A stretch of DNA of 64,000 nt from Phycisphaerales bacterium (GCA_020427395.1 JAGQON010000006.1:42129-106128), one strand, 5' to 3'. Counted from the first letter of the stretch, positions 1 through 64,000 are shown. Translations and numbers: made by a program. Notes: generated from the sequence alone by a model not told the origin.

Positions 1-98
1 TCTCAATCATAAAATTCCGGGGAGAACCATAAACTGTACGGTGATCACCCATTCGGGTGCACGCGATATGACCAAGAAATGTTGATTCTGGTCTGAAA

Positions 99-1421
99 TC
101 AGGGTTTTTCGAGGATCATCGCGGCTGCCTGCCCGCCCAACGAGGGGGTGCAGACCAACACAATATTGGGTTGTCGATGGGGCTGATCACCAGATCGTAC
201 CACGATATTGGGTGGCACTTCCCCATTCTGAATGCATAAAGAGGCACACGCGGTGAGCAGCCCGGCGTGGGCGGCCATGGTGTTGCCCGTGCGGTGTGCG
301 ATCGAGACGATGGGAATCGAATCGGCGGAATCACCGAGCGAGTGGCGGAGTGCGCCCAGCTCCATCTGGTCCAGAACGAGTTGCCCCAGCCCGAGGCAGA
401 ATACCGCGTCGAGGTCCTCGGGAGCCCGCCCGGCGTCGCGGAGCGCGTTGGTGATGCTCGCTGCAAGCCCGCGGTCGATCTCATCGTGCTCACGCATCGA
501 TTCGGTCGCGGGGATGTAGGGGCGGGGTGTCTGGGCGGCCGCAAAGCCGGTGATTTTGGCGTAGGCGCGGGCCCCACGATTGGCGGCGTGCTCTGCTCTC
601 TCAATGACCAGCATGCCGCCGCCCTCTCCCAATAGTCCACCCTGCGATTCGGGATGGAAGGGCTTGCAGATGTCTTGTGGGTTGGCGTCGCGATGGGCGT
701 GGGCGAGACGCCCGGCGTAGTCCCAACGGATGAGTCCGAGCTGGTTGATCCGGGATTCCGCGCCGCCGGTGAAGCACATGTCGGCGCTGCCGCGTTCGAT
801 GACGCGGGCGCTCTCACCGATCGAGAGGAGGGCGCTTGCTTCGGCGCCCATCACGGTGTTCGAGGGGCCCTCGAGCCCATGGATAATGGTGACATGGCAC
901 GCCAGCATGTTGGGCAGGTATTTGAGGAGCCACAGGGGTGGCAGGTTGTTCATGCCCGCTTCGCCCTCGCCCACGGTGCCCCAGCTGCGCAGCGAGAAGT
1001 TGCCGTCCGAGTCCTGAGCGGTGGCGACGGCACGGGAGAGCTCTTCGGTTTCGGCGGCGATGAGCCCGGCACCGATCTGGCAGCCGGTGCGGGCGGGATT
1101 GATCGTGAAGCCCTCGTCGTCGTCTTCGCTGCCGCGTGTCTTGAGCCCGGCGTCCTCGGCGGCGACCTTGGCGGCGATGACCGCCAGCTCGGTGTCGCGT
1201 GCCATGACCTTGGTGGCCTTGCGGTAGGACTTGGGCACGAAGTCGCGGATGTTGACATCCCGGACCTGCCCGGCGATCTGGGTTCGGAAGCCGCTGACAT
1301 CGAACGAGTCGATGGGGCTGATGCCGAAGGCGTCGCTGCGGAGTGCCTCCCAGAACGCGTTCGGGGTGTTGGCGATGGCGCAGACAGGGCCGAGCCCGGT
1401 GATGACGGAGTGAGAGCGCAT
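99..1421 (-). CDS. beta-ketoacyl-ACP synthase (FabF/FabB fold) family protein with non-canonical active-site residues
   Basis: This 440-aa ORF aligns by eye end to end with E. coli FabF ('VITGLGPV', 'GPSNTV', 'ADMCFTGGAES', 'GEGGGMLVIE'). The Cys163/His303/His340 positions are not conserved (see findings). Confidence 0.85.
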   Translation of the reverse strand: MRSHSVITGLGPVCAIANTPNAFWEALRSDAFGISPIDSFDVSGFRTQIAGQVRDVNIRDFVPKSYRKATKVMARDTELAVIAAKVAAEDAGLKTRGSEDDDEGFTINPARTGCQIGAGLIAAETEELSRAVATAQDSDGNFSLRSWGTVGEGEAGMNNLPPLWLLKYLPNMLACHVTIIHGLEGPSNTVMGAEASALLSIGESARVIERGSADMCFTGGAESRINQLGLIRWDYAGRLAHAHRDANPQDICKPFHPESQGGLLGEGGGMLVIERAEHAANRGARAYAKITGFAAAQTPRPYIPATESMREHDEIDRGLAASITNALRDAGRAPEDLDAVFCLGLGQLVLDQMELGALRHSLGDSADSIPIVSIAHRTGNTMAAHAGLLTACASLCIQNGEVPPNIVVRSGDQPHRQPNIVLVCTPSLGGQAAAMILEKP

Positions 1422-1473
1422 ATGGCGTATGGTACGCGCGAAGCGGGCCGTTGGCCCCGGTGCGGGATCGGAG

Positions 1474-3645
1474 TCAGGGCATCGAGCGGGTGCTCATGGT
1501 GGCTCGCATGAGGGCCATGAAGGTCCCCAGCTGCTCGGGGGAGTCCGGATCGTCGTGCTCGCTGGCACGGATCCGCTCGTAGCTGCCCTCGGTCTGCATG
1601 AGCCAGGATCGGCGTCGGTCCCGCAGGGTAATGTCCGCCAGCTCCCAGAGGCGGCGCTTGGCGTCGGGGTCAAGGATGGGGCAGGCGGCCTCCACGCGGT
1701 TGGAGAGGTTCCGGTACATCCAGTCGGCGCTGCTGATGAAGTAGAGGTACTCCTGGGGCGAGTCGTTGCCGTCGGCGAAGATGTAGAGGCGTGAGTGCTC
1801 AAGGAATCGCCCGATGATGGATCGCACGGTGATGTTCTCGCTGAGCCCGGGGACGCCAGGCCGCAGGCAGCAGAAGCCGCGGACAACGAGGTCAATCTTC
1901 ACCCCTGCCTGCGATGCCTCGTAAAGCTTCTCGGTGATCATCCGATCTTCCATCGAGTTCATCTTGGCGTAGATGTAGGCGGGCTTGCCCTTCCTGGCGT
2001 TCTCGATCTCGTTGTCGATGAGTTGTATGAAGCGGTTGCGCATGTGGTCCGGAGCGACGACGAGCTTGTCGTAGTGCTGCCCCGTGCTCAGCCCGGTAAT
2101 CATGTTGAAGAGACGGACGACATCGGAGGTGATCTTCTCGTGGGCGGTAAGCAGCCCCAGGTCGGTGTAGAGCTGGGCGGTCTTGGGGTGGTAGTTGCCG
2201 GTGCCCAGGTGGGCGTAGGTGCGCAGGCCCCAGTTGCCCTGGATCTTTTCGCGCCGGACGACGAGCGAGCACTTGGAGTGGGTCTTGAGCCCGAGCACGC
2301 CGTACGCGACATGCACGCCCGCGGCCTCGAGCTGGCGGGCGAAGGTCACATTCTTCTCTTCGTCGAAGCGTGCGCGCAGCTCAACCAAGCATGCGACCTG
2401 CTTGCCCTCTTCCGCGGCGCGGACGAGCGAATCGACGAATGGTGAGTCCTGGCTGGTGCGGTAGAGCGTGAGTTTGATGGCCAGCACATCGGGGTCATCG
2501 GCGGCGGCGGAGATGAAGCGTTCCACCGAGTCGGAGAATGATTCGTAGGGGTGGTGCACGAGGATGTCGCGCTCGCGGATGCGGGCGAACATGTCGGCCT
2601 CGGGGTCCATCAGCGCCGCGGGTCGGACGGGCTTCCAGGGCATGGTCTGCAGGTCCGGGCGGTCGATGCCGGCGATCTGGAAGAGATCGACGCACGCGAG
2701 GGGCGCGGGGAGGGCGAAGTGGTCGTCCTTGGAGAGACGGAGCTCGTTGAGCAGGAAGTCCAGGATTCGTGGAGACGGGTCGGGCGGGGTCTGGATGCGT
2801 ACCGAGTTGGCGAAGCGGCGCATGCGGAGTTCTTCTTCGACATGCTCGAGCAGATCCTCGACATCTTCGTCATCGAGCTCGACGGCCGCGCTTCGGGTCA
2901 GGCGGAAGGGGAGTACCTCAAGCACGCGCATGCCCGGGAACAGGTCGTCGAGGTTGTTGATGATGACCTGGACGAGCGGGACGAAGCGAGCGGGCTCGTC
3001 GGGCGTCGGCTCGTTGGGTTCTTCTTCACCCGAGCGGAGCTGGTCAACTCGCACGAACGCGGGGAGCACATCGGGGACCTTGAGTCGCGCGAATCGCGGC
3101 TCGTCGATCAGGGCGCCGGAGTCCTTTGGTTCGACCAGCAGCCCGAGGTTTGTCGAAAGGTTGGAGATGAAGGGGAAGCGGTGCCCGGGGTCGACCGCGA
3201 GCGGGGTGAGGATGGGGAAAACTGCCAAGTTGAACCACTCGTCGACGGCCTTACGGCTCTTCTTACCCAGCTCGTCGTAGTTGAGGATTTCGATGCCCTG
3301 CTCTTTGAGCTTGGGGAGCAGCTCGTCCTGAAGGTTGGCCGCGAGCTCTGTTTCCATGCCCCTGATCATCTCGTAGCAGGCGTGGAGGGTCTGGAGCGGT
3401 GGCATCTCGCCGGGTCTGCTGGGGGAGTGGGCGATGTGCTGTCGGTGTCTCGATTTGAGCAGCCCGATGCGTTTCATGAAGAACTCATCGAGGTTTGATG
3501 CGAATATGGCGATGAACTTGACCCGCTCAAGCAGTGGGATGGTGGGGTCGAAAGCCTGTGCGAGCACACGCCGGTTGAACTCAAGCCATGAGGTATCCCG
3601 GTTGATGAACTTGGTTTGGTCGTCGTGTTGCATATCGGGCGTCAT
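1474..3645 (-). CDS. ppk1: polyphosphate kinase 1
   Basis: Motifs seen: 'FINRDTSWLEFNRRVLAQA', 'FIAIFASNLDEFFMKR', 'GTGNYHPKTA', 'SSADWMYRNLSNRVE'. The ORF runs to 3747; I trimmed the start to the ATG at 3645 (MTPDMQHDD) to match the usual short PPK1 N-terminus. The start is uncertain. Confidence 0.9.
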   Translation of the reverse strand: MTPDMQHDDQTKFINRDTSWLEFNRRVLAQAFDPTIPLLERVKFIAIFASNLDEFFMKRIGLLKSRHRQHIAHSPSRPGEMPPLQTLHACYEMIRGMETELAANLQDELLPKLKEQGIEILNYDELGKKSRKAVDEWFNLAVFPILTPLAVDPGHRFPFISNLSTNLGLLVEPKDSGALIDEPRFARLKVPDVLPAFVRVDQLRSGEEEPNEPTPDEPARFVPLVQVIINNLDDLFPGMRVLEVLPFRLTRSAAVELDDEDVEDLLEHVEEELRMRRFANSVRIQTPPDPSPRILDFLLNELRLSKDDHFALPAPLACVDLFQIAGIDRPDLQTMPWKPVRPAALMDPEADMFARIRERDILVHHPYESFSDSVERFISAAADDPDVLAIKLTLYRTSQDSPFVDSLVRAAEEGKQVACLVELRARFDEEKNVTFARQLEAAGVHVAYGVLGLKTHSKCSLVVRREKIQGNWGLRTYAHLGTGNYHPKTAQLYTDLGLLTAHEKITSDVVRLFNMITGLSTGQHYDKLVVAPDHMRNRFIQLIDNEIENARKGKPAYIYAKMNSMEDRMITEKLYEASQAGVKIDLVVRGFCCLRPGVPGLSENITVRSIIGRFLEHSRLYIFADGNDSPQEYLYFISSADWMYRNLSNRVEAACPILDPDAKRRLWELADITLRDRRRSWLMQTEGSYERIRASEHDDPDSPEQLGTFMALMRATMSTRSMP

Positions 3646-3812
3646 GGGCGGGTTCCCCGGCTGAGGGGGCGGATTCGGATTGAATCTGTTCCCTTTTGGA
3701 ATGATCTGTGAATCATATCTGCTACACTCAGGCGGGACGAGATACACAAAATGCTTGCCTGCTATGGATGTCTACAACGAGTATCTGCGGTTCAAGATGA
3801 TCGAGGGTGTTG

Positions 3813-5105
3813 ATGATGAGCCAGGATCGTGAAGATCTGAATAAAAAAATGCTGCTCCGCTTTATCCGGATCGGCTTTGTCGCCTTGATGCTGATCGTGG
3901 TGCTGCTCTATGTGCTGAGCATCAACCGCAACGCGGACAGCGTCGAGATCGAGTTCGCTCAGCGTTGGTACATCCCGGTGATGACGGCGCTGGTCCTCTC
4001 GGGCATCTTCCTCGCGGTGGACCTGCTGACACCACGCAAGAAGATCTCGCTGGTCTCGGGTGTCGTGTTTGGTCTGATGGCCGGCCTGATGACCGCATGG
4101 GTTTTCTCGACGGTCATCGATCTCGTGGTCCAGACCTGGGACCTGCAGGAATCGCTTGGCGCGTTTGCCACGGCGATCAAGATGCTGCTGGGTGTCTCGC
4201 TCTCCTACCTGGGCATCACCATGGTGCTCCAGACGCAGGACGAGTTCAGGCTGGTCATCCCGTATGTCGAGTTCGCCAAGCAGATGCGAGGCCCGATGCC
4301 TCTGGTTCTGGACACCTCGGCCCTGATCGACGCTCGGATCGCGGACATCGCGGCTTCGGGTCTGGTGCAGCAGACAGTGGTGATCCCCGAGTTCGTGCTC
4401 GAGGAGCTGCAACTGCTGGCCGACTCGCGCGATCGCATGAAACGCAACAAGGGGCGGCGTGGGCTCGATATCGCCAGCAAACTGCAGCGGATGGCCGGCG
4501 TGGATGTGATGATCGATTCGACTCCCGTACAGAAGAAGGCGGTTGATCTGGCGCTGGTGGAGCTGTGCACCCGGATGCCGGGCATGCTGGTGACGCTCGA
4601 TGTGGCGCTGATGCGGATCGCGACGATCCAGAAGATCGATGTGCTCAACATCAACGACCTGGCCAACGCGCTCAAGCCGGTGGTGATCCCGGGCAAGATG
4701 ATCCAGGTGGAGCTGATCAAGCCCGGCGAGCAGCACGGGCAGGCCGTGGGATACCTTGAGGACGGGACCATGGTCGTGGCCGAGGACGGGTACCCCTACA
4801 TCGGGCAGCTTCGTGATCTGGTGATCACCAGCTCGATGCAGACGGCGGCGGGTCGGCTGCTGTTCGCCCGCGTGGATATGGCCGAGATGGACACCATGGA
4901 CCGCGAGCAGGCGATCCATGAGCACCGCCCGCCGAGTCATCACGATCAGAGCGAGGATTCGTATGAAGGTGATGAGGTTGTGGGCGATGATCGGGACTCG
5001 GGCAGCGAGGTGACGCCCGTGAAGCCCGCTTCCATCTCGGGTCCCAAGGTGGTCGATCGCCCTGGTGGGTCGATGAAGGGCACGCCTCGCAACCCACGGC
5101 GATGA
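3813..5105 (+). CDS. PIN/TRAM domain-containing membrane protein (YacL-like)
   Basis: N-terminal TM helices are followed by a PIN-like 'LVLDTSALIDARI...VIPEFVLEELQ' segment and a TRAM-like 'VELIKPGEQHGQAVGYLEDGTMVVAEDG' segment. The ATG at 3813 follows a GAGGGTG purine run; the ORF track starts at a GTG at 3807. Confidence 0.8.
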   Translation: MMSQDREDLNKKMLLRFIRIGFVALMLIVVLLYVLSINRNADSVEIEFAQRWYIPVMTALVLSGIFLAVDLLTPRKKISLVSGVVFGLMAGLMTAWVFSTVIDLVVQTWDLQESLGAFATAIKMLLGVSLSYLGITMVLQTQDEFRLVIPYVEFAKQMRGPMPLVLDTSALIDARIADIAASGLVQQTVVIPEFVLEELQLLADSRDRMKRNKGRRGLDIASKLQRMAGVDVMIDSTPVQKKAVDLALVELCTRMPGMLVTLDVALMRIATIQKIDVLNINDLANALKPVVIPGKMIQVELIKPGEQHGQAVGYLEDGTMVVAEDGYPYIGQLRDLVITSSMQTAAGRLLFARVDMAEMDTMDREQAIHEHRPPSHHDQSEDSYEGDEVVGDDRDSGSEVTPVKPASISGPKVVDRPGGSMKGTPRNPRR

Positions 5106-5273
5106 GCTGAGGGGGATTGTCCCTTGGTAGAGCGATCGTGGTTGAATCTCGCCCCGAGAAGGCGAATCATCCCTGTTCACGACAGATCAGTTCACGACTG
5201 AACACCCCCGGCGGTCTCGGGCGGGTGCGTGTGCACCGGCTGAGCGATTGGGGCCCAGCGCAAGGCAAGCAAC

Positions 5274-6839
5274 ATGATGAGCACACTGGCCGCGACCGCC
5301 CGCGAAGAAGCGAGCGCCGGGTATGGCCACAACATTCGCAGCGAGATCCTGTCTGGGTTCACCGTGGCGCTGGCGCTGGTGCCCGAGGCGGTCGCGTTCG
5401 CGTTCGTGGCGGGGGTTGAGCCGCTGGTCGGGCTGTACGCCGCGTTCATGGTGGGGCTGCTGGCGTCGGTCTTCGGCGGGCGCCCGGGGATGATCTCGGG
5501 GGCGACAGGTGCGATGGCGGTGGTGATGGTGTCGCTGGTCGCGACGCATGGCAAGGAGTATTTATTCGCGGCGGTGGTGCTCACGGGGGTGATCCAGATC
5601 AGCGTGGGGCTGCTGCGGCTGGGCAAGTACATACGAATCGTGCCCCATCCCGTGATGCTCGGGTTCGTCAACGGCCTGGCGATCGTGATCTTTCTCTCGC
5701 AGCTCGAGCAGTTTCATGTGTCGCGGGTGGTCGACGGCGTCGAGCAGCAGACCTGGATGAGCGGGACGCCACTGGCGTTGTTTCTGGGGCTGATCGCGCT
5801 GACGATGGGGATCATCTTCTTTCTGCCCAAGCTCACCAAGGCGGTGCCCAGCTCGCTGGCGGCGATCGCGGTGGTGTCAGTGGTTGTGATCGGGTTGGGG
5901 CTCGACACCCGGAGCGTGGGCGATCTGGCCTCGATCAAAGGTGGCTTGCCGCACTTTCATTTCCCAAGCGTGCCCATGAGCATGGAGACGCTGCGGGTCG
6001 TGCTGCCCTATTCCTTAATTCTGGCGGGCGTGGGGCTGATCGAGTCGCTGCTGACGCTGACGCTCATCGACGAGCTGACCGACACGCGCGGGCGCGGGAA
6101 CCGCGAGTGCGTTGGGCAGGGGATCGCCAATACGGTGACGGGCTTCTTCGGGGGCATGGGCGGGTGCGCCATGATCGGCCAGAGCGTGATCAACATCAAG
6201 AGCGGCGGGCGGGGGCGGCTCTCGGGCATCAGCGCGGCGCTGTTCCTGCTGGCGTTCATCCTGTTCGCGTCGGGGCTGATCGAGAAGATCCCCATGGCGG
6301 CGCTGGTGGGCGTGATGTTCATGGTCGTGATCGGGACCTTCGAGTGGTCGAGCTTCCGCATTATCCGCAAGATCCCGCTCAAGGACGCGTTCGTGCTGGT
6401 GCTGGTGTCGGGCGTGACGGTCGCCTTCAACCTGGCGACGGCGGTGCTGGTGGGCGTGATCGTCTCGGTGCTGATCTTCGCGTGGGAGCACGCCAAGCAC
6501 ATTCATGTCATCAAGCGCGACGACCCCGACGGGAGCCGGACCTACGAGTTGAATGGGCCGCTGTTCTTCGGGTGCATCAGGGAGTTTCGCGCGTTCTTCG
6601 ACCCCGCCAACGACCCGGATGATGTGGTGATCGAGTTCCGCAACTCACGGGTGGTCGATCACTCGGCGATCGAGGCGATCGACAGCCTGGCCGAGCGGTA
6701 CCGGGCGGCGGGCAAGACCCTGCACCTTCGTCATCTGAGCCGCGAGTGCCGGCAGCTGCTGCACAAGGCGGGGGACATGGTCGAGGTCAATGTGCTCGAA
6801 GACCCCAGTTACCATGTGGCGGACGACGAGCTGGCGTGA
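5274..6839 (+). CDS. SulP family inorganic anion transporter with C-terminal STAS domain
   Basis: 521 aa and polytopic. It has the SulP signature region '[24 protein letters not shown]' and a C-terminal STAS-like '[22 protein letters not shown]'. Confidence 0.9.
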
Positions 6840-6887
6840 TTGACGGTAGAGCCCTGAAACGCGCCGGAGCCGTTCCCGTACACTGGT

Positions 6888-7877
6888 GTGATGACACGAC
6901 GCGATGAGGGGACAACCAGGACACGCGACGCGACGGGAGTGCGCGAGTTGCCCAACTACCCCGCGATCAGCTTCACGACGATGCAGGGCTGGCCCGTGCT
7001 GGGCTTCGGCGTCGTGCTGCTGGGTGTTTGCGTCGTGTGTGTGCTGATCTGGCAAGGCGTGATTGAGGGCGAGGCGAACGCGCCGCTGTGGGTGATCGGG
7101 GTGGTGGGCGTGGTGTTCGGGGTGGGGGGGCTGCTGCTGGCAGCGTACGGGATCAGCGACCTACGCGACCGAGCGCGGCGCACGCGAGAGCTGCTGACTC
7201 ACCCGAGCGAAACCTGGCGTGGCGATCACGACTGGTCGCGGGCGCTGGCCGGGCGCGGGATGCCCAGCCGCGACAGCGGGCGGTGGTGGGTGCACGCGCT
7301 GGGGCTGGCGCTGCTGCTGAGCATGGGCGTGATCTCCAACTGGATCGCCACCATCGAATCGGGCAACGGCATCGGCGGCTGGTTCACGCTCATGATGGCG
7401 GTGATCATGGATCTGATCGTGCTGCTGGTGTTGGGGCTGGCGGTGCGCAGGCTGCTGATGCGATGGCGCTACGGGTCACCCAGGATCGTGTTCGATCGCG
7501 TCCCGGTGCGCCCGGGCGAGACACTCAAGGCGCGGGTCGTGACGCGGGGTCTTGGGCGCGTCGATCGGCTGGTCGTGACGCTTCGTTATGTGGTCGAGGT
7601 GTATGTCAAGAGCAAGACATCCGACGGCAAGACCAAGGAAGAGGTCGTGTGCAAGGAGCACTACCACGAGCGATGGGAAACGGACGATGTCGGGGCGCAC
7701 CTGTCGGGCGATGGGGTGCTCCCGGTCGAGTTTGAGATCCCCGGCTCGGCCGAGCCGTGCGTGCTCCGCGAACGCCCTGCCAGGTTCTGGGATCTCGAAG
7801 TCCGCGGCGAGGTCCGGGGGGTCGATTTCGTGCACCGGTTCACGGTGCCGGTATATGGGGATCAGGACGCAGGATGA
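6888..7877 (+). CDS. hypothetical membrane protein (4 predicted TM helices plus a beta-rich C-terminal domain)
   Basis: The ORF has host-like codon bias and no competing ORF. Hydrophobic segments are 'WPVLGFGVVLLGVCVVCVLIW', 'LWVIGVVGVVFGVGGLLLAAYGI', 'ALGLALLLSMGVI' and 'FTLMMAVIMDLIVLLVLGLAV'. I recognised no family. Confidence 0.6.
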   Translation: MMTRRDEGTTRTRDATGVRELPNYPAISFTTMQGWPVLGFGVVLLGVCVVCVLIWQGVIEGEANAPLWVIGVVGVVFGVGGLLLAAYGISDLRDRARRTRELLTHPSETWRGDHDWSRALAGRGMPSRDSGRWWVHALGLALLLSMGVISNWIATIESGNGIGGWFTLMMAVIMDLIVLLVLGLAVRRLLMRWRYGSPRIVFDRVPVRPGETLKARVVTRGLGRVDRLVVTLRYVVEVYVKSKTSDGKTKEEVVCKEHYHERWETDDVGAHLSGDGVLPVEFEIPGSAEPCVLRERPARFWDLEVRGEVRGVDFVHRFTVPVYGDQDAG

Positions 7878-7889
7878 CGCGGCCTGTTT

Positions 7890-8726
7890 TCAGGGGCATC
7901 CTGCCTGGAAGTCGGCGAGGAACGCGGAAACATCGAAGAAGTCGATCGCGCCGTCCATGTTGTAGTCAGCAATGGTGAAGTCCATATTGGTGAATGCGCT
8001 CAGGAAGATGCTGACATCGAAGAAGTCAAGCCTCCCGTCGCCGTTGAAATCGGGATGGCAGGGGGTGTTGTTCGTGAGATTGACGCGGATCATCCATGTG
8101 CCGTCGCCGTTGCCGCCGAAGATGGCGCTGGAGACCGATGCGACGGGAAGCTGCGCGAGGTTGAGGAAGTTGGGATCGACCCCCGTGCCGTTGGCGCTGC
8201 CCGCGATCCAGCTGTGATTCATCGGCAGATAGTTTGGGATATCGTCGGTGCCGTCGGTGTCGATACTGGCGACGAGCTGCTGCCCGTTGTACTCGACGAT
8301 GGCGCCGGCGAAGAAGATGTCGCCCGGCAGCAGCGCGACGGGCGAGTTAAGTGTGTAGTTGTTGAACTGGTTGAGCCCCGAGTGGTCGATGAGGCCCGAG
8401 CCTGTGCCGAGCACCACGGCGTCATCGGGTTGGCCGTCTTGGTTGGGATCTGCCCAGATATAAACAGAGACGAGCGTGCCGTTGGGGATGTTGTTGCTGC
8501 TGGTCAGGCCCCCGCCAAAGGCGAGACCGATGTCGGTGAGGGGAGCGCCCGTAGGCTCAACGACGAACCTGTTGAGCCACGCGATGGCGTTGAGCCCGGT
8601 GGACTGGATGCCGATCCCCTGCTCTTTGACCCCGTCGTCGATGCGGTAGTCGTACATGGCCTGCGCGTGGGCCGGGAGCACGGCGGCGCCCAAAAGAAGA
8701 GCCGAGAGTGTGTGGGTTCGTTTCAT
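7890..8726 (-). CDS. secreted protein with C-terminal GC-type dockerin-like double repeat
   Basis: Signal peptide 'MKRTHTLSALLLGAAVLPAHAQA' follows a GAGGAG SD. The C-terminus is 'CHPDFNGDGRLDFFDVSIFLSAF...ADYNMDGAIDFFDVSAFLADFQAGCP*'. Confidence 0.8.
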   Translation of the reverse strand: MKRTHTLSALLLGAAVLPAHAQAMYDYRIDDGVKEQGIGIQSTGLNAIAWLNRFVVEPTGAPLTDIGLAFGGGLTSSNNIPNGTLVSVYIWADPNQDGQPDDAVVLGTGSGLIDHSGLNQFNNYTLNSPVALLPGDIFFAGAIVEYNGQQLVASIDTDGTDDIPNYLPMNHSWIAGSANGTGVDPNFLNLAQLPVASVSSAIFGGNGDGTWMIRVNLTNNTPCHPDFNGDGRLDFFDVSIFLSAFTNMDFTIADYNMDGAIDFFDVSAFLADFQAGCP

Positions 8727-8960
8727 GATGTTCTCCTCGTGCGATGCGTACAACGAAATGCCCACCCGAAGAGACAGGCATGGGTTGATCTACCCAGAAT
8801 ACCATCTCCCGGTGTGCGGGAGAAGGGAAAAAGCGTCGCGTGGGAGGAATTTCCCCGCTCTGGGGAGGTGCTTGGAGTGATTTTGTTGCACCGTCTCGCG
8901 TTCTGGTAACGGGGATCAAGCCGCCGGGTGACGCGTATACCGATCCGGAGGATGCGCACA

Positions 8961-9311
8961 ATGAGCAGCAATCACGCGAGGGTGCACGGGATCCGGGCGG
9001 CGGTGCTGGGTGTGATCCGGCTGATCGCGCTGGCGATGGTGGTGATCGGAGTGCTGCTGGTGCTCAACCGATTGCTCTACGGCGTGCTGGGTGTGGGTGA
9101 TGTGACCGCGGCATTCAATATCTTTGTGGGCATCGGAGAAACGCAGGGCATGTATGTTGGCCTGCCCCTGATCGCGGTGGGTTGCGTTCTGGGCTGGATC
9201 AGCCGACGCCTGAGTCACTGGGTTGTTCGTGCGCCGGAGATCGGGTGCGCCGGGTGCGGGTACGAGACGCTGGGGGATGATGGGCAGTGCTCGGAGTGTG
9301 GGTATCGGTGA
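8961..9311 (+). CDS. small membrane protein with C-terminal CxxC...CxxC zinc ribbon
   Basis: TM helices are 'AAVLGVIRLIALAMVVIGVLLVL' and 'MYVGLPLIAVGCVLGWI'. The C-terminus is 'CAGCGYETLGDDGQCSECGYR*'. I chose the ATG at 8961, 9 nt after a GGAGG; the ORF is open from 8928. Confidence 0.6.
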   Translation: MSSNHARVHGIRAAVLGVIRLIALAMVVIGVLLVLNRLLYGVLGVGDVTAAFNIFVGIGETQGMYVGLPLIAVGCVLGWISRRLSHWVVRAPEIGCAGCGYETLGDDGQCSECGYR

Positions 9312-9409
9312 GTTTGTCAATCGGCTCCGAAGGTGCCGAGGGTTGTAGCCACGGGTAGAGCGGAGCTGCGACGCGGCGGAGCGTCACCCGTGGAGTGTGG
9401 GTATCGGTG
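9293..9409 (+). repeat. 18-bp direct repeat GGAGTGTGGGTATCGGTG (9293..9310 and 9392..9409)
   Basis: Copy 1 encodes the final ECGYR of the zinc-ribbon gene. Copy 2 lies about 100 bp downstream in non-coding DNA and would encode 'VECGYR'. Confidence 0.7.
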
Positions 9410-9513
9410 TTATTCCCTCGCCCCTCCGGGGCGAAGGGGATTGGTGGGGCGGGCGGCCCACGGGTTCCGCTGCGCTCCACCCGTGGCTACAGGCCGCAGC
9501 CCCGTTGGGGCTG
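9345..9513. repeat. structured palindromic intergenic element (outer inverted repeat GTAGCCACGGGT.GAGCG plus internal hairpins)
   Basis: The left arm at 9345..9366 (GTAGCCACGGGTAGAGCGGAGC) pairs with the right arm at 9472..9490 (GCGCTCCACCCGTGGCTAC) at about 17 of 18 positions. Further hairpins are CCCTCGCCCCTCCGGGGCGAAGGGGA and GCAGCCCCGTTGGGGCTG. Confidence 0.6.
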
Positions 9514-9539
9514 ATAGAGGGACGGAGCAATCGAGTAGT

Positions 9540-9974
9540 TCACAACACACTCACACCGATGATGGTGTAAGCAATCAGGATGACAACTGCCGCAATAGGG
9601 ATCGTGATTGCAAAGTAGATTGTTTCGATTGTCAATCGTTTCTGATTTGATTGCATCAAGCGATCTTGTCGGAGAAACCAGAATGGAATCAGTGCCAAGG
9701 AGATGGTGCAGATTACATAAGCGAGGATATAGATAGCGAATGGCAAGTTGTTGTACTTGATCGAGCCGTTACCCGCGAAATAAATTGGACCAGCACCATA
9801 AACGAAGAGAAACAGTGAGATGAAGAAAACGGCAATCGTGATCGCAGTTTTCCATCGAGTCCGTTCAGTTGGTTCACGCAATGTCGGTTGAAAGTAGATG
9901 CAGCCGCACTCAGGGCATGGATCGGCACTAGGTACGCCGCTGAGATCATACTTGCACTTTCTACAGAACGGCAT
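9540..9974 (-). CDS. membrane protein with N-terminal CxxC...CxxC zinc ribbon
   Basis: The N-terminus 'MPFCRKCKYDLSGVPSADPCPECG' is followed by 3-4 TM helices. The gene is visibly AT-richer than its neighbours. Confidence 0.6.
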   Translation of the reverse strand: MPFCRKCKYDLSGVPSADPCPECGCIYFQPTLREPTERTRWKTAITIAVFFISLFLFVYGAGPIYFAGNGSIKYNNLPFAIYILAYVICTISLALIPFWFLRQDRLMQSNQKRLTIETIYFAITIPIAAVVILIAYTIIGVSVL

Positions 9975-9975
9975 A

Positions 9976-11193
9976 TCACAGCTTCTTCAACGCCTCAACC
10001 AACTGATCCACATGCTCGTTCTCATGGGCCGCCGACATCTGGATGCGAAGTCGCGCTGTGCCCTCGGGAACGACGGGGTAGCCGAAGCCGATGACGAAGA
10101 TGCCGTGCCCGAGCAGCTTCTTGGACATCGCGATGGCCTTGGCGGTGTCGCCGACGATGATGGGGCAGATCGCGGTGGGGGATTCGAGGACCTCGAACCC
10201 GGCGGCTGCGAGCTGCTTGCGGGCGTAGGTGGTGACATCGCGGAGCTTGGCCACGCGCTGGGGCTCGTTCATGAGCGTGCGGATCGCGGTGTTGGCGCTC
10301 GCAGCGACGGTCACGGGGAGGGCGTTGGAGAAGAGGGTTGGGCGGCCGCGTTGGATGATGAGTTCGACGAGGTCCTTGGAGCCCGCGATGAACCCGCCCG
10401 CGCCGCCGCCGAGTGCTTTGCCGAGGGTGCCGGTGAAGACATCGACCTTGCCGATCATGTCGTAGTGCTCGTGGGTGCCGCGCCCGGTCTTGCCCATGAC
10501 GCCGTGGCCGTGCGAGTCGTCGACGACGAGCAGCGCGTTGTACTCATCGCAGAGCTTGCGCAGCCCGGGCAGGTCAGCGATGTCGCCCTCCATGGAGAAG
10601 ACGCCGTCGGTGATGACCCAGATCTGGCCGGTGACCTCGGGGTCGTTCTTGGCTTTTTCCAGCGCCTCGCGGGCTGAGTCCATGTCGGAGTGCTTGAAGA
10701 CGCCCTTCTTCACGCCCTTCTTGATGACGGGGGTGAGTCGCATCGAGTCGATGATGCACGCGTGGTTGAGCTCGTCGGAGATGATGATGTCGCCGGCCTC
10801 GCAGCAGGTGGGGAAGAGGGCCTCGGTGGCGTTCCAGCAGGAGACGAAGGTGTAGGCGGCCTCGGTGCCCATGTACTGGGCGATGGTCTTCTCGAGGGTA
10901 AGGTGCGGGGAGAAGGTGCCGCAGATGAAGCGGACGGAGGCGGTGCCCGCGCCGTACTGGCGGAGGGCCTCGATCCCGGACTCTACGACATCAGGGTGAT
11001 TGGCGAGCCCGAGGTAGTTGTTGGAGCACATGCAGATGCGTTCGTGCTTGCTGCCGTCTTCGTCGACCATGGTCACGGTCGCGCCCATTGGGGAGTCGAG
11101 GGTCTGGAGGTGCTTGAGCTGCCCGGACGACTCGAGCATCTCGAGCGTTTCACGGGTGCGGACGGCGAATGGGGTGCTGGTGGCGGTGGTCAT
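9976..11193 (-). CDS. kbl: glycine C-acetyltransferase (2-amino-3-ketobutyrate CoA ligase)
   Basis: Strong motif-by-motif match to E. coli Kbl: 'NNYLGLANHPD', 'SVRFICGT', 'TDGVFSMEGDIA', 'DDSHG', PLP-lysine 'TGTLGKALGG', 'YPVVPEGTARLRIQMSAAH'. Start set to the ATG at 11193, preceded by GGAGAA. Confidence 0.92.
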   Translation of the reverse strand: MTTATSTPFAVRTRETLEMLESSGQLKHLQTLDSPMGATVTMVDEDGSKHERICMCSNNYLGLANHPDVVESGIEALRQYGAGTASVRFICGTFSPHLTLEKTIAQYMGTEAAYTFVSCWNATEALFPTCCEAGDIIISDELNHACIIDSMRLTPVIKKGVKKGVFKHSDMDSAREALEKAKNDPEVTGQIWVITDGVFSMEGDIADLPGLRKLCDEYNALLVVDDSHGHGVMGKTGRGTHEHYDMIGKVDVFTGTLGKALGGGAGGFIAGSKDLVELIIQRGRPTLFSNALPVTVAASANTAIRTLMNEPQRVAKLRDVTTYARKQLAAAGFEVLESPTAICPIIVGDTAKAIAMSKKLLGHGIFVIGFGYPVVPEGTARLRIQMSAAHENEHVDQLVEALKKL

Positions 11194-11262
11194 CTGGGAT
11201 TCTCCTCGGTTGCGTGGTCGATTGTACGGGGCTTTTGTGGCTTGGACGCCAACAATGCCCTG

Positions 11263-12528
11263 TTGAACAAGCACCAGAAAGCCAAACTCGAAGGGATCCT
11301 CGAATCGTTGCCCAAGGACGAGCGGGATCGGTTATACGACGAGGCGCGCCGAGCGCGGTCCGATGCGCAGAAACGCCGGGGATCCAAAGCCCGCGAGACC
11401 ATCGACGGCGAGCGCGTCGGACGCGGCAAGCGCCGACCGGATCCGCTGATCGATTGGGTCCTGCGGCTGGTCGACAAGGAATACGCGCACAAACGCGCCG
11501 AAACCGGTAGCGACGAGCAGGAGCTGGCCCAGGGCATGGTCGTCGGGCTCACTCGTCGGCGAGCGACGGTGCTGCTTGAGGGCCAGACCGAACCGATGCT
11601 GGCCCGGCTCAGCGCCGAGATGGCGGGCAAGCAGCAGTCGGCCATCGCCGTGGGCGATCGCGTGAGCATCACCGAGCTCGATCTGCCGGGCGAGGAAGAG
11701 CAGTTCGAGGTGGTCAATGTGCTGCCTCGCACGAGCAAGCTCGCTCGCCCCGATGCCCATAACCCGCAGCAGGAACGCGTCGTCGCGGCCAATGTCGATG
11801 TGGTGGTGATCGTGGTCTCGGTGGCCTCGCCGCCGCTGCACCCAAGGTTGATCGATCGCTATCTCGTCGCGGTGGAGTGGGGCGATTGCGACGCGATCAT
11901 CGCGGTCAACAAGGTCGACCTCTTGCCGTCCGATGAACTGGAAGAGACACTCAAGAAGCTCGACCCGTATCGTGACGCGGGGATCCCCATCGCGGTGTGC
12001 GCGGCCGCGCCCGGTGATGACTCGTCCTCACGCGTCGATGAGCTGCGGTCGCTGCTGGCGGGCAAGACCTGTGCGTTTGTCGGGCACTCGGGCGTGGGCA
12101 AGAGCTCGCTGGCCAACGCGCTCGACGCCAAGCTGGGCATCGAGACCGGTGCGGTGCGTGATCTCGACCAGCGTGGACGCCATACGACCACGGCCAGCGA
12201 GATGCACTTCATCGAGAATCCGGACGGCTCGCAGATTCGCGTGATCGATACGCCCGGCGTCCGGTTCTTCGGGCTCGCGGAGATCAGCCCCGATGAGCTG
12301 CGCTGGCTGTTCCCCGAGTTCGAGCCGTTTGTGCACTCGTGCAAGTTCACCGATTGTTCGCACGAGCACGAGCCGGGCTGCGCGGTGAAGGCGGCCGTCG
12401 AGCGGGGTGAGATCTCGGCGGTGCGCTATGACACCTACACGCGATTGCTCGAGGAGCTTCGCACAGGTGGCAAGCCCAAGGATGTGACCGAGCGGATCAG
12501 ACCTCGCTTCGAAGACCTCGATCTGTGA
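11263..12528 (+). CDS. rsgA: ribosome small-subunit-dependent GTPase A
   Basis: Circularly permuted GTPase motifs are 'NKVDL', 'FVGHSGVGKSSLANAL' and 'DTPGVR', with a zinc finger 'CKFTDCSHEHEPGC'. The 5' part of the 612-aa ORF is antisense to kbl and was removed. No in-frame ATG occurs until 'MVVGL', so the start (TTG 11263?) is uncertain. Confidence 0.85.
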   Translation: MNKHQKAKLEGILESLPKDERDRLYDEARRARSDAQKRRGSKARETIDGERVGRGKRRPDPLIDWVLRLVDKEYAHKRAETGSDEQELAQGMVVGLTRRRATVLLEGQTEPMLARLSAEMAGKQQSAIAVGDRVSITELDLPGEEEQFEVVNVLPRTSKLARPDAHNPQQERVVAANVDVVVIVVSVASPPLHPRLIDRYLVAVEWGDCDAIIAVNKVDLLPSDELEETLKKLDPYRDAGIPIAVCAAAPGDDSSSRVDELRSLLAGKTCAFVGHSGVGKSSLANALDAKLGIETGAVRDLDQRGRHTTTASEMHFIENPDGSQIRVIDTPGVRFFGLAEISPDELRWLFPEFEPFVHSCKFTDCSHEHEPGCAVKAAVERGEISAVRYDTYTRLLEELRTGGKPKDVTERIRPRFEDLDL

Positions 12529-12686
12529 AATCAGTTTCCGAGTTCGGTGCCAGGTTTGTTGCTGCGCTGTTCGCATATCCGCGAGCAAGAAGTCGCTGAA
12601 ATTGATCCAAGCGAGCGTTTCCGCGACGGGTGCCGAGCCCCGCGCGGTACACTGCGTTCGGCAACATCACACGCACGGAGGGAACC

Positions 12687-14660
12687 ATGTCACGCATCCT
12701 GATTGCATCGGTACTGTCGTGCGCCGCTTCTGTTTCATTGGCGCAGGTTGATTTCTCGCACGATTTCGGTACGGCGGGAGCGCCGGGATCCGGGGTGAAC
12801 GGCGCGCCCAACGCGGGCGAGGTGTTTACCGCCGCGGCTGGGACCAACTTCCGCAATATTGATCTGCTGGCATTGGGGCTCGTGCCCGGCGATAACATCG
12901 ACGCGTTCGATCGCGGCGATGTCGGCAACTCGATCTCGGGGGTGATGCAGTACCCGTTCCTGTTCTCGGTTGAGCCTGGCGCGGTGGGTGAGCGTCCGTA
13001 CCCGGTATGGGCCCAGGCCCCGTTCAACGCGGCGGATATCTACGCGATACGCCAAGGGACCACAGGTCACGAGCTGGCGTACAACGAGCCGGTGCTCGGG
13101 CTCAATACCGCGATCGATGATTCGATCGATGCGATGACGGATTCGATGGTGACTCCCGGGCAGCGGGTCTACTTCTCGCTCCAGCAGGGTTCGCCCACGC
13201 TGCTGGGCAACGCATGGTCGGGCGCGGACATCCTCACGGTGGTGATCGGTGTGCCTGGCTCGCTGCGGCGGGCCGCGAGCGCCAATGACATCGGGTTGAT
13301 CCCGGCCGACGAGCTTGATGGGCTGGCGATGTACGGGCGGATCGACGCGAACGGCAACGGGGTCTTCGATGACCCTGCCGATCACGCGGCCGTCTATTTC
13401 TCCGTCGATGAAACCAGCGTGGGCGTGCCGGGCAGCGATGTGCGCACACGATCGCTGACCTCGCCGTTCCATGGCGGCGATATCTACAAAACCGCGCTCA
13501 GCGGCGGGCACCATGTCTTGTACGAGGCCGAGAAACTGATCCGGCTCGGTGCGGGTGATGTGCTCGACGCGCTCAAGCTCGGTTCGCTCGACCCGACGGA
13601 CCCGTTCCCGTTGTACCGGGCCGGTGGGCCCAATCCGGGAGATCAGCCGCGTAAGCCGGTGAACTGTCCTCCGTACCGCGGCATCGGTGTCCCGATCGGC
13701 TGCATCTGGATCGAGATCTGCGATACGCCGCTTCCGGCGATTGTGAACTGGTCGGTGAAGATCAAGTTGTGCAGAGCAGACGGCACAACGATGGAGGTCG
13801 ATGCCGCGGACATCATCAAGGGCCTGGGGAACGGCAACCCTGACGCCAAAGCCGACGCGATCGCTCAGATCTTTGCGTCGCTGAGCATCCCTAAGCCGGG
13901 CGAGAATCCCGATGTGATCCCCATCTTCAAGCAGGTGACGAAATCGGTGCCACCGATGAATGTCATGGGCAACAACATCACCGGCGAGGTCTGCATGTTC
14001 GTCAATCAGGACCTGATCGACTGCGGCTGGAATGTCGACGCCATCTGTTTCTCATTCAGCAACTGGACCGCCTCGATCATCCCCAAGCCCGTGATTGGCT
14101 GGTTCCCCGATGCTCGGCGCTGCTATGTGTTCTCGCTCGACGGGGTCGCCAAGGAAGAAGGGCTTGTCCGTGTGACCAGCCGCGATGCGCTCGGTGACGG
14201 AGGGCTGGAGATGGCCTTTGTCACGCCTATCCTGCCCGGCACGTTTGGGGCGGATGTGCTGCCGGCGATCGCGTCACAGATCAATGATTTCGGCGGGCTC
14301 GCCTCGATCGGTTCCGATGGCTGCCTCATCATCGAGCATGTCGGCGCAGAGCCGCCTGCTGGCAGCGACGGCAGCTATGGCCCATTGATTATCGAGATGG
14401 GCGCTCTTTCTATCCCATCGCTGGCGGTCAATATCGAGGTCAAGCTTCGGCGTGGCCCGCTGAGTCCATGCAACGCCGTCGATTATGCTGAGCCTTTCGG
14501 GCAGCTGAACTTCTTTGATGTCTCCGCGTTCCTGATGGCCTACATGAACCAATCGGGCGAGGCGGATCTGGCATACGACGGCGAGTTCAACTTCTTCGAT
14601 GTGAGCACCTTCCTGCAGCTATACGCGCAGGGCTGCCCCGATCAGGGCAGCGACGGCTGA
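12687..14660 (+). CDS. large secreted protein with C-terminal GC-type dockerin-like double repeat
   Basis: Signal peptide 'MSRILIASVLSCAASVSLAQ' follows a GGAGGG SD. The C-terminus is 'CNAVDY...LNFFDVSAFLMAYM...AYDGEFNFFDVSTFLQLYAQGCPDQGSDG*'. The N-terminal domains were not recognised. Confidence 0.8.
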   Translation: MSRILIASVLSCAASVSLAQVDFSHDFGTAGAPGSGVNGAPNAGEVFTAAAGTNFRNIDLLALGLVPGDNIDAFDRGDVGNSISGVMQYPFLFSVEPGAVGERPYPVWAQAPFNAADIYAIRQGTTGHELAYNEPVLGLNTAIDDSIDAMTDSMVTPGQRVYFSLQQGSPTLLGNAWSGADILTVVIGVPGSLRRAASANDIGLIPADELDGLAMYGRIDANGNGVFDDPADHAAVYFSVDETSVGVPGSDVRTRSLTSPFHGGDIYKTALSGGHHVLYEAEKLIRLGAGDVLDALKLGSLDPTDPFPLYRAGGPNPGDQPRKPVNCPPYRGIGVPIGCIWIEICDTPLPAIVNWSVKIKLCRADGTTMEVDAADIIKGLGNGNPDAKADAIAQIFASLSIPKPGENPDVIPIFKQVTKSVPPMNVMGNNITGEVCMFVNQDLIDCGWNVDAICFSFSNWTASIIPKPVIGWFPDARRCYVFSLDGVAKEEGLVRVTSRDALGDGGLEMAFVTPILPGTFGADVLPAIASQINDFGGLASIGSDGCLIIEHVGAEPPAGSDGSYGPLIIEMGALSIPSLAVNIEVKLRRGPLSPCNAVDYAEPFGQLNFFDVSAFLMAYMNQSGEADLAYDGEFNFFDVSTFLQLYAQGCPDQGSDG

Positions 14661-14768
14661 GCGTCAAGAGGTAAACACACGAAAAAACCACTGGCGCCCC
14701 CCTCTCGAGGTTGACGCCAAGTGGCTCGTGTGGCAATGGGTTGTCGATACCGATCCTGTGCCTGGTGA

Positions 14769-16556
14769 TCAGGGCATCAGGGCGGTGCGGTAGTCGCGGA
14801 TGAACGCGGCCACATCGAAGAAGTTCAATGCCAGGTCGCCGTTCTGGTCCGCGCCCAGGTCGGCGTTGGTGTAAAGACTCAGGAACGCGAAGACATCGTT
14901 GAAGTCGGTCACGCCGTCGGCCGCGTAGTCGACAGGGGTCGCTGGTGCGTTGATGGTCATGATCTGATCGGCGGGGACATCGCTGAGTGTGGTGTAGGAG
15001 CCGTCGGGCCACTGGACTTGGACGATGTCGATGGTGGTTGAATCGTCGAGTCCTGCGTGCACCTCGACGGGCGACGAGCAGGAGTGGTTGGCGCCGCAGT
15101 TCATGCTCAGCAGACGCGAGTAGTCGCCGGTGTAGAGGCGGATCATCGCGCCGATACCCTGAGGCGCGAGCGTGTCGCGGGCGCTGGTGTCGAGCTTGAT
15201 GCGGACCCAGTTGCGGTCAGCACCGGTGCTGTTGTCCATGATCGTCTGATTCTCGAACAGGCGCATGCGTCCGACATTTTCGTAGATCACGATGTCGAGG
15301 TCGCCGTCGTTGTCGTAGTCGATGCGTGACATGCCGCGACCCTGCCCGGTGTGCAGGAAGCCGGCGTCCTGTGCGACTTCATTGAAGGTGTCGCCGTCGC
15401 CGAGGTTTTCAAAGAGCACGGCCGGGCGGCCGTTGTAGTCCCCGCCGAAGCCGTTGGTCTCTGCGAGATCCAGGTCACGGTCGTGGTCAAAGTCCTGCAT
15501 CAGCACGCCCCAGCCCCAGTAGCCCGAGTAGGTGCCGTTGTCCCGGGCCGTGTTCTCAAACGAGCCGTCCGGCTGCTGGATGAGCAGGACATTGCCCGGG
15601 CCGTTGGTGGTGGTGTAGGTGATCGACGAGATGTACATGTCGAGGCGACCGTCGTTGTTGATGTCCCCAACATCGACGCCCATAGCGCTGGCGGTTTCGA
15701 TGCCGTGCACGCTGGAGGTGATATCGGTGAAGGTCCCGTCGCCGTCGTTGATGTAGACCCGCGAGCGACCGGTGTCGGCCACGAGGATCAGGTCGGGTCG
15801 CAGGTCGCCGTTGATGTCCACGAAGCGCGGGATGAACCCTGGCACCTCGACCTGCTCGAGCTCGGCCTCGACGGTGACATCGGTGAAGCTGTAGTTGTTC
15901 TCTGGGCCGTTGTTGCGGAACAGGCGGTTGCATGGGCGCGATTCGTTGTAGCCGCACACGAACAGATCGAGGTCGCCGTCGAGGTCGTAATCGCCCCATC
16001 CCGAGCCGATGCCGTCTCGTGTTGTGCCATAGAGGCGGTTGACACCACATTCGATGGCAACATCCGTGAAGGAGAAGTTGCCGTTGGCGTCCGGGCCGTT
16101 GTTCTTGTAAAGCAGCATCTTGCCCGCAGCGGGTGTAAAGGCGGCGCTGCCGTAGGAGGTCACGAAGATATCGAGGTATCCGTCGTTGTTGAAATCCGCG
16201 GCCGAGGCCCCGAAGGAGTAGTTGGCATAATCCACGCCCCAATCGGATGCCTGTTCGCTGAAGGTCCCGTCGGTGTTGTTGATGAAGAGGTAGTCGGGCA
16301 CGCCGCCGCCGGCGAGCATGAAGATGTCGTGGTAGCCGTCGTTGTTGAAGTCACCCACAACCCCGCCGCCGTGCATGCTGATATATCGGCTGGCGGGCGC
16401 TACGGCGCGGACGGCACCGGCGAGCCCGGCCTGATCGGAGACCTCGGCGAACTGCAGGCGGGACTGGGCGTTGAGATCGGCTGCGAGCAACGCGAGCGGG
16501 AGTGTCGCGCCGGCAAGATGAAGAACGGAGGAACGCAAACCATCAGAGCGTTTCAT
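14769..16556 (-). CDS. CRTAC1/ASPIC-UnbV family FG-GAP (VCBS) repeat protein with degenerate dockerin-like tail
   Basis: Repeated 'DFNNDGYxDIF', 'DYDLDGDLDLF', 'DINGDLRPDL', 'DINNDGRLDMY' and 'DYDNDGDLDIV' blades. The UnbV_ASPIC-like segment is 'NWVRIKL...GIGAMIRLYTG...SSPVEVHAGL'. The tail is 'DFNDVFAFLSLY...NFFDVAAFIRDY', without the terminal GCP. Confidence 0.85.
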   Translation of the reverse strand: MKRSDGLRSSVLHLAGATLPLALLAADLNAQSRLQFAEVSDQAGLAGAVRAVAPASRYISMHGGGVVGDFNNDGYHDIFMLAGGGVPDYLFINNTDGTFSEQASDWGVDYANYSFGASAADFNNDGYLDIFVTSYGSAAFTPAAGKMLLYKNNGPDANGNFSFTDVAIECGVNRLYGTTRDGIGSGWGDYDLDGDLDLFVCGYNESRPCNRLFRNNGPENNYSFTDVTVEAELEQVEVPGFIPRFVDINGDLRPDLILVADTGRSRVYINDGDGTFTDITSSVHGIETASAMGVDVGDINNDGRLDMYISSITYTTTNGPGNVLLIQQPDGSFENTARDNGTYSGYWGWGVLMQDFDHDRDLDLAETNGFGGDYNGRPAVLFENLGDGDTFNEVAQDAGFLHTGQGRGMSRIDYDNDGDLDIVIYENVGRMRLFENQTIMDNSTGADRNWVRIKLDTSARDTLAPQGIGAMIRLYTGDYSRLLSMNCGANHSCSSPVEVHAGLDDSTTIDIVQVQWPDGSYTTLSDVPADQIMTINAPATPVDYAADGVTDFNDVFAFLSLYTNADLGADQNGDLALNFFDVAAFIRDYRTALMP

Positions 16557-16999
16557 GTCAGACCCCACACGAGTTGGGTCCCACGCGATAAGGGCACACC
16601 GGAGCGTGCTTGGGCGCAGAACAACACATCGGCTTGTGCTCGCGACCGATCCACACGAGAAATCGGTCGGTCATCGGGGGCTGCCCCTGGGCAGGCGATG
16701 ATCAACACGGTGTGGGTTCTGGGCGTGCACGGCGCTTCATCGCCGGGAATCCGGCTCGGCGCGGGTCTCGACCTGTCGGGAGACCTCTATCATGGTCCGG
16801 CGAGGTGTTCGCATTCGAGCAGAACGCAGAAACCCCTGTGAGCCGACGCACATTGTGCGAACGGTGAACACATCGCCAGAATCATGTCGTGCTCTCAAAA
16901 ACCCCCACGGTGTTCGAGAACGGAACAACGCTATGTATATCAGATCGTCCGCTGGCGTGCAAGAGAATTCACAGCGGGATTCTGGCGGGAGATCGATCG

Positions 17000-18505
17000 A
17001 TGACGATGCCAAAAACGGAGGGTGCGAGCGGGTTTGGCTCGGGCTACACCCCGGAGCAGTTTTCTCGGGCTCTGGGGCAGCTGGAGGCATGGGCCAGGGG
17101 GTACATCCAGTCCCTGCCCGAGCGTGCGGTCGATCAGCACCCGGCCCCGGGCGAAACGCTGGCCCGCCTCGATGCCCACCCGCCGCAGATCGGCGAGGGC
17201 ATGGCCCTCTGGGATCGTGCGGGCGATGAGCTGCGATCCACGATCGAGCCCGGGCTGGTTCACTGGCAATCGCCCAACTTCTTTGCCTACTTCCCCTGCA
17301 GCTCTTCGCTGCCCGGGGTCATGGGCGAGCTGGCTAGCGCGGTGCTCAATGTCAACGGCATGCTCTGGTCCACATCGCCCAGCGCGACCGAGCTGGAGAT
17401 GCGGGTCCTCGATTGGTGCGCCGAGCTCTTCGGGCTCCCTGAGCAGTTCCGGTTCGACGCCCCGGGCTCAAAGGGCGGCGGATGCATCCAGGGCACCGCC
17501 AGCGAGGGTGTGCTCGCGGCGTTGTGCGCGGCCCGCAAGCGCATGGTTGATACCGGGCGGGATCGCTCGAGCATGTGCATCTACACCTCCGACCAGGCCC
17601 ACTCGTCGATCGTCAAAGCCGCGATGGTCGCCGGGCTCGCAGACGGGCCGGACGACCGATCTCGGGTCCGCCTGATCCCGACCGACTCGATGCTCCGCAT
17701 GGATGTCACGGCGTTACTCGACGCGATCAAGCAGGATCAGTTCTCGGGGCTCACGCCCTGCATGGTCAGCACGACGCAGGGAACAACCTCGACGGGCGCG
17801 TTCGATCCGCTGGGGCGGATCGGTGAGCATCTGTCGGGCATGCCCGAGTCCAAGCGCCCGTGGCTGCATGTCGATGCCGCGTGGGCCGGTGTGGCGGCGG
17901 TGTGCGAGGAGCACCGGCGCGTGCTCGACGGGGTGCAGCACGCGGACTCGCTGTGCATCAACCCGCACAAGTGGATGATGACCAACTTCGACTGCGACCT
18001 GTTCTGGGTCCGTGACAGGGTCGCGCTGACCAGCGCGATGAGCATCACGCCCGCGTACCTGCGCAACGAGCAGAGCGATTCGGGGCAGGTCCTCGATTAC
18101 CGCGACTGGCATGTCCCGCTCGGGCGGAGCATGCGGGCGCTCAAGTTGTGGTGGGTGATCCGCTACTTTGGTCGCGACGGGCTGGCGGCCCACATCAGAC
18201 AGCACGAGCGACTGGCGTGGCGGTTCGAGCAGTATGTCGAGAACGAACCACGACTGCGGCTGGTCTTCGAACGCACCCTCGGGCTGGTCTGCTTTGTCGT
18301 ACAGGGAGACGACGATCGCACACGGCGGCTCATCGAGACCGTCAACCGGCGTGGGCGGGTGATGGTCTCGCACACCCGTGTGCCCATCGGCAGTGAGACG
18401 CGATGGGTAGCCCGGGTGGCGGTGGGGTCGAGCTTCGCCAGCGAGCAAAGCATCGGCCGTCTGATCGAGGAGATCGACGCTGTCCTCCCGGAGGTGGTAG
18501 AGTGA
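17000..18505 (+). CDS. group II PLP-dependent (aromatic-L-amino-acid/tyrosine-type) decarboxylase
   Basis: Motifs 'HWQSPNFFAYFP', 'SATELEMRVLDW', 'GTASEGVL', PLP-lysine motif 'NPHKWM' and 'FDCDLFWV'. Start trimmed to the ATG at 17000. Confidence 0.88.
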   Translation: MTMPKTEGASGFGSGYTPEQFSRALGQLEAWARGYIQSLPERAVDQHPAPGETLARLDAHPPQIGEGMALWDRAGDELRSTIEPGLVHWQSPNFFAYFPCSSSLPGVMGELASAVLNVNGMLWSTSPSATELEMRVLDWCAELFGLPEQFRFDAPGSKGGGCIQGTASEGVLAALCAARKRMVDTGRDRSSMCIYTSDQAHSSIVKAAMVAGLADGPDDRSRVRLIPTDSMLRMDVTALLDAIKQDQFSGLTPCMVSTTQGTTSTGAFDPLGRIGEHLSGMPESKRPWLHVDAAWAGVAAVCEEHRRVLDGVQHADSLCINPHKWMMTNFDCDLFWVRDRVALTSAMSITPAYLRNEQSDSGQVLDYRDWHVPLGRSMRALKLWWVIRYFGRDGLAAHIRQHERLAWRFEQYVENEPRLRLVFERTLGLVCFVVQGDDDRTRRLIETVNRRGRVMVSHTRVPIGSETRWVARVAVGSSFASEQSIGRLIEEIDAVLPEVVE

Positions 18506-19119
18506 TGGTGATGAAGAGCGTCAAGAACAGCCGTGCAACCGTCCGACTCGCCCTGCTGCTGATTGCCTCGGGCGGGCTCGCGGGGTGCTCAGCGCCCGCG
18601 ACGCGGGGAGGGGATGTGGTTTCCGGTGGCAGCGTCATCATGCGAATCGATGATGAATCACCCTCGCGCGTGATCGACGCGGTCCGCGATACGCTCATGG
18701 ACTACCGGTTCGGGCTCGACCGGATCGACGCCCAGCGGGGTGTGATCACGACACATCCCAAGCGTACGGCCGGGCTCGCCTCACCCTGGGATCAGGAGCA
18801 GAGCGGGCTGGGGCAGGAGTTTGAGGACCTGCTCAACGAGCAGCGCCGGATCGTGCGGGTCGAGTTCGATCCCGCGTCCGAGGGCAAAGTGACGGTCGAT
18901 GCGCTCCGCGTTACGGTTGAGTTGTTGCGGACGCATCGCCCATTCTGGCGTGTGCAGAGCGAGAGCGTGCGGCTCTCATCGCACGCGCGATCGCGCGATG
19001 CGATGGGGCGGGCCGAGCCGGGCCACAGCACAGAGATCATCGGTCTCGATGAGCAGCTGGCGCAACGCATCGCCGTGGCGATCGACGAGCGGATCAGGAG
19101 TGCAGCGGGCGAGCAGTAG
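18505..19119 (+). CDS. lipoprotein, function unknown
   Basis: The signal and lipobox are 'MVMKSVKNSRATVRLALLLIASGGLAGC'. The start ATG overlaps the decarboxylase TGA (ATGA). Confidence 0.65.
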   Translation: MVMKSVKNSRATVRLALLLIASGGLAGCSAPATRGGDVVSGGSVIMRIDDESPSRVIDAVRDTLMDYRFGLDRIDAQRGVITTHPKRTAGLASPWDQEQSGLGQEFEDLLNEQRRIVRVEFDPASEGKVTVDALRVTVELLRTHRPFWRVQSESVRLSSHARSRDAMGRAEPGHSTEIIGLDEQLAQRIAVAIDERIRSAAGEQ

Positions 19120-19978
19120 CCTGCATGGGCTTGAACTCGGCGAGCGATTCGCCTGGGAAGGGCAGCACGATGGGGTCGGTGCGCGGCGCGGCGGGCGCCT
19201 GCGCCAGGTGCCCGAGAGCCAGCGCGATGAGCTCGCCGCGTGACGATGCGCCGATTTTGCGGTGCAGGTTCTTCACATGGTCATGGATGGTGTGCGTGCT
19301 GCGTCCCAGCTGCTCGGCGATCACGCGCACGGAATGCCCCTCGATGAGCAGCTCGAGCACGCTCTGCTCCCGATCGGTTAGCCAGGCGCGTGGGTTGTCC
19401 ACGCGAGCGAGGGCCGCGTTGGCGCGAGCGCTGAGCGGCTCATGGATCGCGTGCATCATCGCCAGTGTCTGACGGGATTCGTTGACATCGGCAGCCTGAC
19501 CGAAGCCGATGACACAAAGCAGCAGCAGCGCGTGCTGGTGGTTGGCGATGGGCAGCATATGGATCAGCGGGCTGGTGAACTGCGTGCTCGCAAAGGCGCG
19601 GGCCAGCGCCGAGGTTGCCCAGGCGGGGTCGATGGATTGCATCGGCGCGATCAGCCCGCGCGTCATGGCATTCTCGGGGAACTGCAGCCCGAGGCGGTTC
19701 ATACGCTCGGATCGGTCCTGAAGCGTGATCGCGAGCTGGGCCCGCGAGCTGGCTGGCGCGGCGTGTGGTGCGAACGCCACCCCGGTGGAAAGGACCGATA
19801 TCCGATCACCGTTGGTGGGCGAGTTGCAGACAAAGGTCAGGGCCGCGGCGTGCTCCGAGTAGCAACAGCACGCCTCGGCGCAGGACCGGAGCCAGTCCTG
19901 CGTCGCGATGGCCGGCAGGTTCATGACCAGCTGGGTCGCTCGAACGGCATTCCGTGCGATTTTGAATCGTTCCGACAT
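19094..19978 (-). CDS. LuxR-family (C-terminal HTH) transcriptional regulator
   Basis: C-terminal 'LTDREQSVLELLIEGHSVRVIAEQLGRSTHTIHDHVKNLHRKIGASSRGELIALAL'. The roughly 230-aa N-terminal domain was not recognised. Its 3' end overlaps the convergent lipoprotein gene by 26 nt. Confidence 0.8.
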   Translation of the reverse strand: MSERFKIARNAVRATQLVMNLPAIATQDWLRSCAEACCCYSEHAAALTFVCNSPTNGDRISVLSTGVAFAPHAAPASSRAQLAITLQDRSERMNRLGLQFPENAMTRGLIAPMQSIDPAWATSALARAFASTQFTSPLIHMLPIANHQHALLLLCVIGFGQAADVNESRQTLAMMHAIHEPLSARANAALARVDNPRAWLTDREQSVLELLIEGHSVRVIAEQLGRSTHTIHDHVKNLHRKIGASSRGELIALALGHLAQAPAAPRTDPIVLPFPGESLAEFKPMQATARPLHS

Positions 19979-20428
19979 TGGTCCCCCCAGATCTGGCTGA
20001 CGCGAATGGGTGGTCTTCGCATGCCCTGGATTTCCCAATATAACATGAAATCGATAACCAGAAAAGACCTTTGCATAATCGGAAATTATAACCGTGGGGT
20101 GTCCACCCCAAATGCATGCGATTGGGGTCTCGGCAGAGCGAGTTTACAGTGGGGCAGGACAAGAGGACCTGTCTGTCCTGCATGTAATATAATCCATTTC
20201 CGGGGTGAATTGCCAACTTGATTCTCCCCGCACGTACACCTCGCGGGCGGGACTGAGCCCTGCGCAAATGCGGCACTCAACTTGGGGATTCGCTGGTAAT
20301 CCCTCAAAGCCGGGGCATATTGGAGGCGTCGGGCGGAACCTGGGGCTCGTTCGATACTGACTCCACCACACCCCAGAGATGAGTTGCGCGGAGCGTCTGA
20401 GGCCTGAAAATGGGTCTCGGCATGATGT

Positions 20429-21073
20429 ATGTCCATCCACTTTGGGTCATCCCGGTTTGTGTTTGCTCCCATTACATGGGAGCCAGAGCTTCTTGCGAAG
20501 CTCGAGACGCACCACATCGTGGCCTGGAGCCCCAAATCAGCGATCCGCACCCGGTTTGGTGCCCGACTCAAGCAGTTTCTGGATGCCCAGAGTTCCACCG
20601 AGGTCCTCGTCCTGCATGGGCGTGGAATTCTCGATCTTGAAGGTTTCTGCGCTCAGCTTGAGCGTCTGATCCCCAGCGAACGACTCGAATGCACGATCGA
20701 CGGGAAGCACGGCGTGGCATCGCTCATGCGCAGCGATGCTGGAGGCGTGCATGGCATGCCTGCCAAACAGCGGTTCTTCCTGTGGCACGACGCGGATGTG
20801 CTCCACCGCAAAGACCCAAGTTTGTTTGAGCAACTGGTCGAGGTTATTGGCGGGGTCAGCGCTGAACTGGAGTTCGGTAATGACGGCGGATACCTCATGC
20901 AGCGCTGCGTGTATCTCGGCGGGCGCTCGCTGGCCGAGCATGCGCGAGATCCGCAATCGCGTTTCCACAGCTGGGAACCCGATGGGCCGGGGGCGCCGTT
21001 CTGGTCACTCGTGAGCGGCGAAGAGCGTCCGAGCACCGCGTTGTGCTCGATCGACACGCTCATGCTTGAGTAA
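20429..21073 (+). CDS. hypothetical protein
   Basis: 214-aa ORF with normal amino-acid composition downstream of an AT-rich structured spacer. A weak barstar-like stretch 'LVLHGRGILDLEGFCAQLERLIP' is not enough for a family call. Confidence 0.5.
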   Translation: MSIHFGSSRFVFAPITWEPELLAKLETHHIVAWSPKSAIRTRFGARLKQFLDAQSSTEVLVLHGRGILDLEGFCAQLERLIPSERLECTIDGKHGVASLMRSDAGGVHGMPAKQRFFLWHDADVLHRKDPSLFEQLVEVIGGVSAELEFGNDGGYLMQRCVYLGGRSLAEHARDPQSRFHSWEPDGPGAPFWSLVSGEERPSTALCSIDTLMLE

Positions 21074-21159
21074 CACTGCCCATTTTCGCTCGCCCATCGT
21101 TCTTATCCACATTCACCGTGGCTTGACTTTCATCGGGCTGGGTGCTTTGGTGCGTGTTC

Positions 21160-21936
21160 ATGCGCATTATCAGCGGACAGTACAGGCGACGCAAGCTGCT
21201 CTCACCGCCCGACGGGGCGATCACCCGCCCCTTCCCGGACATGGTGAAGGAGGCGATGTTCAACCTGCTCCGTGGGCACTTTGAGGGCGAGGCGGTGCTG
21301 GATTGCTTCTCGGGCACGGGGACGGTCGGGCTCGAGGCCGCCAGCCGGGGCGCTTCGCGGGTGGTGTGCATCGAGCGGGACCGCAAGGTGACGCGGGTGC
21401 TCGAGCAGAATGTCGAGATGCTGGGCTGTGAGGAGGTCGTAGAGGTCGTGACGGGCGATGCCCTGGGACCGACGGCGATCCACCGCTGCCCAAAGCCGGT
21501 CCATATCGTGTTCTTCGACCCGCCCTATGCGATGGTCTGGGACGCGGAGGAGTGGGTGCGGGTTCGGACGCAGTTCGAGCGCCTGATCCAGCAGCTCGAC
21601 GACACGGGCTACGCGGTTCTGCGGACGCCCTGGCCCCTGTTTCATCAGGTATCGGACGAGCAGGCGGATGCGCCAGCGGGCAAGCCCGCAGGGCGCATCG
21701 AGATGGTCGACGGCGAGGAGATGATCGAGATCGATCTGAACGACGAGAACGCCGAAGAGCTGATGGACGCCTTCGAGAAAGACCTTGCGCGCGAGGCGAG
21801 CAAGCCCAAGCAGGAGACGATCGATATCGATCTCACCATGAGCGGGGCGATTGGCCCCGAGACGCACTCATACGGCGGGATGGCTCTGCATTTGTACATG
21901 CGTGATCCCGAGAGCAGGCCCGCGGAAGGGGGCTGA
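21160..21936 (+). CDS. rsmD: RsmD-family 16S rRNA (guanine-N2)-methyltransferase with long acidic C-terminal extension
   Basis: Motifs 'MRIISGQYRRRKLLSPPDGAITRP', 'VLDCFSGTGTVGLEAASRGA' and 'VFFDPPY'. About 70 extra C-terminal residues are rich in D/E. Confidence 0.8.
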   Translation: MRIISGQYRRRKLLSPPDGAITRPFPDMVKEAMFNLLRGHFEGEAVLDCFSGTGTVGLEAASRGASRVVCIERDRKVTRVLEQNVEMLGCEEVVEVVTGDALGPTAIHRCPKPVHIVFFDPPYAMVWDAEEWVRVRTQFERLIQQLDDTGYAVLRTPWPLFHQVSDEQADAPAGKPAGRIEMVDGEEMIEIDLNDENAEELMDAFEKDLAREASKPKQETIDIDLTMSGAIGPETHSYGGMALHLYMRDPESRPAEGG

Positions 21937-21952
21937 TCGGTACACTTGGTGC

Positions 21953-24900
21953 ATGGAAGACCTGTTCTCCACGCCGGCCCCCGCTTCGGTGCCGTCGTCT
22001 GAAGCTGAATATCTCCGGGTGATGTCGGGGCTGAGCGATCCGCAGCGCCGGGCGGTGACGCACGAGGGTGGGCCGCTGATTGTGCTCGCGGGGCCCGGTA
22101 CGGGCAAGACGCGGGTGATCACGGCGCGCGTGGCGCACATGATCAACGAGCGTGAGATCGCGCCCGATCGGATCGCGGCGGTCACTTTTACGAATAAGGC
22201 GGCCGGGGAGCTGCGCGAGCGTCTCGGGCGGCTCGTGGGCGACACCATCGCGGCCCGTGTGCAGGCATCGACCTTCCACAGCCTGGGCTATGGGATCGTG
22301 CGTCGTTTCGGCGATCTGCTGGGGCTGCCCAGCGGGATCACGATTATCGATTCGGCCCAGCGGAACCGCCTGATCAAGGAGATCATCCGCGACGAGCGCC
22401 TCTACCGTGATTCGCTTGGGAGCGGGATCAGCGCGGCCATGGAGCACGCGCACAAGACGATGGAGTCTCTTCGTTATCTCGGCATGGACAGCGACGCGGG
22501 CATGGCCTGGCTGGCGGGAGCCCGCGACGAGGCGTCGGGGCTGGAACCCGAAGAACGCGGCGCACGCGAGGGCGAGCTCGATCGTTTCAACGACGCGCTG
22601 GGCGTGTACAGCCGGTTTGAGGCGCGGTGCCGAGACAAGGGCTGGGTGATGATCGACGATCTGATCATGTTGCCCACGAAGCTGGTTCGTGAGCACGCCC
22701 CAGTCGCCTCGATCCTCCGCCACGAGATGAAGCACTTCGTGGTCGATGAGTTCCAGGATGTGAACCGCGGGCAGATCGAGATGATCCGGGCGTTGTGTCC
22801 GCCCAGGGGCGATGCCGATGTGTGCGTCGTGGGCGACGACGACCAGAGCATCTATGGGTTCCGCGGTTCGGACGATCGCGCGTTTGCGCACTTCGAGTCG
22901 ATCTGGCCCGGCTGCACCACGGTTCCGCTGACGACGAACTACCGCAGCGCCAGGGTGATCGTCGATGCGAGCAACGCCACGATCACCCGGGCCCAGTCCC
23001 GGTTTGCGCCGGACAAAGAGGCGAACGCGCACCGGGGCGATGTTGCCGGGTCGTCGCTGGAGCTGGTCCGCCTTGAGGACGACGCACAGAGCGGCGAGGT
23101 GGTCGCGTCGATGCTGCTCAAGATGGCCAGCGAGGGCGGGGAGTCGTTCAGCTTCAGCAGCTGCGCGGTGATCGGACGATCGAACCCATTCCTCGAGCAG
23201 ATCGCTCAGACGCTGCTGCTCGAGGGCATCCCGGTGGACATGCGCGAGCGGGCGTCGCCCATGGAGGACGAGGGGGCAAAGGATGTGCTCGCGTGGGCGC
23301 GCCTGCTGGTCGACCCCGAGTCGAGCAACGACCTGCGCCGGGTGCTCGTTCGCCCGCCCTACCGGGTGGACGCGATGCGGCTTGGCTCGCTGCTCTCGGG
23401 CTATCGCGCGGCCCGCTCACGCTTTGAGCAGTGCGAGGACGGTTCGATCGCCGATCCAGGGGCGCTCATCGCGTGGGTGATCGCACGGAGCGACGAGCAC
23501 ACCCGCGTGAAAGCCGAGGCGATGCACGCGCTGGCCCAGGAGCTGGCGCAGGTCAGCAGCGAGCGCCCCGCGGCGGATGCGATCACCGAGATCATCAAGC
23601 GGACGGGCGTGGTTCACCGCGAGCTGGGTGATTCCCGTTCCCGCTCGCGTCGGATCCAGGCGATCTCGGCGCTCGTGCGCTTTGCTCGATCGCGAGCGGA
23701 TCGATTCGATGCTCCCGGTGATCTTGGCGCGATGCTTGCTTATTTCGATGATCTGGACGAGAAAGAGCAGTCGCTTGGCGAGCTGCCAGAGGAAAAGGTC
23801 AACGGCGATTCGGGCGTGAGCGGGGCAAGCGGCGCTGATCGCGGGGCGGTCTCGCTGATCTCGGCGCACTCGGCCAAGGGGCTGGAGTTCGACACGGTAT
23901 TCGTGGTGCGTGTGGGGCAGCACGGCTTCGCACCATCCGGGAAGGGCGACGATGTGCCGTTGCCTGAGGGCGTGGGGGATGATACGGGCGACGATCGCGA
24001 CGCCAGGGAACGCGTGGCGGACGAGGAACGGCGCGTGTTCTTCGTCGCGCTGACGCGGGCCGAGCGCCGGGTGATCCTCACGGTCAAAGTGCCCAAGAAG
24101 CCGACGGCCGCCAACTACGCCCTGGAGCTGCGTGAATCGTTAGGTGAGCGGCTGATCGAGCATGATGTGCAGGATGTGATCGATCCCGAGCGGATGGGCG
24201 ACGCGGTGAGCCGCCTGAGCGCCGAGTTCAAGGCGATTCGCGGCGTGCGTGACGCGTTCGATCAGGCCAAGCGAGAGGCCCGTCGCGATGCGGCCATGTC
24301 GATCGATGCCCATGAGCTTGGTGAGATCGGGCACGAGGAGATGATGGCACGCCTGAACGCCGCGGCCGAGCGTGCGGCGGCGACCAGCGAGATCCTGCGG
24401 ACCGGGGCGATCCCGGGTTGGGTGCAAGATGAGGCGACGCGTGCGTTCGCCGCCAAGCTGGTTGAGGTGCTCGATCGCGTGGAGGTGGTGGATGACGACG
24501 GGGCGCTGCACCCGGGGCTCACGCCGCCGCTGACGCTGAGCTTCTCGCAGATCTCGAGCTATCTGCACTGCCCGCGATGCTACCTGGCCGAGTATGTCTA
24601 CAAGCTGTCGCAGGACGACAAGGTGCACGCGGTGATGGGGACGGCGGTGCACAAGGGGCTGGAGCTGTTCTATGGGCGATGGCGCGATGCGGATGCCGAC
24701 GGCGAGCCGACGCCGGGCTTCGATGTGTTGCGGAAGCTGGTGCGTGATCAGTTTATGAGCGACTGGCCCCACGATCGGGAGCTCGATGCTGAACGCCTCG
24801 AGCAGCTCGATGCGATGCTCGATGTCTTCTGGAGGCAGATGCACCGCGATGATGCGCACATCGAGGAGATCGAGAAATCAATCGTGCTGCCCTACGAGTG

Positions 24901-25333
24901 CGACGGCGTGACGCATCGCCTCAAGGCCAAGATCGATCGAGTGGACGCTGGCGAGAGCGGCGGGCGACGCGTGATCGATTACAAAACAGGCAGCCCGAGG
25001 ATCAAGCTGACCGAGCCCAAGAAGGACGACCTGCAGCTGGGTATCTATGCGATGGCGCTCACGCACGAGCTGGGCGATCCGGGCCCCGGGAGCGTGTGCG
25101 AGTACTGGTGCCTGCAGGACGGCTCACGCGGTGTCATCGGCTTCGATGCGTTGGATATGAAGAAGATCCGGGGTCAGATCGACAAGGCGATCCGGGGCAT
25201 GGTTACCGGCGACTGGTCGCGGGGGAGCCGGTGCAGCGAGGATGACGCGTCGTGTACGATCTTTGATTCGCCCGGCTTTGATCCCGGGCGGGTCTTCTCG
25301 GACATGGATCTGGGTGATTCTGGCGGAAAATGA
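21953..25333 (+). CDS. UvrD/PcrA-type SF1 helicase fused to C-terminal PD-(D/E)XK (AddB/Cas4-like, Cys-rich) nuclease
   Basis: Walker A 'LAGPGTGKT', 'VDEFQDVN', 'TTNYRS', 'HSAKGLEFDTVFVV' and 'FFVALTRAERRV'. The C-terminus has 'HCPRCY', 'KIDRVD...VIDYKTG', 'DLQLGIYAMAL' and 'CSEDDASC'. Confidence 0.88.
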   Translation: MEDLFSTPAPASVPSSEAEYLRVMSGLSDPQRRAVTHEGGPLIVLAGPGTGKTRVITARVAHMINEREIAPDRIAAVTFTNKAAGELRERLGRLVGDTIAARVQASTFHSLGYGIVRRFGDLLGLPSGITIIDSAQRNRLIKEIIRDERLYRDSLGSGISAAMEHAHKTMESLRYLGMDSDAGMAWLAGARDEASGLEPEERGAREGELDRFNDALGVYSRFEARCRDKGWVMIDDLIMLPTKLVREHAPVASILRHEMKHFVVDEFQDVNRGQIEMIRALCPPRGDADVCVVGDDDQSIYGFRGSDDRAFAHFESIWPGCTTVPLTTNYRSARVIVDASNATITRAQSRFAPDKEANAHRGDVAGSSLELVRLEDDAQSGEVVASMLLKMASEGGESFSFSSCAVIGRSNPFLEQIAQTLLLEGIPVDMRERASPMEDEGAKDVLAWARLLVDPESSNDLRRVLVRPPYRVDAMRLGSLLSGYRAARSRFEQCEDGSIADPGALIAWVIARSDEHTRVKAEAMHALAQELAQVSSERPAADAITEIIKRTGVVHRELGDSRSRSRRIQAISALVRFARSRADRFDAPGDLGAMLAYFDDLDEKEQSLGELPEEKVNGDSGVSGASGADRGAVSLISAHSAKGLEFDTVFVVRVGQHGFAPSGKGDDVPLPEGVGDDTGDDRDARERVADEERRVFFVALTRAERRVILTVKVPKKPTAANYALELRESLGERLIEHDVQDVIDPERMGDAVSRLSAEFKAIRGVRDAFDQAKREARRDAAMSIDAHELGEIGHEEMMARLNAAAERAAATSEILRTGAIPGWVQDEATRAFAAKLVEVLDRVEVVDDDGALHPGLTPPLTLSFSQISSYLHCPRCYLAEYVYKLSQDDKVHAVMGTAVHKGLELFYGRWRDADADGEPTPGFDVLRKLVRDQFMSDWPHDRELDAERLEQLDAMLDVFWRQMHRDDAHIEEIEKSIVLPYECDGVTHRLKAKIDRVDAGESGGRRVIDYKTGSPRIKLTEPKKDDLQLGIYAMALTHELGDPGPGSVCEYWCLQDGSRGVIGFDALDMKKIRGQIDKAIRGMVTGDWSRGSRCSEDDASCTIFDSPGFDPGRVFSDMDLGDSGGK

Positions 25334-28218
25334 GCGATTTCGCGGGTCGGTTGAATCGCCGGGTCGCCTGGTCGGTAGATGTATTCGTGGGTGATCGCGT
25401 GCTCAGTTCGGTTCTGGTTCGTGGCTCATCGCTGGTGTGCCTGGCGGTGCTGGTGTTCTGTGCCGCGATGGCCCGGGGCGGCGATCGCGTGCCAGACGAT
25501 GATGGCGTGCGACGCTACGGGCTTCGCAACGGGCTGGAGGTCGTTCTGGTTCCCAGCGAGGTTGAGTCGCGGGCGGAGGGCAACGGCGATCAACTGCAGC
25601 TTTGGCTCATGGTCCGGGGCGGGACGATCGAGGAGCGAGACGAGGAGCGGGGTGTGGCTTCGCTGGTGTCCATGGTCATCCGCCGGGGCATCGGCGGGCT
25701 GGATGAATCGACGCTCGACGAGATGCTCGTGGGTGAGGATGTGGTGGAGCCCGAGGCGAAGCGTTCGCGCGGCGCGTATGTGATGCTCGATCAGGCGTTC
25801 TATACCGGGCAGGCGCTCACGAGCGATGCCGAGCGGATCGGGGAGCTGCTCGCGTTCTACACGCGTGTGCTGGACCCGGAGGCGTGGGCGCTGAGCGATG
25901 AGGGTGTAGAGGATGGTCGCGGCGCGATGCGTGCGATGGTCGAGGGAGCGCTGGAAAGCGAGCCCGGGCTGCGCTCGCGGCAGCGCTGGATGCCGCGACT
26001 GCTGGGCGATGGACCGATGGGCACCCGCCTGGACATGCCCGAGCTCACCGAGATCGATCGGCTGAGCAGAGATCAGGTGATGGCGTTTGCGCAGCGGACT
26101 TACAGCGCGAGCCGGGCAACGCTGCTGGTGGTGGGGGACACCCGCGGAGTGGACCTGGAACGCCTGATCGCGGGCACGCTGGGTTCGCTGCCGCAGCGAG
26201 AGCCGGGCGAGCTTCTCGATGCGCACGACGGGCTCGGCGGCGAGCAGGTGGTCTTTGAGCAGGAACCGGGCTGGGACCAGCACATCGTGGCCTTGCTATG
26301 GGCCGGTGAGCTGCGGGGATATGGGGCGGTCGGTGGTGAAGTCGATGAGCAGTCACTGCGGGCGCGGCTGATCGATCGTGTGGGCGACGAGGTCGTATCG
26401 CAGCGGATCGAGCGGCTCGGACCCTCTCGCCTTGGCGAGTGCGAGATCAGCTTCGATCGCTTCGAGATTGCCCGTCGTGTTCGTGCGTGGCAGTGCGTCG
26501 TGCAACGCGACGGCGTGCGTGATGCCGACTGGCGCGAGTCGCTGTCGGTGATCGTCAGCGAGTGCGACCGCCTGGCCCGAGAGGGCGCGGTGCGCGAGGA
26601 GATCGTGCAGGCCCGTGGGGCGATGCTGGCGGGCTGGCACCGCGACGCGGAGGAATGGCGGAGCGCCTCTTCGCGTGATCGAGCACGCGATGTGCACTGG
26701 ATGCTGCTCAGCGGGCTGCCGATCATGAACCCGGAACGCTGGGACCGCATCGGCACACGCCTGATGAGCACGATCAGCGACGATGAGATCAACGCGTCGG
26801 TGCGGTCAATGCTCGATGTCGCGGACGCCAAGGTGCTGGTGACGCGGGGCGGTGAGTCCAGCGAGGCAGGCGTGCAGGAGCGTGAGATCGCGGTCCACCG
26901 CGATCGGCTGCTGGCATCGCCCTTGGCGCAGATCGATGAGCACTGGATGCGCACGCTCGGCGGCGATGTCCTCGACGCGGGTCGCCGCCCGGGTCGGGTC
27001 GAGAAGCTCACGCAGCACGCCCCCTCGGGCACCTGGGGCGCGACGCTGAGCAGCGGGGTCAATCTCTGGGCACGCCCGGTGGGCGAGGATGACCGGGTCG
27101 AGCTGTGCGCCATGCTCTGGGGCTCGATGTTCCGCGACGGTTCGCTGAGCGAGGCGGAGATCGATGCGGCCATGCTCGCCTGGCGGAAGCCCAGCAGCGA
27201 GTCACGTGACGCAGGCTGGCTGGCGGTCTTCCTGGAGACACACGGCATCCGGGTCCGGGCAGAGCGTGTCATGGGCGGGGTGCAGCTGGTGCTGCGGACC
27301 GATCGATCGCAGATCGACGCGGCCATGGAACTGATGACGCTGTTGCTCGATCGCCCGATGATCGATCCCGACGCGTTTGCGGAGTGGTCGAGCAAGGCAC
27401 TGGTTCGCTGGGGCGACGAGGATCCGCTGGACCTTGCCCTGGCGCACCTGTTCTGCGAGGCGATGGTCCCGGATGAGCAGGAGCTGAGCATCAATGACGC
27501 CCAGCGCGTGCTTGCCCGGATCGTGCACGGAGCGCAGATCGACATCGGTATCGCGGGCGCGGTCAATGCGCCCGAGGTGATCGAGCGTGGGGGCGAGCTG
27601 CTGGGTTCGCTGTCGCAGCGAGATCGGGAGAAGGCGGGCGGCTGCGAGCCACGACGCGTCAGCGCGGGCGGCGAGTGCACCCTGAAGCTGGATGGCGATC
27701 GGCGAGGCTTGGTTGTTGGGATGCGGGGCGACGGGATGGAGGATCTCGATCGCCTCCGCGCCATCGTGGTCGCCTCGATGGTGCTCGACGATCGGATTGA
27801 GAAACTCGCGGAGCGACGCGGCGTCGAGGGCACCCGCATGGTTGCGCAGGTCGTGATGAGCGAAGCCCTTGGCGACCGCTGGGCGCTGATCGTCCGTACG
27901 CGCGGCGACGCCAATGAGCTGTGCGAGCAGATCATCGACGACGCCATGCGTGAGCTTGATCGAGAGGGGATCCGCGAGGACGAACTGGAACAGGTCAAGA
28001 ACGAGCTCGTGGACTCGATCGATCGGGTCTTCGACAGCCCGCGGTACTGGAGCGTGCGGATGAGCATGCTCGGGCAGCAGGGGCGGGGTGTCGAGACGCT
28101 GTGGTCGATCCGTGAGGGCTACGCGGGGGTGGATGCCCATGAGGCGAGCGAGGCGCTGCGGAGCGCTCTGGGCTCGCCCGATCGTTTCCGCGTGATCTTT
28201 GAGTCACCAAGCAGATAA
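25330..28218 (+). CDS. M16 (pitrilysin) family peptidase-like protein, double-length, lacking the HxxEH zinc motif
   Basis: N-terminal TM/signal, then the M16 N-domain-like 'RRYGLRNGLEVVLVP' and M16_C-like 'LSRDQVMAFAQRTYSASRATLLVVGD...LIAGTLGSLP' and 'ELEQVKNELVDSIDRVFDSPRYW'. The position of 'HFLEH' reads 'ASLVSMV'. Its ATG overlaps the helicase TGA. Confidence 0.7.
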   Translation: MSDFAGRLNRRVAWSVDVFVGDRVLSSVLVRGSSLVCLAVLVFCAAMARGGDRVPDDDGVRRYGLRNGLEVVLVPSEVESRAEGNGDQLQLWLMVRGGTIEERDEERGVASLVSMVIRRGIGGLDESTLDEMLVGEDVVEPEAKRSRGAYVMLDQAFYTGQALTSDAERIGELLAFYTRVLDPEAWALSDEGVEDGRGAMRAMVEGALESEPGLRSRQRWMPRLLGDGPMGTRLDMPELTEIDRLSRDQVMAFAQRTYSASRATLLVVGDTRGVDLERLIAGTLGSLPQREPGELLDAHDGLGGEQVVFEQEPGWDQHIVALLWAGELRGYGAVGGEVDEQSLRARLIDRVGDEVVSQRIERLGPSRLGECEISFDRFEIARRVRAWQCVVQRDGVRDADWRESLSVIVSECDRLAREGAVREEIVQARGAMLAGWHRDAEEWRSASSRDRARDVHWMLLSGLPIMNPERWDRIGTRLMSTISDDEINASVRSMLDVADAKVLVTRGGESSEAGVQEREIAVHRDRLLASPLAQIDEHWMRTLGGDVLDAGRRPGRVEKLTQHAPSGTWGATLSSGVNLWARPVGEDDRVELCAMLWGSMFRDGSLSEAEIDAAMLAWRKPSSESRDAGWLAVFLETHGIRVRAERVMGGVQLVLRTDRSQIDAAMELMTLLLDRPMIDPDAFAEWSSKALVRWGDEDPLDLALAHLFCEAMVPDEQELSINDAQRVLARIVHGAQIDIGIAGAVNAPEVIERGGELLGSLSQRDREKAGGCEPRRVSAGGECTLKLDGDRRGLVVGMRGDGMEDLDRLRAIVVASMVLDDRIEKLAERRGVEGTRMVAQVVMSEALGDRWALIVRTRGDANELCEQIIDDAMRELDREGIREDELEQVKNELVDSIDRVFDSPRYWSVRMSMLGQQGRGVETLWSIREGYAGVDAHEASEALRSALGSPDRFRVIFESPSR

Positions 28219-28244
28219 TCGAGCTTGTTGAGGCGCATGAAAAA

Positions 28245-28264
28245 CGCGACCCGTCCGGGTCGCG
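28245..28264. terminator. bidirectional intrinsic terminator between convergent M16-like gene and atpG
   Basis: The stem CGCGACCC/GGGTCGCG has a 4-nt loop, with AAAAA on the left and TGTGTGTGTGTTT on the right. Confidence 0.55.
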
Positions 28265-28291
28265 TGTGTGTGTTTGGGGCTGGCGCCCGGA

Positions 28292-29161
28292 TCACTCGAG
28301 GGCCGCGGCACCCGAGATGATCTCGGTGAGCTCGGTGGTGATCTGGGCCTGACGCAGGCGGTTGAACTGGCGCTTGAGGGCGTTGCCCATCTTGCCGGCG
28401 TTGTCGGTGGCGGCCTTCATGGCGACCATGCGGGCGATGTGCTCGGAGACGATGGCGTCGTTGAAGCTCTGGAAGAGGACGGCCTTGACGGCTGCGGGCA
28501 GCAGGTACTCGAGCAGCGACTCGGCGTCGGGCGAGAACTCGTAGACATCGCTGAAGCCCGAAGTCTCGGCGCTCTTCTCGCTGCTTTCGGGCGTGGAGAA
28601 GGGGAGCAGCTGGAGCACGGTGGGCTCCTGCTTGCCGGCGGAGATGTACTTCATGTAGACAATGCGGACGGCGGAGATTTCGCCGTTGATAAAGCGGTTG
28701 ATGTAGTCGATCGCGATGCGTTCGACATCAGCGTACTCCGGGCGATCGCCCAAAGCGGGCATGTGCCTGAAGTCGCTGTAGCCGTTGAATCGCAGGGCGG
28801 TGGCACCCTTTTTGCCGACGACCTCGAGCTTGGTGCCCTCGTTGGCACGCAGGTGCTTGAGGGCGGTACGGAGGATCGTGCCGTTATAGGGGCCGCAGAG
28901 CCCGCGCTCGGCCGAGATCACGAGTGTGAGTTCAGGCGCTTTGGGGTTGGGCTGGCTGAGGAGGGGGTTGCCCTCGCCCACGCCGGCGGCGTTGAGCTTG
29001 GCGACGAGCCCGAAGAGCGACTCGGTGTAGGGTCGCGAGGCCACGGAGGCCTGCTGGGCGCGTGCGAACTTGGAGGTCGCGATCATCTGCATCGTGCGGG
29101 TGATCCGCTTGATGTTGCCGACCGCCTTCATGCGCTTCTTGATGTCTCGTGTATTACCCAT
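28292..29161 (-). CDS. atpG: F0F1 ATP synthase subunit gamma
   Basis: Motifs 'MGNTRDIKKRMKAVGNIKRITRTMQMIATSKFARAQ' and C-terminal 'RLRQAQITTELTEIISGAAALE'. The size, 289 aa, is typical. Confidence 0.92.
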   Translation of the reverse strand: MGNTRDIKKRMKAVGNIKRITRTMQMIATSKFARAQQASVASRPYTESLFGLVAKLNAAGVGEGNPLLSQPNPKAPELTLVISAERGLCGPYNGTILRTALKHLRANEGTKLEVVGKKGATALRFNGYSDFRHMPALGDRPEYADVERIAIDYINRFINGEISAVRIVYMKYISAGKQEPTVLQLLPFSTPESSEKSAETSGFSDVYEFSPDAESLLEYLLPAAVKAVLFQSFNDAIVSEHIARMVAMKAATDNAGKMGNALKRQFNRLRQAQITTELTEIISGAAALE

Positions 29162-29257
29162 GGGAGGGGATCGTAGGCCCGGATGGCGATTTCGTCATAC
29201 GAAAAGAGCCCCCGTTGGGGGCTCAATTGTGCGAATTTCGTGTGTGGTGGGTGTTGT

Positions 29258-29431
29258 TTATTCTCCCGCGTCGTGGCGGTGGGGCTTGCGTGCGGGCTCG
29301 GCGGCGGTGATGCGGGGTTCCTCGCGCGGCTTGGGCTCGTCGCTCTCGAAGTGCATGGGGAAGGCGGTGGAGAGGGCGGTGATCTGCGGGGCTCGGCGGG
29401 CGGCCTGGCTCTGGTTGAACGAATCCGACAT
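29258..29431 (-). CDS. possible small hypothetical protein (57 aa)
   Basis: An ATG preceded by GAGGAG lies inside an 85-aa ORF, upstream of atpG on the same strand. There is no recognisable family and it could be non-coding. Confidence 0.3.
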   Translation of the reverse strand: MSDSFNQSQAARRAPQITALSTAFPMHFESDEPKPREEPRITAAEPARKPHRHDAGE

Positions 29432-29530
29432 GTTCTGCTCCTCTCTCTGGTTGTGGTACGCAGCCGCCCAAACACATGGGGGCGACGGGTAAGCATGCCA
29501 CGGTTTGGGGCGCATGCAAGCACAAATCGA

Positions 29531-30349
29531 TCAGAACGAGGTTTCTGGGAGGACCAGCCCGTCATAGGCGAGGGTGATGCCGTCTGGGAGGTCCTTTTCC
29601 GTGCTTGCGTGCCGCAGATCGTGGGTCATGTGGATGAGGTAGGTCCGAGAAGCCCGGATCTGCCCGGCCGCGTCGATCGCCTGCTCGACGGTGAAGTGGG
29701 TGTTGTGGGGGCGGTATCGCAGGGCGTCGAGCACGAGGGTGTTGGCCCGCTCGAGGTAGGGCATCGAGTCGTCGGGGATCGAGGAGACATCGGTGCAGTA
29801 GGCGAGGGGGAGCAGGTTGGGGTGGTCGGGGTGCTCGAAGAGGTAGCCGAGGATCGGCAGCTTGCCGTGCATCAGGGTGATGGGGGTGATGGAGAGCCCG
29901 AAGAGGGTGAAGGGCTCGTAAGGGAAGATGATGGTGGGGTCGAGTGAGGCGATGAAGGAGGACTGGATGTTCGTGTGCGGCGAGAAGATGTGCTGATAGA
30001 CGCGCCCCAGGGCGTTCATGGTGTGCTCGTCGGCGTAGATCGGGATGGATTGCCTCATCACCTCGTTGAACCGTCGGACCTCGTCGAGCCCGAAGGTGTG
30101 GTCGACATGGTTGTGTGTAAAGAGGATGGCGTCGATGCGGGGGATGCCCTCACGGAGCACCTGCTGGCGGAGGTCGGGCGAGGTGTCGATGAGGATGACG
30201 CGCTCGGTGCCCGTGTCGTCGGTGAACTCGATGGTCGCCGAGCAGCGGGTGCGGGTGTCGCGTGGGTCGGTGGAGGTGCAGGTGGCGCAGTCGCAGGCGA
30301 TGACGGGGATGCCCGCGGAGGTGCCGGTGCCGAGGAAACGCAGACGCAT
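29531..30349 (-). CDS. MBL-fold metallo-hydrolase (PhnP/GPMBL-like)
   Basis: Motifs 'MRLRFLGTGTSAGIPVIACDCATC' and 'LFTHNHVDHTFGLDE'. Start trimmed to MRLRFLG. Confidence 0.85.
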   Translation of the reverse strand: MRLRFLGTGTSAGIPVIACDCATCTSTDPRDTRTRCSATIEFTDDTGTERVILIDTSPDLRQQVLREGIPRIDAILFTHNHVDHTFGLDEVRRFNEVMRQSIPIYADEHTMNALGRVYQHIFSPHTNIQSSFIASLDPTIIFPYEPFTLFGLSITPITLMHGKLPILGYLFEHPDHPNLLPLAYCTDVSSIPDDSMPYLERANTLVLDALRYRPHNTHFTVEQAIDAAGQIRASRTYLIHMTHDLRHASTEKDLPDGITLAYDGLVLPETSF

Positions 30350-30434
30350 AGCGAAGAGTAGGCAATGGGAAGTGGGCAATAGGCCATCGGAAAGTGGCAA
30401 CACTCGGGGTCGAGTTGCCGATAGAGGGTGGGAT

Positions 30435-30665
30435 ATGTCGCTGCACGCGAGCCCATCCCGACGCCCGTCCGAGCCCGTGGACCAGACGCCCGGGCGTCGC
30501 CCGTGGCTGGGTGTGCACTTTGTGTGCTCGGGGATGTACCAGCGGGTCTATCGAGACCTGAATGGCGACCGCTACCTGGCCCGCTGCCCAAAGTGCGGGA
30601 AGACGATCACCTTCAAGGTGGGGCCCGGCGGGAGCAACCAGCGTTTTTTCGATGTGTCGTGCTGA
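30435..30665 (+). CDS. possible small Cys-containing (zinc-ribbon-like) protein, 76 aa
   Basis: ATG after GAGGGTGGG. The sequence 'HFVCSGMYQRVYRDLNGDRYLARCPKCGKTITF' ends in 'RFFDVSC*'. The rest of the 206-aa track ORF is antisense to the MBL gene. Confidence 0.45.
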   Translation: MSLHASPSRRPSEPVDQTPGRRPWLGVHFVCSGMYQRVYRDLNGDRYLARCPKCGKTITFKVGPGGSNQRFFDVSC

Positions 30666-30672
30666 GCTCGAT

Positions 30673-31452
30673 TCAGAAACCAAAGTTCGGGCACTGCCCC
30701 TCGCTGTACGCGCTGAGGAAGAGCGAGACATCGAAGAAGTCCCATATGCCGTCGTTGGAGAAATCGGCCAGCGGGTGCTGGGCGGCGAAGTAGCTGATGA
30801 ACGCGGAGATATCGAAGAAATCGAGGATCCCGTCGTCGGAGAGATCGCCTCGACAGTCGAGGCTGACGCTGTAGACGTCGGGAGAATCCGGTTCGCCCGG
30901 GTTCTGGTCGCGCAGCTCGATCAGGTACATGTGAACACGGACATAGATCCATTCGCTCGCGTCGGCCCAGAGCCCCGCGTCCTGCGCGACGGGTGAGCAG
31001 AGCGTGCCGAAGTCGTTGCTGATGAGGTTTCGTTTCCACTGGATGTGGTCGGCCATCTGGTCGGGGTTGTTGAAATCGACCTCGCCGCTGGCATCGGGGA
31101 AGTAGAGGGAGATCGCGTAGGCATCGAGCTCGAAGGGTGCGATGTCAACGAAGTCTGAGGCGTTGAAGTGGGTGGGTCGTGTTGGCAGGGCGTCGTTGTT
31201 GTATCGGATGATGATCGAGCTGTGCGCGGGGATGGTGACGCCGTCGAGTGTGCCAGGGTCGGACATCATGGGGCCCGAGGTGGAGTTCTGGGTGCAGAGG
31301 CGCCATCCATCGAGGGGCATCGGCGTATCGCCGGTGTTCCGGATCGCGATGATTCTGCTATCACCAAAGATGGTCGTGAACTGCAGGTCGCGTTCGGCGC
31401 TGTGGGCGAGCGTGCTGGCGAGCATGAGCATGGCGAGTGGAATCGAGCGCAT
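30673..31452 (-). CDS. secreted protein (possible lamin-tail-like beta-sandwich) with C-terminal GC-type dockerin-like double repeat
   Basis: Signal 'MRSIPLAMLMLASTLAHSA'. The LTD-like stretch is 'IIAIRNTGDTPMPLDGWRLC'. The tail is 'CRGDLSDDGILDFFDISAFISYF...FSNDGIWDFFDVSLFLSAYSEGQCPNFGF*'. Confidence 0.8.
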   Translation of the reverse strand: MRSIPLAMLMLASTLAHSAERDLQFTTIFGDSRIIAIRNTGDTPMPLDGWRLCTQNSTSGPMMSDPGTLDGVTIPAHSSIIIRYNNDALPTRPTHFNASDFVDIAPFELDAYAISLYFPDASGEVDFNNPDQMADHIQWKRNLISNDFGTLCSPVAQDAGLWADASEWIYVRVHMYLIELRDQNPGEPDSPDVYSVSLDCRGDLSDDGILDFFDISAFISYFAAQHPLADFSNDGIWDFFDVSLFLSAYSEGQCPNFGF

Positions 31453-31619
31453 GATGGTTCCCTTCGAGTGCGGGCAGCGGCCCTTGGATGAGATCCATCA
31501 TCGCCGAGGATGTGGTGGATCGGGCACCACTGTTCGGTGGGGCTGTCATGCTTGTGATTGCAAACTTGGGTGAAGTGTGGATCGAGGCGTGTTGGTTGGG
31601 GTTGGTGTACCATTGGGTC

Positions 31620-32621
31620 ATGGCCGGCGTTCTGTCCATCCTGCCCGATCCGCCCGCGGCGCCTGCGCCGATCGGGGTGATCGCGGGCGGGGGGGACCTG
31701 CCGATCTTTGTGGCCCGCGGGCTCAAGCGGATGGGCTACGAGGTGCACGGCATCGGGCTGCACGCCCAGTACGAGGACGAGCTGCCCGGGATGTGCGACT
31801 CGTTTACGGATGTCGGGCTGCTGCGTATGCGCTCGTGGGGCAGGCGTTTACGGCGTCGGGGCGTGCATCACGCCATCATGGTGGGTAAAGTGGATAAGGC
31901 CAAGCTCATGCACCAGCGGTGGAAGCTGGTGCGGAATATCCCCGATTTCACCACGGCCGTCGCGTGGTACAAGCATCTCCGTCACGACCGGCGATCGCAC
32001 GCCGTGCTCCGGGTCATCGCCGAGGAGCTCGACAGCAACGGCGTGGCCCTGATTGATTCGACCTTTCCGATTATGGACCAGCTCTCCGAACCAGGCGTGA
32101 TGACCTCGACCAAGCCCAGCGCGAACCAGCGCGCGGATATCGAGTTCGTGTGGCCGCTGCTGACCGAGCTGCTGCGATTGGACATCGGGCAGTCGCTGAC
32201 GGTGCGGGACCGGGATGTGATCAGCGTGGAGGCGGTGGAGGGCACCGACCGGATGATCGAGCGGACCGGCAACCTGTGCAAGCGGGGCGGCTGGACGCTG
32301 GTGAAGGGGGCGCGGGCCCAGCACGACCGCCGGAGCGATGTGCCGACGGTGGGCATCCAGACGCTGGAGAACATGCACAAGCACGGCGGGACCTGCCTGG
32401 CGATCGCGGCCGGCGATGTGATCATGCTCGATCGCTTCGCGATGCTCGAGCGTGCCGACGAGCTGGGCATCTCGATCGTGGGCGTGCCCGTGTCGCATGC
32501 GCCGGTGCCGCCCAGCGACGCGCCAATGATGACGCCGGCCCACTTCGAGCGGGCGTTCACGCCCAACGCGCCCGCTGAGCGCGAGACGCCCGAGCACGCG
32601 GCTCGTGATCGCGATGAGTGA
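31620..32621 (+). CDS. lpxI: UDP-2,3-diacylglucosamine diphosphatase LpxI
   Basis: Motifs 'IGVIAGGGDLPIFVARG', 'MVGKVDKAKL', 'DIGQSLTVRDRDVISVEAVEGTDRMIERTG' and 'TLVKGARAQHDRRSDVPTVG'. Start trimmed to the ATG at 31620. Confidence 0.85.
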   Translation: MAGVLSILPDPPAAPAPIGVIAGGGDLPIFVARGLKRMGYEVHGIGLHAQYEDELPGMCDSFTDVGLLRMRSWGRRLRRRGVHHAIMVGKVDKAKLMHQRWKLVRNIPDFTTAVAWYKHLRHDRRSHAVLRVIAEELDSNGVALIDSTFPIMDQLSEPGVMTSTKPSANQRADIEFVWPLLTELLRLDIGQSLTVRDRDVISVEAVEGTDRMIERTGNLCKRGGWTLVKGARAQHDRRSDVPTVGIQTLENMHKHGGTCLAIAAGDVIMLDRFAMLERADELGISIVGVPVSHAPVPPSDAPMMTPAHFERAFTPNAPAERETPEHAARDRDE

Positions 32622-33279
32622 GCCGACAGCAAATCCCAACGAACAGACCAGCGAGCCGGTGTTCGTCTCACGCGGCGGGCTCAAGCTGCACAAGGCGCTG
32701 ATCGAGCTGCCCTTCGACCCCAGCGGCATGCTGTGCGGAGACTTCGGCTGCAGCACGGGCGGGTTTACGGACTGCCTGCTGCAGCACGGTGCGGCGAGGG
32801 TGCACTCGATCGACACGGCCTACGGCGAGTTCGCGTGGAAGCTCCGCACGGACGATCGGGTGGTGGTGCACGAGCGGAGCAATGCGCTGCACCTGGACCC
32901 GCCAGCGGAGGTGGTCGAGGCGGGGGGGATCGATCTGGCGGTGATCGATCTGGGCTGGACGAGGCAGGATCGGGCGCTGGCGGCCGCGGCTCGATGGCTC
33001 AAGCCCGGCGGGCACATTATCTCGCTGGTCAAGCCGCACTACGAGGCGGAGAAGGACGAGCTGGGCGAGGGCGGCGTGCTCGATCCTGAGCGGGCGCAGG
33101 AGATCGCCGAGCGCGTGCGCGATGCGTTGCCGAGTATGGGATACACGGTGCTGGGTTGGGTGAAGAGCCCGGTGCTGGGCGGGGCCGTGAGGAAGAAGCG
33201 GAAGAAGAAGGGGAAGGGGAACCCGGAGTGGCTGGTGCTGGTGAGGAGTGCGTGGTCGATACGGAATCGGCAGGGGTAG
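32614..33279 (+). CDS. tlyA: TlyA-family rRNA 2'-O-methyltransferase (no N-terminal S4 domain seen)
   Basis: Motifs 'VSRGGLKLHKALIEL' and 'GDFGCSTGGFTDCLLQHGAARVHSIDTAYGEFAWKLRTDDRVVVHERSNA'. Its ATG overlaps the lpxI 3' end by 8 nt. Confidence 0.75.
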   Translation: MSEPTANPNEQTSEPVFVSRGGLKLHKALIELPFDPSGMLCGDFGCSTGGFTDCLLQHGAARVHSIDTAYGEFAWKLRTDDRVVVHERSNALHLDPPAEVVEAGGIDLAVIDLGWTRQDRALAAAARWLKPGGHIISLVKPHYEAEKDELGEGGVLDPERAQEIAERVRDALPSMGYTVLGWVKSPVLGGAVRKKRKKKGKGNPEWLVLVRSAWSIRNRQG

Positions 33280-33283
33280 ATGC

Positions 33284-33727
33284 ATGTTTTTTGCGTACTT
33301 CGTGGTGACGGACTTTGATGATCCTCCGCGGTTCGCGGAGGATTGGGATCACGAAGCGAAGCCCGGTGGATACCTCTGGTGTGCGCATCTTGTTGAGTTA
33401 ATGCGATCATGCGGCGCCACTATCACGGAGCAGCAGGGTAACCATGAGGACTACGCCTGGCGATTCATGGCTTCGCTGAGTGGGTTCCGGTATGAGTTCA
33501 TCGCTGGTGACGGCTGGGAAAGTGAGAATTGGTTCACGCATACACTGATTGTGACGCCTGTGGGAACTGGGTGGTTGGGTAAGTTCTATACAGGAAAACA
33601 ATACTTTCACGACGCACGATCACAGTTCGACAAGATCATCCGGCAGGATTCTTGCGTACGGAAGCTGCAGACATGCACGCAGCGAGAGTGGATGAGTGAT
33701 CTGTATCCATCAGATCCAGAAGGATGA
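33284..33727 (+). CDS. hypothetical protein (AT-richer gene)
   Basis: 148-aa ORF beginning 4 nt after the tlyA stop. Composition is normal (W/Y/F-rich) and I recognised no family. Confidence 0.5.
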   Translation: MFFAYFVVTDFDDPPRFAEDWDHEAKPGGYLWCAHLVELMRSCGATITEQQGNHEDYAWRFMASLSGFRYEFIAGDGWESENWFTHTLIVTPVGTGWLGKFYTGKQYFHDARSQFDKIIRQDSCVRKLQTCTQREWMSDLYPSDPEG

Positions 33728-33730
33728 GTA

Positions 33731-34354
33731 GTGAGGGTGAAGCGTCTATCGCGGTTTGCGGCTGTGTCGCTGCTGGTGCTGCTCGTTTTTGCTGCCGGAT
33801 TCAATCTGTACATATCAAATGCCCGCATCATCAACCTTGGCTTAATCCGACCCAGTGATCCGAAGACCCGGCTGTTGCTGAGAGACGGGCGAGACACGAT
33901 CGAAGGAACCGGATGGTGGCCGAGTGTGCCTGAGGGCATCCCGGGTTTAGGCCAACCGTTTTTATGGAATAGAGTAGAGCAATCTGGTCGCCGGTTCTAT
34001 TTGATGTTCTTTCGAGATCCCGGAGATCAATCAAGCCAAAGCCTCCACGAGCTCTACGCCATCACGACAGGGTGGCCATGTATCACTGTCGAGCATAAGC
34101 GGATCATCCATGTCATGTCAAAGCAAGTCGTCTGGCCCACGGACGCGGAATTTCGAACTATCTATCACCCCCTCGGTCTCATCCTCAATCCTGTCATCTA
34201 CGCCCTGCCCGTGTGGCTTTTGCTCATGGGTGCGAGATGGCTGCTGCTCAAACGACGATCAGGCAAGCGCGAGCGGATGGGATTGTGCGTAGGGTGTGGG
34301 TATGCGTTGGGTGAAATTGGTGTGTGCCCGGAGTGTGGGCTTTCGAGGGCATGA
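33731..34354 (+). CDS. membrane protein with C-terminal CxxC...CxxC zinc ribbon
   Basis: GTG start. N-terminal anchor 'FAAVSLLVLLVFAAGF', late TM 'VIYALPVWLLLMGARWLLL' and C-terminal 'CVGCGYALGEIGVCPECGLSRA*'. Confidence 0.6.
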   Translation: MRVKRLSRFAAVSLLVLLVFAAGFNLYISNARIINLGLIRPSDPKTRLLLRDGRDTIEGTGWWPSVPEGIPGLGQPFLWNRVEQSGRRFYLMFFRDPGDQSSQSLHELYAITTGWPCITVEHKRIIHVMSKQVVWPTDAEFRTIYHPLGLILNPVIYALPVWLLLMGARWLLLKRRSGKRERMGLCVGCGYALGEIGVCPECGLSRA

Positions 34355-34374
34355 TTCGAGATCACCAACACCCA

Positions 34375-34932
34375 TCACTCTGATGATCTGATCCACTCCA
34401 TCACCGAATGTGTTAGCTCGGCGAGTTCCATTGCCTTCTCAACACGCAGCACCCGGCAAGTATCTGGGAGCTCGCCAAGCCAACGATCGTGCGTCGCATA
34501 GCTGCGTTGCTCGAGACCAGCGTCATCGTACCGGCTCGCCCATTCCATGAACGCAACATGCACCTCGTGCATTGTCCCTCCGGGCTGGAGGGATGCGTTG
34601 CTGTATCGCTGACGCTCGCGATCCATCAAGCGTTGCTCACGGACATTCCAAGGGATGTACAAAAACACCACATGGGTGAACTTTGGGATGAGCGAACCAC
34701 CCCAGGAGCACAGAGAGCCGGAGAGCACCCATCGCTCATGGGCATTGAACGCGTCCTCGAGCAGCGCCAGTCGTTCAGGGACGGGGCGTTTGGTCGTGAA
34801 CGGGACTTCCGTAGGCGCCCAATAGAACGAATCGGTATCGAGGTGCGTGATCGAGCACGCGTGCGCAAGCTCGCGTGCGAGCGTGGTGGTGCCCGTGCCG
34901 GAGGCGCCGAGGATGTGGATCCTGAGACTCAT
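34375..34932 (-). CDS. P-loop NTPase, adenylate-kinase/topology-modulation (FlaR)-like
   Basis: Walker A 'MSLRIHILGASGTGTTTLAREL'. 185 aa. The 90-codon N-terminal extension in the track (P/S-rich) was discarded. Confidence 0.75.
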   Translation of the reverse strand: MSLRIHILGASGTGTTTLARELAHACSITHLDTDSFYWAPTEVPFTTKRPVPERLALLEDAFNAHERWVLSGSLCSWGGSLIPKFTHVVFLYIPWNVREQRLMDRERQRYSNASLQPGGTMHEVHVAFMEWASRYDDAGLEQRSYATHDRWLGELPDTCRVLRVEKAMELAELTHSVMEWIRSSE

Positions 34933-34972
34933 CAACGATCGTAGGGGATGAGTGCTGGACGCCTCTATCGCG

Positions 34973-35665
34973 TCACCAGTCATACGCCGAATCATCCTCG
35001 ATGAGCTCATCGAGATCGAAGAGTTCCTCGAGGAAGTCCTCATCGGTTCGCCCGAACCAGCCGCGCTTGGCGACGGCCATGGGGCCTCGTGATGTTTCGA
35101 GGGTCTCGATGGTTCGGAACCAGGGCAGCTCGGGCTCGAATCCGGCGTGGTAGGTGAGCCAGGCTGTGCGGAAGTAGCGGGGGTAGAGGCGGTAGAGGGC
35201 ATCGATCAGGGCGCGGTTGGTGTACACGACCCAGAGCGGGTCGAGGGTGTCGATGATCGACTCGGCCAGCGTGATGACATGCGGGCGGGGGATGCCCTGC
35301 TTGGGCACGGTGATCGAGATGTGCATGGACTCGAGCGTGCTGTCGAAGTGGAACGATGCCCGTGCGATGCGGGATTTGGTCTGGTACTTTATCGAGGCGC
35401 TGAGCATCGGCTGCCCGAGCGGTGCGGTGAAGAGCTCGAAGAGCTCGCGGAAGAACAGCTCGTCCATCTCGTCGAGTGTGCACAGCTTGTGGAGCTCTTC
35501 CTTGTTAAAGGATGCGTGGACGACGCAGGTGCGCCCGAAGGTGGTGCGCAGGGCATCGTGGATCGCGGCCATGGCGGTGACGACGGACGCAAGGTCGCAG
35601 GGGTGGGCCCCCTGGGCGATGAGCTTGGAACGCTTTGTGTACACCGGGCGGGGCATCGGGCGCAT
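34973..35665 (-). CDS. hypothetical protein with acidic C-terminus
   Basis: 230-aa ORF with normal composition ending 'DEDFLEELFDLDELIEDDSAYDW*'. Start at ATG 35665 or 35656. The upstream extension runs into a palindromic repeat. Confidence 0.55.
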   Translation of the reverse strand: MRPMPRPVYTKRSKLIAQGAHPCDLASVVTAMAAIHDALRTTFGRTCVVHASFNKEELHKLCTLDEMDELFFRELFELFTAPLGQPMLSASIKYQTKSRIARASFHFDSTLESMHISITVPKQGIPRPHVITLAESIIDTLDPLWVVYTNRALIDALYRLYPRYFRTAWLTYHAGFEPELPWFRTIETLETSRGPMAVAKRGWFGRTDEDFLEELFDLDELIEDDSAYDW

Positions 35666-35690
35666 GGTATCCGGGGAGGGGCAGTTGGGT

Positions 35691-35840
35691 CTTGTGTTGC
35701 TCCTCCCCGCGCCCCGCGGGGAGGTGGCACGCGTCTTCGCGTGACGGAGGGGTCTTCCAGAGAAACGCACGCGCACCAAGACCCCTCCGCCCTCCTGCGT
35801 CGGGCACCTCCCCGCGGGGCGCGGGGAGGGACAAGAACAG
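35691..35840. repeat. palindromic repeat family B, inverted double unit
   Basis: The outer arms CTCCCCGCGCCCCGCGGGGAGGTG / CACCTCCCCGCGGGGCGCGGGGAG are perfect. The inner arms are GGAGGGGTCTT / AAGACCCCTCC. It contains the motif GGAGGGGTCTTCCAGAGAA. Confidence 0.7.
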
Positions 35841-35925
35841 CGCTGGGCGTATTTGATCCTTCGTCGATTCCCAAGATGCTTTTTCCACGGGGCTTATGAG
35901 CCGCCCGGCGTGCTACGATCTGGGC

Positions 35926-36951
35926 ATGTTTATCGATCGTGCACGCATTATGGTGTTCGCCGGCAAGGGCGGCGACGGGAAGGTCGCGTTCCGACGCGCC
36001 AAGGGGATGCCCAAGGGAGGCCCCAACGGCGGCGACGGGGGCAAGGGAGGCGATGTGATCCTGCGCGTCGATGAGGGGCTCAACACCCTTGTGGACTTCC
36101 GTGGCATCTATGAGTGGAAGGCCCAGGAGGGCGAGGGCGGCGGCAAGAAGCAGTGCACCGGCGGCGATGGCGACGACCTGGTCATCCGGGTGCCCGCGGG
36201 CACGGTGGTGTACAACGAAGAAACCGGCGAGGAGCTGGCGGACCTGGGACCGGGCGATTCGATGGTGATCGCCAAGGGCGGGCGGGGCGGCTTCGGCAAC
36301 GAGCATTTCAAGAACGCCGTCAACCAGACGCCCCGCAAGGCAACGCCGGGCGAGCCGGGCGAGGTGATCCCGCTGCAGCTCGAACTCAAGGTGATCGCGG
36401 AGGTCGGGCTGGTTGGGCTGCCCAACGCGGGTAAGAGCACCTTCCTCAAGTCGATGACGCGCGCGGACCCGAAGATCGCGGATTACCCGTTTACCACGCT
36501 CTCGCCGCAGCTGGGCATCGCGACGCTCGACGGTGCGCGGCGCCTGGTGATTGCGGACATCCCGGGTCTGATCGAGGGCGCTTCGAGCGGCGCGGGGCTG
36601 GGGCACGACTTCCTTCGTCATATCGAGCGGACGAAGGTGATCGTGCATGTGCTGGATGTTGAGCCGGATAATGGGCTCAGCGCGGCCAAGAACTACCGAG
36701 CGATCCGCGCGGAGCTGCGGGGGTACTCGTCGGAGTTGGCGGAGAAGCCCGAGCTGATCGCGCTCAACAAGATGGACCTCATGACCGACGAGGACCAGAA
36801 GGACGCGATGGACGCGATGCGGACCGAGCTGCAGCTCGACGCGGCGACGGAGATCTACCCGATCAGCGGCGCGACGGGTGTCGGGTGCGCGGCGTTGCTT
36901 GAGGCCGTGTACCGGATGCTGCATCGGGATCGGGTGGAGTCGGGGTGGTAG
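35926..36951 (+). CDS. obg: GTPase Obg/CgtA
   Basis: Motifs 'MFIDRARIMVFAGKGGDGKVAFRR', 'GGPNGGDGGKGGDV', 'VGLVGLPNAGKSTF', 'DIPGLIEGAS' and 'NKMDL'. Confidence 0.93.
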   Translation: MFIDRARIMVFAGKGGDGKVAFRRAKGMPKGGPNGGDGGKGGDVILRVDEGLNTLVDFRGIYEWKAQEGEGGGKKQCTGGDGDDLVIRVPAGTVVYNEETGEELADLGPGDSMVIAKGGRGGFGNEHFKNAVNQTPRKATPGEPGEVIPLQLELKVIAEVGLVGLPNAGKSTFLKSMTRADPKIADYPFTTLSPQLGIATLDGARRLVIADIPGLIEGASSGAGLGHDFLRHIERTKVIVHVLDVEPDNGLSAAKNYRAIRAELRGYSSELAEKPELIALNKMDLMTDEDQKDAMDAMRTELQLDAATEIYPISGATGVGCAALLEAVYRMLHRDRVESGW

Positions 36952-36960
36952 GGCCGCCCC

Positions 36961-37656
36961 ATGAGCACGAACACGCCATGGGATGACGAGTACACGCTGC
37001 TGTGCGAGAAGTGCGGGTATCGGCTTGAGGGTCTGGATACGGACGGCCTGTGCCCTGAGTGTGGGCTGGCGATCCGGGAGAGTTTTCCAGAGCGACGGCG
37101 CACATTCGAGTGGCTGGGTTACACGCGTCCGCGTGATCTGATCAGGATGGCGGAGATGACGCTGTTTCGTCCGGCGGAGTTGTTCGGGCACATGCGGATC
37201 GAAGAGGGCGTGAGTTCGGACCTGCGTTCGTACTGGTTTCTTGTCGCGATTGCATTGATAATGCTTGGATACATTGTCACTCCTGGTGACGATGTTTGGT
37301 GGTTCCGGGCTCTGATCTCACCTATCTTCATCGTGATTTATCTCTATATGTTGTTTTACAACTGGTTGGTTCGTGTGATGTTTGAGTTCATCGCGAGGCG
37401 CTGCGGCAAGCGCATGGATCGAGAGCTCGCGGGCACCATCACGAACTACGCCAGCTTTGCGTGGATTGGCTTTGCGATTGTGATTCTGGTTGTTTTCCCG
37501 GCCAAGGGCATCGCGGAAACGGGTGGGCATCTTCGGCTTGCTGAAGTCATTGAATGGATAGGTGCCTGTGGTATGCTCGCTGTAGTTGGTTACATGATCT
37601 TCCTGCTGGTGCTCGGCTGCAAGCACGCCGGCTATGCGAATCGGGTCAGGCGGTAA
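36961..37656 (+). CDS. membrane protein with N-terminal CxxC...CxxC zinc ribbon (tandem paralog 1)
   Basis: The N-terminus 'MSTNTPWDDEYTLLCEKCGYRLEGLDTDGLCPECGLAIRESFPERR' is followed by 4 TM helices. Confidence 0.65.
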   Translation: MSTNTPWDDEYTLLCEKCGYRLEGLDTDGLCPECGLAIRESFPERRRTFEWLGYTRPRDLIRMAEMTLFRPAELFGHMRIEEGVSSDLRSYWFLVAIALIMLGYIVTPGDDVWWFRALISPIFIVIYLYMLFYNWLVRVMFEFIARRCGKRMDRELAGTITNYASFAWIGFAIVILVVFPAKGIAETGGHLRLAEVIEWIGACGMLAVVGYMIFLLVLGCKHAGYANRVRR

Positions 37657-37659
37657 TGC

Positions 37660-38463
37660 ATGCGCACGAAGACGTCATGGGATGACGAGTACACGCTGCT
37701 GTGCGAGAACTGCGGGTATGTGATCGAGGGGCTGGACCCGGCGGGCAACTGCCCGGAGTGCGGCAAGACGATCGCGGAGAGTCTGCCGGAGCGTCGGGTG
37801 GGGACGCCGTGGCAGCAGTCGCCGGGTGTGTGGTCGCTGGTGCGGACCTGGTGGATGACGCTGCGGCATCCGCTGCGGACGCTGGATGTGATGCGGATCG
37901 ACGGGCACCAACGCAAGTCGCTGTGGGATTGGACGATCACACTCATTATTCTGCTCCCTGTCCCGGTTTGCCTGTTTGGCATCTTCGAGCTCGGACAGGG
38001 CATGCAATTGAATCAGGGCATACGCACACACGGTGTGCCTGGTGCGTGGACATTCACACCGGGATACTTCTTTGTGATGATACCTGTGCTCACCGCTACC
38101 GAAGCACTCGGTCTCCGAGTGATTGCGCGACAACGAGGATTCCGAGTACCACGAGACATATCAAAGACAATCACCGCACATGGTGCGGTCGGTTGGCTTG
38201 CAATGAGCACGGGGTTGACCCTGAGCTTCATTTACATCGCCATTCCGATCGCCCTGCACGGCAACCCCGATGGAGCGTTTGACTCAAGGCTACGCGGGCT
38301 CATCATGTGGGCATGGCCGATGATCGGGTTCAGCTTCCTCTTCGGCTTCCTCTTCTTCGAGACCTTCGCCTACCTCGGCCTCCGCCGCTGCAAGTTCGCC
38401 AACCGCGTGCGTCCGGAATCCCCATCGCAGGGTGCCACTACTCGCGTCGAAGACGCGCAGTAG
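37660..38463 (+). CDS. membrane protein with N-terminal CxxC...CxxC zinc ribbon (tandem paralog 2)
   Basis: The N-terminus 'MRTKTSWDDEYTLLCENCGYVIEGLDPAGNCPECGKTIAESLPERR' is followed by TM helices. The last 11 codons lie inside palindromic repeat family A. Confidence 0.65.
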   Translation: MRTKTSWDDEYTLLCENCGYVIEGLDPAGNCPECGKTIAESLPERRVGTPWQQSPGVWSLVRTWWMTLRHPLRTLDVMRIDGHQRKSLWDWTITLIILLPVPVCLFGIFELGQGMQLNQGIRTHGVPGAWTFTPGYFFVMIPVLTATEALGLRVIARQRGFRVPRDISKTITAHGAVGWLAMSTGLTLSFIYIAIPIALHGNPDGAFDSRLRGLIMWAWPMIGFSFLFGFLFFETFAYLGLRRCKFANRVRPESPSQGATTRVEDAQ

Positions 38464-38521
38464 TGTCTTCCGAACTTCCTCAGAGCACTACTGCGCCGCT
38501 TTGCGTCGAGTAGTGGCACCC
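38431..38521. repeat. palindromic repeat family A (GGTGCCACTACTCGC ... GCGCAGTAGTG ... CACTACTGCGC ... GAGTAGTGGCACC)
   Basis: A long imperfect hairpin of about 90 bp. It overlaps the stop of the zinc-ribbon gene at 38463 and precedes ispG. Confidence 0.75.
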
Positions 38522-38588
38522 GGATCTCAGAATCGAAACACCCGACGAACCAACCACCAAATCCACCCGTACGACCTAGAATCTTCCG

Positions 38589-39899
38589 ATGAAGCCCAGA
38601 AACCCAACTCGGCCTATTTTCGTCGGCGATGAACGCACCGGGATCGTCCAGATCGGGGGCGGGATTGCGCCGGATCATGCCCTGGCCAAGGGTCTGAGTG
38701 GCCCCACGCAGCCCGCGCCGGTGAGCGTGCAGACGATGACGGCGGGGTACACGCACGATATCGACAAATGCGTGGCGGAGATCCACAAGCTGACGGCCGC
38801 GGGCGCGGACATCGTGCGGGTGGCGGTGCCCGAGAAGAAGGACACCGAGGCGCTGGGCGAGATCATCAGCCAGACGAGTGTGCCGATCGTCGCGGATGTG
38901 CACTTCCACTTCAAGCGGGCGCTGGAAGCGATCGAGGCGGGTGTGCACAAGATCCGCCTGAACCCCGGCAACATCAACGACCGCAAGCAGGTCGAGGCCG
39001 TGATTGATGCGTGCAAGGATCGGGGTATCCCGATCCGTGTGGGCGTCAACGAGGGCTCGATCATCGAGCGCAAGGACAAGCAGGCGCGGGCCAAGGAGCT
39101 GGGCGCGGTCTTCAGCGACCAGAAGCACGGCTACATGCTCTCAATCATGATCGCCAAGCTCGAGGAGTACCTCGACATCTTCTACGAGCGCGATTTCTAC
39201 GACATCGCCATCAGCGCCAAGTCGATGGACGCGACGGTGGTGATCGACGCCTACACCGAGATCGCCAAGCGTTTCCCTCACCCGCTGCACCTGGGCGTGA
39301 CCCACGCGGGACCGAAAGAAACAGGCTGCATCCGCTCGGTCGTCGCGCTGGGCTCGCTGCTGAGCCAGGGCATCGGCGACACGATCCGGATCAGCTACGC
39401 CAACGACCCGATCTACGAGGTCGAGGACGGGCTGGAGCTGCTGTACTCGCTGGGCCTGCGCGAGCGGATCGGCGCGGAGCTGATCGCGTGCCCGACCTGC
39501 GGGCGCATCCAGGTGGACCTGTTCTCGCTCGTGCAGGAGGTGAACAAGAAGCTGGAGGACGAGATCGAGGTCCCGATGAAGGTCGCGGTGATGGGGTGCG
39601 TGGTGAACGGCCCCGGCGAGGCCGAGGGGGCGGATGTGGCCGTGTTCGCGGGCGATCGCAAGGGCATTATCTATGTTCAGGGCGAGAAGGTCGCGACGGT
39701 CGGCGAGGAGGAGATCCTCGATCGCTTGCTGAGCGAGTGCAAGGCCTTCCAGGACAAGGTCCGCCGCGGCGAGGCGAAGCTGGGCGAGAAGAAGGTAGAC
39801 ATCGTGCCGCCCGATCCGATGGGCGAGCTGGGCAGCGGCTGGGAGAAGATGGCGGCGGCGCGGATGGGGCACACCGAGCTGACGATCGAGGGGCGTTGA
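38589..39899 (+). CDS. ispG: 4-hydroxy-3-methylbut-2-en-1-yl diphosphate synthase (flavodoxin)
   Basis: Motifs 'VQTMT', 'AGADIVRVAVP', 'VPIVADVHFHFKRALEA', 'IRLNPGNI', 'IRVGVNEGS', 'ACPTCGR' and 'GCVVNGPGE'. Confidence 0.93.
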   Translation: MKPRNPTRPIFVGDERTGIVQIGGGIAPDHALAKGLSGPTQPAPVSVQTMTAGYTHDIDKCVAEIHKLTAAGADIVRVAVPEKKDTEALGEIISQTSVPIVADVHFHFKRALEAIEAGVHKIRLNPGNINDRKQVEAVIDACKDRGIPIRVGVNEGSIIERKDKQARAKELGAVFSDQKHGYMLSIMIAKLEEYLDIFYERDFYDIAISAKSMDATVVIDAYTEIAKRFPHPLHLGVTHAGPKETGCIRSVVALGSLLSQGIGDTIRISYANDPIYEVEDGLELLYSLGLRERIGAELIACPTCGRIQVDLFSLVQEVNKKLEDEIEVPMKVAVMGCVVNGPGEAEGADVAVFAGDRKGIIYVQGEKVATVGEEEILDRLLSECKAFQDKVRRGEAKLGEKKVDIVPPDPMGELGSGWEKMAAARMGHTELTIEGR

Positions 39900-39916
39900 G
39901 GGACTACACTGTGGGC

Positions 39917-40171
39917 ATGAACGAAGCGGCGCAGCAGTACACGATCGGATCGAGGGTGCGGGTCACCCAGACGCTCTCGCACGGCGAGGACCTCTCGGCC
40001 TTCGTGGTCGAGGGCGAGATCCTTCGCATGGGTCAGCAGAAGACCGGTTCGTGGTACGCTCACGCCCGCGACAAGAAGCTCTGGCTCGACCGCCTCGAGC
40101 TCCGCAAGGACGATGGCGAGATCGTGGTGATGAACCTCGATCAGCGCTCGACGGTCGAGGTCATCGACTGA
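39917..40171 (+). CDS. small hypothetical protein (84 aa)
   Basis: ATG 18 nt after the ispG stop, with normal composition ('YTIGSRVRVTQTLSHGEDLSAFVVEGEILRMG'), followed by a clean intrinsic terminator. It is the only credible part of the 386-aa track ORF 39011..40171. Confidence 0.55.
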   Translation: MNEAAQQYTIGSRVRVTQTLSHGEDLSAFVVEGEILRMGQQKTGSWYAHARDKKLWLDRLELRKDDGEIVVMNLDQRSTVEVID

Positions 40172-40197
40172 GCGTCGGCTAAGATTGTGGCTGGATG

Positions 40198-40222
40198 ACC
40201 CGGGCTTTGGCTCGGGTTTTTT
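40198..40222 (+). terminator. intrinsic terminator after the 84-aa gene downstream of ispG
   Basis: An 8-bp stem ACCCGGGC/GCTCGGGT (one G-U pair) has a TTTG loop and is followed by TTTTTT. Confidence 0.65.
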
Positions 40223-40232
40223 CATGCGCGTA

Positions 40233-40255
40233 GTGACCGGGTTTGTGCGCACAAA
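40233..40255. promoter_or_regulatory. operator-like site 1: GTGACCGGG-TTTGTGCGCACAAA (perfect 14-bp palindrome)
   Basis: TTTGTGCGCACAAA at 40242..40255 is its own reverse complement. The site repeats 114 bp downstream. Confidence 0.45.
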
Positions 40256-40346
40256 GTGGTCGCGAAGTGCGCGCTGTTTGAGATTTTGAAACATTTTTTT
40301 ATCGCGTTGCGGCGCGGGGGGTTATCGCTGCGCGGGTGGTGTTGGA

Positions 40347-40369
40347 GTGACGGGGTTTGTGCGCACAGA
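40347..40369. promoter_or_regulatory. operator-like site 2: GTGACGGGG-TTTGTGCGCACAGA
   Basis: It matches site 1 at 21 of 23 positions. An AT-rich stretch (TTTGAGATTTTGAAACATTTTTTTATC) separates the two sites. It lies directly upstream of the portal gene. Confidence 0.45.
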
Positions 40370-40440
40370 TCGTGTCGGGGCGGGGTCTGGTGAGGGCGTG
40401 CGACATGTGGGACACGCCGGGTGTGGAGGAGGGACGCTTG

Positions 40441-41964
40441 ATGACGGGCCAGCTCATGACAAATGACGGGGACGCGAAACACGATTGGTTGCGGGCGAGG
40501 GAGGCGATCGCGGCGCATGCGCGCCGGGCGCTCCCACGCTACGACAAGCTCTGGGCGTACTACCGCAATCCGATTGAGCTGGTCCGTGCATCGGGCGGTG
40601 CGGTTGGGGTCGGTGGCTCGGCAAGGGGCTGGTACCGCTCGGCCCAGGAGGTCGGGCTGCCGGCGCGGATCGTCGGGTATGGTTCGGCGCTGGGAGCCGT
40701 CGGTGATGAGCGCGGCAGGCGCGAGGTCGTGATCGAGAACGACATCGGGTGGCGCGTGGCGGCGATGGTGGACTTCATGTTCGGCTCGCCGATCCGGATC
40801 GAATCGCTGGCCGAGGACGAGGCGACACGCGAGCGGATCGAGGAAGTGCTCGAACGGGTGTGGGAGGCGAGCGGCGGGATCGCGCTGCTGCAGGACATGG
40901 CGACGCTGGGGCATGTCTTCGGGCATGTGGATCTGCTGGTGCGCATTGATGAGCAGGGGCTGATTGGTTCGCGCCTGCCTCATGCCGAACGATGGATCTC
41001 GATCGAACCGATCGATGCACGCCGGGGCGTGGCGGTGCTGAGCGAGCGCGACTACCGCGAGATCGAGCTGTACGCGCTACACATCGGCAGCGTGAATGAA
41101 GACGGGAATATGCAGGGGCGTGAGCCGGCGCGGGGTGGTTGGCTGGACCGCCTGCGCAGCGAGCGCAAGGCCAAGCGCATCTGCACAGACGCGGCCACCA
41201 AGGGCGTGAGCGAGGTAATCACCGCCTCGGGCTGGTCGCGCGTGGTCGATGGCGAGGTGAGCGCGACGGGCGCGTGGTCGCTGCTGCCCGGCGTGCTGCC
41301 GGTCGTGCATGTGCAGAACATGAGCCAGCCGTTCGTGTACGAGGGGATCGGCGAGGTCGAGGGGCTGGTGGGCCTGCAGGACGAGCTGAACACGCGCCTG
41401 AGCGATCGCGCCAGCCGCGTGACGCTGCAGAGCTTCAAGATGTACCTCGCCAAGGGGATCGACGGCTTCCGCGGGAGCAGCGTGGGCCCGGGCATGGTCT
41501 GGAGCACGGACAACCCGGACGCGAGCATCAGCAGCTTCGGCGGCGACGCGAGCAGCCCGAGCGAGGATGCGCACATCGGTGAGATCCGCGAGGCGATGGA
41601 CAAGATCAGCGGCGTGCCGCCTGTCGCCGGCGGTGTGGTGCGGGCCAAGCTGGGCAACCTGAGCAGCGCCAACGCGCTGCGGATCACGCTCATGAGTCTC
41701 ATCGCCAAGACCATGCGCAAGCGGGTGACCTATGGGCGCGGCATCGAGCGAGCGAGCGGGCTCGTGCTCGACTACCTCAACGCGGCGGGCGTGCTCAAGA
41801 CGGACGCGCGGGATCGCGGCGTGCGGGTGGTGTGGGGTCCGCTGCCGGTGGTGGATGAGGAATCAATCGTGGCCGCGGGTCGGGCGAAGGTGGAGCTTGG
41901 TGTCGACGAGCAGCGTGTGCTCGATGAGCTGGGCTACGGCGATGCCGACCCGGGCGTGGTCTGA
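40441..41964 (+). CDS. probable phage portal protein
   Basis: About 507 aa, placed immediately upstream of a coiled-coil scaffold-like gene and an HK97-fold-type capsid gene, with the N-terminal 'LPRYDKLWAYYRNP' region typical of portal N-termini. Start chosen after GGAGGA; ATG 40405 is an alternative. Confidence 0.55.
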   Translation: MTGQLMTNDGDAKHDWLRAREAIAAHARRALPRYDKLWAYYRNPIELVRASGGAVGVGGSARGWYRSAQEVGLPARIVGYGSALGAVGDERGRREVVIENDIGWRVAAMVDFMFGSPIRIESLAEDEATRERIEEVLERVWEASGGIALLQDMATLGHVFGHVDLLVRIDEQGLIGSRLPHAERWISIEPIDARRGVAVLSERDYREIELYALHIGSVNEDGNMQGREPARGGWLDRLRSERKAKRICTDAATKGVSEVITASGWSRVVDGEVSATGAWSLLPGVLPVVHVQNMSQPFVYEGIGEVEGLVGLQDELNTRLSDRASRVTLQSFKMYLAKGIDGFRGSSVGPGMVWSTDNPDASISSFGGDASSPSEDAHIGEIREAMDKISGVPPVAGGVVRAKLGNLSSANALRITLMSLIAKTMRKRVTYGRGIERASGLVLDYLNAAGVLKTDARDRGVRVVWGPLPVVDEESIVAAGRAKVELGVDEQRVLDELGYGDADPGVV

Positions 41965-41981
41965 ACACAAAGGAGGAAGCG

Positions 41982-42494
41982 ATGGCAAAGACGGGCGCGG
42001 GTGGCGCGGACAACCTGGACGGCGGCGGCGCGGCATCGGTTGATGCGGGCGCGGTGCAGGTGAACGAGGAAGTGATCTGGAAGGCGCGGGCAGAGCAGGC
42101 GGAGGAGGAGGTGGAGCAGCTGCAAGCGAAGATCGCGGAGCTGGAGTCGGCGTTGGGCACGGCGCAGCAGACGATCACGCAGGTCGAGCGGCGCGGGGAG
42201 ATCGATCGGGAGCTGACGGCCGCCAAGGCCGTTGACCTGGAGACGGCGCGACTGCTCACGGAGGCGGTGATCGCGGAGATGGATGAGCCGGATGTGGTGC
42301 TTGCGGTGCGTGAGCTGTGCGATCGCAAGCCGTTCCTGTTCGGGTGCGGGCGACAAGGCCCGGGCGGCGTGTCGATGTCGCCGGCGACTGGCGTGAGCGA
42401 AGGCGAAGCGCTGCGCGAGATGGCGCAGCACGCGCGGAGCAGCGGGGATCGCAGCGAGCTGCTGCGGTACCTGCGGGCGCGTCGGGTCGGTTGA
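41982..42494 (+). CDS. probable phage scaffolding protein
   Basis: 170 aa with an AAAGGAGGAA SD and an acidic coiled-coil 'QAEEEVEQLQAKIAELESALGTAQQTITQ'. Its position between portal and capsid supports the call. Confidence 0.5.
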   Translation: MAKTGAGGADNLDGGGAASVDAGAVQVNEEVIWKARAEQAEEEVEQLQAKIAELESALGTAQQTITQVERRGEIDRELTAAKAVDLETARLLTEAVIAEMDEPDVVLAVRELCDRKPFLFGCGRQGPGGVSMSPATGVSEGEALREMAQHARSSGDRSELLRYLRARRVG

Positions 42495-42544
42495 AGCGTG
42501 TTGGTTGTTTGGTTGAGTCAGGTATGAACAGAGGAGGATGACGC

Positions 42545-43720
42545 ATGGCGTTTACGGGGAAGGCGAGTTTTTCGGCGGGTTCGGGGCTGCCCGAGCTGGT
42601 GGAGGATGTGAGCGACATCATCGGGATCGTGAGCCCGCATGAGACGCCGCTGCTGGATCACCTGGGTGATGCGAAGCGGGCGGCGATGTCGACGGTGCAC
42701 GAGTGGATCGAGGATGCGATGCTGCCCAACAGCGGGCAGATCAACCAGAGCAGCTTCTCGCCCGGGCCGACCACGGCGACGACGATCACGGTCGACGACG
42801 CGGGCGTGTTCCGCGAGGGCGACCTGATCCGTCCGGGGCAGAGCGGCGAGGTGGCGCTGGTGGTCGCGGTGGTGACGGGCTCGAGCCAAATCGCGATCGT
42901 GCGTGGGTACGGCGGCACGAGTGCGGCCACGCTCGCGGACGACATGAAGCTGACGATCATCGGCAACGCGGCGCTCGAAGGCGATGTCGCGCCCGAGGCG
43001 CGGTTCACGAACCGTGTCCGCAAGAGCAACTACACGCAGATCTTCACGGCGGGGATCGATGTGTCGGGTTCGATGCAGGCCAGCCGGGCGTACGGCGTGG
43101 CGGATGAGGTGGACTACCAGAAGCAGGAGCGGATGCGTGAGCTGCTGCGCGACCTGGAGAACTGCGTGATCAACGGCGTCGCGCCAACCAGCAGCCCGCA
43201 GGGCAGCTCGACGGTACGCCGATCGATGAACGGGCTGCTGCACTCGATGCAGACCAACCTGTTCGAGCCCGGCACGGGCCCGATCCCGGACGGCGACGGG
43301 GCGGGCAGCGATCTGCTCAACGAGGCGGTGCTCAACGCGGCGCTCAAGTCGATCTGGGAGAACAGCAGCGGCAGCGTGGACACGATCGTGGTGGGCGGCG
43401 GGCAGAAGCGCCGGATCAACGGCTTCGCGACGGGCAGCCGCGCATACCTGCCGGACGACCAGGTCTATTCGGACATGATCAGCGTGTACGAGAGCGACTT
43501 CGGCGTGTGCCGCGTGCTGCTCAGCCGCTGGGTGCCCAGCGACAAGGTGCTGCTGCTGGATTCGTCCCGGATCAGCGTGATGCCGATGCAGGGTCGCAGC
43601 TTCCATTACAAGCCGCTCGCGGCGACGGGCGACTCGATCAGCGGGCAGGTGATCGGCGAGTACACGCTGGAGTTCAAGAACGAGAACGCGCACGGCGTAA
43701 TCTCGGGGCTGGGCGTGTGA
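42545..43720 (+). CDS. phage major capsid protein (SU10/DUF5309-like)
   Basis: 391 aa with a GAGGAGGA SD. The N-terminal 'LVEDVSDIIGIVSPHETPLLDHLGDAKRAAMSTVHEWIEDAML' matches my recollection of the DUF5309/SU10 capsid signature (..sP.eTP....lg....a.st.heW.eD.L). A strong terminator follows. Confidence 0.65.
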   Translation: MAFTGKASFSAGSGLPELVEDVSDIIGIVSPHETPLLDHLGDAKRAAMSTVHEWIEDAMLPNSGQINQSSFSPGPTTATTITVDDAGVFREGDLIRPGQSGEVALVVAVVTGSSQIAIVRGYGGTSAATLADDMKLTIIGNAALEGDVAPEARFTNRVRKSNYTQIFTAGIDVSGSMQASRAYGVADEVDYQKQERMRELLRDLENCVINGVAPTSSPQGSSTVRRSMNGLLHSMQTNLFEPGTGPIPDGDGAGSDLLNEAVLNAALKSIWENSSGSVDTIVVGGGQKRRINGFATGSRAYLPDDQVYSDMISVYESDFGVCRVLLSRWVPSDKVLLLDSSRISVMPMQGRSFHYKPLAATGDSISGQVIGEYTLEFKNENAHGVISGLGV

Positions 43721-43721
43721 T

Positions 43722-43792
43722 CTGTTCGCCTCCCCCACGCTTGCGGGGGAGGTGGGCCGACGCAGTCGGCTCGGAGGGGGTCTTCAGAGAAT
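43722..43792. repeat. palindromic repeat family B, single unit
   Basis: The unit CTGTTCGCCTCCCCCACGCTTGCGGGGGAGGTGGGCCGACGCAGTCGGCTCGGAGGGGGTCTTCAGAGAA shares the GGGGAGGTG, CGACGCAG and GGAGGGGTCTTC(C)AGAGAA blocks with the 35.7-kb copy. Confidence 0.65.
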
Positions 43793-43852
43793 CAGACCGG
43801 CTCAACAGCCGATCATCAAACGCGGGGTTTCAGCGGGGGCGCTGGGGCTCGC

Positions 43853-43890
43853 GGCCCGGGCGGGAGGGGTGCCCGCCCGGGCCTTTTGGT
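43853..43890 (+). terminator. strong intrinsic terminator downstream of the major capsid gene
   Basis: A perfect 12-bp GC stem GGCCCGGGCGGG/CCCGCCCGGGCC has a 7-nt loop and is followed by TTTTGGTT. Confidence 0.7.
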
Positions 43891-43916
43891 TGAGGCACAA
43901 GCGAAAAGGAGAAGCC

Positions 43917-44552
43917 ATGTTTTCAAGGGATCGGGATCTGGTCGTGCACGAGCCGGGGCTCATGCGGGATGTGGGATGGGCAGGGCAGCGGCGGTTGTCG
44001 GTGCTGGGGAGCGTGAGCGGCACGCAGCTGACGCTGAATAGCGGCTCGTTCATCGATGCTGGCGTGGAGGCCGGGCATGTGGCGGTGTTCGATGATGTCA
44101 CGCTGGAGATCGTGGGCGTGGACAGCGCGACGACGTCCACGGTCAGTCTCATGCGTGGCGACATCGCGGGCGCGGCCGTGCCACCGTTCGCGGCCAGCAA
44201 CCGCAGCGTGGTGGTCTACGACTTCGCTGCGCAGCGGGCGATCGTGCACCGCCAGGTGCTCACCATGCTGGGGATCGACGATGGCGAAGAGCAGGTGTTC
44301 GGCGTGAACGAGTCGATGGTCACCAACCCGCGGGCGCTCACACGCCTGGAGGCGCTGGGCACGCTGCATCTGATCTACGCGGGCGCTTCGGCACCATCAC
44401 GCGGGAGCGGTCGGTTTGAGCAGCGGGCCGAGCTGTATCGGCAAAGGTATCAGCGCGAGCGCGAGTCGGTGGTGGTGGCGATCGACACGGACGGCGACGG
44501 CATCGCGGAGGCGACGCGTCGTCCCAACGCCTTTGTGCTGAGCAGGGGGTGA
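43917..44552 (+). CDS. phage-module hypothetical protein (211 aa; possible head completion/connector)
   Basis: ATG after AAAGGAGAAG and tightly packed with the following genes. The function is inferred from position only. Confidence 0.5.
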   Translation: MFSRDRDLVVHEPGLMRDVGWAGQRRLSVLGSVSGTQLTLNSGSFIDAGVEAGHVAVFDDVTLEIVGVDSATTSTVSLMRGDIAGAAVPPFAASNRSVVVYDFAAQRAIVHRQVLTMLGIDDGEEQVFGVNESMVTNPRALTRLEALGTLHLIYAGASAPSRGSGRFEQRAELYRQRYQRERESVVVAIDTDGDGIAEATRRPNAFVLSRG

Positions 44553-44555
44553 TGC

Positions 44556-44954
44556 ATGATTGTGCTCCGACCGGATGAGGTGCGGTTCGATGGGCAGCCT
44601 TGGGGCGGCGTGGTGCGGGTGTCGATCGATCGGCTCTCGGCCCGCACCATCGAGGGCTACGGCGAGGAGGGCGCGTTCGCAACGCTCGTGGATGTATCGC
44701 GCCAGCGGATCGTACTGCGCGTGACGCAGGAGATCGTGGGCGATGATCTCAACGACCCGGCGCTGGGAACGCTGGGCGAGTTGGAACTGGTTGCGGGGAG
44801 CGGGAGCGACGCGGGTCGCCGCCGGGTGCGCTGCGACTGCGTGGTGGAGTCGGTGGTGAATCGCATCAGCGACTACGGGGCAACGCGGAGCGTGACGCTG
44901 ATCGCCCAGAGCGAGGGCGGCGATGAGGACCCGGTGCGGGTGACCGCGCTGTAA
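44556..44954 (+). CDS. phage-module hypothetical protein (132 aa)
   Basis: It starts 4 nt after the previous stop and has host-like codon usage. I recognised no family. Confidence 0.5.
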   Translation: MIVLRPDEVRFDGQPWGGVVRVSIDRLSARTIEGYGEEGAFATLVDVSRQRIVLRVTQEIVGDDLNDPALGTLGELELVAGSGSDAGRRRVRCDCVVESVVNRISDYGATRSVTLIAQSEGGDEDPVRVTAL

Positions 44955-44967
44955 AGGAGGGTGCGTG

Positions 44968-45348
44968 ATGGGGAGTTCGTTCAAGGGTGATGATCTGTTC
45001 GGGAGCGGGCCGCATGTGTTCGCGGTTGGGCGACAGGGCCGGCGGGTGGTGTCCTACAGCGCGGCCACGGGTGATCCGAGCATCGAGGGCTCGTTCGAGT
45101 CGGGTGATTACGAGGTGCGCGTGAGCGTGAAGGGGCAACTGGTGGCGAGCACGGAGAGCGGGCTGTGGGCGCTGCGCGATGCGATCGTCGCGGAGGCGGG
45201 CTTCGGGGTCAGCGCCGGCGACCTGATCGATCACCACGGGCGGGTGTTCGCCGGGGTGAAGCTGCTGAGCGTGGAGTGGGACGGGTCGATCGAGCGGGGG
45301 CGGGTGCTGAGCATCGGCTACGAGTGTGTCTTTGGCGAGACGGATTGA
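44968..45348 (+). CDS. phage-module hypothetical protein (126 aa)
   Basis: The ATG follows AAAGGAGGG. I recognised no family. Confidence 0.5.
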   Translation: MGSSFKGDDLFGSGPHVFAVGRQGRRVVSYSAATGDPSIEGSFESGDYEVRVSVKGQLVASTESGLWALRDAIVAEAGFGVSAGDLIDHHGRVFAGVKLLSVEWDGSIERGRVLSIGYECVFGETD

Positions 45349-45353
45349 GGTGG

Positions 45354-45629
45354 ATGATGGATACCGAGGTAATGGGGGCGCTGACGCAGTTCGGGGTGGC
45401 GGGGCTGGTGTGCTGGATGTGGCTGGTCGAACGCCGGGCATCGGCGGATCGCGAACGCCAGATCAGCGAGACCCACCGGGCGCTGATGGAGCAGCGGGAC
45501 GAGCGGGAGGGGCTGGTCTCGGTCGTCCGCGACAACACCCGGGCGATGACGGCCATCGAGCTGGGGCAGCGGGAACTCGTCGGTGCCATCGAGCGTTTGG
45601 GGCACACGAGCGATCGGCGTGCGTCGTGA
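45354..45629 (+). CDS. small membrane protein, N-terminal TM helix plus coiled coil (91 aa)
   Basis: The TM 'MGALTQFGVAGLVCWMWLV' is followed by the charged helical 'ERRASADRERQISETHRALMEQRDEREG'. It starts 6 nt after the previous stop. Confidence 0.5.
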   Translation: MMDTEVMGALTQFGVAGLVCWMWLVERRASADRERQISETHRALMEQRDEREGLVSVVRDNTRAMTAIELGQRELVGAIERLGHTSDRRAS

Positions 45630-45653
45630 GCACTTGGGCGCATACGATTGGGC

Positions 45654-46190
45654 ATGGCATCGCGATCGCGATTCATCCTGGCTTCAGTGTGCGGCGTCGG
45701 TCTCGGATCGATGCTGGGGTGCCAGGGCTCCATCATCTTCCAGGAGCAGGTGGTCCGCACCGACGACCTGCTCGCGGTGCCCGGTCCCTTCCGCCCGTCG
45801 GCGATGCGGGTGCACCCGCTGACCCACACCGAGCTTCGTGTCGATGGCGAGCCGGTGATGGTGCTGCATGTCGAGCTCAAGGACCCCTGGGGCGACACTG
45901 TCAAGGGCGTCGGGCAGGTGCAGGTGCAGCTGCGCAAGGCGACCGAGACCAGCACGATCGGCGACCCCGGCACGCGCTGGGACATCGACCTGCGCGACAT
46001 CGAGACCAATGTCTCCTACTTCGACTCGGCCACGCGGACCTACCGAATCGTGCTCGGCGGTTTGCCGGGCTGGCTCGACCAGTCCGTGCGTGACGGCTCC
46101 CCCGACGCGTCCCGCGTACGCGTGCTCTTCCGCACCGCCAAGGCGGACGGCGAGCCGGTGGTGCTGCAGGACGAGTTTGTGATGCGGTGA
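45654..46190 (+). CDS. lipoprotein, function unknown
   Basis: 'MASRSRFILASVCGVGLGSMLGC' lipobox. It is the last gene of the co-oriented phage-like block. Confidence 0.6.
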   Translation: MASRSRFILASVCGVGLGSMLGCQGSIIFQEQVVRTDDLLAVPGPFRPSAMRVHPLTHTELRVDGEPVMVLHVELKDPWGDTVKGVGQVQVQLRKATETSTIGDPGTRWDIDLRDIETNVSYFDSATRTYRIVLGGLPGWLDQSVRDGSPDASRVRVLFRTAKADGEPVVLQDEFVMR

Positions 46191-46201
46191 GTCAATGGTT
46201 A

Positions 46202-46711
46202 CTACGGAGCCACCTGTCTAAAGATGTACTTCGCAAGGCGTTCTATGTGAGTGTTAAGTGGGAGGAGCGGGATGAAGCCACCACCAAATGGTGCCCCGCA
46301 ATACGCAGCCAGCGTGTACATCACTTTGGACAAATGAAGGTAGTCATCGATGTTGCACTTACGCTGCATTGCGGCCTCGCCTAGAAGGCCGACCGCAAGC
46401 AATCGAGCACAAGCTTCTAGCCGCACTTCATCGTTTCCAAATGAGTTCTTGTTTAGATTCGGGGGGTCAGCGGCTTGACAACTAGCGAGAGTCTCATCAC
46501 ACCCAAAGGCGATCAGGTGCCAATCCAGCTTGTCTGAGCCTGGTTGTTTGATCGCCATCATGAGATGTTGAGGCGCTACTCCCTCAAAATCTCTGCCACC
46601 AAGTAAAAGCAGGTGCTCAATGACATCAGTCAAGGACACCCGCTTCGTGAAGACCTCGAAGACCTCGTTGATGAGATCGGTCATGATTGGCTCGAGAGAT
46701 GTATCAGTCAT
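46202..46711 (-). CDS. hypothetical protein (AT-richer orphan)
   Basis: 169-aa ORF whose ATG overlaps the stop of the upstream amidohydrolase gene by 8 nt. It is clearly lower in GC than both flanks. I recognised no family. Confidence 0.5.
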   Translation of the reverse strand: MTDTSLEPIMTDLINEVFEVFTKRVSLTDVIEHLLLLGGRDFEGVAPQHLMMAIKQPGSDKLDWHLIAFGCDETLASCQAADPPNLNKNSFGNDEVRLEACARLLAVGLLGEAAMQRKCNIDDYLHLSKVMYTLAAYCGAPFGGGFIPLLPLNTHIERLAKYIFRQVAP

Positions 46712-48020
46712 CGCCCTCGATCATATCGAGCTGGCGGTACTTCTCGCGGTACTTGTCGCGCAGTTCGGTCTGCTTGTTGGTCAGCTCGACGGTGCGCCCC
46801 TGGATCCAGGCGTGCTCGACGATGCTGGTGACATCGAGAATGTCGCCGTCGGACACGATGAGGGTGGCGTGCTTGCCAGGCTCGATGGAGCCGAGCGTGC
46901 CGTCGATGCCCAGGATCTGGGCGGCCTTGAGGGTGATGCCGCGCAGGGCGGCGTCGTGGTCGAGCCCGTGGGCGACGGAGATGCCCATGGCCTCGGGGAG
47001 GTTGCGTTCGTGGGCGAAGCGACCGGACATGGTGAGCGACCACTGCACGCCGGCGGCCTCGAGCTTGGCGGGGAGGGTGTACGCCTCGTCGTAGGCGCCG
47101 TCGTTGCGCTTGGGGAAGTTGTAGGTCCCGCCGATGATGACGGGGGTGTTGGTGGAGGCGAGCAGGTCGGTGCACAGGTGCGCATCGCGCCCGCCGACGA
47201 TGACGGGCCTGAGCCCGTTGTCGGTTGCCCAGTTCACGCCCGCGGTGATCTGGTCGTAGTCGTCGGCGTTGATGAACACCTGGTTCTGGTTCTCGGCGCC
47301 GGGCAGGACCGTCGCGATGGCCTCAAGGCGCAAGTCACGCACGCTGTGCTTCTCGACATAGCTCTTGGCGTCGGCGAAGACCTGGGTGAGGGCGGTGATG
47401 CGCTCATCGCGCCGCTCGCGCTGGCGTCTGGCGTTCTCGCCCTCGAAACGCATGCGGGGCCAGTTGATGATAACGCCGGCGTCGCGCTCGATGGCGAGAT
47501 CCTCGGTGGTCCAGCCGTCTGCTTTGAGGATGGACGCCCGCCCGGGGATGGTGCCGCCGGTGGGGAAGACGCCGAAGGTGAGGATGCCGTTGGCGCGGGC
47601 GGTGGGGATGACGGTGGAGTCTGGGTTGACGGCCACATACGCGCGGACCTCGGGGGTCATGTCGCCGGTCTCGTTCTGGTCGAGCGTGGCGCGCACGGAC
47701 GAGACCTCTTCGAGCCCGAGGACGGTGACGCTGTCGATGAGCCCCGGGTAGAGGTGCTTGCCGGAGAGGTCGATGATCTCGGTGTCCGGGCCGAGCGAGA
47801 TGCGCGGCAGGATCTCGTCGGCCTTGCCGACGATGCCGATGATGCCGTCGGTAAAGGAGACGAGCCCGTTCTCGATGGTCTCGCCCGAGACGGTGTGAAC
47901 GGTCGCGCCGACGAGGAAGATCGGGTGATCCTGCGCGGGGGCGCTGCGTTCGAGGTCCTGCGCCATCGCGCCGCTGGCGGCGATGGCGAGGGTTGTGATG
48001 AGTGTTGTGGTGTATTTCAT
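46704..48020 (-). CDS. secreted amidohydrolase-fold protein lacking the HxH metal motif
   Basis: Signal 'MKYTTTLITTLAIAASGAMAQ'. 'LYPGLIDSVTVLG' sits where amidohydrolases carry 'PGxIDxHxH'. C-terminal 'GSIEPGKHATLIVSDGD' is present. Confidence 0.8.
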   Translation of the reverse strand: MKYTTTLITTLAIAASGAMAQDLERSAPAQDHPIFLVGATVHTVSGETIENGLVSFTDGIIGIVGKADEILPRISLGPDTEIIDLSGKHLYPGLIDSVTVLGLEEVSSVRATLDQNETGDMTPEVRAYVAVNPDSTVIPTARANGILTFGVFPTGGTIPGRASILKADGWTTEDLAIERDAGVIINWPRMRFEGENARRQRERRDERITALTQVFADAKSYVEKHSVRDLRLEAIATVLPGAENQNQVFINADDYDQITAGVNWATDNGLRPVIVGGRDAHLCTDLLASTNTPVIIGGTYNFPKRNDGAYDEAYTLPAKLEAAGVQWSLTMSGRFAHERNLPEAMGISVAHGLDHDAALRGITLKAAQILGIDGTLGSIEPGKHATLIVSDGDILDVTSIVEHAWIQGRTVELTNKQTELRDKYREKYRQLDMIEGDD

Positions 48021-48048
48021 GATAATTCTCATGTGAATGGGGATCTGA

Positions 48049-51000
48049 TCAGTAGTTGGTGTTGAACGCGGGGAGGAGCTGTGAGCAGCCGCAGTCGCCG
48101 CGTTCGGTGTTGAAGTGGGTGTGCCCGTGATCGTTGTGACCGGGATCAACAAGGTCGTCGTGCTCGTGTTCGTGCGCGGGTTCGTCGCTCTTTTCTTCGA
48201 GCGGCTTGCCGTCGCGGATGATGAGTTGGATCAGGCGCTGGCGCTCGGCCGCGTCGTGCTGACGCATCTGGGCGTCCATGTCACGCGAGAAGAGCAGGCG
48301 TCCGTCGACGAAGGTCATCTCGGGTCGCGAGAGCGACGAGAGGGGGTGACCAGTCCAGACGACGATGTCGGCGTCCTTGCCCTGCTCGAGTGAACCGACG
48401 CGGTCGTCGATCATGAGCTGCTTGGCGGGGTTGAGGGTGACGAAGTTGAGGGCCTGCTGCTCGGTCATCTCGATTCCGGAGAGCTTGGCGTACTTGAGGG
48501 CCTTGCCCGCTTCGACATGCATGCGCCGGGCAACATCGTCGGAGTCGGAGTTGAAGGAGGTGAGCAATCCGACCTCGTGGTTGATGGGGCCTGCGAAGGG
48601 GATGGCGTCGACGACCTCGTACTTGTAGGCCCACCAGTCGGAGAAGATGGAGGCGCCGATCGCGTGCTCCTTGACGACCTCGGCGACCTTGTAGGTCTCG
48701 AGCCCGTGCTGGAAGGTGCCGATTTTGAATCCGAACTCTTCGGCGAGTCGGCAGAGCATCAGGATCTCGTCCTGGCGGTAAGAGTGGCAGTGGATCAGAC
48801 GCTCGCCCCTAAGAATTTCTGCGAGTGCTTCGAGCTCGTAGTCCACGGACATTGATCGAAATGAACCGAGTCCTTCTTCTTGGAAGTGTTTATCGAGCCA
48901 TTCTCGTTGTACATCGTCGATCATTAGACTTGCGAGCTTTGCTCTATTGTTCTTCTTAATCGCTGAGGACACATTCTCGAAAGGTGAGTGCCAAGCCGTT
49001 CCATGTTCAGAGAGCAACTTCGTAAACAAGTTCCATCGGTTGTCGTATTCGCGAGCCCGGACGAACCGATCACGCATGAGGGTTTCGACGCCGAGTCGGG
49101 TTTGGGGGTAGCGGGTGGTGTTGTTGTCGCCCCAGTTGGCTTGTTTGACATTCTCACCCAGCGCGAACTTGATCCCGGGCTTGGAGCCTTCGAAGAACAT
49201 GTCGGAGGGCTTGTCGGAATCCCAGCGGAGCTTGATGGTTTTGGATTGACCGCCGATGGGGTTGGCCGAGCCGTGCAAGAGCAGCGACGAGGTCAATCCG
49301 CCCGCGAGCTCGCGGTAGTACCCGGGGTGTGCGGGGTCGATGGAGTCGGAGATGCGCACCTCGGAGGTGACGGCCTGTCCGGATTCATTGACGCCGAACC
49401 GGAAGAGCCCGGTGTGGGAGTGGGCGTCGATGAGTCCGGGGGTGATGTGCATCCCGGATGCGTCGATGGTCTCCGCAGCGATGCGGGGGTACCCGCCGGT
49501 GCCGATCTGGGCGACCTTGCCGTCGCGGATGAGGACCCATCCGTTGTCGAGGATGCCGTCGTCAGATTGGGTCCAGACGGTGGCGCTGTGGAGGATGTAG
49601 TTGCGCTGCTCGGGCTCGGATTGGTAGGCGAACGGGCCGAAGGGCGCGTCGGGCATGTCGGGGAGGGTGTGGACGGGGTCGGGTTCTTTTTCCGACTTGG
49701 TCGCGGTGAGTGTGAACCCCTTGCCCGAGGGGAGGGTGCCCATGCCGGCGATGGTGCCCTCGGCGTTGGGTGATGTGAGCGCGACGGAGAAGGTGCCGGG
49801 GTCGCCGAAGGGCTCGTGCTCGAAGGTGAAGGTGAGGACGCCTTCTTGCATGACCATCTCGGTGGAGTCTTGTTTAATGTCGTTGCCGTCTTCGACGCGT
49901 TCGATGATGGTGACTTTGTCTTTGGTGACCTTGAAGTCGAGCTTGTGCTCGCCGGAGAGGAGGGCGTTCCATGTGCCGACGAACTCGGACGCGTTGGAGG
50001 TGCCCTTGGTGCCGTACCACTGCACGACCATGCCGGAGGGTGCGACGGATGAGCCGCGGATGGTGCCGTCGGGCGAGAGGGTTGCGGAACTCACGAACGC
50101 GCCCATGTCGTCGTTGTCGTAATCGACGAGGAACGAGATCGCGTTGTCGTCGATCGTGAACTTGGTTGCTTTGGTTTTGGGCAGCTCTTCGTTGTTGGGA
50201 TCGATGATGGAGAGCGACTTGCCGTCGATTTCCATCTCGATCTGCATGTCCGCGCCGACGAGGTTGAGGGTCCATGTGCCATCGAACCGGTTGTCCTCAA
50301 CGGGGTTGATCGCGTGACGGCGCCCGTCGATCCAGGTGTCGATGATCTTCGCGTCCGAGTTGGGATCGAAGAGATCACCCGAGGCGACGACGAGGTTGGC
50401 GATGTTGCCCTTGGTGATGGTGCCGTGTCCATCGAGGCCGATGATTTTGGCGGGGTTGGTGGTGAGCATGGCCAGGGCTTGGTCCGCGGGCAGGCCCTTC
50501 TCGATGGCGGTGTGCAGGTTGTCCCAGAACTTCTCGCCGCGTCGCATCTTGCTGGTGGTCAGCGCGACATCGAGCCCGCTGTTGTGCAGCCAGCGGGCGT
50601 TGGCGGGAGCTCGTTCCCAGTGCTGCAGCTCGGCCAGATCGACCGAGTCCATCGCGCCAACGCTGAAGACATCGGGCGTTTCGGGGTAAGTGAGCGGGAC
50701 GATGACGGGGTGCCCCATCTCCTTGAAGAGATCGAGCCGCCGGTGGGCGGTGCCGTTGTCGACGATCACGATGTTGGGGTGGTTGAACTCGTTGGCGACA
50801 TCGTCGGCCAGCGCGGCCTCGAGTTCCTGCGAGATGTCGTAATAGAAAGTGGTGTCGCTGGGGTGGATCTGATCAAGGACGGTGCTGTCGCTGTGATCGC
50901 CCATCGCGCGCCGGGTATCGGCGTCGCTGAAGGTCTGTCGCATCATCGCAACGACGCCCATGTGCGAGGTCGGGTAGCCCGGGTCGCCCCAGCTGCCGCG

Positions 51001-51591
51001 GTCGAAGCCCATGGCCTGCCCGCTGTGGGCGCGGTAGACCGGGGGCTCGCCCTGCGAGGGGTCTTCGAAGTCGGCGGCGGTGGAGACGATGCCGGTCCAG
51101 CCGCGGAAGATGCCCGCGTCGGGGGCGATCATGGCGGCGGTGAAGCCCATCTCGCGCAGCGACTTGGCGGCGTCATCGCCCAGGCCCACGCGGAGGGCGT
51201 CGTCGTTGGGCGAGATCTTGTTGGACCAGTGCGATCCCGTCGCGGATGCGGGCAGGTCGGGGGTGTCGACCTCGACATAGGGGTCGATGAAGCCGGCGTA
51301 GACATGGCTGTCGGGGTCGAGGGTGAAGACCTGGTAGCCCGTGGTGTTGATGCGGGCGTACTGGGTGTTCTCGTTGATGTTTACGATCTTCCCGTTCTCG
51401 ACGATGATCATCGGCGCGTTGTCGGCGGTGATGGTCTTGGTCGGGGAGATATGGACGGTGCCGCCCATGATCATGAAACGCCCGGGTGTCGCGGAGGACA
51501 TCCCGTTGGGGCGAGGGGCGAGCGGTTGCTGAGACTGTGCAAGCGCGAGGGCGGCAGAACCCCCGAGCAGCGCGATTGACGCGTATTTCAT
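48049..51591 (-). CDS. large secreted double amidohydrolase-fold protein with His-rich C-terminal tail
   Basis: Signal 'MKYASIALLGGSAALALAQ'. The N-module has 'VYAGFIDPYVEV' (no HxH), while the C-module has the canonical 'ITPGLIDAHSHTG' and 'GSLEQGKDADIVVW'. The tail is 'HEHEHDDLVDPGHNDHGHTHF...CGC'. Confidence 0.85.
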   Translation of the reverse strand: MKYASIALLGGSAALALAQSQQPLAPRPNGMSSATPGRFMIMGGTVHISPTKTITADNAPMIIVENGKIVNINENTQYARINTTGYQVFTLDPDSHVYAGFIDPYVEVDTPDLPASATGSHWSNKISPNDDALRVGLGDDAAKSLREMGFTAAMIAPDAGIFRGWTGIVSTAADFEDPSQGEPPVYRAHSGQAMGFDRGSWGDPGYPTSHMGVVAMMRQTFSDADTRRAMGDHSDSTVLDQIHPSDTTFYYDISQELEAALADDVANEFNHPNIVIVDNGTAHRRLDLFKEMGHPVIVPLTYPETPDVFSVGAMDSVDLAELQHWERAPANARWLHNSGLDVALTTSKMRRGEKFWDNLHTAIEKGLPADQALAMLTTNPAKIIGLDGHGTITKGNIANLVVASGDLFDPNSDAKIIDTWIDGRRHAINPVEDNRFDGTWTLNLVGADMQIEMEIDGKSLSIIDPNNEELPKTKATKFTIDDNAISFLVDYDNDDMGAFVSSATLSPDGTIRGSSVAPSGMVVQWYGTKGTSNASEFVGTWNALLSGEHKLDFKVTKDKVTIIERVEDGNDIKQDSTEMVMQEGVLTFTFEHEPFGDPGTFSVALTSPNAEGTIAGMGTLPSGKGFTLTATKSEKEPDPVHTLPDMPDAPFGPFAYQSEPEQRNYILHSATVWTQSDDGILDNGWVLIRDGKVAQIGTGGYPRIAAETIDASGMHITPGLIDAHSHTGLFRFGVNESGQAVTSEVRISDSIDPAHPGYYRELAGGLTSSLLLHGSANPIGGQSKTIKLRWDSDKPSDMFFEGSKPGIKFALGENVKQANWGDNNTTRYPQTRLGVETLMRDRFVRAREYDNRWNLFTKLLSEHGTAWHSPFENVSSAIKKNNRAKLASLMIDDVQREWLDKHFQEEGLGSFRSMSVDYELEALAEILRGERLIHCHSYRQDEILMLCRLAEEFGFKIGTFQHGLETYKVAEVVKEHAIGASIFSDWWAYKYEVVDAIPFAGPINHEVGLLTSFNSDSDDVARRMHVEAGKALKYAKLSGIEMTEQQALNFVTLNPAKQLMIDDRVGSLEQGKDADIVVWTGHPLSSLSRPEMTFVDGRLLFSRDMDAQMRQHDAAERQRLIQLIIRDGKPLEEKSDEPAHEHEHDDLVDPGHNDHGHTHFNTERGDCGCSQLLPAFNTNY

Positions 51592-51770
51592 GGGTGAAGA
51601 GCTCCTTGTAAGGCCCCATGATACCGAATTGACCCCGCTTTGGGTGCACGCGTGGGCACGCACTCGCACCAATTCGGCCTACGCTCTGTGTTCACGCGGC
51701 TGGCGCGCTGGCGCGAGCATTCTGGAGTTCAGGGCCCGCTTTTGGCGGCACAGATGCAGAGGATTCGTCG

Positions 51771-53030
51771 ATGTCGATCGATCTGGTCAAGGGGAACGCG
51801 GTCATCGGGCAGTCGGGCGGGCCGACGGCCGTCATCAACGAGTCGCTGGTGGGCGTGGTCGAGGGGCTTCGGGCGGCCGGGGCGGGCACGCCGGGCAACC
51901 CGATCAAGAAGATCCTGGGCATGCGTCACGGTGTGACGGGGCTCACGAACGGCGACCTGTACGACCTGACGGACTATCCGCACGACCGGCTTCAGCTGCT
52001 CGCCCAGACCCCCAGCGCGGGGCTCGGCTCGACGCGGGACAAGCCGGACACGGCGTATTGCGAGCGGATCCTCGAATCGTGCAAGGAGCACGGGATCCAC
52101 TACTTCTTCTATATCGGTGGCAACGACAGCAGCGACACCTGCCGCATCGTCAACGAGATGGCCAACGCCAGCAGCTATGAGCTGCGCTGCTTCCATATTC
52201 CCAAGACCGTTGATAACGACCTGATGATCAACGATCACACGCCGGGCTTCCCGAGCGCGGCGAGGTTCGTGGCCAAGGCGTGCATGGCGGACTTCCTGGA
52301 CAACATTTCGCTGCCGGGCATCAAGATCAATGTCATCATGGGTCGCCACGCGGGCTTCCTGACGGCGGCGAGCGCGCTGGCGCGTCGTGATGACCGGTAT
52401 GAGTTCGAGGGCGGTTCGACCGACGGGCCCCAGCTGATTTATCTGCCAGAGGTGCCGTTCGACACGGACCGGTTCGTGGACGACGTGACGAAGATCTACG
52501 AGAAGCGCGGTCGCTGCCACATCGCGGTGAGCGAGGGTATCAGCGACAAGGACGGCAACCCGATCGGCGCGATGCTGATCAAGAACGCGCAGACCGATGC
52601 GCACGGCAATGTGCAGCTCTCGGGTAGCGGGGCGTTGGGCGATGCGCTGTCGGACCTGCTCAAAGAGAAAATGACACCTGTGGGCGGTAAGTCGCCGCGC
52701 GTGCGGGCTGATACCTTCGGCTATGTGCAGCGGTGTTTCCCGGATCAGTCGCCGGTGGACCAGAAGGAAGCTCGCGGCGTGGGTCGTTACGCGGCCCGCT
52801 TGGCGACGAGCGGCGATGTCGATGGCTCAGTGGCGATTATCCGTACCAGCCCGATCGGGCAGGGGCAGCCCTACGCGGCCCAGTATCAGCGGATCGAGCT
52901 TGCGGATGTGGCCGCCAAGACCAAGCACATGCCGGCGGAGTTTATCGAGGGCCACAACAATGTGAGTCAGAAGTTCCTGGACTACTGTCGCCCGCTGGTG
53001 GGTGATCTGCCACTGTATGAGCGGATCTGA
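51771..53030 (+). CDS. 6-phosphofructokinase, probably diphosphate (PPi)-dependent
   Basis: Motifs 'GGPTAVINESL', 'IGGNDSSDT' (Asp at the position that is Gly in ATP-PFKs), 'PKTVDNDL' (Lys as in PPi-PFKs) and 'MGRHAGFL'. Confidence 0.88.
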   Translation: MSIDLVKGNAVIGQSGGPTAVINESLVGVVEGLRAAGAGTPGNPIKKILGMRHGVTGLTNGDLYDLTDYPHDRLQLLAQTPSAGLGSTRDKPDTAYCERILESCKEHGIHYFFYIGGNDSSDTCRIVNEMANASSYELRCFHIPKTVDNDLMINDHTPGFPSAARFVAKACMADFLDNISLPGIKINVIMGRHAGFLTAASALARRDDRYEFEGGSTDGPQLIYLPEVPFDTDRFVDDVTKIYEKRGRCHIAVSEGISDKDGNPIGAMLIKNAQTDAHGNVQLSGSGALGDALSDLLKEKMTPVGGKSPRVRADTFGYVQRCFPDQSPVDQKEARGVGRYAARLATSGDVDGSVAIIRTSPIGQGQPYAAQYQRIELADVAAKTKHMPAEFIEGHNNVSQKFLDYCRPLVGDLPLYERI

Positions 53031-53036
53031 GGATCG

Positions 53037-53555
53037 TTACAGAAAGGTCCAGGCGACGAGGAACGCCGAGTAGGTTATCAGCCCGGCACCAAGAAACGCC
53101 ATCACGACGCACACGATCGCGGGTTTGAGTACAGCCCGTGGTGGTGTTGGGCGGTTTTTGCGTGTGCGTGACCAGAGCCGAGCGGTCCAGAAGAGCATGC
53201 ACATCCAGAAGACCTGCGCGCCGAAGTAGAAGATGCCATGCACAAGCGTGACCGGCCCGTTATCGATGATGAGGTCGGTAATCAGCGAGGCGATGTTCCC
53301 GATGACGCTGGCCACGCTGAAGAGAAAAAGTAGCAGAGCGCCGGCTTTGATCAGACGCTTCGAGGGTTCGGGGTTTGATGCGTCACAGACCGTGACTGTC
53401 AGCTGGCATCCGCATTCCGGGCAGGTGTTGGTTGTTGCGTCCCTGAGCGGGTAATCGCAGCGCGGGCAGTTGATATCACGATCGCGAAGGAGCTCTCGCG
53501 CGAGACTATCAGAGATCGCGCGAGAGTCGGGTGCGGCGTTGTTCGTCGTCATCAC
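53037..53555 (-). CDS. membrane protein with N-terminal CxxC...CxxC zinc ribbon
   Basis: 'INCPRCDYPLRDATTNTCPECG' is followed by 4 TM helices. Its ATG overlaps the stop of the upstream YciI gene (ATGA). Confidence 0.6.
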   Translation of the reverse strand: MMTTNNAAPDSRAISDSLARELLRDRDINCPRCDYPLRDATTNTCPECGCQLTVTVCDASNPEPSKRLIKAGALLLFLFSVASVIGNIASLITDLIIDNGPVTLVHGIFYFGAQVFWMCMLFWTARLWSRTRKNRPTPPRAVLKPAIVCVVMAFLGAGLITYSAFLVAWTFL

Positions 53556-53848
53556 GCATTGGCGTGCAGCGCGGTCTGGAAGGACTGCACGCGTGCTTTG
53601 AGGACGCCTCGGTTGATGGCGGGGTCCTGGGCGGCGATGGAGATGGCGTCTTCCTTGGTGGGGGCCTCGAAGACGAGGATGCCAAAGTAGGGCGGCTCGT
53701 GGGTGCGCCCGGCGATGACGAGCGAGCCCTTGTCGAGCAGTTTCTGGTAGTACTTGAAGTGCGCCTCGATGGCGGCGGATTCCTCGCTGCTGAGACTCTC
53801 GGGCAGGTCGGGTCGGCAGGGTTCGAGGTAACAGATGAACTGCTGCAT
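53552..53848 (-). CDS. YciI family protein
   Basis: 98 aa, with 'HFKYYQKLLDKGSLVIAGRT...GILVFEAPTKEDAISIAAQDPAI' typical of YciI-like ferredoxin-fold proteins. Confidence 0.75.
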   Translation of the reverse strand: MQQFICYLEPCRPDLPESLSSEESAAIEAHFKYYQKLLDKGSLVIAGRTHEPPYFGILVFEAPTKEDAISIAAQDPAINRGVLKARVQSFQTALHANA

Positions 53849-53892
53849 GGGTTGGCTCCGGCGGGGTGGGTGTGTCGTGCCTTCACTGTACG

Positions 53893-53921
53893 AAAAAACC
53901 CGCCCCTGGGTCGAGCGGGTT
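53893..53921 (-). terminator. intrinsic terminator after the DUF1579 gene
   Basis: On the minus strand, AACCCGC-(11 nt)-GCGGGTT is followed by a T-tract (plus-strand AAAAAA at 53893..53898). Confidence 0.5.
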
Positions 53922-53947
53922 GGCTTGGGATTGGCACGAAAACGCGA

Positions 53948-54586
53948 TTACTTGCGTGTATAGCTGATCGAGCCCGAGTTGAACCAGGTGCCGTCGGGCA
54001 TTTTGTCGTAGAAATGGTCGGTGAAGTGGTCATCGTCGTCATGGGTGGTGACGATTTTCATGGGGTTGTCGCCCATGGGGGTGGTGGCGGTGCCGTGCAT
54101 TTCCAGGGCGCCGTCCTTGTTGTGGTTGCCTTCCATGTAGGTGATTTTGGTGGACATGGTGTCCATCCAGATGGAGACATACTGGGCGTGGGCGTTGTCG
54201 TAGCCGGTGTAGGCGAGGCCCTCGAATGGCTGGCCCATGAAGTCCATCTTGAAGTCGCACTTGACGAATCGCCCGCCGAGGGCGGGGCTGATGGACATGG
54301 TGCCGGTGCTCTCCTGCGGGGGCGCGGCGGGGTCCATGATGAAGCTGGCCTTGGCGTCCCACTCGCCGACGGTCTTCATGAGCTTCTCGTGCTGCTCGCC
54401 CGGGGTGCCGATCATGGCCATGGCGGCCATCATCTCTTCGGGCGACATCTCCATCATCTGGTCCATCTCCTTTTCGGAGACGCCGTCCTGATGATCCTTG
54501 TGCTCGGGGCCTGAGGCGATGAGGAATGCGAGCGCGGATGCGGTGGCGATGCCAGCGGCGTACGCGCTGAGGGTGCGTGTGTTCAT
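53948..54586 (-). CDS. DUF1579 domain-containing secreted protein
   Basis: The signal/anchor 'MNTRTLSAYAAGIATASALAFLIAS' precedes 'GEWDAKASF...GGRFVKCDFKMDFMGQPFEGLAYTGYDNAHAQYVSIWMDTMST', typical of DUF1579. Confidence 0.75.
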   Translation of the reverse strand: MNTRTLSAYAAGIATASALAFLIASGPEHKDHQDGVSEKEMDQMMEMSPEEMMAAMAMIGTPGEQHEKLMKTVGEWDAKASFIMDPAAPPQESTGTMSISPALGGRFVKCDFKMDFMGQPFEGLAYTGYDNAHAQYVSIWMDTMSTKITYMEGNHNKDGALEMHGTATTPMGDNPMKIVTTHDDDDHFTDHFYDKMPDGTWFNSGSISYTRK

Positions 54587-54869
54587 GGTTTGTATCTCCT
54601 GCATGCCCCTGTGGAGTTGGTGTTGAGTTGCGAACCCGCCGGGGGGCTTCGGTGGGGCGAACCGCTATTGTGACGGGATTTGGGGTGCGTGTCGAGTGGA
54701 ATTATCGGAAATACGAACAAAGAACGAATATTGTGGACATTCCTGCCGATAGCGGTGCTATCTGGATCAACTTGCTGAACTCCACAGTTGATTCAGATTC
54801 TGATCATGTATGCTCGAAGCTGATTCGTTGCGTGAGCGGTTTTGATTGATTGTGTGATGAGGTGTGAAG

Positions 54870-57404
54870 ATGCGATATGAGCAGATCTTGTTGATGGTGA
54901 TCTTTATTCTCTGCTTTGGAAATCAGATTGCCGTGGGTGCGCCCGAAGCGTTTCTGCATGACAACACAGAACATGTGCATGTAGTTGGCATGGTCTTCGA
55001 GTTCGATGGCGATCCGTACCCAGAGATACTGGACCTATATTTCGGCCTCACACACTCAGACGGCTCTGGACGATTGCGTCAAGGTACCTGGTTCCCTGTC
55101 AGCGGTATCGGAGAACCATTACCCAGTATCGATTACAACAATGACGGCCTCGATGATCTCGTACAGTTGAGCAATGGAAAGCTCCGCATTCGACTGAATA
55201 CCCCTCGCGGCACATTCGAGCCGATTCTCGAGCAGAGTCTCCCTGCAAACATCGTGGCGAGTCAGGTCCCGATGCACCTTAATGCTGACGGTCTGGCCGA
55301 CTTTCTCGTGCTCTTCGATTCGGGAGCGATCTACCACCTGATCAGCAACGGCCTCGGTGAGGCGTACACGATGCAGCTGCAGGCGATGCTCTCCCCGACT
55401 CGCGCAGACGCGAAGCTTCGTGACATGGATGGGGACGGAGATGTCGATGCTATTCTGATGCCCAACGGCAGCTGCTCGTTGGCATTGCAAGGTGCGGATG
55501 GCTCGTGGAGTATCACGGGCTTGTATGAGAGCGGTCGTCGGATCGACGATCATCAACAGGTCGACTTTGATCTGGATGGGGATATGGACATCGTTCTGTT
55601 TCACTGGGCATCTCAAAAGCGTGCTGTCCTGCTGAGAAACAACGGTGGAGTTCTGGAGTTTGTGCAGGAGCTGGAACTCGGTGTTTCAACTGGCATCAGC
55701 GATATCCGTGTGGTGGATATGAACCACGATGGTCGTGAAGACTTCGTATACAACCTCAGATTTGCAGGCGGTAGCCAAGTCACCGGAGCGATGATCTTTG
55801 ATGGTGGGCCGATGTACTATGGTGTCCATCAGTTCGATGAGGCGTTTGGGGTCAACATCGGCTTGGGTGATTTCGATGGTGATGGCTTTGATGAGCTCTT
55901 GCAGCAGATCAGCACGCCAACAATCTCGGGCGTTTCGCGCGAGGGGATTGGTGTTTATCACATCGACGATACCGATCAACCCGTTGAGCGGGCGAGGTCC
56001 TATTGCAAGGTTTCAGATTCGCCGTTAATCCTGGATCTTCAGGCGGATGGTGACATGGATATCCTGATGGCAACGGGATACGGCTCAAGCACAGTACTGC
56101 TGAACGATGGGTTGGGTCGGTTCTCTGACACTGAGACATACATAGACACAGGCATCACCGAGTTTGCGACCGCGGATCTCAATCAGGACGGGATCCCGGA
56201 TGTTGCCATCGTGAGCGAGTATACGGACCAGCTTGTCGTACGGTTTGGTGACGGGAGCGGGCAGTTCCCGGATGAGACTCGTTATGTCGTCGGCGATGGG
56301 ATGCGGGAGATTCACATCGCGGACATCGATCAGGATGGGGACGATGACCTTCTTGTGACCCGTCAGATTCCCGGCGTGATCGTGGTGCTGTACAACAATG
56401 GCAGCGGGGAGTTTGCCCAAGTGCTGGAGTTGCCCACGAACTCGAGCTTGCCGGTGGCGACGCGGACAGGCGATCTGAATCAAGATGGCGTGCTGGATAT
56501 TGTGTACGCGAGCTTGGTAGGGAGTGGGCGCCTTGAAGTACGATACAGCTACGCCGGCGGCGGGTACTTGCCCGCTCTGGGTTATGAAACGCAGACGCCA
56601 GTCGTGAAAGATATCGTCGTTCGGGATATCACGCACGATGGGTACCCCGACATCATCCTTGGTGGTGTGAGCCAGGGCGTGGTTGGACAGAACTCGACTC
56701 TGAGCTTGCACATCAATAGTGGCTTGCTGGGTATTCTCGAAGCATCAACAAGAGTTGAATCGGATCTCTATACGAATCGCATCATGTTGGCAGATATGAA
56801 TGGCGATGGGATCGATGACATCATCCAGATTGGATATCCGATAGGCTTCGGTATGAGTAATAAGGCTCGTGTTTTCTTGCTCAACTCGGATGGGGCTATC
56901 GAACTTGAGTTAGAGTCTGAGCTCCGTCAGCAGTTTGACTCTGATGATACATACAGCATTTTCATCCAAGACTTCGATGCGGATGGTGATCAGGACCTGC
57001 TGATGTTCCAGTCGTATTTAAGAGATCGATCCGTCAGTCAGTTTCTCAACAACGGCGACGGTACACTCGAGTACTCACGCACCCCCATCGATCGAACGAC
57101 TTTGACTCTGACGCATCAGGATTACGAGTCCAAGTTTGTGATGAAGGATATGGATCTTGATGGGGATCTGGATTTCATTTCTGGTTCGTATGATCTCGGT
57201 GTGTTACGGGTAATCGAGAACAAAGACCGGAACTATTGCGTGATGGATCTGAACGATGATGGCGGGATCGATTTCTTTGATGTCTCAATCTTTATCGTTG
57301 CATTCCAAGGCCACGACCCGCTCGCGGATTGGAACGGTGACGGGGCGTTCGACTTCTTCGATGTGTCAGGATTCCTAAAGGATTATCAGGGCGGATGCCC
57401 CTGA
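54870..57404 (+). CDS. FG-GAP/VCBS repeat protein with C-terminal GC-type dockerin-like double repeat (AT-richer gene)
   Basis: Signal 'MRYEQILLMVIFILCFGNQIAVGA'. There are at least 12 'D.D.DGD.D(I/L/F)' blades (for example 'DMDGDGDVDAI', 'DFDGDGFDEL', 'DIDQDGDDDLL'). The tail is 'CVMDLNDDGGIDFFDVSIFIVAF...DWNGDGAFDFFDVSGFLKDYQGGCP*'. Confidence 0.85.
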   Translation: MRYEQILLMVIFILCFGNQIAVGAPEAFLHDNTEHVHVVGMVFEFDGDPYPEILDLYFGLTHSDGSGRLRQGTWFPVSGIGEPLPSIDYNNDGLDDLVQLSNGKLRIRLNTPRGTFEPILEQSLPANIVASQVPMHLNADGLADFLVLFDSGAIYHLISNGLGEAYTMQLQAMLSPTRADAKLRDMDGDGDVDAILMPNGSCSLALQGADGSWSITGLYESGRRIDDHQQVDFDLDGDMDIVLFHWASQKRAVLLRNNGGVLEFVQELELGVSTGISDIRVVDMNHDGREDFVYNLRFAGGSQVTGAMIFDGGPMYYGVHQFDEAFGVNIGLGDFDGDGFDELLQQISTPTISGVSREGIGVYHIDDTDQPVERARSYCKVSDSPLILDLQADGDMDILMATGYGSSTVLLNDGLGRFSDTETYIDTGITEFATADLNQDGIPDVAIVSEYTDQLVVRFGDGSGQFPDETRYVVGDGMREIHIADIDQDGDDDLLVTRQIPGVIVVLYNNGSGEFAQVLELPTNSSLPVATRTGDLNQDGVLDIVYASLVGSGRLEVRYSYAGGGYLPALGYETQTPVVKDIVVRDITHDGYPDIILGGVSQGVVGQNSTLSLHINSGLLGILEASTRVESDLYTNRIMLADMNGDGIDDIIQIGYPIGFGMSNKARVFLLNSDGAIELELESELRQQFDSDDTYSIFIQDFDADGDQDLLMFQSYLRDRSVSQFLNNGDGTLEYSRTPIDRTTLTLTHQDYESKFVMKDMDLDGDLDFISGSYDLGVLRVIENKDRNYCVMDLNDDGGIDFFDVSIFIVAFQGHDPLADWNGDGAFDFFDVSGFLKDYQGGCP

Positions 57405-57444
57405 CGCGGCCGGTGGTTGATTGCCGTGATACGCTTGTGTCGTG

Positions 57445-58326
57445 ATGGCGCGCATGGATACGCAGTCTGAGCACGGCAACGCGATCGATTTCTTCGTGAT
57501 CGCATCGCCCAAGTCGGGGACGACCTGGGTGCAGAAGATGCTCTGCAGCCACCCACAGGTCCACTGCGCCGAGTCGCGGCTGTATGGGTTGTACTTTGAT
57601 CCGCGTGTGGGGGCTTCGACGCACCTGCCGCTGGAGCAGTATGTCCGCTTTATGAGCGGCTATCACCAGCCGGCGGGGGATGAATGCTCGCGAGAGGCGT
57701 ACTTCGATGGGCTGCTGGATCGGCTCGTGGGGGCAATCGCGGATCACGCGCGGGAGCATTCGGGCAAGGCGGTGTACGGCGAGAAGGTCACGCCGTATCC
57801 GGGGACGGCCGCGCATGTGCTCGGGCAGGTGCGGACGCGGCACGCGGGTGCGCGGTTGATTCATCTGGTGCGCGATCCGCGCGATGTGATCGTGTCGGGG
57901 ATGGCACACTGGCGGCGGGCGCTGGCGGTGCAGCCGACCGATGAGCCGCACCGTTACGAGGATGAGGATCTGCTCTTTTCGGATCTGCTCGACCACTGGG
58001 TCGAGGTGCAGTCGGCCATGATCGAGAATGGTGATGGAGTGCTGGTGATCCGTTATGAGGATCTGGTCCGTGAGCCGCGCACGGTGGTGGGGCGGTTGCT
58101 GAGGCACATCGGCGTGGATGCATCGGAGGCGGTGGTCTCGCGATGTGTTGAGGAGAACACCTTCGAGAAGCTCAGCGGCGGGCGGCAGCGTGGGGAGATC
58201 GATGATTCGAGCTTCTATCGGTGTGGGACTGCTGGGCAGTGGAGGGGGCGGTTGACGGCGGAGCAGCTTGCGTGTGTGCAGGAGATGGCGGGGGGGTTGA
58301 TGGAGGGGCGGGGGTATCGGGCGTGA
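57445..58326 (+). CDS. sulfotransferase family protein
   Basis: The 5'-PSB motif is 'FFVIASPKSGTTWVQKML' and the 3'-PB motif is 'IHLVRDPRDVIVS'. GC content resembles the host, unlike both neighbours. Confidence 0.85.
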   Translation: MARMDTQSEHGNAIDFFVIASPKSGTTWVQKMLCSHPQVHCAESRLYGLYFDPRVGASTHLPLEQYVRFMSGYHQPAGDECSREAYFDGLLDRLVGAIADHAREHSGKAVYGEKVTPYPGTAAHVLGQVRTRHAGARLIHLVRDPRDVIVSGMAHWRRALAVQPTDEPHRYEDEDLLFSDLLDHWVEVQSAMIENGDGVLVIRYEDLVREPRTVVGRLLRHIGVDASEAVVSRCVEENTFEKLSGGRQRGEIDDSSFYRCGTAGQWRGRLTAEQLACVQEMAGGLMEGRGYRA

Positions 58327-58448
58327 GGGAGGGTTATGTGTTAGTGTGGAACTGGGTGCAGCGTGAAGGGCACATAGTAAGGGGATAAAGCTGGATGGTG
58401 TTGGCTAAATCCACTAGGACGATGATCCGTTTGCTTGTAGAATCCGGT

Positions 58449-60470
58449 ATGAGTCGATTGCTTTCCGTACTGTTGTTCGTTGCGCTGAGCAGTTCGAGCT
58501 TTGCTGATCCGTTAGGGTGCTTGAGTTCGCGCTATCTTGGGGAAATCCAGCCAGGGCCTTTCAGGGCGTATGTTCAGATCGGTGACCGAGCGATCTATGG
58601 CTACAGTCAGGATGGGCCGCGTATCGGCCTGTTTGATGTGAGTGATCCGTTGAATCATGTCGAGCTTGGTTCGATTCCAACAGATGCGGTTGCGAGCAGT
58701 ATCTATTTTCGTAATAACATTATTTGTGTTTCTTATTATTCTGGTGGTTTAAAGTTATATAGTTTATCTCAAGATTACGAGATTGAGTATCTCTCCGCGG
58801 TTCCCCTTCCGGGGTACTGCTGGAGCTTTGAGGTCGTCGGTGATTTCGCGTATGTGACAGACGATGCAAAGGTGCACACGGTTGATATCAGTGATCCATT
58901 CAACCCGACCATACTGGACACAATCGATACCGACGCGCCATTCCGGCTATATGGTATGGCTGTAGGGAACGGGGCGGTCTACATTGGGTCTGACAACGGT
59001 GTGCGTCAGATATTGATCGATGATCCAACAAGCCTTGAGCAAGGCGTTGTCTTTGGCCCATCATTCCAGGTGTTCAGTCTCGTGTCTGACGGCAACTACC
59101 TCTTTGTCGCGTCGCGCCTCAACGGTCTTGAGATTTCTGATATTTCAGATCCGGCAAATGTGCAGCAGGTTTCGCAGGTCGACACGCTTGGCGACTGTTA
59201 CGATGTTTCGCTGCACGCGGATCGCGTATATGTATCGGAGCAGACACACGGATTCTCGGTCATCGATGTGTCAGATGTCGCTAAGCCCGAGTTTATCGGC
59301 GAGTACTACATTGATGGCGAAGCGTTCTCGACCACGATCGACAGCACGGCACAGGTCATGTACGTGAGATTAATGGGCGAATCCGCGCATACGGTCGTTG
59401 ACATTTCGCCAGCCATGCCGCGTTCGGTGTTGAGTTCGATCGAAGTAATCAATCGGCCTTGGTCCGTAACAGCGATCGGGAACATGATCTTTGTGGCTGA
59501 GGAAGCGGTCATGCGCGTGATCGACGCGTCTGATCCAAATCAGATGCAACAGATCAGTTTCTTTTTGCCGGTTGGCACAGCACGGGATATTGCTCAGATT
59601 GATGAGCAAACGGTTGTGCTTGTCGTGGGAGGTCATGGCCTTCAGGTCGTGGATGTTGCAGACCCGGCGAATACTGTTTCCAAGAGCATGCTTGATATTC
59701 CAGGTTTCGCGGCTGGGGTCGAGGTCCGAGGAGAGTTGGCCTATGTAGCGGCCCGACAAGGTGGGCTCGCGTTGGTTGATCTGCAGAATCAATCCCAACC
59801 CGTGCTGCTAAGCACACTCGCAATGGGTGGGAACGCTTTGGATCTTGTACTCCAGGAAGACCTCTGCTATGTCGCGGCGAGTGCGGGCGGGCTTGCGATT
59901 GTTGATGTTTCTGACCCAAGCATGATTTCGATCGTTGGTTCAGAGTCCGGGTTGTATTCAGCTACTTCGGTTGGTGTTTCGGGATCATTCGCGATCATGG
60001 GTACCGCGGATGCCGGGTGTATTGTTCTTGATGTTTCAGATCCAATGAACCCGACCCCGATTGGCGAGATTGCTGTTCTTGGATTCGTGCGTGATGTAGC
60101 CTTCTACGAAGGCACGCTCTATCTCAGTGTTGAAAACGAGGGTCTATACGCGTATTCAATGGCTGATCCAACTAACCCCCGCTTGCTTGGGCATGAGCCG
60201 ATTGATGGACTGGCCGGGGAGATCGCGTTCGGGGCTGGTGTCGCTTATGTGGGGGTGTCGGGAGAGATCTTTGCACTTGATGTGTCGGGCACTTGTGGTA
60301 TTTGTCCAGCCGACCTTAACGGCGACGGTGCCCTCGACTTCTTCGATGTCTCTGCGTTTTTGGTCTCATTCCTCGACAATGCGCCCGGTGGCGACTGGAA
60401 CGACGACGGGGCGTTCGATTTCTTCGATGTCTCGGGATTCTTAGTGGATTACAAGGCCGGCTGCCCGTGA
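58449..60470 (+). CDS. LVIVD-repeat beta-propeller protein with C-terminal GC-type dockerin-like double repeat (AT-richer gene)
   Basis: Signal 'MSRLLSVLLFVALSSSSFA'. LVIVD-like units recur ('GLEISDISDPANV', 'GFSVIDVSDVAKP', 'GLQVVDVADPANT', 'GGLALVDLQNQSQP', 'GGLAIVDVSDPSM', 'CIVLDVSDPMNP'). The tail is 'CPADLNGDGALDFFDVSAFLVSF...DWNDDGAFDFFDVSGFLVDYKAGCP*'. Confidence 0.85.
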   Translation: MSRLLSVLLFVALSSSSFADPLGCLSSRYLGEIQPGPFRAYVQIGDRAIYGYSQDGPRIGLFDVSDPLNHVELGSIPTDAVASSIYFRNNIICVSYYSGGLKLYSLSQDYEIEYLSAVPLPGYCWSFEVVGDFAYVTDDAKVHTVDISDPFNPTILDTIDTDAPFRLYGMAVGNGAVYIGSDNGVRQILIDDPTSLEQGVVFGPSFQVFSLVSDGNYLFVASRLNGLEISDISDPANVQQVSQVDTLGDCYDVSLHADRVYVSEQTHGFSVIDVSDVAKPEFIGEYYIDGEAFSTTIDSTAQVMYVRLMGESAHTVVDISPAMPRSVLSSIEVINRPWSVTAIGNMIFVAEEAVMRVIDASDPNQMQQISFFLPVGTARDIAQIDEQTVVLVVGGHGLQVVDVADPANTVSKSMLDIPGFAAGVEVRGELAYVAARQGGLALVDLQNQSQPVLLSTLAMGGNALDLVLQEDLCYVAASAGGLAIVDVSDPSMISIVGSESGLYSATSVGVSGSFAIMGTADAGCIVLDVSDPMNPTPIGEIAVLGFVRDVAFYEGTLYLSVENEGLYAYSMADPTNPRLLGHEPIDGLAGEIAFGAGVAYVGVSGEIFALDVSGTCGICPADLNGDGALDFFDVSAFLVSFLDNAPGGDWNDDGAFDFFDVSGFLVDYKAGCP

Positions 60471-60476
60471 GGATGT

Positions 60477-61691
60477 TCAGCCGCTGACCGCCACCCGCTC
60501 GCTGATGCGCAGCCCGAAGGCCTCGAGCTGCGGGTAGGGGGTGTCGGAGTTGGTGATGAGTTTGAGATCACGCAGCCCCAGGGCACGCAGGATCTGGGAG
60601 CCGGTGCCGATCTCGAGCATGGCCGGTGACACGGATTGGATGGGCTTGTCGTCCGTGTCGTGGTCGAAGGGGCGGCTGAGGCGCTGAGAGAGCGCGTCGC
60701 CGACGCCGTGGGGGCGGAGGTAGACGATCGCGCCGCGACCGGCGTCCTGGATCATCTTCATGGACTGACGCAGGGTGTGCCCGGTGGAGGTGGTGTGGTC
60801 GCTGCCGCTGTCGAGATCGTCGAAGATGTCGCCCAGCAGGTCGCGCCGGTGGACGCGGACGAGGGTGGGCTCGTCGCTCTCGATGGGGTGGCCGTTCTTG
60901 TCGAGCTGGCCGACATCGCCGACGGTCAGGGCGAGGTGGGGCATGGGGTCGACCATCGAGCGGAAGGCGATGAGGTTGAACTCGCCCATGGGTGTTTGGA
61001 TCTTGGTGCCCGAGACCGGATCGATGCGGGAGATGAGCGAGGACTCGGCGAGGCGGTGCTCGATGATCTGCTTGACGCTGCACATCTTGATGTTGTGCTC
61101 TTTGCACAGGGCTACAAGGTCGGGCACGCGGGCCATCTCGCCGTCGTCGCGCATGATCTCGATGATGATGGCGCTGGGGTGGAGCCCGGCCAGTCGGCAC
61201 AGGTCCAGCGAGCCCTCGGTCTGGCCGATGCGGACGAGCACGCCGCCGTCGCGAGATCGGAGCGGGTTGATGTGCCCGGGCTTGACGAAGTCTTCGGGCT
61301 TGGAGTTGGGGTCGATAGCGAGCTGGATGGTCTTGGCGCGTTCCGCGGCCGAGACGCCGGTGGTGAAGCCGTGCTTGGGGTGGCCGTCGATGGAGACGGT
61401 GAAGGGTGTGCCGCGGACGGAGGTGTTGACGGATGACTGGGGTTCGAGCCCGAGGCGGTCGCAGTCGCTCTCGGTGAGCGAGAGGCACATGTAGCCGCGT
61501 GCGACGGAGAGCATGAAGGTGACGGCCTGGGGCGTGATGAACTGGGCGGGCAGGACGATGTCGCCCTCGTTCTCGCGGTCCTCATCGTCGGTGAGGATGA
61601 CCATGCGTCCGTTGCGGAGCTCATCGAGGATCTCGTCGATGGGGGAGAAGATGGCGTCGTCGGCGAGGGTTTGGGGCGTGGTCTGGGGCAT
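60477..61691 (-). CDS. ribBA: 3,4-dihydroxy-2-butanone-4-phosphate synthase fused to a degenerate GTP cyclohydrolase II-like domain
   Basis: The RibB half has 'GRMVILTDDEDRENEGDIVL'. The RibA-like half has 'VRVHRRDLLGDIF' and 'AGRGAIVYLR' but no zinc-binding Cys. Start trimmed from the 560-aa ORF to MPQTTPQ at 61691. Confidence 0.88.
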   Translation of the reverse strand: MPQTTPQTLADDAIFSPIDEILDELRNGRMVILTDDEDRENEGDIVLPAQFITPQAVTFMLSVARGYMCLSLTESDCDRLGLEPQSSVNTSVRGTPFTVSIDGHPKHGFTTGVSAAERAKTIQLAIDPNSKPEDFVKPGHINPLRSRDGGVLVRIGQTEGSLDLCRLAGLHPSAIIIEIMRDDGEMARVPDLVALCKEHNIKMCSVKQIIEHRLAESSLISRIDPVSGTKIQTPMGEFNLIAFRSMVDPMPHLALTVGDVGQLDKNGHPIESDEPTLVRVHRRDLLGDIFDDLDSGSDHTTSTGHTLRQSMKMIQDAGRGAIVYLRPHGVGDALSQRLSRPFDHDTDDKPIQSVSPAMLEIGTGSQILRALGLRDLKLITNSDTPYPQLEAFGLRISERVAVSG

Positions 61692-61736
61692 GGGGGATGG
61701 TAGAACTGCCGGGGCACATTGGCCGTATCGTGGGGT

Positions 61737-62507
61737 ATGCGGAAATGGGTTGTTTGGATCCTTGGGGTGATAGTGCTGGTTTTCGGGCTGCTTGTGTGGG
61801 GATACACCTCGCTCGGCATCTATGTGCCTCGCGTGCATGTTGTGCATCTTGAAACAGCCGGCGGGCCGGTTCCGATCAAGGTGGTCTTCCTTGATCCTAG
61901 ATCGGCGTACATCGAAGTCGGGCATGATGGGGATGACAGCCGGATGTTGAGCGGTCCTGATGGTGACTTTCGAATACATGATGTGCAATGGTCGCCTTTT
62001 GAGTTTGAGATTGAGTTTCCTAGGGATCAGGCAACACTCACGATGACCACTATCGAGGCCGAGGACGGAACATCGAGTGTGGAGGGCGTACTCGCGTATT
62101 CCGACGACGAGCGAGTTATCGAAGAGATCCCTGCAAGATCGATGCGAGTCGTGAACCAAAACTGGTTTGATCTCGCGGATACCGATGTGCCGACAAGCAC
62201 CGATCGCAACATCAATGGGAATTGGGTCTTCAAGTCATCGCTGGGCTCTGAGGTGGCACGGATACGGCTCGACGCGTACACACCCAAGAACTTTGAGATG
62301 GCTCAAGCAGAGGCGGAAGTCCTTACTTTTCTGAGTGAACACCGTCATTTTGTTGGCGTGATTACTTCGAACCGCATTCTTCTCGCCAGCTTCGACAACG
62401 CGTACCCCGCGCTGATCGATGCGACGATTCAGGATGACGGCACGCTGAATGGCGATCTGTGGGTTGGGGATCGATTGCACGAGTCGTTTGTCGGGACGCG
62501 GGAGTGA
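61737..62507 (+). CDS. membrane-anchored hypothetical protein (AT-richer)
   Basis: N-terminal anchor 'MRKWVVWILGVIVLVFGLLVWGY'. The C-terminal 'NGNWVFKS...LLASFDNAYPALIDATIQDDGTLNGDLWVG' resembles the N-domain of some TlpA-type proteins, by recollection only. Confidence 0.55.
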   Translation: MRKWVVWILGVIVLVFGLLVWGYTSLGIYVPRVHVVHLETAGGPVPIKVVFLDPRSAYIEVGHDGDDSRMLSGPDGDFRIHDVQWSPFEFEIEFPRDQATLTMTTIEAEDGTSSVEGVLAYSDDERVIEEIPARSMRVVNQNWFDLADTDVPTSTDRNINGNWVFKSSLGSEVARIRLDAYTPKNFEMAQAEAEVLTFLSEHRHFVGVITSNRILLASFDNAYPALIDATIQDDGTLNGDLWVGDRLHESFVGTRE

Positions 62508-62524
62508 GCGATCGAAGAGTGTCC

Positions 62525-62615
62525 GGGTGCCACTACTCGCCGTCTTCGGCGCAGTAGTGCTCTTCAGTGCGTCACAAGACACTACTGCGCGGCTGTGCCG
62601 CGAGTAGTGGCACCC
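62525..62615. repeat. palindromic repeat family A, second copy
   Basis: GGGTGCCACTACTCGCCGTCTTCGGCGCAGTAGTG...CACTACTGCGCGGCTGTGCCGCGAGTAGTGGCACCC has the same conserved blocks as the 38.4-kb copy. It lies between a hypothetical gene and the O-methyltransferase. Confidence 0.75.
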
Positions 62616-62639
62616 AGATGGGATACCTATCCTATATGT

Positions 62640-63305
62640 ATGGATATGACCCCCAAGCGTTGGACGAACACCTGTGAGTACCTCGATGCCGTGTTTGGGC
62701 AGGAGGATCAGCATCTGCACGACCTGATGCCCGCGGCCATCCACGAGGGCGTGCCTTCGATCGCGGTTTCGGCGAGCGTGGGGCGGATGCTCCGGGTGCT
62801 GCTCAAGATGATTGATGCGAAGACGGTGGTGGAGGTGGGGACGCTGGCCGGGTATTCGACGACCTGGATGGCGCGGGCGCTGCCCGACGACGGCATGGTC
62901 TACGCGATCGAGCCCAACGAACTGCACGCGCGGATCGCCCGCGAGGGCTTCGAGCAGGCGGGGATCGCGCACAAGGTAACGGTGATCGAGGAGACGGGGC
63001 TCGATGCGCTGCCGCGGCTGCTTGAGGATCTGGGCGATGGGTCGGTGGACGCTGTGTTCTTGGACGCGATCAAGAGCGAGTACCCGGACTACTTCCCCGC
63101 GAGCAAGCGGCTGCTGCGCAAGGGCGGGCTGCTGATCGCGGACAACGCGCTGGGCGGGGGTGACTGGTGGATCGATGACCCGGACGGGCACAACCTCGAT
63201 CGCGACGGGGCTGCGGCGCTCAATGACCTGATCACGCGTGATGAGGACTTTGATGCGTTCTGCGTGCCGCTGCGCGAGGGGGTGGCGGTGGGGGTGAGGG
63301 TGTGA
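62640..63305 (+). CDS. class I SAM-dependent O-methyltransferase (caffeoyl-CoA OMT-like)
   Basis: Motifs 'KTVVEVGTLAGYSTTWMARALPDDGMVYAIEPN', 'VFLDAIKSEY' and 'LLRKGGLLIADNAL'. Start trimmed because the 5' end of the ORF lies in palindromic repeat family A. Confidence 0.85.
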   Translation: MDMTPKRWTNTCEYLDAVFGQEDQHLHDLMPAAIHEGVPSIAVSASVGRMLRVLLKMIDAKTVVEVGTLAGYSTTWMARALPDDGMVYAIEPNELHARIAREGFEQAGIAHKVTVIEETGLDALPRLLEDLGDGSVDAVFLDAIKSEYPDYFPASKRLLRKGGLLIADNALGGGDWWIDDPDGHNLDRDGAAALNDLITRDEDFDAFCVPLREGVAVGVRV

Positions 63306-63349
63306 CACAGGCGTGACACATCGTACTTGCGATTCATTTATACTTGCAG

Positions 63350-64000
63350 CATGATCTCGATACTGCGAAGCCTATTGCTCATCATGATCGTTGGATGCTC
63401 TCGTGCGCACGCAATCATTGTCAACGATCCCTCTGGCATGTACCGAGCAGAGATCGCTACGACCGGTGGCACGATTGCATTCCTGCTTGAAGTGGTCTTT
63501 GTTGAGTCGCAGTTGTGTGACGAGCCCTTCGTTTCTGCTTCCTATGCGATCATTCACAACGGCGAGGAGCAGATACGGCGAGAAATGAGTATGGCTTTCT
63601 CGCTCGGGACTCTGCGTAAACATGAAGGTGTGATCCCGCAAAAATACCTGCAATCAAGCTTCAAACGAGTGATCACATTCGATGAGTATGACTCTGTCCT
63701 TGTATGGGAGAGTCGTGCAGGATTCGGTGTGACTCCTGAATCACTGGATGTGCTGAGTGGCGTATGGAGAAAACGAAGAGGGGAGGCATATGTTGAGCTT
63801 CCGCTCTTGATGACAAAGCTGCCGGCTACAGATGGGCATCCGCAACGGTTCCTGCCGTTTACAGGTACGGAGTTGGCTGCAGATATCAGACCGGAGATCT
63901 TTGATGGCCGCTGGCGTGTTCAGTTCGCATCGTCTGATGGACCCGCGATTGGCGTTTTCGAGATCGATAAAAATCAAATCGCGACAGGTACTTTCCTGAC
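63350..64000 (+). CDS. lipoprotein, 5' partial view (ORF open to window end; not in the supplied ORF track)
   Basis: I translated the frame from ATG 63350 by hand and found no stop up to base 64000. The lipobox is 'MISILRSLLLIMIVGC'. The text 'IIHNGEEQI', 'ITFDEYDSVLVW', 'LSGVWRK' and 'DGRWRVQFASSDGPAIGVFEIDKNQIATGTFL' recalls the N-terminal domain of TlpA-like thiol-disulfide oxidoreductases. Confidence 0.6.

Follow-up and report, generated by a model that had tools for sequence, protein, structure and literature searches.

A phage-derived head and neck gene module, reduced by tail loss and vertically inherited in marine Phycisphaerales

Introduction

Phage-type portal, scaffold, and capsid genes lying within housekeeping DNA of a Phycisphaerales bacterium, without terminase or tail genes beside them, raise the question of whether such a cluster is the residue of a prophage, one part of a dispersed or helper-dependent system, or a capsid-forming unit that the cell has made its own. 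The locus lies in a 64,000-nucleotide stretch of DNA (hereafter the window, i.e., the whole stretch that was analysed), and had been predicted from the sequence to be a head-only, possibly domesticated unit that is either tail-less or dependent on genes elsewhere, and of a kind undescribed in this lineage. No description of this system was found in the searchable literature, in agreement with the last of these claims.

Organization of the locus

The module occupies positions 40441–46190 of the window and comprises eight genes, g1 to g8, all encoded on the plus strand as intact ORFs, as had been anticipated. A GGAGG-type Shine-Dalgarno sequence is located upstream of seven of the eight genes and is absent from g8, in line with the earlier description for all but the last gene. 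The GC content is 0.65–0.685 within the module and approximately 0.63 in its surroundings. The flanks are of a housekeeping nature, with Obg and IspG to the left and two amidohydrolases and PFK to the right. The left flank had been described as ispG followed by a terminator; ispG is indeed present, whereas a conserved 84-aa gene at 39917–40171, between ispG and the module and with its own terminator at 40197–40218, had been missed. The approximately 30 large ORFs scanned in the 64-kb window included no member of a terminase, tail, integrase, or lysin family, as predicted for both sides of the module, and no phage replication, integration, or lysogeny module was found, the scanned ORFs of the window and the called genes of three further loci (L001–L003) being housekeeping only.

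Portal, scaffold, and capsid proteins

The product of g1 (507 aa, 40441–41964) scores above the gathering threshold of the SPP1_portal family (PF05133; E 1e-13, 51.5 bits against a cutoff of 25.5) and matches the portal PHROGs phrog_104 and phrog_64 (E 6e-14); its identity is 44–81% over 75 loci, with dN/dS of 0.05–0.23. The g2 product (170 aa, 41982–42494) is a scaffolding-like acidic coiled-coil protein, which matches Phage_scaffold (PF06810) only weakly (E 2.5e-5, under the Pfam cutoff) and the head scaffolding family phrog_194 with an E value of 0.0065, and its gene is located between the portal and capsid genes at every locus. The g3 product (391 aa, 42545–43720) matches SU10_MCP (PF17236) over residues 11–389 (E 1e-86, 291.5 bits against a cutoff of 24.1) and phrog_1328 (E 8e-75); judged by these profiles, it meets the family criterion and is a major capsid protein of the SU10/DUF5309 type with a predicted HK97 fold. 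Its relatives in more than 120 clusters are 75–99% identical and nearly all 389–392 aa in length, with dN/dS of 0.02–0.18. Thus, the portal and capsid assignments of the original prediction are confirmed.

The order of portal, scaffold, capsid, and a protein of approximately 200–250 aa in the adaptor position is shared with SU10 (Kuravirus)/GP4-type podophages, and the capsid protein belongs to the Pfam family named after SU10. However, it is at most 32% identical to that of any cultured phage, this value being reached by the nearest one, and the module lacks nozzle, fibre, and internal-protein genes as well as a TerL gene upstream of the portal.

Neck-position proteins

The three genes following the capsid gene are more difficult to assign. 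The g4 product (211 aa, 43917–44552) is a lineage-restricted structural protein whose gene follows the capsid gene in all outgroup loci and is present in every cluster form. In its AF2 model (pLDDT 90.7), a helical bundle is joined by a beta domain, and the C-terminus is extended. The SU10 adaptor (7z47_A) is its third-ranked PDB match and a weak one (E 0.2, TM 0.19), the GP4 and Kp7 adaptor chains are likewise weak (E 1–2), and hhalign gave no match of g4 to the SU10 adaptor at the sequence level. The protein may be a portal adaptor, for which position, size, and sub-threshold fold matches are the only grounds. The g5 product (132 aa, 44556–44954) is predicted to be beta-rich, with no Pfam, PHROG, or PDB match and no assignable fold; its homologue in the longer gene clusters described below is cluster c31. 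It has a dN/dS of 0.07–0.47 and is counted among the neck genes by its position.

For g6 (127 aa, 44965–45348), the AF2 model (pLDDT 86.1) is more informative, since all of its top 50 PDB matches in Foldseek are tube-fold proteins of phage tails, baseplates, or necks (best E 3.7e-4). These include the hub domains of Milano, 7-7-1, and Mu (E 4e-4 to 1e-3, TMq 0.56–0.64), the RcGTA neck chain 6toa_G, the T4 terminator gp15, and SPP1 Dit. As modelled, g6 is a member of the tube-fold superfamily, consisting of a beta-sandwich and a helix, and is of the neck, terminator, or tail-completion type, its sub-role not being fixed. Because g6 has a tail-tube fold, the module represents a head and neck, and the description "head-only" has to be abandoned.

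Membrane pair

The operon closes with two envelope-type genes. The g7 product (91 aa), encoded from 45354 to 45629 with its start position corrected relative to the earlier description, has a single TM helix at its N-terminus, a coiled coil behind it, and the conserved motif TQFGVAGLxxWMWLxERR. The g8 product is a lipoprotein of about 178–180 aa (45648–46190), whose start is perhaps the ATG at 45654 rather than the TTG at 45648, and its orthologues have a signal peptide, a conserved lipobox Cys, and the motif PGPFxP..MRIxPLT. Pooled members of one alignment (A5) weakly match phrog_32121 (15 members), bacteriocin-immunity PHROGs, and the Rz-like spanin family phrog_89 (five members, best E 0.0023); they were taken as g7 orthologues, and the matches were assigned to g7 because g7 of the window itself matches the first three families. 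The architecture and gene order of the pair fit a two-component (Rz/Rz1-like) spanin, in which an N-in TM protein whose coiled coil lies in the periplasm is paired with a small lipoprotein of the outer membrane, beside holin and endolysin genes; in the same comparison, the charge distribution of g7 suggests an N-out orientation and g8 is large, with approximately 155 mature residues. No holin or endolysin was found close to the pair.

Upstream palindromes and post-capsid spacer

A candidate control region on the same strand (40242–40369) contains paired palindromes, TTTGTGCGCACA(A/G)A, at 40242–40255 and 40356–40369. The two copies are approximately 113 bp apart and enclose an AT-rich stretch (40276–40303). 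In all 14 of the 14 loci aligned, both sites retain the core GTGCGCAC without change. Across 1.43 Mb of related loci, TGTGCGCAC occurs 115 times, and 108 of these copies are located no more than 330 bp upstream of the portal gene. The motif does not occur elsewhere in the 64-kb window, and its presence in only two of 42 outgroup loci indicates that it is clade-specific. From this arrangement, it is inferred that a regulator binds the palindromes, i.e., that they function as operators.

A non-coding spacer follows the capsid gene on the plus strand (43727–43887), with a hairpin at 43727–43753 and a terminator-like hairpin of 12 GC pairs and a T-run at 43853–43887. The spacer between the capsid gene and g4 is present in 77 of 77 loci (median 132 nt), and a hairpin with a T-run was found by a crude scan in only eight of them. 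Attenuation at this spacer is an inference.

Long and short forms of the cluster

The origin of the module becomes apparent from a longer cluster in related lineages, found on at least 417 metagenome contigs with a GC content of 44–69%, which consists of the module genes plus approximately 7 kb of tail-like genes located after g6 and before the membrane pair. This long form is present in at least 20 of 23 outgroup loci, with identical gene order plus the genes c8 to c20. The additional block comprises c8, c10, a fibre gene, c18, c11, c12, and c20, and matches PF23140 (GP4 fibre, E 7e-36; the fibre is GP4 gp80-like) and a minor-tail PHROG. The long forms (L130, L136, L145, L155, L178, and others) encode homologous portal, scaffold, capsid, g4, and g6 proteins in the same order, and g5 in a subset, whereas the GTGCGCAC operator pair of the module is missing from them. 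An extra neck gene, c30, occurs in some long forms and is missing from the module; in L136 and L155, the order is c30, g5, g6, c8 to c20, and then a g7 homologue of the Phycisphaerales type. Elsewhere, the g7 analogue c13, also a TM-coiled-coil protein, terminates both long and short forms and is followed in many by the lipoprotein c25, the analogue of g8. Furthermore, shorter forms have arisen independently, without even g5 and g6. The core of all forms consists of six genes, encoding the portal, scaffold, capsid, g4, TM-coiled-coil protein, and lipoprotein.

The window and 1.4 Mb of sequence surrounding the module, drawn from 83 genomes, contained no homologue of c8, c10, c11, c12, c18, or c20. 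Similarly, TerL was not detected in the 64-kb window or, for 83 Phycisphaerales loci, in sequence up to 10 kb from the module, the remaining genome having been outside the search, and the possibility that a terminase or tail block directly adjoins the module was thereby removed for these loci. Without a local large terminase, DNA packaging lacks local support. Near long-form clusters, TerL is found only in L161 and L163, approximately 4 kb upstream of the portal, and is mostly unlinked. The comparison establishes that the module of the window is a tail-deleted, reduced derivative of a longer head, neck, and tail-like cluster.

The genes c8 to c20 and the terminase may have been relocated rather than lost, the window then carrying only the head, neck, and envelope locus of a GTA-like system. 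Such an arrangement has a precedent in RcGTA, whose accessory genes are located at separate loci; the tail-like block is the majority state among related lineages, TerL is unlinked in most long-form loci as well, and a tube-fold neck protein, which would normally contact tail parts, has been retained under selection. It is nevertheless considered unlikely, as is its corollary that the cell still assembles complete particles with a short tail for the packaging and delivery of host DNA, in view of the absence of the six tail-block homologues around the module. Moreover, other lineages independently lost g5 and g6 yet retain the core, which fits a true loss of tail function better than repeated relocation.

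Inheritance and selection in Phycisphaerales

Close relatives of the module are encoded by at least 168 species genomes, and the best 80 of the 168 are all from Phycisphaerales, Phycisphaerae, or unclassified Planctomycetota MAGs. The order of the block is conserved in at least 80 loci, where gene lengths are nearly constant and capsid identities are 67–88%; of the 65 loci having space for the complete block, 51 yielded all eight genes. The right flank (amidohydrolases and PFK) is common to the loci, indicating the same chromosomal site. Divergence of the block parallels that of the adjacent PFK gene (rho 0.93). For capsid, portal, g4, and g8, identity to the window protein follows that of PFK (Spearman rho 0.92–0.95), the conservation of the capsid protein equals that of PFK, and dN/dS is 0.02–0.47 over all eight genes in 12 pairs, well below 1 for every gene. 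No broken, frameshifted, or pseudogenised copy was seen among the loci compared. The module is, therefore, a phage-derived, vertically inherited, and selected resident of marine Phycisphaerales chromosomes; the proposal of a domesticated capsid-forming unit is supported, and a strain-specific remnant, which would have refuted it, is not what is found.

These data also bear on a helper-dependent head factory in the manner of cf-PICIs, for which an infecting phage would supply terminase and tails and which would serve to spread host DNA or to sabotage the phage. Like cf-PICIs and other head-encoding satellites, the module encodes head and head-completion (neck) proteins, including one of the tail-interface type, and no terminase or tail of its own, and real phages with related capsids exist, such as L091 (approximately 50% capsid identity), which carries TerL, RecT, and methylases. 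However, satellites are mobile and patchily distributed, and their equipment includes an integrase with att sites, a replicon, and a small terminase. The flanks of the module contain no such family, and the module itself occupies a fixed site, diverges in step with host genes across at least 168 species, lacks close relatives among the 2.9 million viral contigs of IMG/VR, and descends from a cluster with its own tail-like genes. The criteria for a satellite are not met, and among the GTA-like, satellite-like, and compartment readings this one is the least consistent with vertical inheritance at a fixed site; it is regarded as rather improbable.

Repurposing of the shell for a role not involving nucleic acid, for example as a compartment for storage or reactions or as a decoy in defence, with the portal and neck serving only as assembly nucleators, would account for the missing terminase nearby and for the recurrent loss of tail and neck genes while the portal, scaffold, capsid, g4, and membrane pair were kept. 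Encapsulins similarly have a chromosomally encoded HK97-fold shell protein that serves the cell. However, they possess cargo-targeting peptides and have no scaffold or neck proteins, and HK97-fold compartments of this kind are not known to have a portal. With conserved portal, scaffold, and neck genes, the module does not fit the definition of an encapsulin nanocompartment, a shell protein alone plus targeted cargo. The strong conservation of a complete portal and of neck proteins is difficult to explain without DNA passage or sealing, and the operon contains no cargo-like gene; this role is deemed improbable. Finally, a functionless, decaying prophage remnant can scarcely be entertained, since a clear phage origin and missing terminase, tail, lysis, and integration genes are outweighed by the intact, length-constant, and selected genes described above and by the conserved upstream cis-elements, and neither strain-specific presence, pseudogenes, nor relaxed selection is observed.

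A proposed reduced GTA-like particle system

An intact, selected, and presumably host-regulated operon at one site in at least 168 species implies a working domesticated element rather than a dead prophage. With high confidence, albeit without expression, particle, or proteomic data, the locus is regarded as a functional domesticated capsid-forming module derived by tail loss. That the particle is truly tail-less and works without tail genes elsewhere is a tentative proposal, held at somewhat less than even confidence. The best explanation overall, which falls just short of an even chance, is a domesticated module that forms a tail-less capsid and relies on a terminase elsewhere in the genome.

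The closest parallels are RcGTA of Rhodobacter capsulatus and other viriforms, which are also phage-derived structural clusters fixed in the chromosome. The module meets the criterion of vertical inheritance across a large clade under purifying selection, has no replication or integration module, and is presumably under host control, as in GTAs; furthermore, neck chains of RcGTA are among the tube-fold proteins to which the g6 model is similar. By contrast, its gene lineage is unrelated (SU10-type capsid, SPP1-type portal), it terminates in a conserved TM-coiled-coil and lipoprotein pair, and the criteria of a TerL in or near the cluster and of tail-like delivery genes are not met.

In the inferred mechanism, the paired operators upstream of the portal gene would switch the operon on, scaffold and portal would nucleate capsid assembly, and g4, g5, and g6 would pile onto the portal to form a short neck or plug. 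The product would be a tail-less capsid, which may be filled by a terminase whose gene lies at another genomic position, and the g7/g8 pair may then act on the particle at the cell envelope, in release or docking. On the sequence evidence alone, the preferred interpretation of the module of these Phycisphaerales is a domesticated particle system of the GTA-like kind in reduced form, with putative particle production and gene transfer.

Gene Content and Flanking Regions

The module comprises eight genes on the forward strand (g1 to g8, 40441–46190), all of which are co-oriented, present, and intact as originally predicted, and its GC content (0.65–0.685) lies at the upper end of the range of the window. 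The 507-aa product of g1, proposed to be a portal protein, is of the SPP1 type (PF05133, E 1e-13, above the Pfam cutoff; portal PHROGs, E 6e-14), and the assignment of the 391-aa product of g3 to the SU10/DUF5309 capsid family is borne out by profile searches (PF17236, E 1e-86; phrog_1328, E 8e-75). Between the two lies the acidic 170-aa product of g2, which matches scaffolding proteins weakly (PF06810, E 2.5e-5, below the cutoff; phrog_194, E 0.0065), and the other five proteins have no significant match in Pfam or PHROGs. Ribosome-binding sites of the GGAGG type, claimed for all eight genes, precede seven of them and are missing from one. The start of g7 is corrected to 45354, and g8 may start at 45654.

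As the original prediction held, no terminase, tail, integrase, or lysin family was detected on either side of the module: Pfam scans of ~30 other large ORFs of the 64-kb window returned housekeeping families only, including KAS, polyphosphate kinase, sulfate permease, an AddA-type helicase-nuclease, ATP synthase gamma, LpxI, FtsJ, amidohydrolases, PFK, and RibBA. Two amidohydrolases and PFK form the right flank common to most related loci. An AT-richer orphan ORF of 169 aa on the reverse strand (46202–46711) separates g8 from the amidohydrolase; no family matches it, its relatives are few and weak (30–35%, in three of 83 related loci), and it is a strain-level insertion outside the module. 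The left flank had been described as ispG plus a terminator, and both are present, but a forward-strand 84-aa gene between ispG and the module (39917–40171), separated from the portal gene by the terminator at 40197–40218, had been missed. In most related genomes this gene, which has no family match, immediately precedes the module (identity 49–91%, dN/dS 0.05–0.34), and in other genomes, where insertions part it from the portal gene, it stays with the upstream phosphoglucomutase (PGM) gene. Phosphoglucomutase, not ispG, is the left flank in other genomes; the segment encoding Obg, two membrane proteins, and IspG (35896–40171) is beside the module in none of the 83 related loci (L001–L083), which points to a local rearrangement in the lineage of the window. 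Two tandem paralogues on the forward strand in this region (36961–37656 and 37660–38463) each combine an N-terminal zinc-ribbon (CxxC...CPxC), which matches DUF7129 weakly, with several TM helices after it, and a similar protein is placed in locus L079 between the portal gene and the small gene upstream of it (apparently the 84-aa gene).

Neck and Membrane Proteins

The module had been regarded as head-only, which does not hold for g6. The AF2 model of g6 (pLDDT 86.1) has a tail-tube fold, and its 50 top-ranking PDB hits are without exception tube-fold proteins from phage tails, baseplates, and necks. Among them are the hub domains of Milano, 7-7-1, and Mu (E 4e-4 to 1e-3, TMq 0.56–0.64), neck chains of RcGTA, the terminator gp15 of T4, Dit of SPP1, and the tubes of PVC and pyocins. 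The module is therefore a head plus neck module. No relative of g5 is detectable outside its own family, and an hhalign comparison of g5 with g6 was negative.

The homologues of g4 (144 proteins) are lineage-restricted and have no Pfam domain. In the AF2 model of g4 (pLDDT 90.7), N-terminal helices lead into a β domain of 80 residues and then three long helices, and the C-terminus is extended; the model has no significant PDB match. Podophage adaptors appear below the threshold in its PDB list, with the SU10 adaptor (7z47_A), whose gene occupies the equivalent post-capsid position, third at E 0.2, and GP4 (8jov_G) and Kp7 (7y22_M) lower; in BFVD, the β domain is similar to those at the N-termini of tailspikes and fibres. 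An hhalign comparison of g4 with the SU10 adaptor was negative, and the suggestion that g4 is an adaptor is positional and architectural only. Near its C-terminus (residues about 181–200, 44460–44510), g4 carries a conserved EF-hand-like D-x-D-G-D-G motif, which matches calcium loops of polcalcins weakly (E 0.04) and was the only hit when the profiles of g4, g5, and g6 were searched against PDB sequences.

The last two genes form a conserved, invariant membrane pair, which is an unusual feature of the module: g7 has a single TM helix followed by a conserved coiled coil, and the lipoprotein signal peptide of g8 is found in nearly all orthologues. When 136 orthologues of the 84-aa gene and of g4 to g8 were pooled and searched against Pfam and PHROGs, only weak matches were obtained, five members matching an Rz-like spanin PHROG and 15 an unannotated PHROG; these are attributed to g7 orthologues because g7 of the window matches the same unannotated family and bacteriocin-immunity families. 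Gene order and architecture fit a spanin analogy for g7 and g8, whereas the charge distribution of g7, the size of g8, and the absence of holin and endolysin genes do not.

Cis-Elements

Upstream of the portal gene lie two 14-bp palindromes, TTTGTGCGCACAAA (40242–40255) and TTTGTGCGCACAGA (40356–40369), with the consensus TTTGTGCGCACA(A/G)A; the two copies are 113 bp apart and enclose an AT-rich stretch. The core GTGCGCAC is invariant at both sites in 14 aligned loci and has no other occurrence in the window. Of the 115 occurrences of TGTGCGCAC in 1.43 Mb of related loci, 108 precede a portal gene by no more than 330 bp. The pair is specific to this region of the Phycisphaerales-type clade, is missing from the relatives with a longer gene cluster, and is inferred to be an operator pair for a dedicated regulator. 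Just 5′ of the portal Shine-Dalgarno sequence, a hairpin (GGCGTG...CACGCC, 40395–40418) occurs, and hairpins of other sequence occupy the same place in the distant loci L037, L057, L064, L046, and L072. RNAalifold yielded no consensus structure for this leader, thermodynamic z-scores were weak (mean -0.57), and shuffling likewise left the hairpin without statistical support; Rfam gave no matches. A non-coding spacer separates the capsid gene from g4 in all loci. In the window, two hairpins follow the capsid gene (43727–43887), the second being terminator-like, with 12 GC pairs and a T-run. Unlike the spacer, this terminator is not generally conserved among loci; it could set a high capsid-to-neck expression ratio.

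Distribution and Inheritance

Queried with the capsid protein, a collection of 5.8 billion proteins yielded more than 120 clusters at 75–99% identity, nearly all of 389–392 aa, whose named sources are Phycisphaerales or Phycisphaerae MAGs, many of them on megabase contigs. In a scan of one genome per GTDB species, a close relative is encoded in 168 genomes, of which the best 80 (67–88% identity) all belong to Phycisphaerales, Phycisphaeraceae, Phycisphaerae, or unclassified Planctomycetota. Complete Phycisphaerales chromosomes with the module include OZ244206.1, OZ244930.1, OZ246976.1, CP060234.1, and CBDIPV010000001.1. Searches by tblastn with every window protein revealed that the eight genes keep one order across these loci and vary little in length; the full set was detected in 51 of the 65 loci with room for the whole block, and the undetected genes are the fastest-evolving small ones in the most distant genomes. 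Furthermore, the capsid, portal, g4, and g8 proteins diverge from those of the window in step with the neighbouring PFK (Spearman rho of identities 0.92–0.95, n = 37–41), exactly as vertical descent predicts. The comparison of synteny and dN/dS across relatives that had been proposed found the block colinear, with dN/dS of 0.02–0.47 for all nine genes compared (Nei-Gojobori, twelve genome pairs) and the lowest values for the capsid gene (0.02–0.18), which is not the pattern of a decaying prophage. The module is thus chromosomal, clade-wide, vertically inherited, and under purifying selection, with clade-specific cis-elements. A dead remnant is accordingly scarcely credible.

Viral Origin and Long-Form Relatives

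Profiles of the window capsid and of g4 found no close relative among the 2.9 million contigs of IMG/VR, and the nearest capsid of a cultured phage, that of Sporosarcina phage Lietuvens, is 32% identical. In a profile search of 1.84 billion cluster representatives, the Phycisphaerales capsids form one cluster, and the next relatives are 36–55% identical. With these relatives as queries, IMG/VR yielded real phages, so the capsid belongs to a true viral lineage. One example is L091, a 41-kb contig that encodes TerL and RecT together with methylases, an exonuclease, and a resolvase. The lone IMG/VR contig that carries the module itself (L111/L118, IMGVR_UViG_3300031673_016560) has the long-form cluster amid genes for Mrr, YgjP, type I R-M, radical-SAM proteins, and spore photoproduct lyase (SPL) and was rejected as a viral contig, being probably cellular and called viral because of its capsid genes.

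A metagenome scan recovered at least 417 contigs with such capsids (GC 0.44–0.69), several of them 90–365 kb long. HMMs built from the window genes, together with clustering of every ORF, indicated that the order portal, scaffold, capsid, g4 is identical everywhere. Of the 23 loci whose downstream sequence reaches 9 kb or more, 20 have a cluster that extends further beyond g4. Briefly, in this long form g4 is followed by c30 and g5 (in some loci), g6, c8 (about 258 aa), c10 (about 262 aa), a protein of ~550–590 aa, c18, c11, c12 (about 610 aa), and c20, where c-numbers denote protein clusters, and the series ends with a TM-coiled-coil protein (c13) and a lipoprotein (c25). Among 73 ORFs from five long-form loci, PHROG matches to a head protein, head decoration, and a minor tail protein were obtained, and two members matched PF23140 (podophage GP4 fibre protein gp80, E 7e-36); PDB profile searches with c8, c10, and c12 were negative. 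The c18 proteins (e.g., L178:14053–14511 and L163:15206–15682) share a conserved C-terminus (KAVQTKSTGVIxYYDDDGxTVILTHTP) and have unrelated N-terminal halves, a pattern typical of exchangeable receptor-binding or fibre-adaptor proteins.

The high-GC loci L136 and L155 carry c30, g5, g6, then c8 to c20, and then a Phycisphaerales-type g7, so that the window form amounts to a long form without c30 and without the 7-kb block c8 to c20, all of which are absent from the window and the 83 Phycisphaerales loci. The module is thus phage-derived and a tail-deleted derivative of a longer conserved cluster. Further-reduced forms pass from g4 directly to g7 (L119, L120, and L127) or to c13 and c25 (L121, L122, and L138). 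Six genes occur in every form: those for the portal, scaffold, capsid, g4, TM-coiled-coil protein, and lipoprotein.

Functional Interpretation

We class the module as a domesticated phage particle system that is unusual for its conserved locus without tail or terminase. By inference from its gene content, it would still assemble portal-containing capsids with a short neck, on which the membrane pair may act at the envelope. That the particle is truly tail-less is our leading reading, held tentatively and short of an even chance.

A complete GTA-like system split between loci is a serious possibility, albeit an unlikely one. The module shares the evolutionary signature of GTAs, although it locally lacks two defining features, terminase and tail, and the genes of known GTAs are unrelated to its own. 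Among members of the family, two closely related loci, L161 (195–1070) and L163 (2131–3699), are the only ones near which a TerL was found, ~4 kb upstream of the portal gene, with a PfkB kinase gene and others in between; these TerL genes are related to those of the viral contigs L093 and L106. No TerL of the L163 type is present in the window or the 83 Phycisphaerales loci. An ORF of L146 (1076–2512) was also tested as TerL and rejected, the real TerL being that of L161 and L163.

The tail-less reading also has a stronger version, improbable at present, in which the six-gene core is a self-sufficient machine that never needs a tail: the membrane pair would retain or manipulate the portal-bearing capsid at the cell envelope for DNA export, uptake, sequestration, or another non-infective use, and tails would have been lost repeatedly because they were dispensable. 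Helper-dependent, satellite-like use is distinctly doubtful; the module differs from satellites in having no integrase, replicon, or small terminase and in not being mobile. Little credence is given to use of the shell for a purpose other than transfer; the module differs from encapsulins in having a portal and neck.

Perspective

The original expectation that no such system had been described in this lineage agrees with full-text literature searches, in which no description in Planctomycetota was found and the GTA mentions found concern Alphaproteobacteria. To our knowledge, domesticated DNA-carrying phage particles occur in a few lineages only (alphaproteobacterial GTAs, Brachyspira VSH-1, Desulfovibrio Dd1, and Methanococcus VTA), to which an independently derived family in Planctomycetota (class Phycisphaerae) would be added. 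Phycisphaerae are abundant in the ocean and in sediments, and almost no genetic tools exist for them. The inferred operator pair is a handle toward finding a dedicated regulator. The long, intermediate, and short forms constitute a natural reduction series of the particle parts that a cell keeps after tail loss, and this series makes it testable what purpose a portal-bearing capsid serves when it has neither a tail nor a linked terminase.
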